DNA of 64,000 bases from Squalus acanthias (lineage: Eukaryota), in the NCBI GenBank assembly GCA_030390025.1, contig CM059432.1, positions 930,001 to 994,000 on the forward strand, written 5' to 3'. A program made the translations under genes and the position numbers. Below, piece after piece: positions 1 to 64,000 of this stretch. The first letter of the stretch is position 1, and every line of letters begins with the position of its first letter. The notes under the pieces are model-generated. The model saw only the letters and a program-made list of their open reading frames with translations, was not told where the DNA came from and did not search any database.

Positions 1-9
1 AGAAAAAGC

Positions 10-176
10 ATGATGCGGAGATGCCGGTGTTGGACTGGGGTGGACAAAAGTAAGAAGTCGCACAACACCAGGTTATAGTCCAACAGCTTTATTTGAAATC
101 ACAAGCTTTTGGAGCGGTGCTCCTTCGTCAGGTGAAGTGCTTGTGATTTCAAATAAAGCTGTTGGACTATAACCTG
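10..176 (-). mobile_element. Penelope-like terminal remnant with a perfect 38-bp inverted repeat
   Basis: arms 69-106 and 139-176 are exact reverse complements; the spacer holds a hammerhead-like core on the minus strand. Confidence 0.6.
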
Positions 177-1010
177 ATAGAAAAAGCAAACCAAGCACTA
201 GGGTTTATTTCTAAAGGGATAGAATTGAAAAGTGAAGAAGTTATGCTAACCTTGTATCGAACCCTGGTTAGACCACACTTGGAGTACTGCGTGCAATTCT
301 GGTCGCCATATTATAAAAAGGATATAGAGGCACTGGAGAGGGTGCAAAAAAGATTTATAAGGATGATACCAGAAATGCGAGGGTATACATATCAGGAAAG
401 GATGAACAGGCTGGGTCTCTTTTCGCTTGAAAAGAGAAGGCTGAGGGGTGACCTAATAGAGGTCTTTAAAATTATGAAAGGTTTTGATAGAGTGGATATA
501 GAGAGAATGTTTCCCCTTGTGGGGAAGAGCAAAACTAGGGGCCATCAATATAAGATAGTCACCAAGAAATCAAATCGGGAATTCAGGAGAAACTTCTTTA
601 CCCAGAGAGTGGTGAGAATGTGGAACTCGCTACCACAGGGAGTGGTTGAGGCGAATAGTATGGATGCATTTAAGGGGAAGCTGGACAAACATATGAGGGA
701 GAAGGGAATAAAGGGTTATGCTGATAGAACAACAACAACAACTTGTATTTATATAGCGCCTTTAACATAGTAAAACGTCCCAAGGTGCTTCACAGGAGTA
801 TTATAAGACAAAAAATTTGACACCGAGCCACATAAGGGGAAATTAGGACAGATGACCAAAAGCTTGGTCAAAGAGGTAGGTTTTAAGGAGCATCTTAAAA
901 GAGTTAGATGAGGAAAGACGGGAGGAGGCTCAAGTGGAGCATAAACGCCGGCATGGACTGGTTGGGCCGAATGGCCTGTTTCTGTGCCGTATATCCTATG
1001 TAATCCTATA
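177..1010 (+). mobile_element. CR1 LINE 3' fragment interrupted by an L2 tail (727-900, minus)
   Basis: ORF 162-770 has [15 protein letters not shown] and RRLRGDLIEVFK, the CR1 ORF2 C-terminus. Confidence 0.9.
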
Positions 1011-1179
1011 TATGTGATATTTAGCAGTGAATACATCTGATATAATTCAATATTGATTATTTGATATCAATAGTTTTAAGTTGTCAATGAGGATTACTCA
1101 TTCAGTTTCAATAAACCTAATAAAATCATACTTTAACGCTCATATTTAAATAACTACTAAAAATGCTAAGTACTACAGA

Positions 1180-2190
1180 TCATAGAATTACATAGAATTC
1201 ACTGCACAGGCCATTCAACCCCAACTGGTCTGTGCTGGTGTTTATGCTCGACACGAGCCTCGTCCCACCCCACTTCATCTCACCCTATCAGCATAACCTT
1301 CAATTCCTTTCTCCCTCATGTGTTTATCTAGCTTCCCCTTAAATGCATCTACGCTATTCGCCTCAACCACTCCCTGTGGTAGCGAGTTCCACATTCTCAC
1401 CACTCTCTGGGTAAAGAAGTTTCTCCTGAATTCTTTAGTGACTATCTTATATTTATGGCCCCTAGTTTTGGACTCCCCCACAGGCGAGAACATTTTCTCT
1501 ACGTCTATCCTATCGCACCCTATCATAATTTTAATGACCTCTATATGGTCACCCCTCAGCCTCCCCTTTTGTAGAGAAAAGAGCCCCAGCCTGTTCAATC
1601 TTTCCTGATAATTGTAAAATCTCAATTCCGGTTTCATCCTTGTAGATATTTTTTGCACGTTCTCCAGTGCCTCCATATCCTTTTTGTAATATGGAGACCA
1701 GAACTGTGCACAGTACAATGTTCATCTAGTAATATAATTTGACTCGAATTTACCTGGGCCAGATCCTTCCTCAATTCGTTGATATCAGCCCTTCTCCAGT
1801 TAAGTATTTTTAGCCTAGATTGCTCCTTGTCCTTCTTCATAACTATTCTAAATCTTATGATACTATGATCACTATTCCCGTGGGGCAGGAAACATACTGA
1901 TCAAGAAAGCTCTCCTGAATACACTTCAGAGATTCCTCCTCCTATCTGCCCTTAACACAATCACTGTCCCATTCAATATTGGGGTAGTTAAAGTCTCCCA
2001 TTATCACTACTCTATAGTTCAAGCACCTCTCAGTAATTGCCCTGAAAATCTGCTCCTCTCTTTCCCTCCCACTATTTGGTGGTCTATAAAATACACCAAG
2101 TAGTGCACTAGCTCCTCTATTGTTTCTTAACTCCAACCAAATAGATTCTGTCTTTGACCCCCTCAAGGACATTCTCTCTCTCTGGCACTG
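1180..2190 (-). mobile_element. CR1 LINE fragments (3' end joined to an endonuclease region)
   Basis: ORFs 1275-1718 and 1942-2241 (GVFYRPP, MGDFNYP APE-endonuclease motifs). Confidence 0.88.
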
Positions 2191-2334
2191 AGCAGAATCC
2201 AGATACTTTGCCACACGAACGGAGGAAAATCGGCGGAACATGATTCAGACCCATCACTAAAGCTTTTGTGTGATATGGAGACACCAGGAAAAGGAAGAGG
2301 ATAAAAATATCAATACTTTTTTTTTAATAACTTT

Positions 2335-2910
2335 TCAGAAGAGCAAGGAAGTTATGTTAAACCTTTATAAATCACTGATTAGGCCCCAGCTGGAGTATTG
2401 TGTCCAATTCTGGACACCGCACAATAGGAAGGATATCAAGGCCTTGGAGAGAGTGCAGAGGAGATTTACTAGAATGGTACCAGGGATGAGGGACTACAGT
2501 TATGTGGAGAGACTGGAGAAACTGTTCTCCTTAGAGCAAAGAAGGTTAAGTGGAGATTTAATCATGAAGGATTTTGATTGAGTAAATAGGGAGAAACTAT
2601 TTCCAGTGGCAGGAGGGTCGGTAACCAGAGGACACAGATTTAAGGTAATTGGCAAAAGAACCAGAGGGGAGATGAGGATTTTTTTTACGCAGAGAGTTGT
2701 TGTGATCTGGAACGCGCTGCCTGAAAGGGCGGTGGAAGCAGATTCAATAGTAACTTTCAAAAGGGGAATTAGATAAATACTTGAAAAGGAAAAATGTGCA
2801 GGGCTATGGGGGAAAGGGCAGGGGGAGTGGGACTAATTGGAGAGCTCTATCAAAGAGCCAGCACAGGCACGATGGGCTGAATGGCCTTCCATGCTGTATC
2901 GTTCTATGAA
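2335..2910 (+). mobile_element. CR1 LINE 3' fragment
   Basis: [11 protein letters not shown] motif and CR1-type 3' UTR. Confidence 0.88.
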
Positions 2911-3014
2911 GAGATCCTTTTACATCAATATGCTGCTGTCATTTCTAACTGAGAGTGAATGAAGATCTGAAGTAAGCTCAACCCAGGTTCCGTTTTTTTT
3001 TCTCCATATTGCAG

Positions 3015-3067
3015 AATGTCGCTGTAGTGCAATCGGTACAATTAGCGGGATTGGAGAATGCAATCAG
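3015..3067 (+). CDS. LAMA3: Laminin alpha-3 exon A (LE repeat): ECRCSAIGTISGIGECNQ
   Basis: ttgcag|AATG...CAG|gtgagc; 53 nt, phase 1->0; resembles recalled human LAMA3 ECKCHKAGTVSGTGECRQ. Confidence 0.9.
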
Positions 3068-3172
3068 GTGAGCATACAGAAGAAATTGCAGGATTAGCAA
3101 GTCCATGAGCAGTAACAGTAGTTGCACAGTAAGGTTTTGTTTTCCGTTTAAACTGTGACCTTAATGTTTTAG

Positions 3173-3278
3173 GATGATGGCCATTGCTACTGTAAGTCTA
3201 ACGTATGCGGTGAGCTCTGTGATTGGTGTAAGGAAGGACATTATGCCTTAGAAGAGAGGAACTACTTTGGTTGTCAAG
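3173..3278 (+). CDS. LAMA3: LAMA3 exon B: DDGHCYCKSNVCGELCDWCKEGHYALEERNYFGCQ
   Basis: ttttag|GAT...CAAG|gtgagc; 106 nt, phase 0->1; laminin EGF cysteine pattern; NYFGCQG is LAMA3-like. Confidence 0.93.
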
Positions 3279-3436
3279 GTGAGCCAAAATATTAACAGTA
3301 AAGACTGGACCAACCTAAATATTTATTTTTGTGATATAATACGTGATGCCTTGCCATATTCATCCTCAAAATACAGGGCAACCCAGAACAAACCGAGAAG
3401 TCCCCCTGGAATTTCACTAGGGCTTGTTTATAGTCG

Positions 3437-4200
3437 ACATCATCTGAAAACACAGCGTCAGTTTCCACATGTACACTGACGACACCCAGCTCTACCTCAC
3501 CACCACCTCTCTCGTCCCCTCCACTGTCTCTGTATTGTTACATGGCTTGTCCGACATCCAGTACTGGATGAGCAGAAATTTCCTCCCAACTAAATATTGG
3601 GAAGACCGAAGCCGTTGTCTTCAGTCCCCGCCACGAACTCCGTTCCCTAGCCACCGACTGCATCCCTCTCCCTGGCAACTGTCTAAGGCTGAACCACACG
3701 GTTCGCAAACCTTGGTGTCATATTTGATCCCGAGATGAGCTTCTGACCTCATATCCGTTCCATCACCAAGGCCGCCTACTTCCACCTCCGTAACATCGTC
3801 CGACTCCACCCCTGCCTTATCTCATCTGCTGCTGAAACCCTCATCTATGCCTTTGTTACCTCCAGACTTGACTATGCCAACGCTCTCTTGGCCAGCCTCC
3901 CATCTACCAATTCTGCGCTCCACCAATTCAGGCCTCTTGCGCATTCCTGATTTTAATTGCTCCACCTTTGGCGGCCGTGCCTTCAGCTGAAAAGGCCCTA
4001 AGCTCTGGAATTCCCTCCCTAAACCTCTCCGCCTCTCTACCTCTCTCTCCTCCTTTAAGACACTCCTTAGAACCTACTTTTGTCCAAGCTTTTGGTCACC
4101 TGTCCTAATATCTCCTTGTGTTGCTTGGTGTCCAACTTTGTTTGATAATGCTCTTGGGAAGTGCCTTGGGTCGTTTTACTATGTTAAAGGTGCTATGTAG
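3437..4200 (+). mobile_element. L2 LINE 3' fragment
   Basis: MYTDDTQLYL (degenerate YADDTQLY RT motif); tail aaaggtgctat. Confidence 0.8.
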
Positions 4201-4356
4201 TTAAAATTGCTCGGCCATTATGGCAGACTCCTGCTCTAACTCCAGTTGATGTCTGGAAGACCAACAGCAAACTCTACTGAGACCTGGAAACACTGGATGG
4301 CTGGAGTTTCAACTCTCCCCTGTAAGGGACAGAATCATATCTGGATCCTCCATCAC

Positions 4357-4489
4357 CAACGTTCCCTATAAGCTGTGCGGCTGCACAGCTCTCTGCCGGT
4401 CCCATGCAGCCCGGGTCCGGCTTTTCCTAATGGGCTGCGCAGCCCGTTAAAGGGGCCGTGCACCCAAAAAAAAATTACAGGGAACATTG
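4357..4489. mobile_element. hAT-type MITE (133 bp)
   Basis: TIRs CAACGTTCCCT / AGGGAACATTG; 8-bp TSD tccatcac / tccatcag. Confidence 0.75.
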
Positions 4490-4799
4490 TCCATCAGCCC
4501 CATACCTGGGCATGTTCTGTCTCTCTTTATCTTGCACCCTCTCCTGAACTCACCGTTCCTCCGATTCAACTACCCCACCATTGAGAGCCTGTCTTCAGGT
4601 GCACAGGCTCACGCTTTGGAATTCTTTCCATAAACCCTCTCTGCCTCTTCAGCTCCTTCTCCCCCTCCTTTAAAACTCTTCATAAAACCCACTCCTTATC
4701 ACTCCTACATTGGCTCAGCATCTATTTTTTAAGATTACCTATGAAGCGGCTTGGGATATTTTTCTACGTTAAAGGTACCATACAAATGAAAGTTATTAT

Positions 4800-5360
4800 T
4801 GTAACTGCAAGAGCACGGCAGTAACTGGGGACTCTGCGATGGTTGGCTCACCTCTTGACCCCTCAAAGCTAATCCCTCGTCAGGAGTGTGATGGAATACT
4901 CACCATTCACCTGGTTGGGGGCAACCACAACAACACTGAAGAATCTTGACTCCACCCAGGACAGAGCAGTTCGCTTGATTGGCGCCCCTGCCATTGGGCT
5001 CAATATCCAACACTTCCATCACCTGTGCAATGAGGCTGCAGTGTGTACTATCTACAGGAGCCACAGCAGCAACTCACCGAGCTTACTTCGATAGCACCTC
5101 CCTCCCCTGCGACCTCTGCCACTAAGAGCAGCAGTGTCATGGGGAATACCATCTCCGCCAGGTTCCCCTCCAAATCACACACCATCCCGACTTGGGCAGA
5201 TATCGCCGTTCCTTCAATGTCACTGAGTCAATATCCTGGAATTCCCTACCTAACACCATTGTGGGAGCACCTTCGCCACAAGGATTGCGGCAGTTCGAGG
5301 AGAACGTCCGCCACCACTTCCACAGGGCAACTGGGATGGGCAACAAATATGCTCTTGCCA
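4800..5360 (+). mobile_element. 3' fragment of a second CR1-group (L2B/Crack-like) LINE family
   Basis: MEYSPFTW...LDSTQDRAVRLIG peptide; the same 3' end recurs on the minus strand at about 17205, 25400, 35418 and 53330. Confidence 0.7.
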
Positions 5361-5682
5361 GTGTCAGCCGTGACTCAGTTGGTAGCCTTTGAGTCAGAGT
5401 TCATGGGTTCAAGCCCCACTCCAGAGACTTGAGAACAAGATGTCGGCTGACATTCCAGTGCAGTACTGAGGGAGCGCTGCACTGCCTGAGGTGCCGTCTT
5501 TCGGATGAGACGTTAAACCGAGGCCCCATCTGCCCTCTCAGGTGGACGTAAAAGATCCCACAGCACTATTGCGAATAGGGACAGGGGAATTTTCCTGGCC
5601 AATGTTTATCCCTCAACCAACATCATTAAAAAACAGATTATCTGGTCATGGTCGCATTGCTGTTTGTGGGATCTTGCTGTGT
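5361..5682 (+). mobile_element. tRNA-derived SINE (Deu-domain/SacSINE1-like), 3' truncated
   Basis: A box tgactcagttgg, B box ggttcaagccc; body matches the full copy at 44747. Confidence 0.8.
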
Positions 5683-5721
5683 TAGAGACTTAACAAGTTT
5701 TTAAGCAAGTGCTGTTACATC

Positions 5722-5835
5722 TAATGAAATGTCATCTCTGTTTCTCTCTCCACAGATGCTGCCTGACCTGCTGAGTGTTTCCAGCATTTTCTGTTTTTAT
5801 TTCACATTTCCAGCATCCGCAGCATTTTGCTTTTG
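5722..5835 (+). mobile_element. Penelope-like short remnant
   Basis: acagatgctgcctgacctgctgag...ttttgcttttg; reverse copies at 29674-29744 and about 44540-44605. Confidence 0.55.
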
Positions 5836-5915
5836 TTAAAAAAATACTGGGATTGCAGTATTTGAAGATGCTTCAAATGATAACTTCTTACTCTTTCCTC
5901 TCATTCTACTGACAG

Positions 5916-6015
5916 GCTGCCAGTGTGACATCGGGGGCTCTGCAAATCTGACCTGCAGTGTGTCGTCAGGGACCTGCCATTGTAGACCAAATGTAGAGGG
6001 ACGCACTTGCAACCA
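5916..6015 (+). CDS. LAMA3: LAMA3 exon C: GCQCDIGGSANLTCSVSSGTCHCRPNVEGRTCNQ
   Basis: polypyrimidine tract + gacag|GC...CA|gtaag; 100 nt, phase 1->2. Confidence 0.93.
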
Positions 6016-6219
6016 GTAAGAAACCAATCCACTGTTCTCTGTACTTAATATGTGTGTGGGGGTTTGAAAACCCGGAACAAAACATCTAAAATTCAAGTTA
6101 TTTTTTGTTGTTGTGCCCCTTCACTTTTTCAGTCCTCCTCTGTGAGACTCAACTCCCATTGCTGTTAGAAATAAGGAATAGTTTAAAAGAAAGATATAAC
6201 AGAGCCTCCATAAAATTGA

Positions 6220-6765
6220 GCTCATCCAAAACTCCTGTCCTAACTCGCGCCAAGTCCCGTTCACCCATCACCCCCTGTGCTCGCTGACCCACATTGGCTC
6301 CCAGTTAAGCAACGCCTCGATTTTAAAATTCTCATCCTTGTTTTCAAATCCCTCTGTGGCCTCGCCCCCCTCCCTATCTCTGTAATCTCCTCCAGCCCCA
6401 CAACCCTCCGAGAACACAAGAACATAAGAAATAGGAGCAGGAGTAGGCCATTTGGCCCTTCGAGCCATCAAGATATCTGCACGCCTCTAATTCTGGCCTC
6501 TTGCGCATCCCCGATTTACTTCGCTCCGCCATTGGTGGCCGTGCCTTCAGCTGCCTGGGCCCCGAGCTCGGGAATTCCCTCCCTAAACCTCTCCGCTTCT
6601 CCATCTCTCTTTCCTCCTTTAAAACGCTCCTTAAAACTTACCTGATCTGCTCTTATTTCTCCTTCTGTGGCTCGGTGTCAAATTTTGCTTGATAACGCTC
6701 CTGTGTAGCGCCCTGGGACGTTTTACCACGTTAAAGGTGTTATAGAAATACAAGTTGTTGTTGTT
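6220..6765 (+). mobile_element. L2 LINE 3' fragment with a tiny CR1 tail inserted (about 6415-6466)
   Basis: HWLPVKQRLDFKILILVFKSL motif; (gtt)n tail. Confidence 0.82.
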
Positions 6766-6995
6766 TTTGTTACCTATCATCAACCGCCAAATATATAAAT
6801 CATGAGCTTCGACAGGGGATTTTCTGAGTGAATGCTGGTAGCCCTGAGCCTCACCTAATCGATGACGCGCTGCTTGTCATTTTCCAACATGTGCTTAGTG
6901 GCAGGTGAGGTTTCTTCATTATCTTAGAAAATTACTAACCATCATCCATTTGAATTAACGCCAATTTCCAAGTTGCCAGTTGCAGGGTCTTACGC

Positions 6996-7531
6996 GCGGA
7001 GCAGTCCCGTGCAATAAAGTTTTAAGTAGGTTCACGGCCTCCCAGGCCGCCTGCCTTTTCTGCGGCCTGGAGGAGTCCATGTTCCATGTATCTGTGGAGT
7101 GTGAGAGGTTGCAGCCCCTCTTCCACTATTTGAAGGGGCTGCTCCTCGAATTTTGGCTGCACTTCAGTCCCACGCTCCTGATCTTTGGTCACCTGGTGTG
7201 GAGGGGAGCGGGCAGATCGGGGGACCTCCTCGTGGGACTGCTCCTGGGCCTGGCCAAAGTGGCCATCAATAGGTCCAGGCAGCGGGCGGTCGAGGGGGTT
7301 GTTCGGCCCGATTGCCTGCCTCTCTTCCGCGGCCACGTTCATGCCTGGGTGGCCCTGGAGATGGAGCACGCGGTGTCCGCCAGCACGCTCAAGGTCTTCC
7401 GCGACCAGTGGGCACCGCGGGGACTGGAGTGCATCATCACCACCGGCAATGGAATTTTAATTTTAATTGATTAAGTTTCCTTTAATGTTTTAAGTTACAG
7501 TTTATTTGTTTACTGCATCGCCAAAAGAGTA
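6996..7531 (+). mobile_element. 5'-truncated L1/Tx1-clade non-LTR element
   Basis: CLFCGLEESMFHVSVEC zinc knuckle of the ORF2 C-terminus; exact 13-bp TSD cagggtcttacgc at 6983-6995 and 7532-7544. Confidence 0.82.
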
Positions 7532-7827
7532 CAGGGTCTTACGCACTCCGTTTATTTCGGGCAGGAACAGCTGTGCTTACTCACGAGTCTGCACCTCTGA
7601 ATGTTAAAGTAAAATTGCCATCCCCATATTGTAGCAGTAATACTAATTAAGCAGTTTTGACAGCCAAGAAATCCTCCCCAGTGTGTGCAACAGCTGTGCC
7701 CAATAGCAATACACTCAGTGCAAGCTAATAGAGAATCCAATTAATTAAAATTTGATGTTTTAAAAGTGTCACCTGAAGAGAGGCATTGACAACAACTGTG
7801 GATGTATTTAATCCCACATTTATAGAG

Positions 7828-8097
7828 GCCCTCTCGGGTGATTGCTAACGATCCCATGGCACTAGCTGAAGAAGAGCAGGGGAGTTCTCCCCGGTGTCCT
7901 GGGCCAATATTTATCCCTCAGCCAACATGACTAAAACAGATTATCTGGTAATTATCACATTGCTGTTTGTGGGATCTTGCTCTGCGCAAATTGGCTGCCA
8001 CATTTCCTACATTACAACAGTGACTGCACTTAATTCGGCCGTAAAGCGCTTTGGGACATCCTGTGGTCGTGAAAGGCACTATAGAAATGCAAGTCTT
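7828..8097 (+). mobile_element. Deu-type SINE 3' part
   Basis: gatcccatggcact...ccccggtgtcctgg core and L2-like tail. Confidence 0.78.
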
Positions 8098-8184
8098 TAT
8101 GGAGAAATACTATTAAATAAATTGTAACTTTTGCATGACGATGTCATTTGCACTGAGACTAAACTATCTAACCTGTATTTGAAG

Positions 8185-8341
8185 GCCACGGAGGGACCAC
8201 TATTTCCCAGATCTTCACCATTTGAAGTATGAGATTGAAGATGGCACCACACCCAATGGAAGAGCCGTTCGCTTTGGTTTTGATCCACAGGAGTTCCTGA
8301 ACTTCAGCTGGAGGGGCTATGCACAACTGTCAACAGTGCAA
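8185..8341 (+). CDS. LAMA3: LAMA3 exon [53 protein letters not shown]
   Basis: gaag|G...CAA|gtatgt; 157 nt, phase 2->0; KYEIEDGxTPNGR and FSWRGYAQ motifs of alpha3/alpha5 laminins. Confidence 0.95.
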
Positions 8342-8346
8342 GTATG

Positions 8347-8872
8347 TGATCAAAGAGTCTGGGGAAAGGAGGGTCTGGGGAAAGGAGGGTCTGGGGAAAG
8401 GAGAGTCTGGTGATCAAAGAGTCTGGAGAAAGGAGAGTCTGGTGATCAAAGAGTCCGGGGAGAGGAGGGTCCGGGGAGAGGAGGGTCCGGGGAGAGGCGG
8501 GTCCGGGGAGAGGCGGGTCCGGGGAGAGGCGGGTCCGGGGAGAGGAGGGTCCGGGGAGAGGAGGGTCCGGGGAGAGGAGGGTCCGGGGAGAGGCGGGTCC
8601 GGGGAGAGGAGGGTCCGGGGAGAGGAGGGTCCGGGGAGAGGAGGGTCCGGGGAGAGGTGGGTCCGGGGAGAGGAGGGTCCGGGGAGAGGAGGGTCCGGGG
8701 AGAGGAGGGTCCGGGGAGAGGAGGGTCCGGGGAGAGGCGGGTCCGGGGAGAGGCGGGTCCGGGGAGAGGCGGGTCCGGGGAGAGGCGGGTCCGGGGAGAG
8801 GAGGGTCCGGGGAGAGGCGGGTCCGGGGAGAGGCGGGTCCGGGGAGAGGCGGGTCCGGGGAGAGGCGGGTCT
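8347..8872 (+). repeat. G-rich 16-bp minisatellite (GGGTCCGGGGAGAGGM)n
   Basis: about 26 near-perfect units at 8453-8871, preceded by degenerate units. Confidence 0.95.
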
Positions 8873-9929
8873 GACTCTTTCAAATATGCTGGAAGGAGCT
8901 TCATAAACATGTTTACCGTGGCTAAATTTGTACGATGCAAACCTTTTGCCCATTTAAAGAGATTAAAAGAAAATATGTACCAATAAGTTTGAAAAGATAA
9001 TTAGAAACATATATGTTTTCCAGCATTTAATAAATAAAAATTCTTGCAATTTTTAAAGTTAGATGGCAATTGGATTAATTGAGAAAATAAGGTACTAGAT
9101 GCTCATGGGAGGGAGTTTAGGGGTGTGTTTGCATGATTTACTGTTTGTGCCGAGCTTGTGCTCGATGGTAAGATTATTGACGGGATAAGTGCGTGCGTGG
9201 GCTCTATTTTCATGGCAGTTGCACAATTCAGGAAAATTAAACCCCACTCCAAAATCATCAGTTTTTGTAGTAAAAGTAACCGGCCCAGTTTTCGCGGAGC
9301 CAGGCAAAAGTTGAGCAGGTTGACATTCCAGTTATATCCCAGTGATTGAATTTGTTTTGATCACAATCTGAGTTCAACGTAAGGCAACACGAAAGCCGCT
9401 TGTAAATCAGACGACAATGTGACTCCCCACACGCTGAGATGCTGCCATGTTATGTGGGCCGTAGAGAGGATTGTTTGTTCTTTTATGTTGGGTAAGTACA
9501 GATATTTTCCCTCTTCCCCAGGCGGGCGGTTTGTTTATTTAATTATATAACGTTTTATGATTTCAGTTGCAGGAGTCCTTTGTTAAAATATTACGATTGT
9601 CTTCTAGTCACTTGGCTATGCCGCTCTACTTGTTCTCAGACGCAGCAAGCAGCATTTCTGTTTATGCGGCTGACAGCCCATTTCTCTTTCTCTGCGCCTT
9701 CCATTTAAGCTTGGTTTTTCCTTCACGAGAGTACTTTTCCAATGTCACGCTCCCTCTCTAATGTCCCGGGTGAACCATTGTCTTTAGGGGAAAATTATTG
9801 CTGGAGAGTGACTCTATGAATAGACATTATTGGGGGCGAATTTCCATGGGAGTTCTCCCAACTCCTTAACACCATTTTCCTGAGGTTTTCGTGGCTCTTC
9901 CTCCAAAGTTACGGCATGCAAGCACCGGG

Positions 9930-10308
9930 ACATAGGAACAGGAGTGGGCCATTCAGCCCCTCGAGCCTGTTACGACATTTAGATCATGGCTGATCTGTAT
10001 CTTAACTCCATTTACTTGCCTTGGTTCCGTAACCCTTAATACCCTTGCCTAACAAAAATCTATCAATCTCAGTATTGAAATTTTCAATTGACAGGGCCGT
10101 GCACCCAAAAAAAATTAAGAGTGAACATTGGTTCTGCCCCCTTGTTCTGGACTCCCCCACCAGAGGAAATAGTTTCTCTCTATCTACTCTATCAAATCCT
10201 TTAATCACCTTAAACATCTCGATTAGATCATCCCTTAATCTTCTATATTCAAGGGAATACAGGCCTAGTCTATGCAATCTGTCCTCGTAATTTAACCCTT
10301 TTAGCCCA
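9930..10308 (-). mobile_element. CR1 3' fragment containing one hAT MITE end (about 10093-10129)
   Basis: ORF 10002-10355 RRLRDDLIEMFK; embedded gtgcacccaaaaaaaatt...gaacattg. Confidence 0.8.
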
Positions 10309-10796
10309 GAGGGCGAACCCTTACGGGAATTTGCCAGCATTATTTTGTGGGTCATATTCCATTCTTTCTAATGGTGGTTTAGTACTGGAATAACCTTTCT
10401 GTGATATTCTATATTAGATATTCACAGTCAGACTCCACGAGAATACAGTTGTGACCCGTATATAAGTAATGTATGTTTGCAGGTAGTCCCCTGGTATATT
10501 ATGAGAATTCAACTTTTCACACTATAAAGAGCTCACCAATTGTAAGTTATCGTATAACAAACTTGGTGTAATCCTCTGCAATATTGTAATTTAGGTTTTG
10601 AATTGAGCTTGTTATGTATTTTTAAATCTTTTTGGTCAGATAACTCTGCTGCTGACTCGCTAAGGTTTGGGGTTAACAGATCAGACAACGCTATTGGTTG
10701 CTTTGTGGTGTGCGAGTGCTAGCTAGGGTGATTCTTCTGCTGTTGGTGGAGTTCAGGTTTTCCCTTATTCTCCTTTGAATGCTTTTTTCTTCCCAG

Positions 10797-10935
10797 CCAG
10801 AGGTGGTCATGTCTATCACTGTGACTTCTCCTAATCTGTTTCGCATAATCTTCCGTTACAAGAACCGTACCCCAAAGCCTGTTAGAGGAAGGATCTCAAT
10901 CACTGAGGAAGTAAATGTTGATTCTTGCTGTGACT
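10797..10935 (+). CDS. LAMA3: Alternative exon E1 (LAMA5-like): PEVVMSITVTSPNLFRIIFRYKNRTPKPVRGRISITEEVNVDSCCD
   Basis: ttttttcttcccag|CCA...GACT|gtaagt; 139 nt, phase 0->1, open frame; aligns by eye with recalled LAMA5 [25 protein letters not shown]...GRVSVREE. Confidence 0.82.
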
Positions 10936-11170
10936 GTAAGTGGCTTTCATTTCTGCACCTAGTTTGTCCACCATCTTTCCCTACTCTTAACATACCAACC
11001 TCCGACCCTTATTTATCTGTACGAGGGGATTCCCTTTGACTTTGAAGGATCTCCCTATAACTGGCTGGTCTTTATTCTGCATGAGCTCCCTCGACTAGCA
11101 CTAGCACTGCTGCTAACTCTGCTTCTAGATCACCCCACCAGTCATGTGTTAATTAACTTCACTTTTACAG

Positions 11171-11303
11171 AATAACGTGAGGGTAAGAGTGCATGTGGAG
11201 AATAGAAACCTCAATTTGTTCCGCATCGCCTTGAGATATATTAACCCGGGATTCACTACTGTGTACGGCCGTGTAGCAGTTTATCAAGCTCAACAAAGCA
11301 CAG
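11171..11303 (+). CDS. LAMA3: Alternative exon E2 (LAMA3-type): NNVRVRVHVENRNLNLFRIALRYINPGFTTVYGRVAVYQAQQST
   Basis: cttttacag|AAT...CAG|gtaagg; 133 nt, phase 0->1; resembles recalled human LAMA3 NDVRITLNVGKSSGSLFRVILRYVNPG. Confidence 0.9.
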
Positions 11304-11480
11304 GTAAGGCTGAGCAGTGTAGAGGGTTCAAAAACTCGCCAGCCAGATTGATTGCCATTTTACGGTAAGTAATGAAAGTATTTTTTAAATCCTTTTGGGT
11401 TTTGTCTAATACACCGAGTGCTGCATTTGCATGGGTAACATGGGTCGCCAACTCTGTTTGGACATATTCCTGGAGGTTTC

Positions 11481-11532
11481 GTCACATGACCTTCCGCTTC
11501 CAACCGCCCCGCCCCCGCCCCCGCCATTGGTC
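11481..11532. promoter_or_regulatory. Cluster of promoter-type motifs (E-box, ETS, GC boxes, reverse CCAAT)
   Basis: GTCACATGAC, CTTCCG, CCGCCCCGCCCCCGCCCCCGCC and ATTGG within about 50 bp. Confidence 0.35.
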
Positions 11533-11716
11533 GCCTCACACATCAATCTCGCGGCGCCCCACCTTCCCACAGCCAACTGGGAAGCGGACCGACTCTTCAT
11601 TACTCGATTGAATGATTCTTGACTGTCAGTCAAACAGCCTTTTCTCCCAGCTCCAATATTTTTATAACTAATAAACGAAAGTGTTCAAAGAAATTTCTTT
11701 AAAAAAAAAGCACAAG

Positions 11717-11998
11717 CTCTCTCTCGGTCTCTCTCTCTCTCCCTCTCTCTCTCTCTCTCGGTCTCTCTCTCTCTCCCTCTCTCTCGGTCTCTCTCTCTCC
11801 CTCTCGGTCTCTCTCGGTCTCTCTCTTTCTCCCTCTCTCTCTCTCTCTCGGTCTCTCTCTCTCTCCCTCTCTCTCGGTCTCTCTCTCTCCCTCTCGGTCT
11901 CTCTCGGTCTCTCTCTTTCTCCCTCTCGGTCTCTCTCTCTCTCTCTCTCGGTCTCTCTCTGTCCCTCCCGGTCTCTCTCTGTCCCTCTCTGTGTCTTT
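11717..11998. repeat. (TC)n-derived compound microsatellite
   Basis: ctctctcggt / ctctctcc repeats. Confidence 0.95.
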
Positions 11999-12629
11999 GG
12001 GCTGAATTTTCCGGGGCGGTAGTGGGCGAGATCAGTGGCGGGTCGGGTGGGAAAGTTGTTATTTTTGACAGTGGGTCGGGAACCCGCTGTCATCTCGCTC
12101 CCACGTGCCTTTCCCACAGGCGCGTCTGTCATCGCGGAGTCGACCTGACCGGCAGTGGCGGGGGACCCAATTGAGATCATTATCAGGGAGTTTACAGACA
12201 CTTAAGAGCCTTTTTTCACTTACTGTTTAAATTTCCCTGCATGGCCATGGGATTCACGCAGCTCGGGAACCCCGTCTGTCAACCTGAGTCGTGAGTTCCG
12301 TGGCCATTGCTCCAGCTGATTACTTGACAGCATGAAAAACAAAGCAAAATAAAAACATGTTGATTACATCAGCCAACAGATTGATGGAGATTCTGTTCTA
12401 CTTGAAAAGCTACTGGTAAATGTTCATTCAGAAATTCCTGATGGGATGTAAGTCCTACCCTGGATGGTGAGGGAAATAGATTTTTCACTGGCCATTCTCG
12501 GCTGTTGCCTTCCAACTCAACAGTAATTGCAGTGAATTGATCTGCACTATAAAAAATGACATATAACCTTTAAATAAATTTTTGTTGTTTCTGGTCAGGT
12601 TTTTCTCACAGTATACTGTGATTGTCCAG

Positions 12630-14973
12630 TTACACATTAAATCAAGGCTATAGAGATAGTGGATGCATTGGTTGTCATCTTCCAAAATTCCATAGATTCC
12701 AGAACGGTTCCCACTGTAGGATTCTGCTTCTTCAACTGAGAAGCTTAAGGGTTGACCCGTAGGAAAGACACAACAACAGGTAGTCTTAGTTCAACTATTT
12801 TACTTGATTAGTCAACAGTAAGCAAACAATACATACACTTCCTTGGTACAAGTCCAAACGATTGATTGGTTCGGTTGAGCTCTTGTAGGTCTTTGTGTGG
12901 GGAATCAACTCACCCGGCTGCAGTATAGCTGCTTAGTCTCACAGTCCTTTATATCCCCTGGGTCAGCTGATATCTATCTGTCCTTTACGTGATGTTTTTC
13001 CTGTTTGTCCACTCTTGGTGCGTCATGCCGTACCGGCCGTCTCGGCAATTACGGTTTTGACCAATGCTCAACATGATGTTCCGCTCTTGTTGCAAGGTTT
13101 CAAATACAATCATATCTTCTTTCAACACATACCCACAGGATTCAGTGTTAGCAAACTCAATCAATAGCAGTGATTATATATAAGAGACATCATCAAGGAC
13201 ACTTTGGAGTTCCATAGCTTTCTTATCGAAGAGTCTATGAATTGAATAGGCCTGTGTGGTTCCTCGGCACTTATCACAAAGAGGAGCATAAGATCTAATC
13301 AACAGCTAAAGCCTCCAAGGACAAGCTTTTCTCTTTGTTGGCTGCAATAGTTTCTACTGCCTATGCACAAGGCTTACTGGGTAGTTTTCTGGTCAAGTAA
13401 ACCATACATTTAAATGGAGTCCACATCCTTATTACAAGTACATGATTGTGTACGGTTTCTTCACTCCCTGCACCTCCAGAAAATGGTACAAGTTATACAT
13501 ACACTCCTTCACCACGGATTGGAAGGTAGCAAATGTAACCCCACTATTTAAGAAAGGAGGGAGAGAGAGAATGGGGAACTACAAACCAGTTAGCCTGACA
13601 TCAGTAGTAGGGAAAATGCTAGAATCTATTATTAAGGACGTGGTAACAGGGCACTTAGAAAATAATAATAGGATTGGGCAGAGTCAACACGGATTTATAA
13701 AAGGGAAATTGTGTTTGATGAATCTGTTAGAGTTTTTTGAGGTTGTAACTAGCAGAATAGGTAAGGGGGATCCAATGGATGTGGTGTATTTGGATTTTCA
13801 GAAGGCATTCGATAAGGTGCCACACAAGAGGTTATTAAACAAAATTAGGGCTCATGGAATTGGGGTTAATATACTCGCATGGATTGAGGATTGGTTAACG
13901 GACAGAAAACAGAGAGTAGGAATAAACGGGTCATTTTCGGGTTGGCAGGCTGTAACTAGTGGGGTACCGCAAGGATCAGTGCTTGGGCCTCAGCTATTCA
14001 CAATCTACATCAATGATTTGGATGAGGGGACCAAATGTAATATATCCAAGTTTGCTGATGATACAAAGCTGGGTGGGAATGTAAGTTGTGAGGAGGATGC
14101 AAGGAGGCTTCAAGGGGATATAGACAGGCTAAGTGAGTGGGCAAGAACATGGCAAATGGAATATAATGTGGAGAAATGTGAAGTTATCCACTTTGGTAGG
14201 AAAAATAGAAAAGCAGAGTATTTTTTAAATGGTGAGAGATTGGGAAATGTTGGTGTTCAGAGGGACCTGGGTGTCCTTGTACACGAATCACTGAAAGTTA
14301 ACATGCAGGTACAGCAAGCAATTAGGAAAGCAAATTGTATGTTGGCCTTTATTACAAGAGGATTTGAGTATGAGAGTAAAGACATCTTACTGCAATTATA
14401 TAGGGCCCTGGTGAGACCACACCTGGAGTATTGTGTACAGTTTTGGTCTCCTTACCTAAGGAAGGATATACTCGCCATAGAGGGAGTGCAGCGAAGGTTC
14501 ACCAGACTGGTTCCTGGGATGGGGGGATTGTACTATGAGGAGAGATTGAGTAGACTAGGCCTATATTCTCTAGAGTTTAGAAGAATGAGAGGTGATCTCA
14601 TTGAAACATACAAAATTCTTACAGGGCTTGACAGGGTAGATGCAAGGAGGATGTTTCCCTTGGCTGGGGAGTCTAGAACCAGGGGTCACAGTCTCAGAAT
14701 AAGGGGTCGGCCATTTAGGACTGAGATGAGGAGAAATTTCTTCACTCAGAGGGTGGTGAATCTTTGGAATTCTCTACCCCAGAGGGCTGTGGAGGCTCAA
14801 TCGTTGAGTATATTCAAGACAGAAATCGATAGATTTTTGGATATTAAGGGAATAATATGGGGATAGTGCAAGAAAGTGGAGATGAGGTAGAAGATCAGCC
14901 ATGATCTTATTGAATGGCAGAGCAGGCTCGAGGGGCCAAATGGCCTACTCCTGCTCCTATTTCTTATGTTCTT
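12630..14973 (+). mobile_element. CR1 LINE 3' half with an uninterrupted RT frame (13512-14866), split by a solo LTR
   Basis: YLDFQKAFDKVPH, GVPQGSVLGP and KFADDTK motifs; tail ttcttatgttctta. Confidence 0.95.
12715..13511 (-). mobile_element. Solo LTR (797 bp)
   Basis: termini TGTAGGA...TCCTTCA; 4-bp TSD ccac; the CR1 rejoins when it is removed; TATA-like GATATAAAGG on the minus strand near 12950. Confidence 0.8.
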
Positions 14974-15731
14974 ATCAACCATAACAATTTCATTCTCATC
15001 ACTCATTCCACTGGTTCAATTTGCTTTCAGTCCCTGAATATAACTTATTTAATTTTTCAGTCTGAGACCTTGGGGGTGAATTTCTGCAGAGGTTCTCTCA
15101 CTTGTCCATTGTTAACTTCAACAGAAGAGCTGCAGAAATCCCAGAATCACATAAGACACTGTTTGTCAAGTTTCCGCAGCTCTTCCGCTGAACTTGCATA
15201 AGATTGTAAATCCACCCCTTTACAATCACATTTAAAATCTGCTTAATTTTATGTATTACCTATACACTCACATCTTTTATTTGTACCAGTTACTGACACG
15301 AAAGTCTATAGATTTGTGACTAAAGCAACAATAAATTCCCAATGAATGTACTTTTTTAGTTATGTTCTTGATCATATTTGTAGATGGCGTCATATTACTT
15401 AATGATAATATTACTTAAATATTTCTTTGTCACTCATATATAACTTTTATTATATTATTGTAGAATAAAGATTCAACACCCACTTTGTTAGATTAAACTT
15501 AAAATTTTATGTGGCCAGGGTCCCTGTAAAGATCCCGGCTGAAAACGCGTCATGAAAACACGTCACCAGACCCCCTCCATCTCATTGTGCCGGGTAACGC
15601 ACTGGGCGGGACTTAATAGGCCCCATTAAGGTAAGTTTATTTTCAACAGTGGGATGGAGCCAGCAGCGGGGTCGCGACCCCCCACGGACACCGGCCGCAC
15701 CGGACCCGCCCAGGCAAAGGAAATTCTGGCC

Positions 15732-16740
15732 TTTGTGTCTCTCTCTCTCTGTCTCTTTCTCTCTTTCTTTCTCTCTGTCTCTGTCTGCCTGTCTCTCTCT
15801 CTCTTTCTCTCTCTCTCTCTTTCTCGCTGTCTCTTTCTCGCTGTCTCTTTCTCGCTGTCTCTTTCTCGCTGTCTCTGTCTCTGTCTCTGTCTGTCTCTCT
15901 CTCTCTGTCGCTCTCTGTCTCTCTGTGTGTCTCTCTCTCTGTGTCTCTGTCTCGCTGTCTCTCTCGCCGTCTCCCTCTCGCTGTCTCCCTCTCGCTGTCT
16001 CCCTCTCGCTGTCTCCCCCTCGCTGTCTCCCTCTCGCTGTCTCCCCCTCGCTGTCTCCCCCTCGCTGTCTCCCCCTCGCTGTCTCCCCCTCGCTGTCTCC
16101 CCCTCGCTGTCTCCCCCTGTGCTGTCTCCCCCTGTGCTGTCTCCCCCTGTGCTGTCTCCCCCTGTGCTGTCTCCCCCTGTGCTGTCTCCCCCTGTGCTGT
16201 CTCCCCCTGTGCTGTCTCCCCCTGTGCTGTCTCCCCCTGTGCTGTCTCCCCCTGTGCTGTCTCCCCCTGTGCTGTCTCCCCCTGTGCTGTCTCCCCCTGT
16301 GCTGTCTCCCCCTGTGCTGTCTCCCCCTGTGCTGTCTCCCCCTGTGCTGTCTCCCCCTGTGCTGTCTTCCCCCTCTCTGTCTCTCTCTCTCTGTGTCTGT
16401 CTGTCTCTCTCTCTCTGTCTCGCTCTCTGTCTCGCTCTCTGTCTCGCTCTCTCTCTCTCTCAGTCTCTCTGTCTCTCTCTGTGTCTCGCTTTCTGTCTCG
16501 CTCTCTCTCTCTGTCTCTCTCTCTCTGTCTCGCTCTCTCTGTCTCGCTCTCTCTGTCTCGCTCTCTCTGTCTCGCTCTCTCTCTCTGTCTCTCTCTCTCT
16601 GTCTCGCTCTCTCTGTCTCGCTCTCTCTGTCTCGCTCTCTCTGTCTCGCTCTCTCTGGCTCTCGCTCTCTCTGTCTCGCTCTCTCTGGCTCTCGCTCTCT
16701 CTCTGTCTCTGTCTCGCTCTCTCTCTCTCTGTCTCATCTC
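15732..16740. repeat. Compound TC-rich micro/minisatellite with a 15-bp (CTGTCTCCCCCTGTG)n core
   Basis: direct inspection; core about 16107-16366. Confidence 0.95.
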
Positions 16741-17204
16741 ACAGTCTAAACAAAGTGGCAGTGTCCCAGAGATTCGTCTTTAATTCCTGGCGACTCCAGG
16801 ACAATCCTGGAGGGTTGGCAACGCCAGTAATATAACCTGTGGTGACTTGAGCCCCTGCCTTGGAGTGGCTGCAGTTGTACTTGAGCAGTAACTGTACACG
16901 CAGCGTCCAACCTCAGCTAACAACCTTATTGACTTGGAATTTCCTTGATAGCACTATTACATCGAAATTTACATTGATCTTTGCTGACAGGAATTTCCGC
17001 CTAAATTTCCTGCAGAGCTCGCTTGCCTTTGCTGCAACATCAAAGCCAGTGTAAAACAAGTGTAAATTCTGCAGTATTATTTTGCATTCTGATTCCTATT
17101 TTCTAATTGGCTGGGACAGAGGTTTAAATTAATGGTTGGTTTTTGTCATGTCCCAATAAAGTTGATCAAAACCTGTACGCTAACATTTTTTTTACTTTTT
17201 AAAA

Positions 17205-17508
17205 ATGTATTCATTCATGGGATGTGGGCGTCGCTGGCAAAGTCAGCATTTATTGCCCATCCCTAATTGCCCTCGAGAAGGTGGTGGTGAGCCGCCTTCT
17301 TGAACCGCTGCAGTCCGTGTGGTGAAGGTACTCCCACAGTGCTATTAGGGAGCGAGTTCCAGGATTTTGACCCAGCGACGATGAAGGAACGGCCGATATA
17401 TTTCCAAGTCAGGATAGTGTGTGACTTGGAGGGGAACTTGCAGGTGATGGTGTTCCCATGCGCCTGCTGCCCTTGTCCTTCGAGGTGGTAGAGGTCGCGG
17501 GTTTGGGA
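17205..17508 (-). mobile_element. Second LINE family 3' end
   Basis: gatgtgggcgtcgctggc...ttattgcccatccctaattgccc. Confidence 0.75.
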
Positions 17509-17842
17509 ATATTGTATGATATTGGAAATGTTGTATATTTCTTTAAATAATCAAACTTGCTAATAGATTAAACTTTGTTCTTCATTATGTTAGTCTCTGA
17601 TAAGTGTAACTAATTCAGGAAGCCCCAGTATAAATTTTTCGAACACCAGATTTGAGTAGTAGCTGGATTACGTGGTTTCATACAACTACCGTTGCAATTC
17701 TGTAGCTGAATTGGGCCATTATATATTTATTTATTTTGATATATACCTACCCAATGCATCAATCACTATTTCAGCAAATCACATAATCACAGAGAAGTAT
17801 GGGATTCTAAGAACTCTGCAGTTGTGCTTCAGTTATTTACAA

Positions 17843-18620
17843 AATGAAGTGATGCATTTTGGAAAGAAAAATGAAGCGAGGCAATATAAATTAAATGGTG
17901 ACATTTACAAGCAGGAACAGAGAGACCTGCGGGTTCACATACACAAATCTTTGAAGGTGGCAGGACAAGTTGACAAGGCTGTTAATAAAACATACGGGAT
18001 CCTTGGCTTTATTAATCGAGGCATAGAGTACAAAAGCACGAAGTTAGGCTAAAGCTTTATAAATCACTGGTGAGGCCCCAGCTGGAGTATTGTGTCCAAT
18101 TCTGGGCACCACACTTTAGGAAGAATGTCAAGGCCCTGGAGAGGGGGCAGAGGAGATTTACTAGAATGGTACCAGGGATGAGGGACTTCAGTCATGTAGA
18201 GAGACTGGAGAAGCTGGGATTGTTCTCCTCAGAACAAAGAAGGTTAAGGGGAGATTTAATAGAGGTGTTCAAAATTATGAGGGGCTTTGATAGAGTAGAT
18301 AGAGAGAAACTGTTTCCACTGGCAGGAGGGTCGGTAACCAGAGGACACAGATTTAAGATAATTGGCAAAAGAACTAGAGGCGGCATGAGGAGAAAGATTT
18401 TTACACAGCGAGTTGTTATGATCTCCAATGCGCTGACTGAAAGGGCAGTGGAAGCAGATTCAGTAGTTACTTACAAAAGGGAATTGGATAAATACTTGAA
18501 AAGGAAACATTTTCAGGGCTATGGGGAAAGAGTGGGAGAGTGGGACTAATGGGAGAGCTCTTTCAAAGAGACAGCATAGGCACGATGGGTTGAATGGCCT
18601 CCTTCTGTGCTGTATGATAC
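17843..18620 (+). mobile_element. CR1 3' fragment
   Basis: ORFs 17672-18052 (3' part) and 18070-18549. Confidence 0.9.
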
Positions 18621-18767
18621 TATTCCTACATTCCTATAAAATTAATATGTAAATATGTTTCACTGCTCAAGTACTTCAGCTCTAATTCTGCATCCGTGTC
18701 AGTTTCTACTGCACCTGTCTGTAGTCCAGAATGTACGAGTGATCCAGTCTTTTCACCTTGCTCCTAG

Positions 18768-18910
18768 TGTCGCCCCAGGCAAAAGAGATTATCTTTGCTC
18801 GTAGTAATGAGCCATCTTTTGTTACGGTCTCGAGGAGTAACTATGGTGACCCTTTCCCCCTCACACCCGGGACTTGGACTGTCAACATTGAGGCAGAAGG
18901 CGTGCTCTTG
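18768..18910 (+). CDS. LAMA3: LAMA3 exon F: SPQAKEIIFARSNEPSFVTVSRSNYGDPFPLTPGTWTVNIEAEGVLL
   Basis: ctcctag|TG...TTG|gtgaga; 143 nt, phase 1->0. Confidence 0.93.
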
Positions 18911-19076
18911 GTGAGAAAAAGGCTACGATATATTATATTATAGCAGAATAAAACTCTTGTCTGTAACTTTTAAAATCAATTGATATTTGGTCGGGATGAA
19001 AGTTAACTTTCTAGTCAGGTTCAGTCTTCCAGTTGATTGTCTAATCCATCAATGTATTTTTCAATCTGCACACTAG

Positions 19077-19183
19077 GATTATCTGATCCTGCTGCCCAGT
19101 GATTATTATGAAGCTCCGATTCTGCAGTTACAAGTGACCAATCCCTGCACTTATGCAGCCAATCCAGAACGATCGGGGAAAAA
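19077..19183 (+). CDS. LAMA3: LAMA3 exon G: DYLILLPSDYYEAPILQLQVTNPCTYAANPERSGK
   Basis: cactag|GAT...AA|gtaagt; 107 nt, phase 0->2. Confidence 0.93.
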
Positions 19184-19374
19184 GTAAGTAAAACGCAGCT
19201 AGAAAAGTTCTATAGATTTCAGAGGCGAAGTTGTAGAGAACAGCACACAGTTGGGAGTGAAATCCTAACTTTTTTTGTTTTGTGAATCTTTATGGTTCGG
19301 GAGCACTGAAGTCACAAGTGACCAATCGGATTCTTTCTCCACCCCCGCCCGAGTAAAGTAAAAGTCAGAATAAC

Positions 19375-19772
19375 CCTCTGCTCGCTGACCCAAATTCACA
19401 CCCTTCCATGGCCTCGTCCCTCCCTATCTCTCTAACCTCCTCCAGCCCTACAACCGTCTGAGATCTCTGCGCTCCTCCAATTCCAGCCTCTTGCGCATCC
19501 CCAATTTCCATCGCCCCTCCATTGGCGGCCGTGCCCTCAGCTGCCTGGGCCCTAAGCTCTGGAATTCCCTCCCTAAACCTCTCTACCTCTCTCTCCTCCT
19601 TTAAGACGCTCCTTAAAACCTACCTCTTTGACCAAGCTTTTGGTCACCTGCCCTAATATCTCCTTATGTGGCTCAGTGTCAAATTTTGTTTGATAATCGC
19701 TCCTGTGAAGCACCTTGGGACGTTTTACTACATTAAAGGCGCTATATTAATACAAGTTGTTGTTGTTGTTGT
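19375..19772 (+). mobile_element. L2 3' fragment
   Basis: same sequence family as 6220-6765; (gtt)n tail. Confidence 0.82.
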
Positions 19773-20164
19773 TCCTTAACTATATTATTGTGTGTTGATT
19801 AAATATTTGTTTTTTGCATTTTCATTATTTTTGATTTAAAACAAGAAGCAAATGATTTCTAAATGTTTATGAATTTGATCTTGAATTAAGGATTCCAAGA
19901 GTTTGCCCACAACTAACAGTGGACTATATAGTCTGTAGTTAGCCAGTCTAGCCTTCTCTCTCTTCTTCAACAAGATTGTTACATCAGTTACATCCAGTCC
20001 TACAGCGTAATTTTCATATCTAAGGAGGATTGAAAAGTTATGGCCAGGGCCTCGCCTATCTCCGCTCTGTCTTCGTTCAACAGCCTAGGCTTCATAACAT
20101 CAGCAACTTTTCCGCCTTAAGTTCTGCTGATATTTTCGGATTCCTGTTCTAAATTTAGCTTCAG

Positions 20165-21122
20165 AATTATGAAGGGTTTTGAGGAGAGTAAATAAGGAGA
20201 AACTGTTTCCACTGGCAGGAGGGTCGGCAACCAGAGGACACAGATTTAAGATAATTGGCAAAAGAACCAGAGGTGGAATGAGGAGAAAGATTTTTACACA
20301 GCGAGTTGTTATGACCTCCAATGCACTGACTGAAAGGGCGGGGGAAGCAGATTCAATAATAACTTTCAAAAGGGAATTGGATAAATACTTCAAGGGGAAG
20401 AATTTGCAAGGCGATGGGGAAAGGGCAGGGGAGAGTGGGACTAATTGGAGAGCTCTTTCAAAGAGCCAGTGCAGGCACAATGAGCACAATGGCCTCCTTC
20501 TGTGCTGTATGATTCTATGCTTCTATGATATCTAACAATTGTTCCACATTCTCTTGTAGCACATGTATATGCTCATTTCCACCATTATAGAATTCACAGC
20601 ACAGAAACAGGCCATGCGGCCCAACTGGTCTATGCCAGTGTTTATGCTCCACTACCCCCTCTTTCATTATGACTTTGGCAGCATCTTCTTCCTTGGTGAA
20701 GACAGATGCAAAGTACTCATTTAATACCTCAGCCATGCCCTCTGCCTCCATGCGTAGGTCTCCTTTTTGGTCCCTAATCGGCCCTGCCCCTCCTCTTACT
20801 ACCCGTTTACTATTTATATGCCTACAGAAGTCATATTTATGGCCCCTAGTTTTGGATTCCCCCAGAAGTGGAAACATCTTCCGCCTTTCATAATTTTAAA
20901 GACCTCTATCAGGTCACCCCTCAGGCTTCTCTTTTCCAGAGAAAAGAGCCCCAGCCCGTTCAATTTTTCTTGATTGTTATAATCTCTCACTTCTGGTATC
21001 ATCCTTGTAGATCTTGTTTGCACCGTCTCCAGTGCCTCTATATATAATATGGAGACCAGAACTGTATACAGATCTCTAAGTGTGGTCTAACCATGGTTCT
21101 ATACAAGTTTAACATAACTTCT
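20165..21122. mobile_element. Mosaic of CR1 fragments (+ 20165-20530; - 20585-21122)
   Basis: CR1 C-terminal peptides on both strands. Confidence 0.82.
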
Positions 21123-21160
21123 GCCATTCAGTTAATTTAACTCTAAATTTCCCTCAACAG

Positions 21161-21308
21161 CTGCTTGTTATACAAGTACCTGCCTTTGGACAACTTCCCA
21201 TCTGCTGGAGCCGATGACGGCGTGTACACTATTGATGGCAAACAGCCACCTTCAATTCAAATACTGACATCTTACAACACAAAGATGGCCGATCTCACTG
21301 GCAGACAG
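21161..21308 (+). CDS. LAMA3: LAMA3 exon H: CLLYKYLPLDNFPSAGADDGVYTIDGKQPPSIQILTSYNTKMADLTGRQ
   Basis: caacag|C...CAG|gtacaa; 148 nt, phase 2->0. Confidence 0.92.
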
Positions 21309-21917
21309 GTACAAATAAATATCGATCAAACTTTATATTCATTCCACGGGGCTGTTATTGTTTTCAACCAGGGACTTAGAAATTAGTAAATGTATTTTGC
21401 TAATTCCATAATAATACCACACCAACCCACTGAATACTGTTTATATATTAAAATAAATAATACAAGAGCCTGGGAATTCCACACGGCGAGTTTTGCCCAC
21501 AGGTGCTCTATTCTTAGAGGTGAGTCCAGAGGAATTTCATGGATCATTTCATGGGAGATCGATTGGAGGCATCTCCAGCGGGAATCCCGTGTTAAAGGGG
21601 AGTAATGTGGTGGCGGGTGCCAAGTCCGGCTGCAAGTTATAGCAGCAGCGGGCTGTGGGAATAGCAGGTAATCTGGCTCGGGGAATTCACTGTCCAGTAA
21701 CTGCATTGGATGGCTCATGTATCTGTTCGACCCACTTTTCAAAAATGTCTCCCACTTGAGCAGCTGGCACAGACAGCCGAAAGAGGGACGAGTGCAAGCA
21801 CAGGGGGAACAAGAGAGTGTGGGTGAGGATGCAGCGTTACACGATTCACGAGCACCAGGGAGCCAGTGCAGTGGGGAGTGGGTGAGGACGCAATACCTTT
21901 CCGGGGGATGCCAAGAG

Positions 21918-22240
21918 AAAGAAAGAACTTGCATTTATACAGCGCCTTTCACAACCGCAGGACGTCCCAAAGCGCTTCACAGCCAATGAAGTACTTTTTG
22001 AAGTGTAGTCACTGTTGTAATGTAGGAAACGCAGCAGCCAATTTGCGCACAGCAAGCTCCCACAAACAGCAATGTGATAATGACTGGATCATCTGTTTTA
22101 GTGATGTTGGTTGAGGGATAAATATTGGCCCCAGGACACCGGGGAGAACTCCTCTGCTCTTCTTCAAAATAGTGCCATGGGATCTTTTACATCCACCTGA
22201 GAGGGCAGGTGGGGCCTCTGTTTAATGTCTCATCCGAAAG
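21918..22240 (-). mobile_element. Deu-type SINE, 5' truncated
   Basis: reverse complement of the 44747 family. Confidence 0.8.
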
Positions 22241-22366
22241 AAGAACGCTGCCCTTAGCTTCTGAGTTGTGGGGCCCAGAGTTCATGGGTATGCACCTGAA
22301 AAGTAAGATTTGCAAGGAACATCACATCTGTGTGCAGTCACTAAGCTGACAGTGTGGCAACTATCA

Positions 22367-24970
22367 TATGAGGGGATTTGATAGAGTAAATAAGGAGAAA
22401 CTGTTTCCACTGGCAGGAGGGTCGGTAACCAGAGGACACAGATTTAAGATAATTGGCAAAAGAACCAGAGACGACATGAGAATTTTTTTTTTTACCCAGC
22501 GAGTTGTTATGACCTGGAACGCGCTGCCTGAAAGGGCGGTGGAAGCAGATTCAACAGTAACTTTCAAAAGGGAATTGGATAAATACTTGAAAAGGAAAAA
22601 TTTGCAGAGCTATGGGGAAAGAGCAAGTGAGTGAGACCGGATGGGATGCATCCTAGGATGCTGAGGAAGGTTAAGGAGGAAATCGCGGAGGTACTCGTCA
22701 TAATCTTCCAATCCTCCTTAGATACAGAAGTGGTGCCAGAGGACTGGAGAATTGCAAATGTTATACCCTTCTTCAAAGAAGGGTGTAAGGATAAACCCAG
22801 CAACTACAGGCCAGTCAGTTTAACCTCGGTAGTGGGGAAGCTTTTGGAAATGATAATCAGGGACAAAATTAACAGTCATTTGGACAAGTGTGGATTAATT
22901 AAGGAAAGCCAGCACGAATTTGTTAAAGGCAAGTCATGTTTAACTAACTTGATCGAATATTTTGATGATGTAACAGACAGGGTTGATGAGGGCAATGCGG
23001 TTGACATGGTGTATATGGACTTCCAAAAGGCGTTTGATAAAGTGCCACATATTAGGCTTGCCAGCAAAGTTGAAGCCCATGGAATAAAAGGGACAGTGGC
23101 AGCATGGATACGAAATTGGCTAAGTGACAGGAAACAGAGAGTAGTGGTGAACGATTGTTTTTCAGATTGGAGGAAGGTATACAGTGGTGTTCCCCAGGGG
23201 TCAGTACTAGGACCACTGTTTTTCTTGATATATATTAATGACTTGGGTGTACTGGGCACAATTTCAAAATTTGCAGATGACACAAAACTTGGAAGTATAA
23301 TGAACAGTGAGGAGGAGAGTGATAGACTCCAAGAACACATAGACAGGCTGGTGAAATGGGCGGACACGTGGCAGATGAAATTTAACACAGAAAAGTGCGA
23401 AGTGATACATTTTGGTAGGAAGAACGAGCAGAGGAAATATAAACTAAAGGACACAATCCTAAAGTGGGTGCATGAACAGAGACCTGGGAGTATATGTGCA
23501 CAAATCATTGAAGGTGGCAGGGCAGGTTGAGAAAACGGTTAAAAGAGTATACGGGATACTAGTCTTCATGAATAGAGGCATAGGGGGAAAAATTGCATCG
23601 CGCCCCCTTTGGGGCGCTAACTTCGCTGGGGCGCTACTTTTGAAAAAATTAGCACCCCCAAGGCCGAAATTCATCGGTATCACCCCAAGAGGGAAGCGGG
23701 GTGCTACTGGAATCGCCCCGCCTCCCTCTTGGGGCACTGCGAGGGAATATCGCGGCGCTACGCATTGCGGCACGTCGCACCGCAGTACTGCAGGCCTTCC
23801 TCCCCTTCTTAAAGGCCTTGCGCAGCGTGACCCGGGGCCCAGCTGGGCCACCAGGGATCGGAGTGCCGGCAAAAGAGCCCGGCACTCAAGAGGCGTGCCG
23901 GGCTCACAGAGCGCAGCCGGCACTCCGCGGGGGGGGCTGCTGAGGAGGCCGGGGACGGCAACGGGGGCAAGTGCTGGCAGGGCCAAAAATGGCCGCCCGG
24001 CACCTCGCCTTTAATTAGCGCCACCCCGGCCACAGGTAGGCCCCCCTGACCCCGTTGGACATAGCGTCCGGCGATAAGTCAGGGGGCGATACCAAAGATC
24101 GCGGCCGGGGCGCTGCACACGGCAATGACGTCATCGCCAGTGGCGCAGCGCCATGGGGTGCTAGCGGTTACCGCCGCCGCTAACCTCCCGCTGGATTTCA
24201 TGGGAGGTGTTGGCAGTGCCGCGCCCGGGCGCTAGTTGCTTTGGGCACTAATGGGAGGCGCAAAGCAACTGAATTTTTCCCCCATAGAGTACAAAAGCAA
24301 AGAAGTTATGATGAACCTTTATAAATCACTGGTTCGGTCTCAACTGAAGTATTGTGTCCAATTCTGGGCACTGCACTTTAGGAAGGATGTGAAGGCCTCA
24401 GAGAGGGAGCAGAAAAGATTTACGAGAATTATTCCAGGGTTGAGGGACGTCAGTTATGTGGATAGACTAGAGAAGCTGGGGTTGTTCTCCTTAGAGCAGA
24501 GAAGATTGAGAGGAGATTTGATGGAGGTGTTCAACATCATGAGGGGTCTGGACAGAGTAGATGGAGAGAAACTGTTCCCATTGGCGGAAGGGTCGAGAAC
24601 CAGAGGACACAGATTTAAGGTGATTGGCAAAACAACAGAAGGTGACATGAGGAAAAACTTTTTACGCAGCGGGTGGTTAGGATCTGGAATGCACTGCCTG
24701 AAAGGGCGGTGGAGGCAGATTCAATCATGGCTTTCAAAAGGGAATTGGATAAGTACCTGAAGGAAAAAAAATTTGCAGGGCTATGGGGAAAGGGCGGGGG
24801 AGTGGGACTAGCTGAAGTGCTCTTGCAGAGAGCCGGCACGGGCTCGACGGGCTGAATGGCCTCCTTCTGTGCTGTAACCATTCTATGATTCTATGAATTG
24901 GAGAGCTCTTTCAAAGAGCTGGCACAGGCACGATGGCTGAATGGCCTCTACTGTGCTATATGATTCTATG
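22367..24970 (+). mobile_element. CR1 LINE RT to 3' end, interrupted by a TIR element
   Basis: ORF 22631-23530 (YMDFQKAFD, GVPQGSVLGP, FADD); frame resumes after 24283. Confidence 0.92.
23583..24283. mobile_element. PIF/Harbinger-type non-autonomous element (701 bp, GC-rich)
   Basis: TIR GGGGGAAAAATT / AATTTTTCCCCC; 3-bp TSD ATA; splits CR1 aatagaggc-ata-gagtac. Confidence 0.85.
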
Positions 24971-25817
24971 AACATCTGGGAAACGTTTACTTCATTGCCG
25001 ACATTAATGGAGCATGTGAGAGCTTGTTTGGAATGTGCCGCAGATCCCGGCCCAGGGAGCACCTGTGCAAAGAGGTTAAACTAAGCACTAGTGCGCTAAC
25101 GCTCGGAGCTAAGGGCAGATGTAGGTTTGAGTCCCGCTCTGCTCATTTCCCGATCTAAAGCCGTTTCATGCACGGGGGCACCAATTAGAGGCTTCTTGGG
25201 GAAGGAAAATCAATGAAGATCATTCTTGGGCAGTTCGCAGTGCCTCACTGTGGCGAGATACAAGGAGGAAATTCATGAATATTCCATTTTTTTTAATGGG
25301 ATATATTTAGAACTAGTATGTTAAACTTGAGTATAATACAACAATTTCTGTATTGTACTTATACTTTGCAAAACTTTTATATATGTAACGATGTAATTTT
25401 TTAAAATTCGTTTATGGGATCTGGCGTCGCTGGCAAGGCCAGCATTTATTGCCCATCCCTAATTGCCCTTGAGAAGGTGGCGGTGAGCCGCTGCCTTGAA
25501 CCGCTGCAGTCCGTGTGGTGAAGGTGCTCCCACAGTGCTGTTAGGGAGGGAGTTCCAGGATTTTGACCCAGTGACGATGAAGGATCGGCGATATACTTCT
25601 AAGTCAGGATGGTGTGTGACTTGGAGGGGAACTTGGAGGTACTGGTGTTCCCATGCGCCTGCTGTATATATGTATATAATATTGCAGGATGTCAGAATAT
25701 TATGTCATTATTGTATAAAAGACCAGAATGAAATGATTATTACATTAGATACAGGATACGGGCACTGGTTACTAAACGTTTCAGGATTTTCCACCCTTTT
25801 TTCCTATTTATTTGAGT

Positions 25818-26250
25818 TAGCCATGGCTCAGTGGGCAGCACTCTTGCCCCTGAGTCAGAAGGTTGTGGGTTCAAGTCCTGCTCCAGAGACTTGAGCACAA
25901 AAATCTAGGTTGACAATCCAGTGCAGTGCTGAGGGAGTGCTGCACTGTTGGAGGTGCCATCTTTCGGATGAGACGTTAAACGAGGCCCAAAGCAGACGTA
26001 AATTATCCTGTAGCATTATTTCGAAGAAAAGCAAGGGAGTTCTTCCTGGTGTCCTGGCCAATATTTATCCCTCAATCAACATCACAAAAACAGATTATCT
26101 GGTCATTATCACTCTGGTGTTTGTGGGAGCTTGCTGTGTGCAGATTAGCTGCCGCGTTTCCTACATTACAACAGTGGCTACACTTCAAAAAGTACTTGAT
26201 TGGCTGTCCTGAGATCATGAAGGCACTATATAATTGCAAGTCTTTCTTTC
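25818..26250 (+). mobile_element. Deu-type tRNA SINE
   Basis: A box tggctcagtgg, B box ggttcaagtcc. Confidence 0.82.
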
Positions 26251-27129
26251 TTTGGGATGTTAATTAAAATTAGTCCATTTTTTCCACCATTGGTCAGATT
26301 TTCCACTAACTCTTTAATATGCACTTGGTTTACATATCAATATTGCTCTGTTGCTGTGTCAAAGTCCTGCTAGTTTTATATGTATTGAAAATATTTTTTC
26401 TGATTTATGTTGTTATATTCTGACCCTTTCTGCAGTAGCCTGACAACAGACCCAGATAAACGGTGGGAAACAGACTTTTTCCATATGTAGATTGTTAGTC
26501 TGCCTATTAGTTAAATCCTTATTCAACAGAACATTTCTCCCACCACCAGTCTTCTCTTTACCTCCTTTTTTGGGGGGGATTTATTTTTTGAAGTGTGCGT
26601 TGGACCTTGCAGGTGTGGGACATGAGAGGAGCCCTCATCCAAGCTCATGGGTTGGTCTAAAGGGCCAGAATAGTAGCTTTGACAGCTGCTGGTACTTAAG
26701 TTCGAGGGCTAAGAATAATGTCGTGGATAATAGGCACAGCTTATTTGTTGTGGTTGGGCGATATGTTTGTTCTTTAATGTGTCTGCAGCTGAAAGAACAG
26801 CAACAAAAAAGCACGCTGACAGATATTGCTATGTCTATTTAAAGAAATATTGATGCATATGCAAAGATCTTATCGTCACTGTAATCACAGGCCCTCTTGT
26901 TTTTGCTGTGCTCTATTTCTTTCTTCGATGTGCAGAGGGCTTTTGTCACAGCTGCATGATTCACACAATAGACAAGGAATGCAGTGGTTGACGTTATCCA
27001 TCTCGAAACCACTGAGTCAAAGAAATTAGAGAAATTATAGTTTTCGCATTGTTCCTCTAAGTACCAAAGCAGTTAAGTGCTTAGCAGGAAATCCGCCAGA
27101 ATACTTGGAATATTTTTGAGTCCGTGCCC

Positions 27130-28525
27130 ATCTTTCCTGCAACTCCACGTTTGAACCTCTCCAGTCAGGCTTCCGGCCAGCCACAGCACTGAAACGGCCC
27201 TTATCAAAGTCACAAATTACATCCTATGTTACTGTGACCGTGGTAAACTATCCCTCCCCATCCTTCTCGGCCTGTCTGCAGCCTCTGACACGGTTGACCA
27301 CACCATCCCCCTCCAACGTCTCCTTCATCGTCCAGCTGGGTGGGATTGCACTGGCCTGGTTCCATTCTTGTCCATCAAGTCATAGCCAGAGAATCTCCTG
27401 CAATGGCTTCTCTTCTCACCCCCGCACCGTTATCTCTGATTTCCCCCAAGGATCTATCCTTGGTCCCCTCCTATTTATCATCTCCATGCTGCCCCTAGGT
27501 AACGTCATCTGAAAACACATCAGATTCCACATGTATGCTGATGACACCCAGCTCTACATCACCAACCCTGCCACTGCCTCTGATTTGTCACGTTGCTTGT
27601 CCAACATCCAATACTGGACAAGCAGAAATTTCCTCCAACTAAATATTGGGAAGATCAAAGTCAATGGGCTGGATTTTCATTGACCCGTGGAGGTGGGTTT
27701 GGAGGCATGTGGGGGGTTAAAATTGCGAAAACTGGCGGGTGCCTCCATCCCGCCTCCACGCAATTTTCATTAAATCGTGTCTGCTGGTCCCGACTTTGTC
27801 CCGCCTCTAAGAGGCGGGATAGGCTGTTAAGGCCCTTAACAAACACTAAATTGCCTCTATAATGCCATTTTGAAAGGCCTTTGTGATTTTAACCCTTTTT
27901 CTACGTGAAGCACACCTGTTCTGAACCACGAATGTGAAACCTGGCGGGAGCATGGCTGGCTGGGAGTCGTGGAGGAGACATATCTGGGAGTGGTGGTGCA
28001 AAAATATCTGGGAGTGGTGGTGCAAAAATATCTGGGAGCAGACTTAGGGCTGCTGCTGCTCATTTTGTATCCAGGTCCTCTCACAGCAAAGGCCAGGCAG
28101 TCTTTGCAGACCTTCAATGCAGCAGCAATGATGACATCAACAGAGGCGACTTTCAGACTGAAAACACTAATTGGGTCATGGGTTCCCACATGCTGGAACT
28201 CAATTGCCCAATTAGGTGAAAATCGCATCAATCTCCCACATCCAATTGCAGTCGGGTGGATGACACGAAAAGTGGATGACACGACCCCAACCCGCCCCAG
28301 TATCAAAATCCAGCCCATTGTCTTTGGTCCCCGCCACAAACTCCGTTCCCTAGCCACTGGCTCCATCCAGCCCTCCCCCGGCAACTGTCTGAGACTGAAC
28401 CAGACAGTTCACAACCTCTGCGACCCATTTGACCCTGAGCTGAGCATCCGACCACAAATCCTCTCCCTCACCAAGATCACCTACTTCCACTACGTTAAAG
28501 GCGCTATATAAACGGGAGTTGTTGT
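27130..28525 (+). mobile_element. L2 LINE RT fragment interrupted by a MITE
   Basis: PQGSILGPLLF and tatgctgatgacacccag (YADDTQ). Confidence 0.8.
27666..28316 (+). mobile_element. Harbinger-type MITE
   Basis: TIR GGGCTGGATTTT / AAAATCCAGCCC; flanks aat / att. Confidence 0.82.
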
Positions 28526-29129
28526 TTCATTTGTTTTACGGTTGATGTTTAATCAACTTATCAATTGTGTTCAACTGGAGAATTCCCAAAAGTAATGACT
28601 TCAGGACGGCAATGATTCCTGGGCTCAAATTAAATTATGTGTCAACATTCCTACAGATGTTGCTAATATTTTGGTGCAGACGGGAAGATCTGATACACAA
28701 CAATATCATGCAAGTAATTTACCCATAGATTAGTTATAAAGTATCTGGCTTGAGTGAAATATTACCTTTTGCTCAGTGTAGACATTGCAATATAAAATAG
28801 GATTAATCTGGACAATATGCCAAACTATATAATGGGAATAACACATCAGATTCTTGCTGGAAGTTAAAAGTCTGCGAAAAGCTTTTCTTCAACCATGCCT
28901 TCCGTTTCCACTCCCCAAAAAATCTCTACTCAGTGTCCATCTCTTTTTTTCTTGTCTGAGACATTCATTCAACTGAGGAATAAACATCATTTGTTATTGA
29001 TATTATTATTGTAAGATCTAATGGAAAGTGAAGACATCACCTTATTGTTACGGTGTACCATCAGCCTTGTTGGAACTTAATTTTAGCTGCTAAATGTCCA
29101 CTGTGAGGCTTCAGAGAAGCCGTTACATT

Positions 29130-29280
29130 AGACGGACCGAGCGCCGGGAGACGGACCGAGCGCCGGGAGACGGACCGAGCGCCGGGAGACGGACCGAGCG
29201 CCGGGAGACGGACCGAGCGCTGGGAGACGGACACTGGGAGACGGACCGAGCGCTGGGAGACGGACCGAGCGCTGGGAGAT
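29130..29280. repeat. 19-bp minisatellite (GACGGACCGAGCGCCGGGA)n
   Basis: about 7-8 units, ending about 80 nt upstream of exon I. Confidence 0.92.
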
Positions 29281-29358
29281 AGGGCACTATCTCCAGAAGA
29301 AGTACACTAGTGATGTTTAGACCCCGTTGCACTAACATCAGTTACTTATCCCCTTTAG

Positions 29359-29522
29359 GTCCAGCTGCGGTTTAGAATGAAGGTTCCTCAATCAGGCCAA
29401 TATGTCCTTGTTCTTGAATATGCCAATGAAGATGAGCGACTGCACAACCTTAATGCGGCTCTACACAGTCCTCCTGGAGCTGCTACACGAGGGAAATTTA
29501 ACCTGTACAGCTGCAAATACAG
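29359..29522 (+). CDS. LAMA3: LAMA3 exon I: VQLRFRMKVPQSGQYVLVLEYANEDERLHNLNAALHSPPGAATRGKFNLYSCKY
   Basis: ctttag|GTC...AG|gtacac; 164 nt, phase 0->2. Confidence 0.92.
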
Positions 29523-30111
29523 GTACACCTACACACAACAGGACTGACCCAGGATAAATCTCGCCTCGTTAGTGTGGCTAGACACAACAGGACTGACCTT
29601 GGTAATGTAAAGACGAATATCTGCTGGTTAGTGTGGCTAGACCCAACAGGACTGACCCAGGTAATATGGTGATAAAAGCAAAATGTGGATGGTGGAAATC
29701 TGAAAAAAAAATGTTGGAAATACTCAGCAGGTCAGGCAGCATCTTGTACATAAGAACATAAGAAATAGGAGCAGGAGTCAGCCATTAAGCCCCTCGAGCC
29801 TGCTCCGCCATTCAGTAAGATCACAGCTGAGCTGATCTTGGCCTCAACTCCACTTTCCTGCCTATTCCCCATAACCCTCGATTCCCCTGTAGCTCAAATA
29901 TCTGTCTATCTCCACCTTGAAGACTCAGCCTCCACAGCTCTCTGGGGTAGAGAATTCCAAAGATTCACAACCCTCAGAGAAGAAATTCCTCCTCATCTCC
30001 GTTTTAAATGGGCGACCCGTTATCCTGAAACTATGCCCCCTAGTTCTAGATTCCCCACGAGGGGAAACATCCTCTCAGCATCCACCCTGTCAAGCCCCCT
30101 CAGAATCTTAT

Positions 30112-30441
30112 GGGGTAAAAATTCGGTAGCTCCCCCTTTGGGGCACTACCTTCACCAGGGAGCAGGTGCTGGCAGGCGGCCAGCAACAAAAATGGCCGCC
30201 CGCCACCTCCCCTTTAACTAGCACCACCCCAGCTGCAGGTAGGCCCCCCTGACCCCGTTGGACATAGTGTCCGGCCGTAAGTCGAGGGGTGCCACCCAAT
30301 ATTACAGCCGGGGCGCTAACCTCCCGCTGAATTTCGCGGGAGGCGTTAGCGGCGCCGCGCCCAGGCGCTAGTTGATTTGCGCCCCGTTAGTGCCCTCTTA
30401 GGGCGCTAACGGGAGGCGTAAATCAACCGAATTTAGCCCCC
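30112..30441. mobile_element. Harbinger-type MITE (330 bp), internally deleted relative of 23583-24283
   Basis: ends GGGGTAAAAATTCGG / CCGAATTTAGCCCCC; TSD TAT; shares ggtaggccccc..tgaccccgttggacatag. Confidence 0.83.
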
Positions 30442-30830
30442 TATATGTTTCAATTAGATCACCTCTCATTCTTCTAATCTCCAATGAGCTGTCAAGCCCT
30501 CTCAGAATCTTATATGTTTCAATAAGATCACCTCTCATTCTTCTAAACTCAAATGAGTATAGGCCCAACCTGCTCAACCTTTCCTCATAAGACAATCCCT
30601 TCATCTCAGGAATCAACCTAGTGAACCTTCTCTGAGCTGCCTCCAATGCAAGTATATCCTTCCTTAAATAAGAGACCAAAACTGCACGCAGTACTCCAGG
30701 TGTGGTCTCACCAACGCCCTGTACAGTTGTAGCAAGACTTCCCTACTTTTATACTCCATCCCCCTTGCAATAAAGGCCAATATTCCATTTGCCTTCCTAA
30801 TTACTTGCTATACCTGTATGCTAACTTTTT

Positions 30831-31719
30831 GGGGAGAAATTCAGTATCGCCCCGTTTGGGGCGCAATTATCGGCCGGGCGCAAAGATTAGCGCCTAGGCG
30901 CTAATTATCGCCACCGACTGCAAACTTGACTTTTATCGCCCCTGGAGGTGATTGGAGCGCTAAATCAGGCGCTTCACACCTGTCTTAAGGCGCAAAGGCC
31001 GAGGAGCGAGGCGCTACCTCAGAGCGCTGGCGAAGCTCATGTGATGTCAGTCAGCAATGGAACACACACACAATGGCACGGGCCAGTTCTTAAAGGGAAT
31101 GGTTAATCTTGCTTTCGATCCATCCTGCTCATTGCAGCCTTGAATCTTGGCCTGGAGAGACCTGTACATCAAATCTGCTGGAAAGAACAATGGAGAGTAC
31201 CAGGCAAAGAGCTCAGAGTGCAGCCCCCACAGTCTCTTCTAAATCGATACAAGGAATGGCAAATCAAAATGAACCTGCAAAGTGCTGCTCAGTACCCAAA
31301 ACTCCTTCACACAACGTTGAATCTCTCCAGAAGTCTCTCTCTCTCTCTCAGAATGCGTGGTTCAAAAATGGCACCAACAATAAAAGGCAGGAAGCGGTCA
31401 CTTTTAAATAGCGCTCCCCCAGTCCCTTCATGACTGCAAAACGCTCCCCTCAACCTGTCGTTGCTAGCGTCAGGCGGTAAGGCAGGGGGCGCCACTCAAT
31501 TTCCGCTCCAGGGCGTTACCGGGGCGTTGCGCACTCGACTGACGTCACGATCTGCCGGCGCAGGAGATCGTGGCGGTAGTGTTTAGCGCCGCCGCAAAAT
31601 GTCTAGTTAATTTCGTGAGCGGCGCAAACTTCGCCGTGCCTGGGCGCTAGATGCTTTGCGCCCCATTAGCGCCCTCTTAAGGCGCTAACGGGAGGCGCAA
31701 CCAACTGAATTTTTCCCCC
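30831..31719. mobile_element. Harbinger-type non-autonomous element (889 bp)
   Basis: GGGGAGAAATTCAGT / ACTGAATTTTTCCCCC; TSD TTT. Confidence 0.83.
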
Positions 31720-31775
31720 TTTGTGTTTCATGTACGAGGACCCCCAGATCCTTCTGTACCGCAGCAGCTGTTATT

Positions 31776-32182
31776 GGGGTACGGTAGCATAGTGGTTATG
31801 TTACTGGGCTAGTAATCCAGAGGCCTGGACTAATGACCCCGAGACGAGTTCTAAATCCTATCATGGCAGCTGGGGAATTTTAATTCAGTTAATTAAATAA
31901 ATCTGGAATTTAGGAAAAAAAGCTATTAGCGGTAATGGCGGCCATGAAACTACCAGATTGTCGTGTAAACCCATCTGATTCACTAATGTCCTTTAGGGAA
32001 GGAAATCTACCGTCCTTACCCGGTCTGGCCCATATGTGACTCCAGACCCACAGCAATGTGGTTGACTCTTAACTGTCCTCTGAAATGGCAGCTCCCCACC
32101 ACCTTCTCAAGGGCAATTAGTGATAGGCAATAAATGCTGGCCTTGCCAGTGACGTCCACATCCCATGAATACATTTTTTTTT
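31776..32182 (+). mobile_element. tRNA-derived SINE with a 3' tail from the second LINE family
   Basis: A box tagcatagtgg, B-box-like gagttctaaatcc; tail gggcaattag...caataaatgctggccttgccag. Confidence 0.75.
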
Positions 32183-32396
32183 AAACTGTGCAGAGAGAAA
32201 CAGAGTTTCAGGTCGTTGACCTTTCATCATATAATGGTAAATCTAGTTAATGCATCATGTGCAACACAAAATAAGATCAGGAATTTCAATGGAATACTGT
32301 AATTAATATAAAACAAATGGGCTGCGTGGTGATATAAATGTTTTGAATTATTATATTTATAAAATATGTAATTGCGACCATGTGCATTTGCTGCAG

Positions 32397-32505
32397 TTTC
32401 CTTTGTCGGAGTGTTGTAATTGACGCACAGAATCGCGTGGCAGTTTTCGATCTGACTTCTTACGCTGACGTCCTTCTACAGGGAACATTAGTCAGTTTTT
32501 TGCTG
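32397..32505 (+). CDS. LAMA3: LAMA3 exon J: FLCRSVVIDAQNRVAVFDLTSYADVLLQGTLVSFLL
   Basis: ctgcag|T...CTG|gtaagt; 109 nt, phase 2->0. Confidence 0.92.
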
Positions 32506-32530
32506 GTAAGTACATTGTTCCACACACTGT

Positions 32531-33232
32531 GGGCTGGATTTTGTCTTGGGGTCGGGTTGGGGTCGTGTAATCCGTATTTCGTGTTTCCCCCCCGACTCCA
32601 GATTAATGTGGATGCCTGATGCAATTTTCACTTAATTGGGCAATTGAGTTGCAGCATGTGGGAACCCATGAACTAATTAGTGTTTTCAGTCTGAAAGTCG
32701 CCTCTGATGATGTCATCATTGCTGACTGCCTAGTCTCAGAGACTGTTGGTGAGAGAGGACCTGCCTGGCTTTTGATGTGAGTGGACCTGGATGCAAAAAT
32801 GGGGGGGGGGACAGAGAGAGAGAGACAGACAGACAGACCGACAGACCAAATGCCAGGCAGTCTCTGAAGACATTCAATGCAGCAGCATCAGAGGCGACTT
32901 TCACACCTAATACTACCTTCATCACATCTCCGTTGTAATAGTGGACCTGCAGCCCAGCCGATAGTCAGCTATCCACAAGTGTTTCACACCAGGCGTGCTT
33001 CACGTCAGAAGAGGGTTAAACTAGCTACAGCGTTTCAAAATGGCATTATAGAGCTTGTTAAGGGCTTTAATGGCCTCTCCCGCCTCTTGAAGGCGGGACG
33101 GAGTCAGGAACCCCGCGACTGATTATGTCAAAATTGCGTGGAGGCGGGATGGGGACGGAATGCCCGATCCTGCAAATTTAACCCCCCACACGCCTCCAAA
33201 CCCTACTCCATGGGTCATTCAAAATCCAGCCC
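32531..33232 (-). mobile_element. Harbinger-type MITE, inverted copy of the 27666-28316 family
   Basis: TIR GGGCTGGATTTTG / CAAAATCCAGCCC; TSD TGT. Confidence 0.85.
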
Positions 33233-33822
33233 TGTGTGTGCCAGATGTGGAAGTCGTGTATTTCTTCAGTGCTGTACATTTAGAAAAGTTGCATTTGTCA
33301 AGTTTTTTTCTGAGGTAAGGAACGTTTTCCAAGTCCGCGCTCATGGTAAGTTACCTTACCTGCTGCTAGAGCACATCAGCTAACGGCACGCAGCATTTCA
33401 GACACATGTTGGTGATGGGCGAGGTACTCAGCAAATCTACTCTTTAGAAACGATCAATTATTTTACAAAAAGTGCCCTTTGGTAGCGATTGTGCAGCTCT
33501 GAAAGTTGGATATGTCTGTAAAAATAACATCTTCAAGTTATTTGAATTTATCTAAATGTAAAGACTGTGAAGTACAATTAAAGACCTGTGCTAAAATCTA
33601 ATGGGTTGAAATTACAGGATATGATATTAGTAACGAACATGCTAGTGAGATCTCTTTGTTTGCTATTTTAATGAAGATGTTAATCTGTTCAGTTTATCCT
33701 ATTTTGTCTGTCCTCATTCAACATCCACACACAGTTGCACTTGGGCAACCCGGGTAGCAATCGGGAACCAAGAGTGGAATGATTTCCCCTCCTTAACACA
33801 GGACCACTAAGGCCAATTGTAG

Positions 33823-34452
33823 CATAGGAACACAGGAACAGGAGGAGGTCATTCGGCCCCTCGAGCCTGTTCCGCCATTCTATTAGATCATGGCTGATCT
33901 GTATCTTAACTCCATCTACCCGCCTTGGTTCCGTAGCCCTTAATACCCTTACCCAACAAAGATCTATCAGTTTTGAAATTTTGAATTGACCCCCAGTCTC
34001 AACAGCTTTTTGGGGGAGAGAGTTCCAGATTTCCACTACCCTTTGTGTGAAGTGCTTCCTGACATCACCCCTGAACGGCCTGGCTCTAATTTTAAGGTGA
34101 TGCCCCCTTGTTCTGGTCTACCCCCACCAGAGGAAATAGTTTCTCTCTCTATCGACCCGATCGAATCCTTTAATCATCTTAAACCTCAGTTAGATCACCC
34201 TCAATCTTCTTGAGGGAATACAAGCCCAGTCTGTGCAACCTGTCCTCATAATTTAACCCTTTTAGCCCCGGGTATCATTCTGGTGAATCTGCGCTGCTCC
34301 CCCTCCAAGGCCAATATATCCTTCCTGAGGTGCGGGGCCCAAAACTGAACACAGTGCTGCAAATGGGGTCTAACCAGATCTTTATATAACTGTAGCACCC
34401 CTTTGTATTCCAGCCCCCCTTGAGATAAAGGCCGACATTCTATTAGCCTTTT
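33823..34452 (-). mobile_element. CR1 3' fragment
   Basis: ORFs 34246-34476 and 33689-34036. Confidence 0.85.
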
Positions 34453-34772
34453 AATATTGTTTTTATGTCTGTTCACCAGCTATTAGTAGCATCCCTACTG
34501 ACATCAGCCAACTTTACCCAGAATCGGAATCGACCCTGCTACCTTCTGTTTTTCATGGCGGTGTCATGCAGTGGACTTATAAATGACCGAGCAAGTGTTA
34601 CGAGTCACAAGAGGAACTCACTCCTAATTGTAGTATTATCAAATGCAGCAAATGTCCCGCAAAAGGCAACACACTTGCAATGCTGAGCTGACTTGATTCA
34701 CTGAACAGGTTATTAAAATAACATAGTATTTATTAATATTTTGTATGTTTTTTTATTCCTTTCCATGGACAG

Positions 34773-34870
34773 CACAAAGTTTATTTAATACCGTTGAAAG
34801 AATTCTGCATTGAACACGTGGAACCGAAGGTCCACTGCATCGCCACTCATGGACCCGTCACAAACAGGAG
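34773..34870 (+). CDS. LAMA3: LAMA3 exon K: HKVYLIPLKEFCIEHVEPKVHCIATHGPVTNR
   Basis: ggacag|CAC...AG|gtaaaa; 98 nt, phase 0->2. Confidence 0.92.
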
Positions 34871-35417
34871 GTAAAACCTATCAGATGAACTTTCCTGCCC
34901 CACTCTTCAAAGTGGGGAAAAAATTATACAAGGGCTGTAAAAATCCAGGGGTGGTCCATCTCGACATCAGCGCTGGGATGCGCCCACTGGTGACCTTCTG
35001 CTCTGACTTTGCCAAAGGTTACGAGGTCAGGGGGTGGTCACTTCATTAACTCATTTAAATAAACCAGGCAAGTGCCTGCTAGAGGCTAAAAAAATGGAGC
35101 AGAGGGTTCCCACTACCTGGGGTGTGGGGACTGAGGTACCCCCGCAATGGTGACTTGTGATATTGGGCCCCTTTTATAAGAGGGTTGAAATGCTTTTTGT
35201 TTATTATGATCTGGAATGCGCTGCCTGAAAGGGCGGTGGAAGCGGATTCAATAGTAACTTTCAAAAGGGAATTGGATATATATGTAAAAAGGGAAAATTT
35301 GCAGGGCTAATGGGGAAAGAGCAGAGGTGTGGGACTAATTGGAGAGCTCTTTTAAACAGCCGACATAGGCATGATGGGCTCAATGACCTCCTTCTGTGCT
35401 GTATGATCCTATGATTC

Positions 35418-37830
35418 TTGGGATGTGGGCGATGCTGCCAATTCAACATTTATTGCCCATTCCTAGTTGCCCATTGAGAAGGTGATGATGAGCCACCTGC
35501 TTGAACCGCTGCAGTCCGTGTGGTGAAGGTGCCCTCACAGTGCTGTTATGTAGCGGGTTCCAGGACTGACCCAGCGACGATGAAGGAACGGCAATATATG
35601 TGCAAGTCAGGATGGTGTGTGACTTGGAGGGGAACCTCTAGGAGATGGTGTTCCCATGACATTGCTGCTGTTCTCCTTCTCGCGCTGTGAGGTGCTGAAA
35701 GCTTGACACGGTGCTGCAGTGCATCCTATAGATTGTACACACTGCAGCCACAGTGTAGAGATTCGCGTCTCTCTGGTAAACAGGATCGAGCGCAAACCAA
35801 TAGGTGGGTATATTGTGTTTGATCGGCATTTAGGATGGAATATAACACACTAGTTATACAGCAAAAACATTCGACCGTGACAAGCAGCTGGTACCGGACC
35901 CGATCGGACAAACGGCTGGCGTACGTGAACAGCTCTTCTTATTCGTTCTCCTTCTTGACTCGCGTGTCTGTCTCTCTCTTTCTCTGAACTACCCAAGAGT
36001 GTTAGACTGGAGTCTGCGTGGGTCCACTCTCTGAAGAGTGTTAGACCACCGTTTCCACTCTTGGAGCCCCTCGCTCCACGGTCTGAGCTAAGAGTTCTTT
36101 AGCTCTTCCTTTTATTCTCTTTTTAGGGGTGGGCCTGAGGTAGAATAATGGACAAGACCATTTAACCTATAGAGGTTCCCCTTAAAACAAGGTGCTCAAT
36201 GGCATGTCGAGTTCTTTGTCTAGACCTACAGATAAAGACCCTCCCTCAAGGGGTCTTCACAACCATTACACATACTTTCTGTACTTGACCAATCATGGCC
36301 TTACAGCATGTTGAGGACTGTCTTCCCTTATCTCATCCGGCCCTTTCCTTCCAAAGCAATAGTCTCTTTTCTCATCCTGTCTTGTCCCCCCTGGTGCAGC
36401 CAGTGCATGTACCAGGCACAGCTTTGTGCCATTAAATCAGAGGCCCAAGCCAGAGCTGTCTTACTCAACCAGCTGCTATCCAAACTATGTCCCCTTAATC
36501 TAACAGACTATTCCATCCTGAGATGGTACCTTAACTCCCATAAATTTCTTCTATTCTATGTCCTTTATACTAATTAACATTTAATTATCTTCGCAAGCAG
36601 TTCTGTTAAACAAACTCCAAATTCTACCTTATCATTATAATATGGTTATTAGTAATAATGGAAGAAACATAGGTTGGGCCTTCATTGGCCAAATTAAAGA
36701 CACAACAACAGAGACAATGCCATACTATGGGCCCCTATGTGGGATGTTATGCCTTATCTAATCTAACTAACTGAAGACATTTTGTCTCAAAGTCTAATAC
36801 AAGCCTCCAGTAAAACACAACTTATACATTAACCCCTTACTTGTCTCGAGCACTAATACGATCATTTAAACACAGTAATATTTGCGTTAACAGTTTCATT
36901 CACATAACCAGATATACTTTTAGGCAGCCCTAGTTTCTAACAACAGTGCGCTAGTGGTGGAAGGGGTGGATATTGAGTTCAGGGGCACAAATTAAGTGGC
37001 CTGCTTTGTACTGGATGGTGTTGAATGTTCCAGTAGCTGCACCCATCAAGGCAAGTGGAGAGTTTTCCATCACACCTGGGTTAAAAGGGTTAAATTATGA
37101 AGACAGGTTGCATAGACTATACTTGTATTCCCTCGAGTATAGAAGATTAAGGATGATCTAATTGAGGTGTTTAAGATGATTAAAGGAGTTGATGGGGTAG
37201 ATAGAGAGAAACTATTTCCTCTGGTGGGAGAGTCCAGAACAAGGGGGCAGAACCTTAAAATTAGAGCCAGGCCGTTCAGGGGTGATGTCAGGAAGCACTT
37301 CACACAAAGGGGAGCGGAAATCTGGAACTCTCTCCCCCCAAAAAGCTGTTGAGGCTGCGGGGGGTCAATTGAAAAATTCAAAACTGAGATTGGTGTTTTT
37401 TTGTTAGGCAAAGGGTAATAAGGGTTACGGACCCAAGGCGGGTAGATGGAGTTAAGATACAGATCAGCCGTGATCTAATTGAATGGCAGAACGAGCTCGA
37501 GGGGCCGAATGGCCTGCTCCTGTACCTATGTTCTGACTTTAGCTGTGTAGATAATGAATAGGCATTGAGGGGTCAGGAGATGAGACACTCATCGCAGAGT
37601 ACCCAGTCTCTGCCCTGCTTTTGTAGCCATGGTGTTGAATATTGCTGGACCAGTTAAAGTCATTGGTGACCCCCAGGATGTTGATGGTGGGAGACTCAGT
37701 GATGGGGGTGCCATTGAAGGTCAAGAGGAGATGACAGGGATTTATCTTGGTTAAAATAGTCATTATCTAGCACTTATGTGGCTTGAATGTTACCTGAGAT
37801 TTGTCAGCCCAAGCCTGGATGTTGGCCATA
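35418..37830 (-). mobile_element. Second LINE family fragment hosting a solo LTR and a CR1 (about 37070-37535, +)
   Basis: TVAAVCTIYRMH and ESPTINILGVT peptides on the minus strand. Confidence 0.7.
35754..36942. mobile_element. Solo LTR-like element (1189 bp)
   Basis: TGTAGAGA...TTTCTAACA termini; 4-bp TSD acag; the host LINE rejoins (gccacag|tgcgc). Confidence 0.75.
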
Positions 37831-37884
37831 TCCTGCTTGACGGTACTTTGGTGATTTTAGATAAGTAGTGCAGTGCACTACTAA

Positions 37885-40275
37885 AACATGACGTGAAGGT
37901 CTTAGACAGGGTGCAGAAAAGATTTACAAGAATGGTTCCAGGGATGAGGGACTTCAGTTACGTGGATAGACTGGAGAACCGTAGAGCAGAGAAGGTTGAG
38001 AGGAGATTTGATAGAGGTGTTCAAAATCATGAGGGGTCTGGACAGAGTAGATAGAGAGAAACTGTTCCCATTGGCGGAAGGGTCGAGAACCAGAGGATAC
38101 AGATTTAAGGTGATTGGCAGAAGAACCAATGGTGACATGAGGAAAAAGTTTTTTACACAGCGAGTGGTTAGGATCTGGAATGCACTGCCTGAAAGGGTGG
38201 TGGAGGCAGATTCAATCACGGCTTTCAAAAGGGAATTGGATAAGTATCTGAAGAAAAATATTTGCAGGGCTACGGGGAAAGGGCAGGGGAGTGGGACTAG
38301 CTGAAGTGCTCTTGCAGAGAGCCGGCAGGGGCTCAACGGGCCGATTGGCCGCCTTCTGTGCTGTAACCATTCTATGATTCTTATTCCCTTTTGAAAGTTA
38401 CTATTGAATCTGCTTCCACCGTCCTTTCAGATCATAACAACTCTTTGAGTAAAAAAAAATCTCCTCATCTCCCCCCTGGTTCTTTTGTCAATTACCTTAA
38501 ATCTCTGTCCTCTGGTTACCGACCCTCTTGCCACTGGAAACATAAGAACATAAGAAATAGGAGCAGGAGTCGGCCATATGGGCCCTCAAGTCTGCTCCGC
38601 CATTCAATAAGATCATGGCTGATCATCGACCTCAACTCCACTTTCTCGCCCGATCTCCATATCCCTTGATTCCCCTAGAGTCCAAAAATCTATCTATCTC
38701 AGCCTTGAATATACTCAAAGACTCAGCATTCACAGCTCTCTGGGGCAGAGAATTCCAAAGGTTCACAACCCCCTGAGTGAAGAAATTCCTCCACATCTCA
38801 GTCTTAAATAGCCTACCCCTTATCCTAAGACTATGCCCCCTAGTTCTAGACACTCCAACCAGGAGAAACAACCTCTCAGCATCTACCCTGTCAATCCCCT
38901 TCAAAATCTTGTATGTTTCAATGAGATCACCTCTCATTCTTCTAAACTCCAGAGAGTATAGGCCCATTCTACACAATCTTTCATCATAGGACAGCCCTCT
39001 CATCCCAGGAATCAATCTAGTGAGCCTTCGTTGCACCACCTCCAAAGCAAGTATATCCTTCCTTAGATAAAGAGACCTAAACTGTGCATAGTACTCCAGG
39101 TGTGGTCTCACCAAGGCCCTGTACAATTGTAGCAAGACTTCCTTACTCTTATACTCCAACCCCCAACATGCCATTTGCTTCCTTATTGCTTGCTGTACCT
39201 GCATGCTAACTTTCTGTGTTTCTTGCACGAGGACACCCAAATCTCTCTGAACACCAACATTTGAAAGTTTCTCACCATTTAAAAAATATTCTGTTTTTCT
39301 ATTCTTCCTACCAAAGTGAATAACCTCACATTTCGCTACATTATACTCCATCTGCCACCTTACTGCCCACTCACTTAGTCTATCTATATCCCTTTGCAGA
39401 CTCTTTGGGCTGGATTTTGTCAATGGGGAGCTTTTGGAGGCGGGACTCCCACTTGTCGGGTTTTAGTCCCGCCTCCCATCGACTTGTGGCCAACCCATGC
39501 TATTTTCCCTTGATTGACCTTGTTAAGCCCGCTCAGCAGGCCAATTAAGTGAAAGTCGGTTACTGGTGACGTCAGCAAGTGACGTTTCATCTGTCAAGAG
39601 CTTTTGACAGATGAAATGTCAGCGTTTGATGGCTCTGTGAAGCTGTCAAACACTGGCAATCTATCTTCTAAGTTGAGTCTTTACTCAAGACTCAATTAGA
39701 AAGCCTTCCTGAGCAGAAAGCAGAAGGCTGCAGCTTTTGACAGTTCAGCGGCCATTCTGCTTTCTGTGCCGGTGAACTGAGGGACTCCCGAGACCTGAAG
39801 GGATGAAGCCTGCAGGAAGAAGTAAAGGTAAGTAAACTTATTAAAACACTTTACACACACCTCACACACTCACCTCTCCACACTTGCACTCATCACTCAC
39901 CCGCACAGCGGACATCTCGGCCCCTCCGACCCCCGCAGACCCACGGCTCGCCTCGCTGACCCTGGCGCGTTTCGGAGCCGTCGGGAAGCCCACACATCAG
40001 GGCTCAAAATAGGGATTAGCAAAAAAACTGCCTGTTAACTACCGGCTACCCACCTCCTGGGAAGATGGCACGGAGGCAGGTTGGGGGCGGGATGGGTACC
40101 CGTCCCCAGATTCTGCCATTTTCCTGGCAGTCCCGCCTCCAAACCCACCTCCCAGGGCTGGCAAGATTCGCCCCTTTGTGTTCTCCTCACAGTTTACTGT
40201 CCCACCTAGCTTTGTATCATCAGCAAACTTGGATACATTACACTTGGTCCCTTCATCTAGGTCGTTAATATAGTG
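37885..40275. mobile_element. Cluster of CR1 fragments (+ 37885-38380; - 38383-40275)
   Basis: ORFs 37996-38304 and 38632-39423. Confidence 0.88.
39407..40174. mobile_element. Harbinger-type element (768 bp)
   Basis: GGGCTGGATTTTG / CAAGATTCGCCCC; TSD TTT inside a CR1. Confidence 0.8.
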
Positions 40276-40391
40276 TCTCTTTATTTACTCTACCAAAACC
40301 CATCATGATTTTGAACACAAATACATCATTGTGATTGTCCATAATGTTATCCTTATAAATGGCACTGTCTTTATTTTGAAATGTTCAACAG

Positions 40392-40569
40392 TTCATGTGT
40401 TGCATCCAAGTTTGAAATCCCCGTGTCTTCAGTGAAGATGAAGAATGGGCAACCTCCAACAGCAGGTATACCTGCACAACCTAACTTGCCTAATGATTCC
40501 CCAATCCTATATCGGCACCCTCCAACCATGGTGGATCCAGGAGACATTATTTTACTGAAATCGCCACAG
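40392..40569 (+). CDS. LAMA3: LAMA3 exon L: SCVASKFEIPVSSVKMKNGQ...RHPPTMVDPGDIILLKSPQ
   Basis: caacag|T...CAG|gtaatg; 178 nt, phase 2->0. Confidence 0.88.
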
Positions 40570-41126
40570 GTAATGAACTGCTTTGAGTGTGGAAATATGT
40601 TAACATGAAGTAATATCCATAAAATAGAAAGAAAGAAGTTGCACTTCTCTAGCGCTTTTCACAACCTCAGGGCATCCCAAGGCACTTTACAGCCAATTAA
40701 GTAGGAAACGTGGCAGCCAATTTTGCGGCAGCCAATTTTGTGCACAGCAAGCTCCCACAAACAGCAATGTGATAATGACCAGATCATCTGTTGGTTGAGT
40801 GAGAAATATTGGCCAGGACACCAGGGAGAGAACTGGTTTATGATTTAGTGCACGGATGAAATTTTCCTCAATCATGAGTTACAAACCGTTCCAATATAGA
40901 AAGGAACTCAGTGGAATGTGAATTGGAGAAACGGTCACGTAAGTGGAGAGAACAGCTGAGGTCTGAAGTGTAAAGTCAGTGTCCAAACTAGACGATCATA
41001 GCAATTTAAAGACTTGGGGAAAAATTATAAAAAGTATATGTTGTGCATGTCTGCTGCTAGTTTTTTTTTAAAAAACATATAAATAAGGAATGTTTGTTAA
41101 CAACGTGAGGCTTATTTGTTTTATAG

Positions 41127-41253
41127 AATCAGATCACCTTCGACACAAGATTGCCAAATACAGGCAAACATGTGGTTATCGTGCATTTTTATCAGCCTTT
41201 GTACCCATCGTTCCCGGTAGAGGTGATGGTGGATGGAGGTCGCCCCAATAATG
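41127..41253 (+). CDS. LAMA3: LAMA3 exon M: NQITFDTRLPNTGKHVVIVHFYQPLYPSFPVEVMVDGGRPNN
   Basis: ttatag|AAT...G|gtgagt; 127 nt, phase 0->1. Confidence 0.93.
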
Positions 41254-41309
41254 GTGAGTAAAATAGTCCTTAAACGGACCGTTGCTGATGTTAAACGTTC
41301 ACCGGGCAC

Positions 41310-41848
41310 CGATCTGGGCACCGCACCTCAGGAAGGATATACTGGCCTTGGAGAGGGAGCAGCGCAGATTCACCAGAATGATACCGGGGCTAAAAGGGTT
41401 AAATTATGAAGACAGGCTGCACAGACTAGGCTTGTATTCCCTCGAGTATAGAAGATTAAGGGGCGATCTAATTGAGGTGTTTAAGTTGATTAAAGGAGTT
41501 GATAGGGTCGCTAGAGAGAAACTATTTCCTCTGGTGGGGGGAGTCCAGAACAAGGGACATAACCTTAAAATTAGAGTCAGGCTGTTCAGGAGTGATGTCA
41601 GGAAGCACTTCTTTGCACAAAGGGTAGTGGAAATCTGGAACTCTCTCCCCCCACAAAGCTGTTGAGGCTGGGGGTCAATTGAAAATTTAAAAACTGAGAG
41701 TGATAGATTTTTGTTGGGTCAGGATATTAAGGGTTACGGAACCAAGGCGGGTAAATGGAGTTGAGGTACAGATCAGCCATGATCTAATTGAATGGTGAAA
41801 CAGGCTCGAGGGGCTGAATGGCCTGCTCCTGGTCTGATGTTCCTATGA
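41310..41848 (+). mobile_element. CR1 3' fragment
   Basis: ORF 41282-41665. Confidence 0.88.
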
Positions 41849-41916
41849 ACTGTACTTAATTTTGGTTGCGAACAAATTCCCGCTAAAATTATTCATTCAC
41901 CTCTTATTTTTTTTAG

Positions 41917-42056
41917 GATTCTTCAGCGCTTTCTTCTGCCCACATGGGTTTGGATGTCGCAACCAGGTTATTTCAGGAAATAGAATAGAATTGGATATAA
42001 ACAATCTGGAGTTGTCCATCATGCTTATCGTTCCCAAAGAGAAAGAACTTTGGGTG
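41917..42056 (+). CDS. LAMA3: LAMA3 exon N: GFFSAFFCPHGFGCRNQVISGNRIELDINNLELSIMLIVPKEKELWV
   Basis: ttttag|GA...GTG|gtaagt; 140 nt, phase 1->0; FCPHxxGCR motif. Confidence 0.93.
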
Positions 42057-43234
42057 GTAAGTTTTGAACAAATACTAGAAGAGTTATTATTGCCACGTTA
42101 CCTACATTACAACAGTGACTGCATTTCAACAACAAACTTGCATTTATATAGCGCCTGTAACACAGTAAAATGTCCCAAGGTGCATCACAGGAGCGATTAT
42201 CAAGCAAATATTTGACACCGAGCCACATAAGGAGATATTAGGACAAATGACTGAAAGCTTGGTCAAAGAGGTAGGTTTTAAGGAGCATCTTAAAGGAGGA
42301 GAGAGAGGCGGAGAGGTTTAGGGAGGGAGTTCAGAGCTTAAGTACTTCATTGGCTGTGAAGCGCTTTGGGACGTTCTGAGGTCATGAAAGGTGCTATAGA
42401 AATGCAAGTCTTTCTTTTTTATACTGTACTACAGCAGGAAACAAGGTACTCTTAAGATGATAGTTTAATTCTGTCTCGAAACGGTGGAAGCGTTTTAGAA
42501 ACATGAAGGGCTTCATTCAAAGATTTTTTTTTCATGCAAAGGGTTATTCAGGTACTGAATGTCCTACCACCAGACAGTCATAACATTTAAGAGGGATTGC
42601 GATAAACACTTTAAGAAACATACAAAAGGGTACGAGAGAAAAGCAGATAAACTGAATTAAAGCAGATGGACTAGAGATTCGGGCACGCCCATGTTTCGAT
42701 GCATGAGGGTGGGGGTGGGGAGCGCAGGGTACAATCCCAGCCCCTGAATGGTGATACCTGAGGCGCCCTTGAGGGTGGGGGGGAAGCACTCCGCGTTCTT
42801 ATAATGTGGGGTCGGGAATATCACTCCTGCTCCTACCGGCTCCATATTCAGGTAAGTATGGAGGGGGCCTTCCTACCGCTTCGCGCAACAATGTGGCAAG
42901 TCCAGCACGCAGCGAATGAAACGCTGAGGCGACCGATAATCAAAAGCATGTCCTCCGAGAAGCAGAGGACTCTAATTTGAATAACTTATTTTCCCCTTTA
43001 TACGTTCCCGTTGTGCACTCCTGCCGCCAGTGTATCGACCTTATCCAATATGGCTGACGGCGCAATACCGGCCAGAAATGTTTGCGCGCTTCCTGGGAGT
43101 TTAGTACATCGGTTAACACTGGCACAAGCACAATGGGCCAATTGACCTCCTTCTGTGTTGAAATTTCTATGATCCTGTGTATTGCTAATTTACTTGCAAA
43201 GTAGTAACTGGCTGAAAATATTTTTCTTTTTTAG

Positions 43235-43350
43235 GACTACATCTTAATTGTTCCTTCAGAGAGTTACGATCCTGACTTACGGAATGAAAAACCTCTGGAT
43301 AAATCATTTGATTTCATTACCGCCTGTGGTGGAAATAGCTTTCACATCGA
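43235..43350 (+). CDS. LAMA3: LAMA3 exon O: DYILIVPSESYDPDLRNEKPLDKSFDFITACGGNSFHI
   Basis: ttttag|GAC...GA|gtgagt; 116 nt, phase 0->2. Confidence 0.93.
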
Positions 43351-43544
43351 GTGAGTTTAATTAACTCTTCTGTGCCTTTTGTGTTTTATATTCCCTTAAA
43401 TCTGAGTGGGAAAAAAATTGGGTGGAATCACCCGTGGCTAAATTGATGCTTTTTTCATTTAAGAATAAAATAAAGAGGGTGAAATTTCTTTTGGCAATAA
43501 TTCTGGTGAAGCAGTCAACGTGAGTATAGAACGGGATTTTCTAT

Positions 43545-44098
43545 ACTCTGCTTAGGCCTCTGCTGGAGTATTGAGTCCAATTCTGGGCACCACATTTCAG
43601 GAAGGATGTCAAGGCCTTGGAGAGGGTGTAGAGGAGATTTACTAGAATGGTACCAGGGATGAGGGACCTCAGTTTTATGTGGAGAGACTGGAGAAGCTGG
43701 GATTGTTCTTCTTAGAGCAGAGAAGGTTAAGGGGAGATTTAATAGAGGTGTTCAAAATTATGAAGGGTTTTGATAGAGTAAATAAGAAGAAACTGTTTCC
43801 AGTGGAGGAGGGTCGGTAACCAGAGGACACAGATTGAAGGTGATTGGCAAAAGAGCCAGAGGGGAATTGTTTTTACGCAGCGAGTTGTTGTGATCTGGAA
43901 TGCGCTGCCTGAAAGGGCGGTGGAAGCAGATTCAATAATAACTTTCAAAAGGGAATTGGATAAATACTTGACGGGGAGAAAATTGCAGGGCTGTGGGGAA
44001 AGAGCAGGGGGGAGTGGGACTAATTGGAGAGCTCTTTCAAAGAGCCGGCACAGGCACAATGGGTCAAATGGCCTCCTGTGCTGTTCGATTTTATGATT
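43545..44098 (+). mobile_element. CR1 3' fragment
   Basis: same family as 17843-18620. Confidence 0.85.
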
Positions 44099-44746
44099 TT
44101 GTTCCTGTCGGTAACAAATAAGAACAGTGCACTCGAGAGGCTGAAATGAACCAATCAGGGAAGAATTTATATTTTGCAAGGGGAGGATTGCGTTGGGTGA
44201 TGTGAGTCATCCGATTCTTTTGAGATGAGGGAGGGGCTGAGTTTTTATCACCTTATGATTTCATTTGCCTTGAAGGTAACGGGCCGAACTTCCTCTGCTG
44301 TTCAGACTGACTCCCACTTTAAGTGCAGTTGGAGTCCAGTATATTGACTGGAATATAGGCCGGGACCTAGATACACTGGCTTGGCAATGTTGGAACACTT
44401 TACTCTGCCGAGGCATGTGCAATCTTGCTGGAATTGGGGTGTGCATTCCCACAGAAATGTTTCCTGCGGCACAAGAGTGTTGGAAGCAAATCCCCCAGAA
44501 CCAGCTTTCGGCAGCCTGCCAGTAAATGCTTTGAAGTAAAAAGCAAAATGCTGCCGATACTGGAAAATCCGAAACAAAAACAGAAAATTCTGGAGACACA
44601 CAGCGGGGCTTTGAAAATTTACAGGGCTATGGGGAACGAGCAGGGGGGTAATGGGATTAATTGGAGAGCTCTTTCAAAGAGCTGGAACAGGCACCATGGG
44701 CCGAATGGCCTCCTTCTGTGCATTAGGATTCAGCGATCCTGTACCT

Positions 44747-45216
44747 GTGTCAGCCGTGGCTCAGTGGGTAGCACACTCGCCTCTGAGTCAGAAGGTTGTG
44801 GGTTCAAGTCCCACTCCAGGGACTTGAGCACATAAAGCTAGGCTGACACTCCAGTGCAGTGCTGAGGGAGTGCTGCACTGTCGGAGGTGCCGTCTTTCAG
44901 ATGAGACGTTAAACCGAGGCCCCATCTGCTCTCTCAGGTGGACGTAAAAGATCCCAGGGCACTATTTCGAAGAAGAGCAGGGGAGTTATCCCTGGTGTCC
45001 TGGGCCAATATTTATCCCTCAATCAACATAACAAAAAAACAGATTATCTGGTCATTATCACATTGCTGTTTCGGGAGCTTGCTGTGTGCAAATCAGTTGC
45101 CACGTTTACCACATTTCATAGTGACCATACTCCAAAAGTACTTCATTGGCTGTAAAGCGCTTTGAGATGTCCAGTGGTCGTGAAAGACGCTGTAGAAATG
45201 CAAGTCTTTCTTTCTT
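44747..45216 (+). mobile_element. Full-length tRNA-derived Deu-domain SINE (SacSINE1-like) with L2-type tail
   Basis: A box tggctcagtgg, B box ggttcaagtcc, core aaagatccc..ggcactatttcgaagaagag...ggtgtcctgg, tail aaatgcaagtctttctttc. Confidence 0.82.
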
Positions 45217-45834
45217 GCAGTTTTTTTCTACTCATGAAAGGACGGCCAAGGTCAATGGGCCAGCTGCTACCCTGTAGATTAGTAGTGGCAGATCTCAGCT
45301 GAGCTGTCAAGCGGAGGCTAGATGTTTCCCCGTAGAGAGCAAAGTAGTCATGTAGCTTGAGGCACCTGTGCCACTCTTCTGCACCTGCTCACGGTTGATT
45401 AGAAAGTCTCAATAAGGGGTCGGCCATTGAGGACTGAGATGAGGAGAAATTTCATCACGCCAAAGGTTGTGAATCTTTGGAATTCTCTACTCCCAGAGGG
45501 CTGTGGATGCTCAGTCGATGAGCGTGTTCAAGACAGATTGACAGATTTTTGGGCTCTAGGGGAATCAAGCGATATGGGGATAGTGCGGGAAGGTGGAGTT
45601 GATGTGGAAGATCAGCCATGATCTTATTGAATGGCGGAGCAGGCTCGAAGGGCCGAATGTTCTTATGTTCTTAAAATAGCACCAGGAGAACCCAGGATCC
45701 TTTTGCCTTCTCAGCCAGAGTTTGAGCTGTGATTACCATATATGGGTGAAGAAAATTACCAAAATAAAAGAGGGGAAATTAAAGCTAAAAACCAATACTC
45801 AAAATTCACAATTACTATTATGTATCTTAGTATT

Positions 45835-46564
45835 GGGCCGTATTTTCCGATCGGAGGCTTCCTGCATGCAGAGGCCTCCGATCTGGAAAAAATCTACGGA
45901 CTTACCTGAGGGCTCCCGAGGTCCGGACACTTCCACTCCTGGGCCTCTCCAACTCGAAATGCGCAGGGCCCGCGTATCCCAGGGGCGCAGGTGGTTCGCA
46001 AGCGTCCCTGGGATCACATGGGCCAGGCCAGCCAATAGGAGAAGGGAATTGCCCTTCATACACTTGACAGATTGACCTGTCAAATATATGAATGGAGATC
46101 ACCCTAAAAACACAGTAAAACAGTAAATACATTTTTTTTTAAATCACATTTTTAAAATTAGTTTAAATTACAATTAATTTTTTGAAAAAAATAATTAAAG
46201 TTTTTTACGGGGCTAAAAATAAGCTTACCTTTTTTAAAGTATTTTTAAATGATAAATGAGTGAAATATTTTTTAAAACTTTTTTTCAAATCTTATGCTGG
46301 TAAAAGCAGGCCTTACGCCAGCTTTTACCAGGCGTAAGATTTCAAAGGGTTTTCTGCGGGCGGAGGTTCTCCAGAAAGCGGAACTATCCGCCCGCAGAGG
46401 TCCTTCTCTAGGGCAGGCATCCGATCTGTCAAGAGCATTCTTGACAGATTGGAAATGCCGATTTTCAGCGCATGCGCTTGGCATGCCTGAAACCAGCATT
46501 TCCGATGTCCCTACGGGTGTGTACACAGCGCGTACACATCCGTAGGGATCGGAATATACGGGGC
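45835..46564. mobile_element. Harbinger-type MITE
   Basis: GGGCCGTATTTTCCGATC / GATCGGAATATACGGGGC; flanks att / aat. Confidence 0.75.
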
Positions 46565-46573
46565 AATATGTTT

Positions 46574-47033
46574 GAAAGAAAGAAAGACTTGCATTTATAT
46601 AGTGCCTTTCACGACTTTAGGACATCCCAAAGTGCTTCACAGCCAATGAAGTACTTTTTGAAGTGTGGTCACTGTTGTAATGTAGGAAACACAGCAGCCA
46701 ATTTGCGCACAGCAAGCTCCCACAAACAGCAATGTGACAATGACCAGATAATCTGTTTTAGTGATGTTGATTGAGGGTTAAATATTGGCCAGGACACCGG
46801 GGAGAACTGCCCTGCTCTTCTTCGAAATAGTGCCACAGGATCTTTTACGTCCACCTGAGAGAGCAGACGGGGCCTCGGTTTAATGTCCCATGTGAAAGAC
46901 GGCACCTCCAACAGTACAGCACTCCCTCAGCACTGCACTGGAGTGGCAGGCTAGCTTTTTGTGCTCAAGTCTCTGGAGTGGGACTTGAACCCACAACCAG
47001 AGGCAAGTATGCTGCCCACTGAGCCACAGCTGA
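46574..47033 (-). mobile_element. Deu-type SINE, near full length
   Basis: reverse complement of 44747-45216. Confidence 0.85.
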
Positions 47034-47435
47034 TATTAATGTATCTGAGAAAATATACCTAAAATAAAACATTTGCTGATAATATGACGCTTTAACACTG
47101 TCGCGTACTGTGCACAGTTCTGGTCTTCATATTATAAAAAAGATACAGAGGCACGGGAGAAGGTGCAAAAAAGACTTATGAAGATGATACCAAAACTGAG
47201 AGTTTATATCTATCAGAAAAGATTGAACACTCTGGGTTATTTTCTTTAGAAAAGAGAAGAGTGAGAGGGTGACCTGATGGAGGACTTTAAAATTATGAAG
47301 GGGTTTGATAGGGTAGTCGTAGAGAAAATATTTCCACTTGTGGGGGAGACCAGAACTAGAGGCCATAACTATAAGATAGTCACGAATAAATCCAATAACG
47401 AATTCAAGAGAAACCTCTTTACTCAGAGAGTGGTT

Positions 47436-50400
47436 AGAATCATAGAATGGTTACAGCACAGAAGGAGGCCATTCGGCCCGTCGAGCCCGTGCCGGCTCTC
47501 TGCAAGAGCACTTCAGCTAGTCCCACTCCCCTGCCCTTTCCCCGTAGCCCTGCAAATTTTTTTCCTTCAGGTACTTATCCAATTCCCTTTTGAAAGCCAC
47601 GATTGAGTCTGCCTCCACTGCCCGTTTAGGCAGTGCATTCCAGATCCTCACCACTCGCTGTGTAAAAAAGTTTTTCCTCATGTTGCCTTTGGTTCTTCCG
47701 CCAATCACCTTAAATCTGTGTCGTCTGGTTCTCGACCCTTCCGCCAATGGGAACAGTTTCTCTCTATCTACTCTGTCCAGACCCCTCATGATTTTGATCA
47801 CCTCTATCAAACCTCCTCTCAACTTTCTCTGCTCTAAAGAGAACAACCCCAGCTTCTCCAGTCTATCCACGTAACTGAAGAAGGATTCTCGTAAATCTTT
47901 TCTGCACCCTCTCGAAGGCCTTCACATCCTTCTTGAAGTGCGGTGCCCAGAACTGGATACAATACTCCAGTTGAGGCCGAACCAGTGTTTCATAAAGATT
48001 CATCATAACATCCTTGCTTTTGTACTCTTTGCCTCTATTTATGAAGCCCAGCATCCCATATGCTTTTTCTCAACCTGCCCTGTCATCTTCAATGATTTGT
48101 GCACATATACCCCCAGGTCTTTCTGTTCCTGCACCCCCTTTAGAATTGTACCCTTTAGTTTATATTGCCACTCCTCGTTCTTCCAACCAAATTGTATCAC
48201 TTCTAACTTTTCTGCGTTAGATTTTTCATCTGTCACGTGTCCACCCATTCCACCAGCCTGTCTATGTCCTCTTGAAGTCTATCATAGAAACATAGAAACA
48301 TAGAAGATAGGAGCAGGAGTAGGCCATTCGGCCCCTCGAGCCTGCTCCGCCATTCAATGCGATCATGGCTGATCATCCAAATTCAGTACCCTGTCCCTGC
48401 TTTCTCCCCATATCCCTTGATCCCCTTAGCCTTAAGAAATATATCTAACTCCTTCTTGAATATATTTAATGAATTGGACTCAACTGTCTTCTGTGGTAGA
48501 GAATTCCACAGGTTCACCACTCTCTGGGTGAAGAAATTCCTCCTCATCTCAGCCCTAAATGGCTTACCCCTTATCCTTAGACTGTGACCCCTGGTTCTGG
48601 ACTCCCCCACCATCGGGAACATCCTTCCTGCATCTAATAAATTGACCCTTAGTGTTAGGGGGGGGATTAAATATGTGGGGTTATGGGGATAGGATGGGAT
48701 ATGTTAGGGGGAATTAAATACGTGGGGTTACGGGGGTAGGGTGGGATATGTGTACTGTGGGGATTAAAGCAGGGACAGGGTACTGGATTTGGATGATCAG
48801 CCATGATCGTATTGAATGGTGGAGCAGGCTCGACGGGCTGAATGGCCTACTCCTGCTCCTAGATTCTATGTTTCTATGTTTCTATAGTCTGTCTAGTCAT
48901 GTTAGAATTTTATAAGTTTCAATGAGATCCCCTCTCATTCTTCCAAACTTTAGCGAATACAAGCCCAATCGACCCAATCTCTCTTCATACGTCATTATCA
49001 GTCTGGTGAATCTTCGCTGCACGCCCTCCATGGCAAGAACATCCTTTCTCAGATAAGGCGACCAAAACTGCACACAATACTCAAGGTGTGGTCTCACCAA
49101 GGACCTGTACAACTGCAGCAAGACATCCTTGCTCCTGTACTCGAATCCTCTCGCTATGAAGGCCAACATACCATTTCCCTTCTTAACCGCCTGCTGCACC
49201 TGCATGCTTACCTTCAGCGACTGGTGCACAAGGACACCCAGGTCTCGTTGCACTTCCCCTTTTCCTAATCTATTGCCGTTCAGATAATAATCTGTCTTCC
49301 TGTTTTTGCCACCAAAGTGGATAACCTTGCATTTATCCACATTATACCGCATCTGCCATGCATCTGCCCAATCACCCAACCTGTCCAAATCATACTGGAG
49401 TTTCTCGGCATCCTCCTCACAGCACACACGCCCACCCAGCTTTGTGTCATCTGCAAACTTGGAGATATTACATCTAGTTCCCTCGTCTAGATCATTAATA
49501 TATGATGGCCCAAAAATTAGTGCCGCTACGCGAGAGTACGCACTGTGTACTCTCGCGTATTCTGTCTCCAATTGCCGGTTTTCTGCATGCACTGCGCATG
49601 CGCTGAAAACCGGCACTTGGTGAATTCAAAAGGGGGCGGTTCCTAGGTGAACCGCGTGCGCGCTACAGGCTGCGCGCACGCAGTGCACTTAGTGCTTTGG
49701 ACGCGCAGGTAAGCATGGAAGATTTTAGACATAAAGAAAGGAGGTGTAAGACCCTCTTTTAACAAGGTAAGTACTTAATTAAGTATTATTTTGAATTTTT
49801 TTTAACAGGTATATCTTTTTGTCACTTAGCCAATTTCATATCCATGCTGCCACTGTCCATTTTATTCCATGGGCTTCAACTGGCAAGCCTATTATGTGGC
49901 ACTTTATCAAATGCCTTTTGGAAGTCCATGTACACCACATCAACCGCATTGCCCTCATCAACCCTCTCTGTTACCTCATCAAAAAAACTCAACCAAGTTA
50001 TTAAACACGATTTGCCTTCAACAAATCCGTGCTGGCTTTCCTTAATTAATCCAAACTTGTCCAAGTGACTGTTAATTTTGTACCGCATTATCGTTTCTAA
50101 AAGCTTCCCCACTACCAAGGTTAAACTGACTGGCCTGTAGTTGCTGCATTTATCCTTAAACAGTTTTTTGAACAAGGGTGTAACATTTGCAATTCTCCAG
50201 TCCTCCGGCACCATCCCCGTATCTAAGGAGGATTGGAAGATTATGGCCAGTACCTCCTCAGTTTCCACCTTTACTTCCCTCAGCATTCTAGGATGCATCC
50301 CATGCGGTCCTGGTGACTTATCTACGTTAAGTACAGCCAGCGTTTCTAGTACCTCCTCTTTATCAATTTTTATCCCATCTAGTAATTCCACTACCTCCAC

Positions 50401-52500
50401 TTTCACTATTTTTTGCCTTTTTCGCTTCCTCTCTGAACTTCCTGTATTCAGCCTGGTTCTCACTTGTATTCTCAATCTGGAATTTGTCTTACACCCGCTT
50501 TTTCTGCTTCATCTTACTCTCTATCTCTTTCATCATCCAGGGAGCTCTGGCTTTGGTTGTTCTACCTTTCCCCTTCGTGGGAATGTACCTTGACTGTACC
50601 CGAACCATCTCCTCTTTAAAGGCAGCCCATTGTTCGATTACAGTTTTGCCTGCCAATCTTTGATTCCAATTTACCTGGGCCAGATCTGTTCTCAACCCAC
50701 TGAAATTGGCCCTCCTCCAATTAAGTATTTTTACTCTAGATTGCTCCCTGTCCTTTTCCATAGCTAATCTAAACCTTATGATACTATGATCACTGTTCCC
50801 TAAATGTTCACCTACTGACACTTGCTCCACTTGACCCACCTCATTCCCCAGACTAGATCCAGCAATGCCTCCTTCCTCGTTGGGCCAGAAACATACTGAT
50901 CAAGAAAGTTCTCCTGATCACACTTAAGAAATTCTTTCCCCTCTCTGCCCTTTACACTATTACTATCCCAGTCTACATTAGCATAATAGAAGTCGCTCAT
51001 TATCACTACTCTATAGTTCTTGCACCTCTCTGTAATTTCCCTGAAAATTTGCTCATCTATATCCTTCCCACTAGTTGGTGGCCTATAAAATACACCTAGT
51101 AGTGTAATGGCACCTCTATTGTTTCTCAACTCTAACCAAATAGATTCTGTCCTTGACCCCTCCAGGACATCCTCCCTCTCCAGCACTGTAACATTCTCCT
51201 TAACCAATACTGCCACCCCACCTCCTTTCTTTCCTTCCCTATCTTTCCTGAACACCTTATAACCAGGAATATTTAGTACCCAGTCGTGCCCTTTTTTGAG
51301 TCAGGTCTCCATTTTTTCCATGACATCATATTCCCATGTGGCTATTTGCACCTGCAGCTCACCAACCTTATTTACAGTGCTTCGTGACCTTATATTCTCT
51401 CTTAATCTGACGCCACCTAATACCGTACTATTTCTTACTCTAGTGCTCTCTGTCTCTCCCAATCCTTTGTGCACCTTGTTTCTCCTTTCTAATACTACAT
51501 CCTGGTGCCCATCCCCCTGCCAAATTAGTTTGAACCTTCCCCAACAGCACTAGCAAACCCCCCCACAAGGATATTGGTCCCGGCTCTGTTGAGGTGCAAC
51601 CCGTCTGGCCTGTAAGGGTCCCACCTCCCCCAGAACCGGTCCCAATGTCCCAGGAATCTAAAGCCCTCCCTCTTGTACCATCTCTCCAGCCACACATTCA
51701 TCTGCTCTATCATGCTATTTTTATACTCACTTGCGCGTGGGCACCGGGAGTAATTCAGAGATTACTACCTTTTGAGGTCCTGCTTTTTAATCTATTTCCT
51801 AGCTCCCTAAAATCTGCCTGCAGGACCTCATCCCTCTTTCTACCTATGTCGTTGATAACGATATGGACCACGACCTCTGGCTGTTCACCCTCCCCCCTCA
51901 GAATGTCCTGCAGCCACTCAGTGACACCATTGACCCTGGCACCAGGGAGGCAACATACCATCCTGGAATCATGTCTGTGGCTGCAGATATGCCTGTCTGT
52001 TCCCCTAACTATTGAATCTCCTATCACTATTGCTTTCCCGATCTTCCTCCTTCCCCCTTGTACAGCTGAGAAACCCATGGTGCCGTGGTCTTGGCTCTGG
52101 CTGTACTCCCCAGAGGAACCATCGCCCTCACCCGTATCCGGTTAGAGAGTGAGATGCTCTCAGGGGACTCCTGCACTACCTGCCTAGTCCTCCTTGTCTT
52201 TCTGGTGGTCACCCATTCCCTCTCTGCTTGTACACTTTTATTATGCGGAGTGACCACCTCCAGAAACGTGCTATCCACGTAGCTCTCAGCCTCACGGATG
52301 CACCGCAGTGACGCCAGCTGCTGCTCAAGCTCTGAAACCCGGAGCTCGAGCTCCTCCAGCTGATGACACTTCCTGCACTTGTGGTTGTCAAGGACACGGG
52401 AAGCGTCCTGGAGTTCCCACATGGCACAAGATGTGCATTCCACGGGACTGAGGTGCCCTGGCATGCCTCTATTTAATAGACTATTAACTAACTTCACAGA
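47436..52500 (-). mobile_element. Degenerate near-full-length CR1 (ORF1 zinc finger/zipper + SGNH esterase, endonuclease, RT, 3' UTR) with nested insertions at about 48283-49815
   Basis: ECTSC...KCRKC...LEELELRVSELE (52027-52497); IVIGDSIVRG (51755-52078); GVFYRPP (50812-51255); YMDFQKAFD (49876-50475). Confidence 0.88.
48637..48885 (+). mobile_element. 5'-truncated SINE-like insert with a CR1-derived tail (HE1/V-SINE-like)
   Basis: taaattgacccttagtgt...; ends (ttctatgt)n; splits CR1 gcatcta|gtctgtc. Confidence 0.55.
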
Positions 52501-52795
52501 AATAAACTCTCAAGACTTAAAAAGCGCTTAGATAAAGAAAGAAAGACTTGCATTTATATAGCGCCTTTCACAACCTCAGAACATCCCAAAGCGCTTCACA
52601 ACCAATGAAGTACTTTTGAAGTGTAGTCATGCGAGAGAGTTAAGGGCAGCTAGATAAGTACATGAGGGGAAAAGGAATAGAAGGTTATGCTGGTGAGATG
52701 AAGTGAGGTGGGAGGAGGCTCGTGTTTAGCATAAACACCGGCATGGACCAGTTGTGCCAAATTCTACGTAATCTTGTGTAATTCTGTCTTTTCAG

Positions 52796-53007
52796 TCCAG
52801 CTACATCATCCAAATTCTGTACGGACTCTGTTAAGTCACTCGTGGCATTCTACAATAATGGAGCTCTACCCTGCCAGTGTAATGGAGAAGGTGCCACCAG
52901 CTCTGCGTGTAATCCACTTGGAGGCCAGTGTTCCTGCCGGCCAAATGTTATTGGACGTCGATGTGACAAATGTGCCACTGGTTATTATATGTTTCCCAAT
53001 TGTCGAC
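52796..53007 (+). CDS. LAMA3: LAMA3 exon P: PATSSKFCTDSVKSLVAFYNNGALPCQCNGEGATSSACNPLGGQCSCRPNVIGRRCDKCATGYYMFPNCR
   Basis: tttcag|T...C|gtaagt; 212 nt, phase 2->1; complete LE repeat. Confidence 0.95.
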
Positions 53008-54197
53008 GTAAGTTGGCATTTGTACAATTGCAAAGTAACCTGGCAGGAAAATTATATTACGCACTTTGATACATTTTGACAACATAACAAGGCAGATTAA
53101 TTCTATATAGTTGTAAATTTATGTTCCATTTTTGGGGCTGAAATTGTCACAGACACAAGTCACATCCTGTATTGACCTCTTTTATTGAGGCAGTTGTACC
53201 AAAGCCAGTAGACACCGCAGCACCACCATACCAGTGCAATCCTATTGTCTATCGCTGTCAGTTCTGCCTCCCCTCCTCCGATGCTGTGATTATAGAATCA
53301 TAGAATGATACAGCACAGAAGGAGGCCTTTTTTTTTATTCGTTCATGGGATGCGGGCGTCGCTGGCAAGGCCATAATTAATTGCCAATCCCTAATTGCCC
53401 TTGAGGTGGTGAGCCGCCTTCTTGAACCGCTGCTGTCCGTGTGGTGAAGGTGCTCCCACAGTGCTGTTAGGGAGGCAGTTCCAGGATTTTGACTGAGCGT
53501 CGATGAAGGAACGGCCGATATACTTCCAAGTCAGGATGGTGTGTGACTTGGAGGAGAACTTGCAAGTGGTGGTGTTCCCATGCGTTTGCTGCCTTTGTCC
53601 TTCTATGTGGTAGGGGTCACGGGTTTGGGAGGTACTGTCAAAGAAAGCCCATCATGCCTGTGCCAGCTCTTTGAAAGAGCTATTCAATTAGTCCCACACC
53701 CACTGCTCTTTCCCAATAGCCCTGCAAAATTATTCTTTTCAAATATTTATCCAATTCCAATTTTCATATAATCAAATAGCATTCTGATCTATGGCACAAT
53801 AACATACATACCAATAGTCAGTATTTTGAGGGGTCTAGTCAGCATTTGGTGACAATAATCAGAAAAGATCAGACCCCTTTCCTCTCAGAACCAATCTACC
53901 CAATACAAATGCTAATCCAAGAGGGCTTGGCCACGACATACTGTATGGATAGCAATGAAGGGCAGACACAGACTGGTTGGGCCGAATGGCCTGTTTCTAT
54001 CTTGTAACTTCTATGTATTTCTATATAAATTTTTTAAAGAATATGCGTTACCAAATCATGTCCGTGCTATTTGGTATCATTTTGTCTACCCCTTTGTATC
54101 AATTGAAACGCTATATAGCTTTTACGTGCTAAACTAAAAATATTTAATTGGGGAAAAATAGAACCAAACCGCTCTCATTTTTTTCTTTTATCTTAAG

Positions 54198-54402
54198 CTT
54201 GCAACTGTGGCAGGCGCCTGTGTGATGAGGTCATGGGTCGATGCATCTGCCCTCCTCAAACTGTTAAGCCTACGTGCGAGACATGTGAGAAACAGACCTT
54301 CAGTTACCATCCTTTGGCTGGCTGTGAAAAGTGCAACTGCTCACGAGAAGGAATCATCAAACCTGCAAACCCAGACTGCAACCGACAAACCGGGCAGTGT
54401 CG
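54198..54402 (+). CDS. LAMA3: LAMA3 exon Q: CNCGRRLCDEVMGRCICPPQTVKPTCETCEKQTFSYHPLAGCEKCNCSREGIIKPANPDCNRQTGQC
   Basis: cttaag|CT...CG|gtaagt; 205 nt, phase 1->2; LE repeats. Confidence 0.95.
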
Positions 54403-54466
54403 GTAAGTAGAGCTATATTGAGCTTCACTCTCACTTCTCACTGGCTTCCCTGAAATAGCTAGCAAC

Positions 54467-54860
54467 GAACAACAACAGCGACTTGCATTTACATTGCGCC
54501 TTTAACGGAGTGAAACGTCCCCAGGGCGCTTCACAGGAGTATTATCAGACAAAATTTGACACCAAGCCACATAAGGAGATATCATGACAACTTGGTCAAA
54601 GAGGTAGGCCTTAAGGAGCGTCTTAAAGGAGGAGAGAGAGATAGAGAGGCGGAGAGGGTTGGGGAGGGAATTCCAGAGCTTGGGACCCAGGCAGCTGAAG
54701 GCACAGCTGACAATGGTTGAGCGATTAAAATCGGGGGATGTGCAAGAGGCCAGAATTGGAGGAGATGCAGAGATCTCAGAGGGTTGTAGGGCTGGAGGAG
54801 GTTACAGAGATAGGAAGGGGCGAGGCCATGGAGAGATTTGGAAAGAAGATTGAGAATTTT
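54467..54860 (-). mobile_element. L2 3' fragment
   Basis: KSLHGLAPSYLCNLL peptide; (aac)n tail. Confidence 0.82.
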
Positions 54861-55319
54861 AGAAGGTTTTCGGGGCGAGAGTGACCCGCTCATGTTATCT
54901 CCAGGCCGTTCGAGATTGATCGCCTCGCGACCTTGTGACAGGTTGTATCTCTCTCTTATATTACTATGCTGTCGGTATTTTAACTCTTTACTTCTTGTAT
55001 TGTAGCTGTTTTTATAACTGTGATAGAACATACTTTGTACAAGGCTCCCTCTAGTCTCTCAGTACCAAAGACCGAATCTGATATAAATTACTCGCACATG
55101 CAGTACTGAGGCCCTGGGGAAAACGGCAGTGGATGGGGGCAGGAACCGAGTTAAAATCAGTCATTTTGATTCTTACATTTCACACTACTAAAAGTTTACA
55201 ATATTTATCAAAAGATAAATTAAAATTACTGAATTTTTAAAAACACAATGGGTTAATTTTAACCCCAAAAATGGAGGGTTTGGGTCGGGTGGGAAGTTAA
55301 ATCTTTAAAAATTTCCTCC

Positions 55320-58300
55320 AATAGAATCATAGAATGGTTACCGCACAGACAGGGGCAATTCGGCCCGTCGAGCCCGTGCCGGCTCTCTGCAAGAGCACTT
55401 CAGCTAGTCCCACTGCCCTGCCCTTTCCCCGTAGCCCTGCAAATTTTTTTCCTTCAGGTACTTATCCAATTCCCTTTTGAAAGCCACGATTAAGTCTGCC
55501 TCCACCATCCTTTCAGGCAGTGCATTCCAGATCCTAACCACTCGCTGCATAAAAAAGTTGTTTCTCATGTCGTCTTTGGTTCTTTTGCCAATCACCTTAA
55601 ATCTCTGTCCTCTGGTTCTCGACCCTTCCGCCAACGGGAACGGTTTCTCTCTAGCTACTCTGTCTAGACCCATCATGATTTTGAACACCTCTATCAAACC
55701 TACTCTCAATCTTCTCTGCTCTACGGAGAACAACCCCAGCCTCTCCAGTCTATCCACTTAACTGAAGTCTCTCATCCCTGGAACCATTCTTGTAAATTTT
55801 TTCTGCACCCTCTCTAAGGCCTTCCCATCCTTCCTAAAGTGCGGTGACCAGCATTGGACACAATAATCCAGTTGAGGCCGAACCAGTGTTTTATAAAGGT
55901 TCATCATAACTTCCTTGCTTTTCTACTCTATGTCTCTATTTATGAAGCCCAGGATCCCGTATGCTTTTTTAACTGCTTTCTCAACCTGCCCTGCCACCTT
56001 CAACAATTGTGCACGTATACCCCCAGGTCTCTCTGTTCATGCACCCCCTTTAGGATTGTACCCTTTAGTTTATATTTCCTCTCCTCGTTCTTCCTACCAA
56101 AATGTATCACTTTGCGCTTTTCTGCGTGAAATTTCATCTGCCACCTGTCTGCCCATTTCACCAGCCTGTCTATGTCCTTTTGAAGTCTATCACTATCTTC
56201 CTCACTGTTCACTATACTTCCAAGTTTTGTGTCATCTGCAAATTTTGAAACTGCACCCTGTACACCCAAGTCCAAGTCATTAATATATATCAAGAAAAGC
56301 AGTGGTCCTAGTACCGACCCCTGGGGAACACCACTGTATACCTTCCTCCAGTCCGAAAAACAACCGTTCACCACTACTCTCTGTTTCCTGTCACTTAGCC
56401 AATTTCGTATCCATGCTGCCACTGTTCCTTTTATTCCATGGGCTTCAACTTGGCAGGCAAGCCTGTTATATAGCACTTTATCAAACGCCTTTTGGAAGTC
56501 CATGTATACCACGTCAACTGCATTGCCCTTATCAACCCTCTCTGTTACCTCATCAAAAAACTCAATCAAGTTAGTTAAACATGATTTGCCTTTAACAAAT
56601 CCATGCTGGCTTTCCTTAATTAATCCACACTTGTCCAAGTGACTGATAATTTTGTTCCAGATTATCGTTTCTAAAAGCTTCCCCACTACCAAGGTTAAAC
56701 TGACTGGCCTGTAGTTGCTGGGTTTATCCTTACACCCTTTTTTGAACAAGGGTATAACATTTGCAATTCTCCAGTCCTCTGACACCACCCCCATATCTAT
56801 GGAGGATTGGAAGATTATGGCCAGTACCTCCGCGATTTCCACCTTAACTTCCCTCAGCATCCTAGGATGTATCGCATCCAGTCCTCGTGACTTATCTACT
56901 TTAAGTACAGCCAGCCTTTCTAGTACCTCCTCTATCAATTTTTATCCCATCCAGTATCTCCACTACCTCCTCTTTCACTATGACTTCGGCAGCATATTCT
57001 TCCTTGGTGAAGACAGATGCAAAGTACTCATTTAGTACCTCAGCCATGCCCTCTGCCTCCATGCATAGGTGTCCTGTTTGGTCCCTAATTGGCCCCACCC
57101 CTCCTCTTACTACCCGTTTATTATTTATATGCCTATAGAAGACTTTTGGATTACCTTTTATGTTAGCTGCCATTCTATTCTCATACTCCCTTTGCCCCTC
57201 TTATTTTCTTTTACACTTCCCCTCTGAACTTTCTATATTCAGCCTGATTCTCACTTGTATTCTCAACCTGACATCTGTCATACACGCTCTTTTTCTGCTT
57301 CATTTTACTCTCTATCTCTTTGATCATCCAGGGAGCTCTGACTTTGGTTGCCCTACCTTTCCCTCTCGTGGGAATGTACGTTGACTGTATCCAAACCATC
57401 TCCTCTTTAAAGGCAGCCCATTGTTCGATTACAGTTTTGCTTGCCAATCTTTGATTCCAATTTACCCGGGCCAGATCCGTTCTCAACCCACTGAAATTGG
57501 CCCTCCTCCAATTAAGTATTTTTACTCTAGATTGCTCCCTGTACTTTTCCATAGCTAATCTAAACCTTATGATACTATGATCACTGTTCCCTAAATGTTC
57601 ACCTACTGACACTTGCTCCACTTGCCCCACCTCATTCCCGAGAACCAGATCCAGCAATGCCTCCTTCCTTGTTGGGCCGGAAATGTACTGATCAAGAAAG
57701 TTCTCCTGAACACACTTCAGAAATTCATCCCCCTCTCTGCCCTTTACACTATTACTACCACAGTCTATATTAGGATAGTTGAAGTCCCGCATTATCACTA
57801 CCCTATAGTTCTTGAATTTCTCTGTAATTTCCCTGAAAATTTGCTCCTCTATATCCTTCCCACTAGTTGGTGGCCTATAGAATACACCTAGTAGTGTAAT
57901 GGCACCTCTATTGTTTCTCAACTCTAACCAAATAGATTCTGTCCTTGACCCCTCCAGGACATCCTCTCTCTCCAACACTGTAACATTCTCCTTAATCAAT
58001 ACTGCCACCCCACCTCCTTTCTTTCCTTCACTATCTTTCCTGAACACCTTATATCCAGGAATATTTAAAACCCAATCCTGCCCTTTTTTGAGCCAGGTCT
58101 CAGTTATCACCACATCAAATTCCCATGTGGCTATTTGCGCCTGCAGCTCACCAACTTATTTACCACACTTCGTGCGTTTACACACATGCACTGTAAACCT
58201 ATCTCAGACCTTCTTTTATTCTCTCTTAGTCTGACCCCACCTAATACCGTACTATTTCTTACTTTAGTGCTATCTGTCTCTCCCAATCCTTTGTGCACTT

Positions 58301-58865
58301 TGTTTCCCCCTTCTAATGCTACATCCTGGTTCCCATCCCCTTGCCAAATTAGTTTAAACCCTCCCCAACAGCACTAGCAAACCGCCCCCCCCCTCCCCCC
58401 ACCCCGCGAGGATATTGGTTCCAGCTCTGTTGAGGTGCAACCTGTCTGGCCTGTACAGGTCCCACCTCCCCTGAACCGGTCCCATTGTCCCAGGAATCTA
58501 AAGCCCTCCCTCCTGCACCATCTCTCTAGCCACGCATTCATCTGCTCTATCCTCCTATTTCTATACTCACTAGCTCATGGCACCGGGAGTAATCTCTTTC
58601 CTAGCTTCCTAAAATCTGCCTGCAGGACCTCATCCCTCTTTCGACCTATGTCGTTCCCTCTCTGCCTGCACACTCTTACGCTGTGGGGTGACCACCTCCT
58701 GAAACGTGCTATCCATATAGCTCTCAGCCTCACGGATGCACCGCAGTGATACCAGGTGTTGCTCAAGCTCTGAAACCCGGAGCTCGACCTCCTCCAGCCG
58801 ACGACACTTCCTGCGCTTGTGGTTGTCCAGGAAACGGGAAGCTTCCTGGAGTTCCCACATGGCAT
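55320..58865 (-). mobile_element. Near-full-length degenerate CR1 LINE
   Basis: RT ORF 56000-56938, endonuclease ORF 57211-58113 (ITETW, YRPP, SDH), deleted ORF1 58435-58860, tail atagaatcatagaat. Confidence 0.93.
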
Positions 58866-59273
58866 CCCACCCGCCTCCTCCAGTGCTGGCGACTCCTTCC
58901 AGGTCCGCCTCTGCGAACCCAAGCCCTATCCAATTTTAACGGAGGCGGGTGACCAATCCATCCCAGGCGGCGGGTCGGTCGGTAAAGACTTTTTAAGGAG
59001 GCTACGTGCCTCCATTCTTACAGGATTTCTATTTTAACTCGATCGGCTTCGAGAGCCGGCAGGTAAAAGAAGGCGAGACGGGCCAGATCCATCAGCTATC
59101 TGCCTTTGCAGCACTGCTTGTGGGCCAAGAGGGGCAGGAGTGTTTCCCCGCGGCCCAACAAGCTTACCTTGTGAAATCCAACCCACCGCGATCTGTCCGA
59201 CCCCCACCACCACGATCCCTGACCCCCAACCCCCGCAACCACCGACAGCCCCTCAGTCTTGATCTCCCACCAC

Positions 59274-59407
59274 CAATGTTCCTGTTAAGCTGAGCAGCCG
59301 CCTGGAGGTCACGCGCAGGCCGCTTAGCGGCTGTTAATTTGAAAAATCGCGCATGCGTGGAAATTTGAATGGGCCGCGCACCCAAAAGAGAGTAAGAGGG
59401 AACATTG
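59274..59407. mobile_element. hAT-type MITE (134 bp), related to 4357-4489
   Basis: CAATGTTCC / GGGAACATTG; flanks cccaccac / tcgaccac. Confidence 0.68.
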
Positions 59408-59471
59408 TCGACCACTATTCCAGCCCCCCCCACGACGCGATCTGTCCCACCCCCCCACGACTTCTACCCCT

Positions 59472-59472
<1 letters not shown>

Positions 59473-59529
<57 letters not shown>
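59473..59529. repeat. (CA)n microsatellite
   Basis: direct inspection. Confidence 0.97.
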
Positions 59530-59532
<3 letters not shown>

Positions 59533-59544
59533 ACCTACCTTGTA

Positions 59545-62500
59545 AAGGATATCTCGTCGTGGCTGGAGAAGAACTTGGAGTGGGAGGGGGAGGGTCCAGT
59601 GGTTGTGGTCCAACTAGGAACCAACGACATAGGTAGAAATAGGAATGAAGTTCTGCTGAGGGAGTTTGAGCAGTTAGGGTCCAAATTAAAACGCAGACCC
59701 TCAAAGGTAATAATCTCTGGATTGTTACCTGAGCCACGTGCAAATTGGTATAGGGACAGACAGATCAGAGAGTTAAATGCGTGGCTCCAAGAGTGGTGTG
59801 GGAGGAAGGGGTTTCGGTTCATGGGGCACTGGCACCACTTAAACCAGGCTGGGACCAGTGTCTTGGCAAATCGAATGACTAGGGCGATGGATAGGGCTTT
59901 AAACTAATGAAGGGCGGGTGGGAGGATTCAGAAAAGGGTAAATTCAAAAGCAGTAAGAGAAATGTCAAGGCTGTAGAGCAGAGTAGTGATCTGGGTAAAG
60001 ATAAACAGAGTGGGTCAGCGAGGGACAGAAAGATTAATAAAGGTAATAGGGCACCAGTGACTAAAGTGACATCAGGGAAAAATAGAAAAAAGTTAAAGCT
60101 AAAGGTACTATATCTGAATGCACGAAGCTTTCGCAACAAAATAGATGAATTAATAGCACAGATAGAAATAAATGGGTTTGATTTAATAGCATTACGGAGA
60201 CATGGTGCAGAGTGAGCAAGGTTGGGAACTAAATATTCCAGGATATTTGACTTTTAGAAGAGTCAGGCAGAATGGAAAAGGAGGGGGTAGCCCTGATAAT
60301 AAAGGAGGGGATAAAGACAGTAGAGAGAAAGGATCTTGGCTCAGAAAAACAAAATGTAGAATCAGTTTGGGTAGAGCTAAGAAACAACAAGGGCCCCTAA
60401 CAGTAGTTGTAGTGTCGGGCAGAGTATAAATCAGGAAATTAGAGATGCATGTAACAGTGGTAATAAAGTAATCATGGGGGACTTTCACTTTCATATAGAC
60501 TGGGCAAACCAAATTTGCAGAAATAGTGCAGAGGAAGAGTTCATGGAATGCATTCAAGATAGTTTTCTAGATCAGTATGCCGAGCAAACTACTAAGGAAT
60601 TGGCTATTTTAGTTCTAGTATTGTGCAATGAGACAGGGTTAATTAATAACCTTGTAGTAAAGGAGCCTCTGGGGAGCAGTGATCATAATATGATAGAATT
60701 TTATGTTGCGTTTGAGAGTGATTTAGTTAAGTCCGAAACTAGTGTCCTAAATCTGAACAAAGCAAACTACGTATGTGTGAGAGGCAAGTTGGCTGAGGTA
60801 GGTTGGGAAACTAGATTAACAGATATGACAGTAGAAAAACAATGGCAAACATTTAAAGAAATAATTAATAATTCGCAATGAATATACATTCCCTTAAGGA
60901 ATAAAAACACCACGGGAAAAATGGTCCACCTGTGGCTAACGAGAAATTAAAGATAGTATTAGATTAAAGAAAGAGGCCTATAATGTTGCCAAAAAGAGTT
61001 GTAAGCCTGAGGATTGGGAGGATTTTAGAATTTAGCAAAGGAGGACCAAGAAATTAATAAAGAAAGAGAAAATAGAATACGAGAGTAAACTAGCGAGAGA
61101 CATAACAACAGACTGTAAAAGCTTCTCTTGGTATGTAAAAAGGAAAATATTAGTGAAAGTAAATGTGGGTCCCTTGCAGGCTGAGACAGGAGAAATGATA
61201 ATGGGGAATAAAGAAATGGCAGAGAAATTAAACAAATACTTTGGGCTGAATTTTGCCGGCACTCAGAGTGTGGGTTTAGAGGTGGATCCGCTGTCAAAAT
61301 CGAAATGATTGACAGTGGGTTGGGAACCTGCTGCAACCCCGCCTCCATGTAAGTTTCCAAAGTGTCAGGTCTGCGATTTCAGAACAGACCCGACACCAAG
61401 CGGCGGGGGAGGCATTTAAGATACTTAACTACTTGTTAAGTGCTTGTTAACTACTATTTTACCAGTCTTTTTCTATTTTACCACAGTTCGGAGATCACGT
61501 CAGGTAAGTAGGTTGGGTTCTCTATGTCTCCCCATTGCTGTGAATAGGTGACAGCTGCAGAAGTGGTATGAAGGCTACCATTTCATAGCTGGTCACTTTC
61601 CAATGTCAGAAGCTTGAGCCTTCAGGACTTGGAAGACACTTTTGAGCTGTATGCACTTTGGAAGTGTTTGGAGTAAACTCTCTATCCACTGTCACCTCCT
61701 TGGAGCAAGCTTTCTCACCATTGACAGATCGCTTCTGTCATCTCAACTCAGCTGCCATCTATTCCAGCAACATCGGTTTCCTTGAAAAAATCTCACCTTA
61801 GTCCTCTGAATCCATCCACGATCATCCCCAACACCAACATCACCAACAACAATACAAACCTTCTCCGCAATCACCTGATGCTTCACAGGACACATGGCAT
61901 CAGCACCCGACAACATTGCTGCCTGGGAGGCCAGCGATGGCATCATCATGGCCAGATTTACTTCACTTGACGCTGTACACTCTGGCTGCCACATGATGCG
62001 CCAGGTTAACACCACCCCACACCAACACCATAAAGCATTCCTACAATGACCAAGCCATTCTTTTCACACTCACCACCATTGCGGGGGGTACCGTTATGTC
62101 TCACCATTCACTGCTACTCACTAAGACACTTCCAAAGGTGAGCACAGATCTGTACAATAAGGCAAAGTGTTGAAAATAAAGATTTCAATGTTTGACGACA
62201 CATTAACAGAAAATTTACATGAACATTGCACAAAACACCCAAGTGCCTACCCTTGTGTGTTGTTAGTTGGCATGATTGCACTAGGATGAGTGTGAGTGTG
62301 AGGGGTAGCTAGTGAGATGGGGATGTGATAATATAGATAGAGAGGGATGGGTAGAGGTGCAAGGTAAGTTGGTGTGAGTAAGGATGTGCAGGGGTAGGGT
62401 AGGGAAGGCAGAGTGATGGGGATGTGATGAGTGGCACAGCAGGATGAGGTTGAGTGTGGCTTTGCAGTAACGTTTCGTGATCTACTGAGATCATTGAAAG

Positions 62501-64000
62501 GTTTGCGCCACTGCAGCCTGGTCCTCCTGACGACATCCCTGCTTGTGTCCTCCTGTGCAATGTGCAACCAGGCTGCGTTGGTGTCCTGGGGAGGTCTCCT
62601 CTGGCCTTGGAAGGGAAGAGAACCTCCCTGCATGTTGTGACTTCATCCATAAGCATATGGAGGAAGTCATGGGAGAGCCTGGGTGCAGCCGTGCACCTCT
62701 GTGCAGTGCTTGTCAGTGTTTGCAGCACCTCAATGCTGTAGAACACCGACAGCACAACTGTCAAAATGAATGCGGCCATGGCCCCTTTAAGGAAACCGGC
62801 TGATGACGCGTCATCAAATGACGTCATCAGACCCGCTTCCTTTTAATTGGCCGGGAACCCCGCAGGGCGGGCTTAACAAGCCCTAGTAACGGAAAATCCT
62901 TTTTACAGAGCGGCTGCAGCTGGGAGCGTGACTGGAATCTGCCAACCACCTCTCCCGCCGCGATCCCGCCTCCATGGCGAAATCGCTGCCCTTGTGTCTG
63001 TCTTCACGGAAGAAGACGCAAAAAATATTCCGGAAATAGTAGAGAACCAAGGGTCTAGTGAGAATGAAGAACTGAAAGAAATTATTATTAGTAAGGAAAT
63101 AGTACAATAGTACTTGAGAAATTAATGGGACTGAAAGCCGATAAATCCCCTGGACCTGACGGCTTACATCCTAGGGTTTTAAAAGAGGTGGTTATAGAGA
63201 TAGTTGATGCATTGGTTGTCATCTTTCAAAATTCCATAGATTCTGGAATGGTTCCCGTGGATTGGAAGGTAGCAAATGTAACCCTACTATTTAAGAAAGG
63301 AGGGAGAGAGAAAACGGGGAACTACAGCCTGACATCAGTAGTAGGGAAAATGCTAGAATCTATTATTAAGGACGTGGTAACAGGGCACTTAGAAAGTAAT
63401 AATAGGATTGGGTAGAGTCAACACGGATTTATGAAAGGGAAATCATGTTTGACAAATCTGTTAGAGTAATTTGAGGTTGTAACTAGCAGGATAGATAAGG
63501 GGGAACCAGTGGATGTGGTGTATTTGGATTTTCAGAAGGCATTCGATAAGGTGCCACACAAGAGGCTATGAAACAAAATAAGGATTGGGGGTAATATACG
63601 AGCATGGATTGAGGATTGGTTAACGGACAGAAAACAGAGAGTAGGAATAAACGGATCATTTTCGGGTTGGCAGGCTGTAACTAGTGGGGTACCATAAGGA
63701 TCAGTGCTTGGGCCTCACCTATTTACAATCTCTATCAATGATTTGGATGAGGGGACCAAATGTAATATATCCAAGTTTGCTGATGATACAAAGCTGGGTG
63801 GGAATGTAAGTTGTGAGGAGGATGCAAAGAGGCTGCAAGGGGATATAGACAGGTTATGTGAGTGGGCAAGAACTTGGCAAATGGAATATAATGTGGAGAA
63901 ATGTGAAGTTATCCACTTTGGTTAAAAAAAGTAGAAAATCAGTGTATTATTTAAATGGTGAGATTGGGAAATGTTGGTGTTCAGATGGACCTGGGTGTCC
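59545..64000 (+). mobile_element. Degenerate CR1 LINE (ORF1 esterase, endonuclease, RT), running off the window
   Basis: LGTNDIG (59575-59907), YLNARS, MGDF...SDH, KFADDTK. Confidence 0.9.
61243..62991. mobile_element. PIF/Harbinger deletion derivative with a Myb/SANT-like ORF remnant (minus strand, about 62478-62700)
   Basis: ends GGGCTGAATTTTGCC / GGCGAAATCGCTGCCC inside CR1 aaatacttt|gtgtctg; APRLSHDFLHMLMDEV..REVLFP / AAWLHIAQE..RRTRLQWRKPFNDL. Confidence 0.8.

Follow-up and report, generated by a model that had tools for sequence, protein, structure and literature searches.

In this study, we found that a laminin alpha-3 gene of the shark Squalus acanthias contains two neighboring exons, here named E1 and E2, which we consider, with a probability of roughly 0.88, to be a tandem-duplicated pair of mutually exclusive exons in a gene of the long, alpha-3B-type form. 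The two exons are adjacent and homologous, share the same phase and are coupled through the reading frame, occur one at a time in spliced transcripts of either form, and are conserved across species. Unless another contig or protein is named, all positions below are those of the window, that is, the whole stretch of 64,000 nucleotides that was analyzed.

To identify the gene, 1.84 billion representative proteins were searched with a laminin-EGF exon of the window (52797-53006). A total of 150 proteins were returned, 54 of which matched at least one of the exon peptides D to G. The best relative is laminin alpha-3 isoform X2 of the catshark Scyliorhinus torazame, to which E1 is 98% identical over 46 residues, exon D 87% and exon F 82%. 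Within the five-member cluster of S. torazame alpha-3, isoforms X1 and X2 carry E1 and isoform X3 carries E2, as does the alpha-3-like record of Scyliorhinus canicula placed in the same cluster (marked low quality). E2 of the window is 83-89% identical to S. torazame X3 and the S. canicula protein, and the flanking exons are 82-87% identical. Both isoform types have already been modelled by NCBI's automatic pipeline in a related shark. As a whole, the exons of the window correspond to residues ~714-1481 of catshark alpha-3, with identities of 53-98%, and the catshark protein contains Laminin_N, EGF_laminin, Laminin_B, Laminin_I, Laminin_II and LG domains (Pfam). When single exon peptides of the window were compared with Pfam, the LE exon alone had a match and the others were at chance level. 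No laminin chain turned up when PDB sequences were searched with E1 and E2, and an E1 homologue search among proteins with a reach of 2000 residues returned nothing. Judged by its closest protein relatives, the gene in the window is evidently the laminin alpha-3 orthologue.

The pair is located on the plus strand between constitutive exons. Upstream of it lies exon D (8185-8341), with 85-87% identity to catshark laminin alpha-3; its end is in phase 0, with gtatgt as the next letters. The first alternative exon, E1, occupies positions 10797-10935 (139 nt, phase 0 to 1) and encodes 46 residues with two cysteines at the end; as read from the window sequence, it is preceded by ...ttcttcccag and followed by gtaagtggc. 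After an intron of 235 nt (10936-11170), in which one TGCATG is present at 11078-11083, the second alternative exon, E2, occupies positions 11171-11303 (133 nt, phase 0 to 1) and encodes 44 residues without cysteine, with ...cacttttacag before it and gtaaggctg after it in the window sequence. Downstream are the constitutive exon F (18768-18910), which enters in phase 1, and the next constitutive exon G (19077-19183), which was read in the window, joined in frame and matches catshark alpha-3. Both alternative exons are open from the first base, and each leaves one extra base (3n+1). Homology between them was detected by BLASTP, with 11 of 25 aligned residues identical (E 5e-6, for a single comparison), and a global alignment gave 12 identities in 42 positions. 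A relaxed local tblastn search of the 64-kb window with 12 exon peptides revealed no third exon copy, E1 and E2 being the only places with E<0.001. An initial sequence-only reading of this DNA had proposed two open exons with these lengths, phases, spacing and splice sites; the AG/GT sites are present at both exons, and translation together with BLASTP confirmed the phases and the mutual homology.

The reading frame was then examined by joining exons in silico by coordinate. Both D-E1-F-G and D-E2-F-G are open. Inclusion of both alternatives (D-E1-E2-F-G) leads to an immediate stop, TAA TAA at the E1/E2 joint, since E2 opens with AATAA and read-through from E1 is T/AA TAA (the slash marks the joint). 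Skipping of the pair (D-F-G) shifts the frame and leads to a stop 50 codons past the D/F joint. Coordinate joining thus upholds the earlier claim that one exon keeps the frame and that both or neither break it.

Spliced forms of the gene were sought in public sequencing runs. The search returned 20 rows from nine studies, none of them recorded as RNA, including 14 small assemblies guessed to be RNA, in which 0.20-0.56 of the sampled words were found. Four run assemblies (X1, X2, X5 and X7) were aligned to positions 10450-11620 of the window only; joints with exons D and F were read from the unaligned letters at the contig ends, as the D and F stretches carry long tandem repeats. In X5, a 189-nt contig consists of 30 letters, E1 and 20 letters, and a 184-nt contig consists of 30 letters, E2 and 21 letters. 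Similarly, X7 contains a 199-nt contig with E1 and a 193-nt contig with E2, with 30 flanking letters on each side. The contig letters before 10797 and before 11171 are the last 20-30 letters of exon D, which ends at 8341, and those after 10935 and after 11303 are the first 30 letters of exon F, which starts at 18768; a 20-letter test string of exon F had one match in the window, with 0 expected. Spliced D-E2-F was also found in X2 (a contig of 4423 nt) and in X1 (a contig of 268 nt). All four junctions by which the sequence-only reading could be checked (8341>10797, 8341>11171, 10935>18768 and 11303>18768) are therefore present in contigs. The contig pairs of X5 and X7 are the two arms of one bubble, as expected if D-E1-F and D-E2-F occur in one message population.

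Relative to the window, 4 of the 30 D-flank letters are changed in X7 and 1 of 21 letters in X5; therefore, both forms have been seen in at least two non-identical sources. The intron-less joints, along with the occurrence of each exon peptide at only two genomic places, suggest that the runs are of RNA origin, and a retrocopy is an unlikely source because the genome holds each exon peptide only at this gene and at its paralogue (see below). An E1-E2 joint (10935-11171) was found in none of the contigs of the four runs, and contigs show presence and cannot prove absence. X1 and X2 contain no spliced E1 contig; X2 has unspliced pieces over 10492-10960 and X1 has none over E1, a gap in cover that says nothing on E1 use. 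The contig word depths in X5 and X7 (3.5 and 10.9 for E1, 5.2 and 8.28 for E2, respectively) are no measure of usage either. In the contigs, the pair is mutually exclusive, with one exon per message and each form present.

Several kinds of repeats were observed in the window. At positions 11442-11500, contig depth was very high in each of the four runs, reaching 1433 in X7, and the flanks were unrelated. This segment is an interspersed repeat and not gene signal: a first look at the genome gave 1385 candidates, and 40 of them were scored as 89-100% identical (one being the window itself). A tandem minisatellite (~8400-8900), which is open in several frames on both strands and encodes GERRVRGE-like units, lies just past the exon D donor, and the intron between E2 and F contains long simple-sequence repeats at 11668-12200 and 15580-16830. 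Long open frames are present at 13385-14866, 22631-23530 and 63095-63922, and many shorter fragments like them fill introns; we take these frames to resemble retroelement reverse transcriptase.

It could be argued that only one exon of the pair contributes to the protein and that the other reflects splicing noise or is a relic in decay. Most database proteins indeed show one type per gene (119 of 120 listed alpha-5 proteins carry E1), and the S. canicula record carries E2 only. However, both forms are found as in-frame spliced contigs in two sequence-distinct runs, the 98% identity of the E1 protein to catshark is above that of the flanking exons, E2 is 86-89% identical to catsharks, and in alpha-5 both exon types have remained open across the range from rays to birds. 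We find it barely credible that either exon is a relic. Rather, both exon copies appear to be kept by selection across species.

A search of the 3.7-Gb genome with E1 and with E2 identified one further place for each, on the minus strand of contig C11 (16157233-16160361). This locus comprises D', E1' (136 nt), an intron of 266 nt, E2' (130 nt) and F', in the same order and phases as in alpha-3, with both E1' and E2' being 3n+1. In the exon tree described below, E1' and E2' group with ray alpha-5 exons (98/89 and 100/96), and we assign the gene as the alpha-5 paralogue because of this grouping. Read-through from E1' into E2' is T/AA TAG. Global alignment scores are 109 for E1 and E1' and 113 for E2 and E2', with cross pairs scoring 32-52. 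The first 12 letters of the intron after the E1 donor, GTAAGTGGCTTT, are identical in both paralogues despite the ancient separation of the genes, and the E2 acceptor context TTTTACAG/AATA is also common to both. The sequence-only reading had described E1 as LAMA5-like and E2 as LAMA3-like. The alpha-5 gene of the same genome has both, and the two types are types of exon. A split of the exons between the paralogues is not encountered in this genome, where both genes keep both.

With regard to the mechanism, every mature message would take exactly one of E1 and E2, the choice probably being set by regulated use of splice sites, and nonsense-mediated decay may eliminate wrong messages with both exons or neither. 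The reading frame provides at least a backup for exclusivity, given the stops at the co-inclusion joint in both paralogues. A TGCATG on the plus strand at 11428-11433, 125 nt downstream of E2, serves as a lead for regulated choice only. Three plus-strand copies are present within 356 nt around E2 (at 11078, at 11190 inside the exon, and at 11428) versus 18 in the 64-kb window, and we take TGCATG to be an RBFOX-type site. Alternatively, mutual exclusion could be achieved mainly by a dedicated RNA mechanism, such as competing intron pairings, steric hindrance or incompatible spliceosomes, and not by frame, decay and regulated choice. Two features conserved between the paralogues, whose separation dates to early vertebrate history, hint at such a cis element: the 12-letter block that follows the E1 donor, and the context of the E2 acceptor. 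However, the intron between the two exons measures 235 nt in this gene and 266 nt in the paralogue; crowding of donor and branch point would require a far shorter one, which argues against steric hindrance. All splice sites are ordinary GT-AG. As for competing pairings, 10 inverted repeats of only 10-15 nt each were found in 1151 nt of the window. Rfam gave nothing above threshold. We regard a dedicated mechanism as unlikely and prefer frame, decay and regulated choice.

The consequence of the exon swap for the protein was assessed using catshark alpha-3, in which the E1 stretch corresponds to residues 853-898. It lies inside a globular insert of ~570 residues that separates the first two blocks of laminin EGF repeats and that we take to be domain IVb, or L4a, of alpha-3B and alpha-5. 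In the Pfam version used, no model covers this insert, and Laminin_B is located further on at residues 1619-1755. An AlphaFold2 model of the insert, built on an alignment of 18 homologues that range from sharks to sea urchins, snails and amphioxus, has a mean pLDDT of 79.2 and a pTM of 0.67 and consists of three beta-rich modules. In this model, three consecutive strands of the first module (57-64, 68-77 and 84-92) and the low-confidence loop after them (95-102) correspond to the E1 stretch. Foldseek comparison with PDB structures returned tandem beta-sandwich proteins, including carbohydrate-binding-module arrays, discoidin-like proteins, reelin repeats and neuropilin b1b2, at the low TM-scores that a query of three modules would be expected to give. 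Outside the swapped stretch, the insert has ten cysteines, arranged as five close pairs. Since E1 contributes two further cysteines and E2 contributes none, parity is kept in both isoforms. The two cysteines of E1 may form a local disulfide in the loop, which is modelled with low confidence. The two proteins would differ solely in a stretch of 44-46 residues, which in the model comprises three beta-strands and a loop in the first of three beta-sandwich modules. The isoforms probably present different short-arm surfaces, the E1 form having an extra cysteine pair in the loop.

We also examined the spread of the two exon types among animals, with counts that refer to proteins examined and not to species surveyed. 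Using E2 of Komodo dragon alpha-5 as a query, seven squamate alpha-5 proteins with the E2 type were identified among 10 candidates. Using the D-to-G stretch of E1-type Komodo alpha-5, the best 120 of 400 matches, whose exons were typed by eye, comprised 119 proteins of the E1 type and one of the E2 type (Komodo X3); the former belong to monotremes, marsupials, placentals, birds, turtles, amphibians, coelacanth, ray-finned fishes and rays. From ten 90%-identity clusters among those listed, 102 further members were read, the large clusters being sampled in part; of these, 86 are E1, 14 are E2 and two are without the region. E2-type members were found in the clusters of birds (four, including chicken X3), turtles (three), zebrafish, gar and rays (two each) and bowfin (one), and in none of the 14 members read from each of the clusters of Xenopus, of marsupials, and of carnivores and other placentals, nor in the four read from salamanders. 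Annotated E2-type alpha-5 isoforms include chicken XP_040543739.1 and zebrafish XP_073794115.1. In the Varanus komodoensis model KAF7248623.1, a truncated E1 runs directly into E2, an annotation error arising from the pair. For alpha-3, for which few proteins were available, the E1 type is present in catshark and the teleost Denticeps, and the E2 type in catsharks, cobra, anchovies and cod.

These distributions also contradict the gene-based labels mentioned above: E2-type alpha-5 proteins in seven squamates and among 14 of the 102 cluster members speak against E2 as LAMA3-like, and the E1-type alpha-3 proteins of catshark and Denticeps against E1 as LAMA5-like. Among the proteins examined, mammalian and amphibian alpha-5 carry E1 only, and for all mammalian alpha-5 proteins this agrees with the proposed use of a single variant by mammalian LAMA5. 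Mammalian alpha-3 presumably uses E2 only. The accompanying statement that the shark lineage kept the pair proved too narrow, as the pair is found in alpha-5 of rays, bony fishes, squamates, turtles and birds. It appears that most sampled non-mammalian jawed vertebrates keep it in at least alpha-5. A reciprocal loss in mammals, leaving E1 in alpha-5 and E2 in alpha-3, is plausible but unproven.

The age of the pair was investigated by a tree of 59 chosen exon stretches (50 columns), including 17 alpha-5 E1, 11 alpha-5 E2, three alpha-3 E1, seven alpha-3 E2 and 21 invertebrate stretches. All vertebrate E2-type rows and Ciona savignyi form one clade (96/97), and all E1-type rows form another (87/94; the E1 clade is unstarred). 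E1 of the window falls with the alpha-5 E1 exons in the latter clade, as the sequence-only reading had anticipated. Constraining each exon type to stay together yielded trees that matched or surpassed the free one (p 0.58 and 0.65). In AU tests, a tree with all alpha-3 exons in one clade was rejected (p 0.023, 29 log-likelihood units worse), and a tree with all alpha-5 exons in one clade was disfavoured (p 0.077, 19 log-likelihood units worse). The free exon tree was blurred once a second variant from Styela was added. E1 and E2 are thus old and do not stem from a lineage-specific duplication. Since the exon trees group by type and not by gene, the exon duplication should predate the alpha-3/alpha-5 split; the pair thus appears to have arisen before the gene duplication of early vertebrates that gave alpha-3 and alpha-5, in line with the earlier suggestion of a mutually exclusive switch in their common ancestor.

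The same tree and tests bear on the possibility that alpha-3 and alpha-5 each acquired their second exon copy on their own, in which case the pair would be convergent and not ancestral. Tandem exon duplications have been reported to recur in the same genes (PMC9741552), the exon alignment is short for this question (50 columns), and the clade of all alpha-5 exons was not formally rejected at p 0.077. Nevertheless, the exon-type clades are supported (96/97 and 87/94), the clade of all alpha-3 exons is rejected (p 0.023), and the type-constrained trees match or surpass the free one. Moreover, the two genes agree in exon order, in phases and in a 6-nt length difference between the exons (139/133 and 136/130), and both have GTAAGTGGCTTT after E1 and TTTTACAG/AATA before E2. 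Convergence is in our opinion very improbable, and a single duplication before the gene split is preferred.

The pair may be older still. Among the annotated isoforms of an alpha-5-like protein of the tunicate Styela clava, five have a variant (variant a) ending in C-x-N-C, like vertebrate alpha-5 E1, and isoform X4 carries at the same position a second variant (variant b) resembling the Ciona stretch, both as seen in proteins only. In AU tests, the grouping of variant a with vertebrate E1 passes (p 0.50), as does that of variant b with Ciona and vertebrate E2 (p 0.60), and the grouping of the two Styela variants as sisters passes as well (p 0.58). The pair possibly predates the split of tunicates and vertebrates. 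One tentative scenario, to which we give well below even odds, is that the switch was present in the tunicate-vertebrate ancestor, passed through the early genome duplications into both alpha-3 and alpha-5, was kept for >450 million years in sharks, ray-finned fishes and sauropsids, and underwent reciprocal loss in mammals. If this is true, part of the difference between the short arms of human LAMA3 and LAMA5 would reflect a splice choice that became frozen.

Tandem-duplicated, mutually exclusive homologous exons have been catalogued in human genes (Hatje et al. 2017, PMC5740500; Martinez-Gomez et al. 2022, PMC9741552). Like the pairs in these catalogues, E1 and E2 are adjacent, homologous, of the same phase and of near-equal length; they are used one per message, are ancient, and swap a segment within a domain. 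Unlike those pairs, they are missing from the catalogues: LAMA3, LAMA5 and the word laminin are absent from the main and supplementary text of both articles (the supplement possibly being incomplete). This absence fits a pair that is invisible to human-centred catalogues, since in mammals each gene seems to hold a single exon of this kind. The separation of splice isoforms after gene duplication has also been defined, with 11 cases derived from human exon pairs (Abascal, Tress and Valencia 2015, PMC4494069). The present case is similar in that the either-or pair is older than the gene duplication and mammalian alpha-5 is of the E1 type, but it differs in that here and in many vertebrates separation is absent and both exons are kept; laminin is not mentioned in the main text of that article. 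Zebrafish lama5 has been listed among alternatively spliced genes, without detail (PMC13562739). RefSeq model isoforms of S. torazame alpha-3 and of alpha-5 from chicken, zebrafish, turtle, squamates, gar, bowfin and ray have the same exon types at the same place; unlike the pair described here, they are unnamed computer predictions, and some records mishandle the pair (the Varanus fusion and the low-quality S. canicula record). Our full-text literature searches found no article that describes this pair, which is already contained in automatic annotations.

Laminin alpha-3 and alpha-5 are core basement-membrane proteins that have been studied mostly in mouse and human, and the switch went unnoticed because it is seemingly absent in these two species. 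For work on splicing, it offers a clean example of two alternative exons that are older than a gene duplication and have been retained by both daughter genes. In mammals, the two forms may later have been divided between the genes, and human-centred catalogues cannot detect such cases. Because alpha-5 of zebrafish and chicken, two standard laboratory species, is annotated with both forms, isoform-specific knock-outs in these animals could probe directly the function of the large globular part of the laminin short arm.
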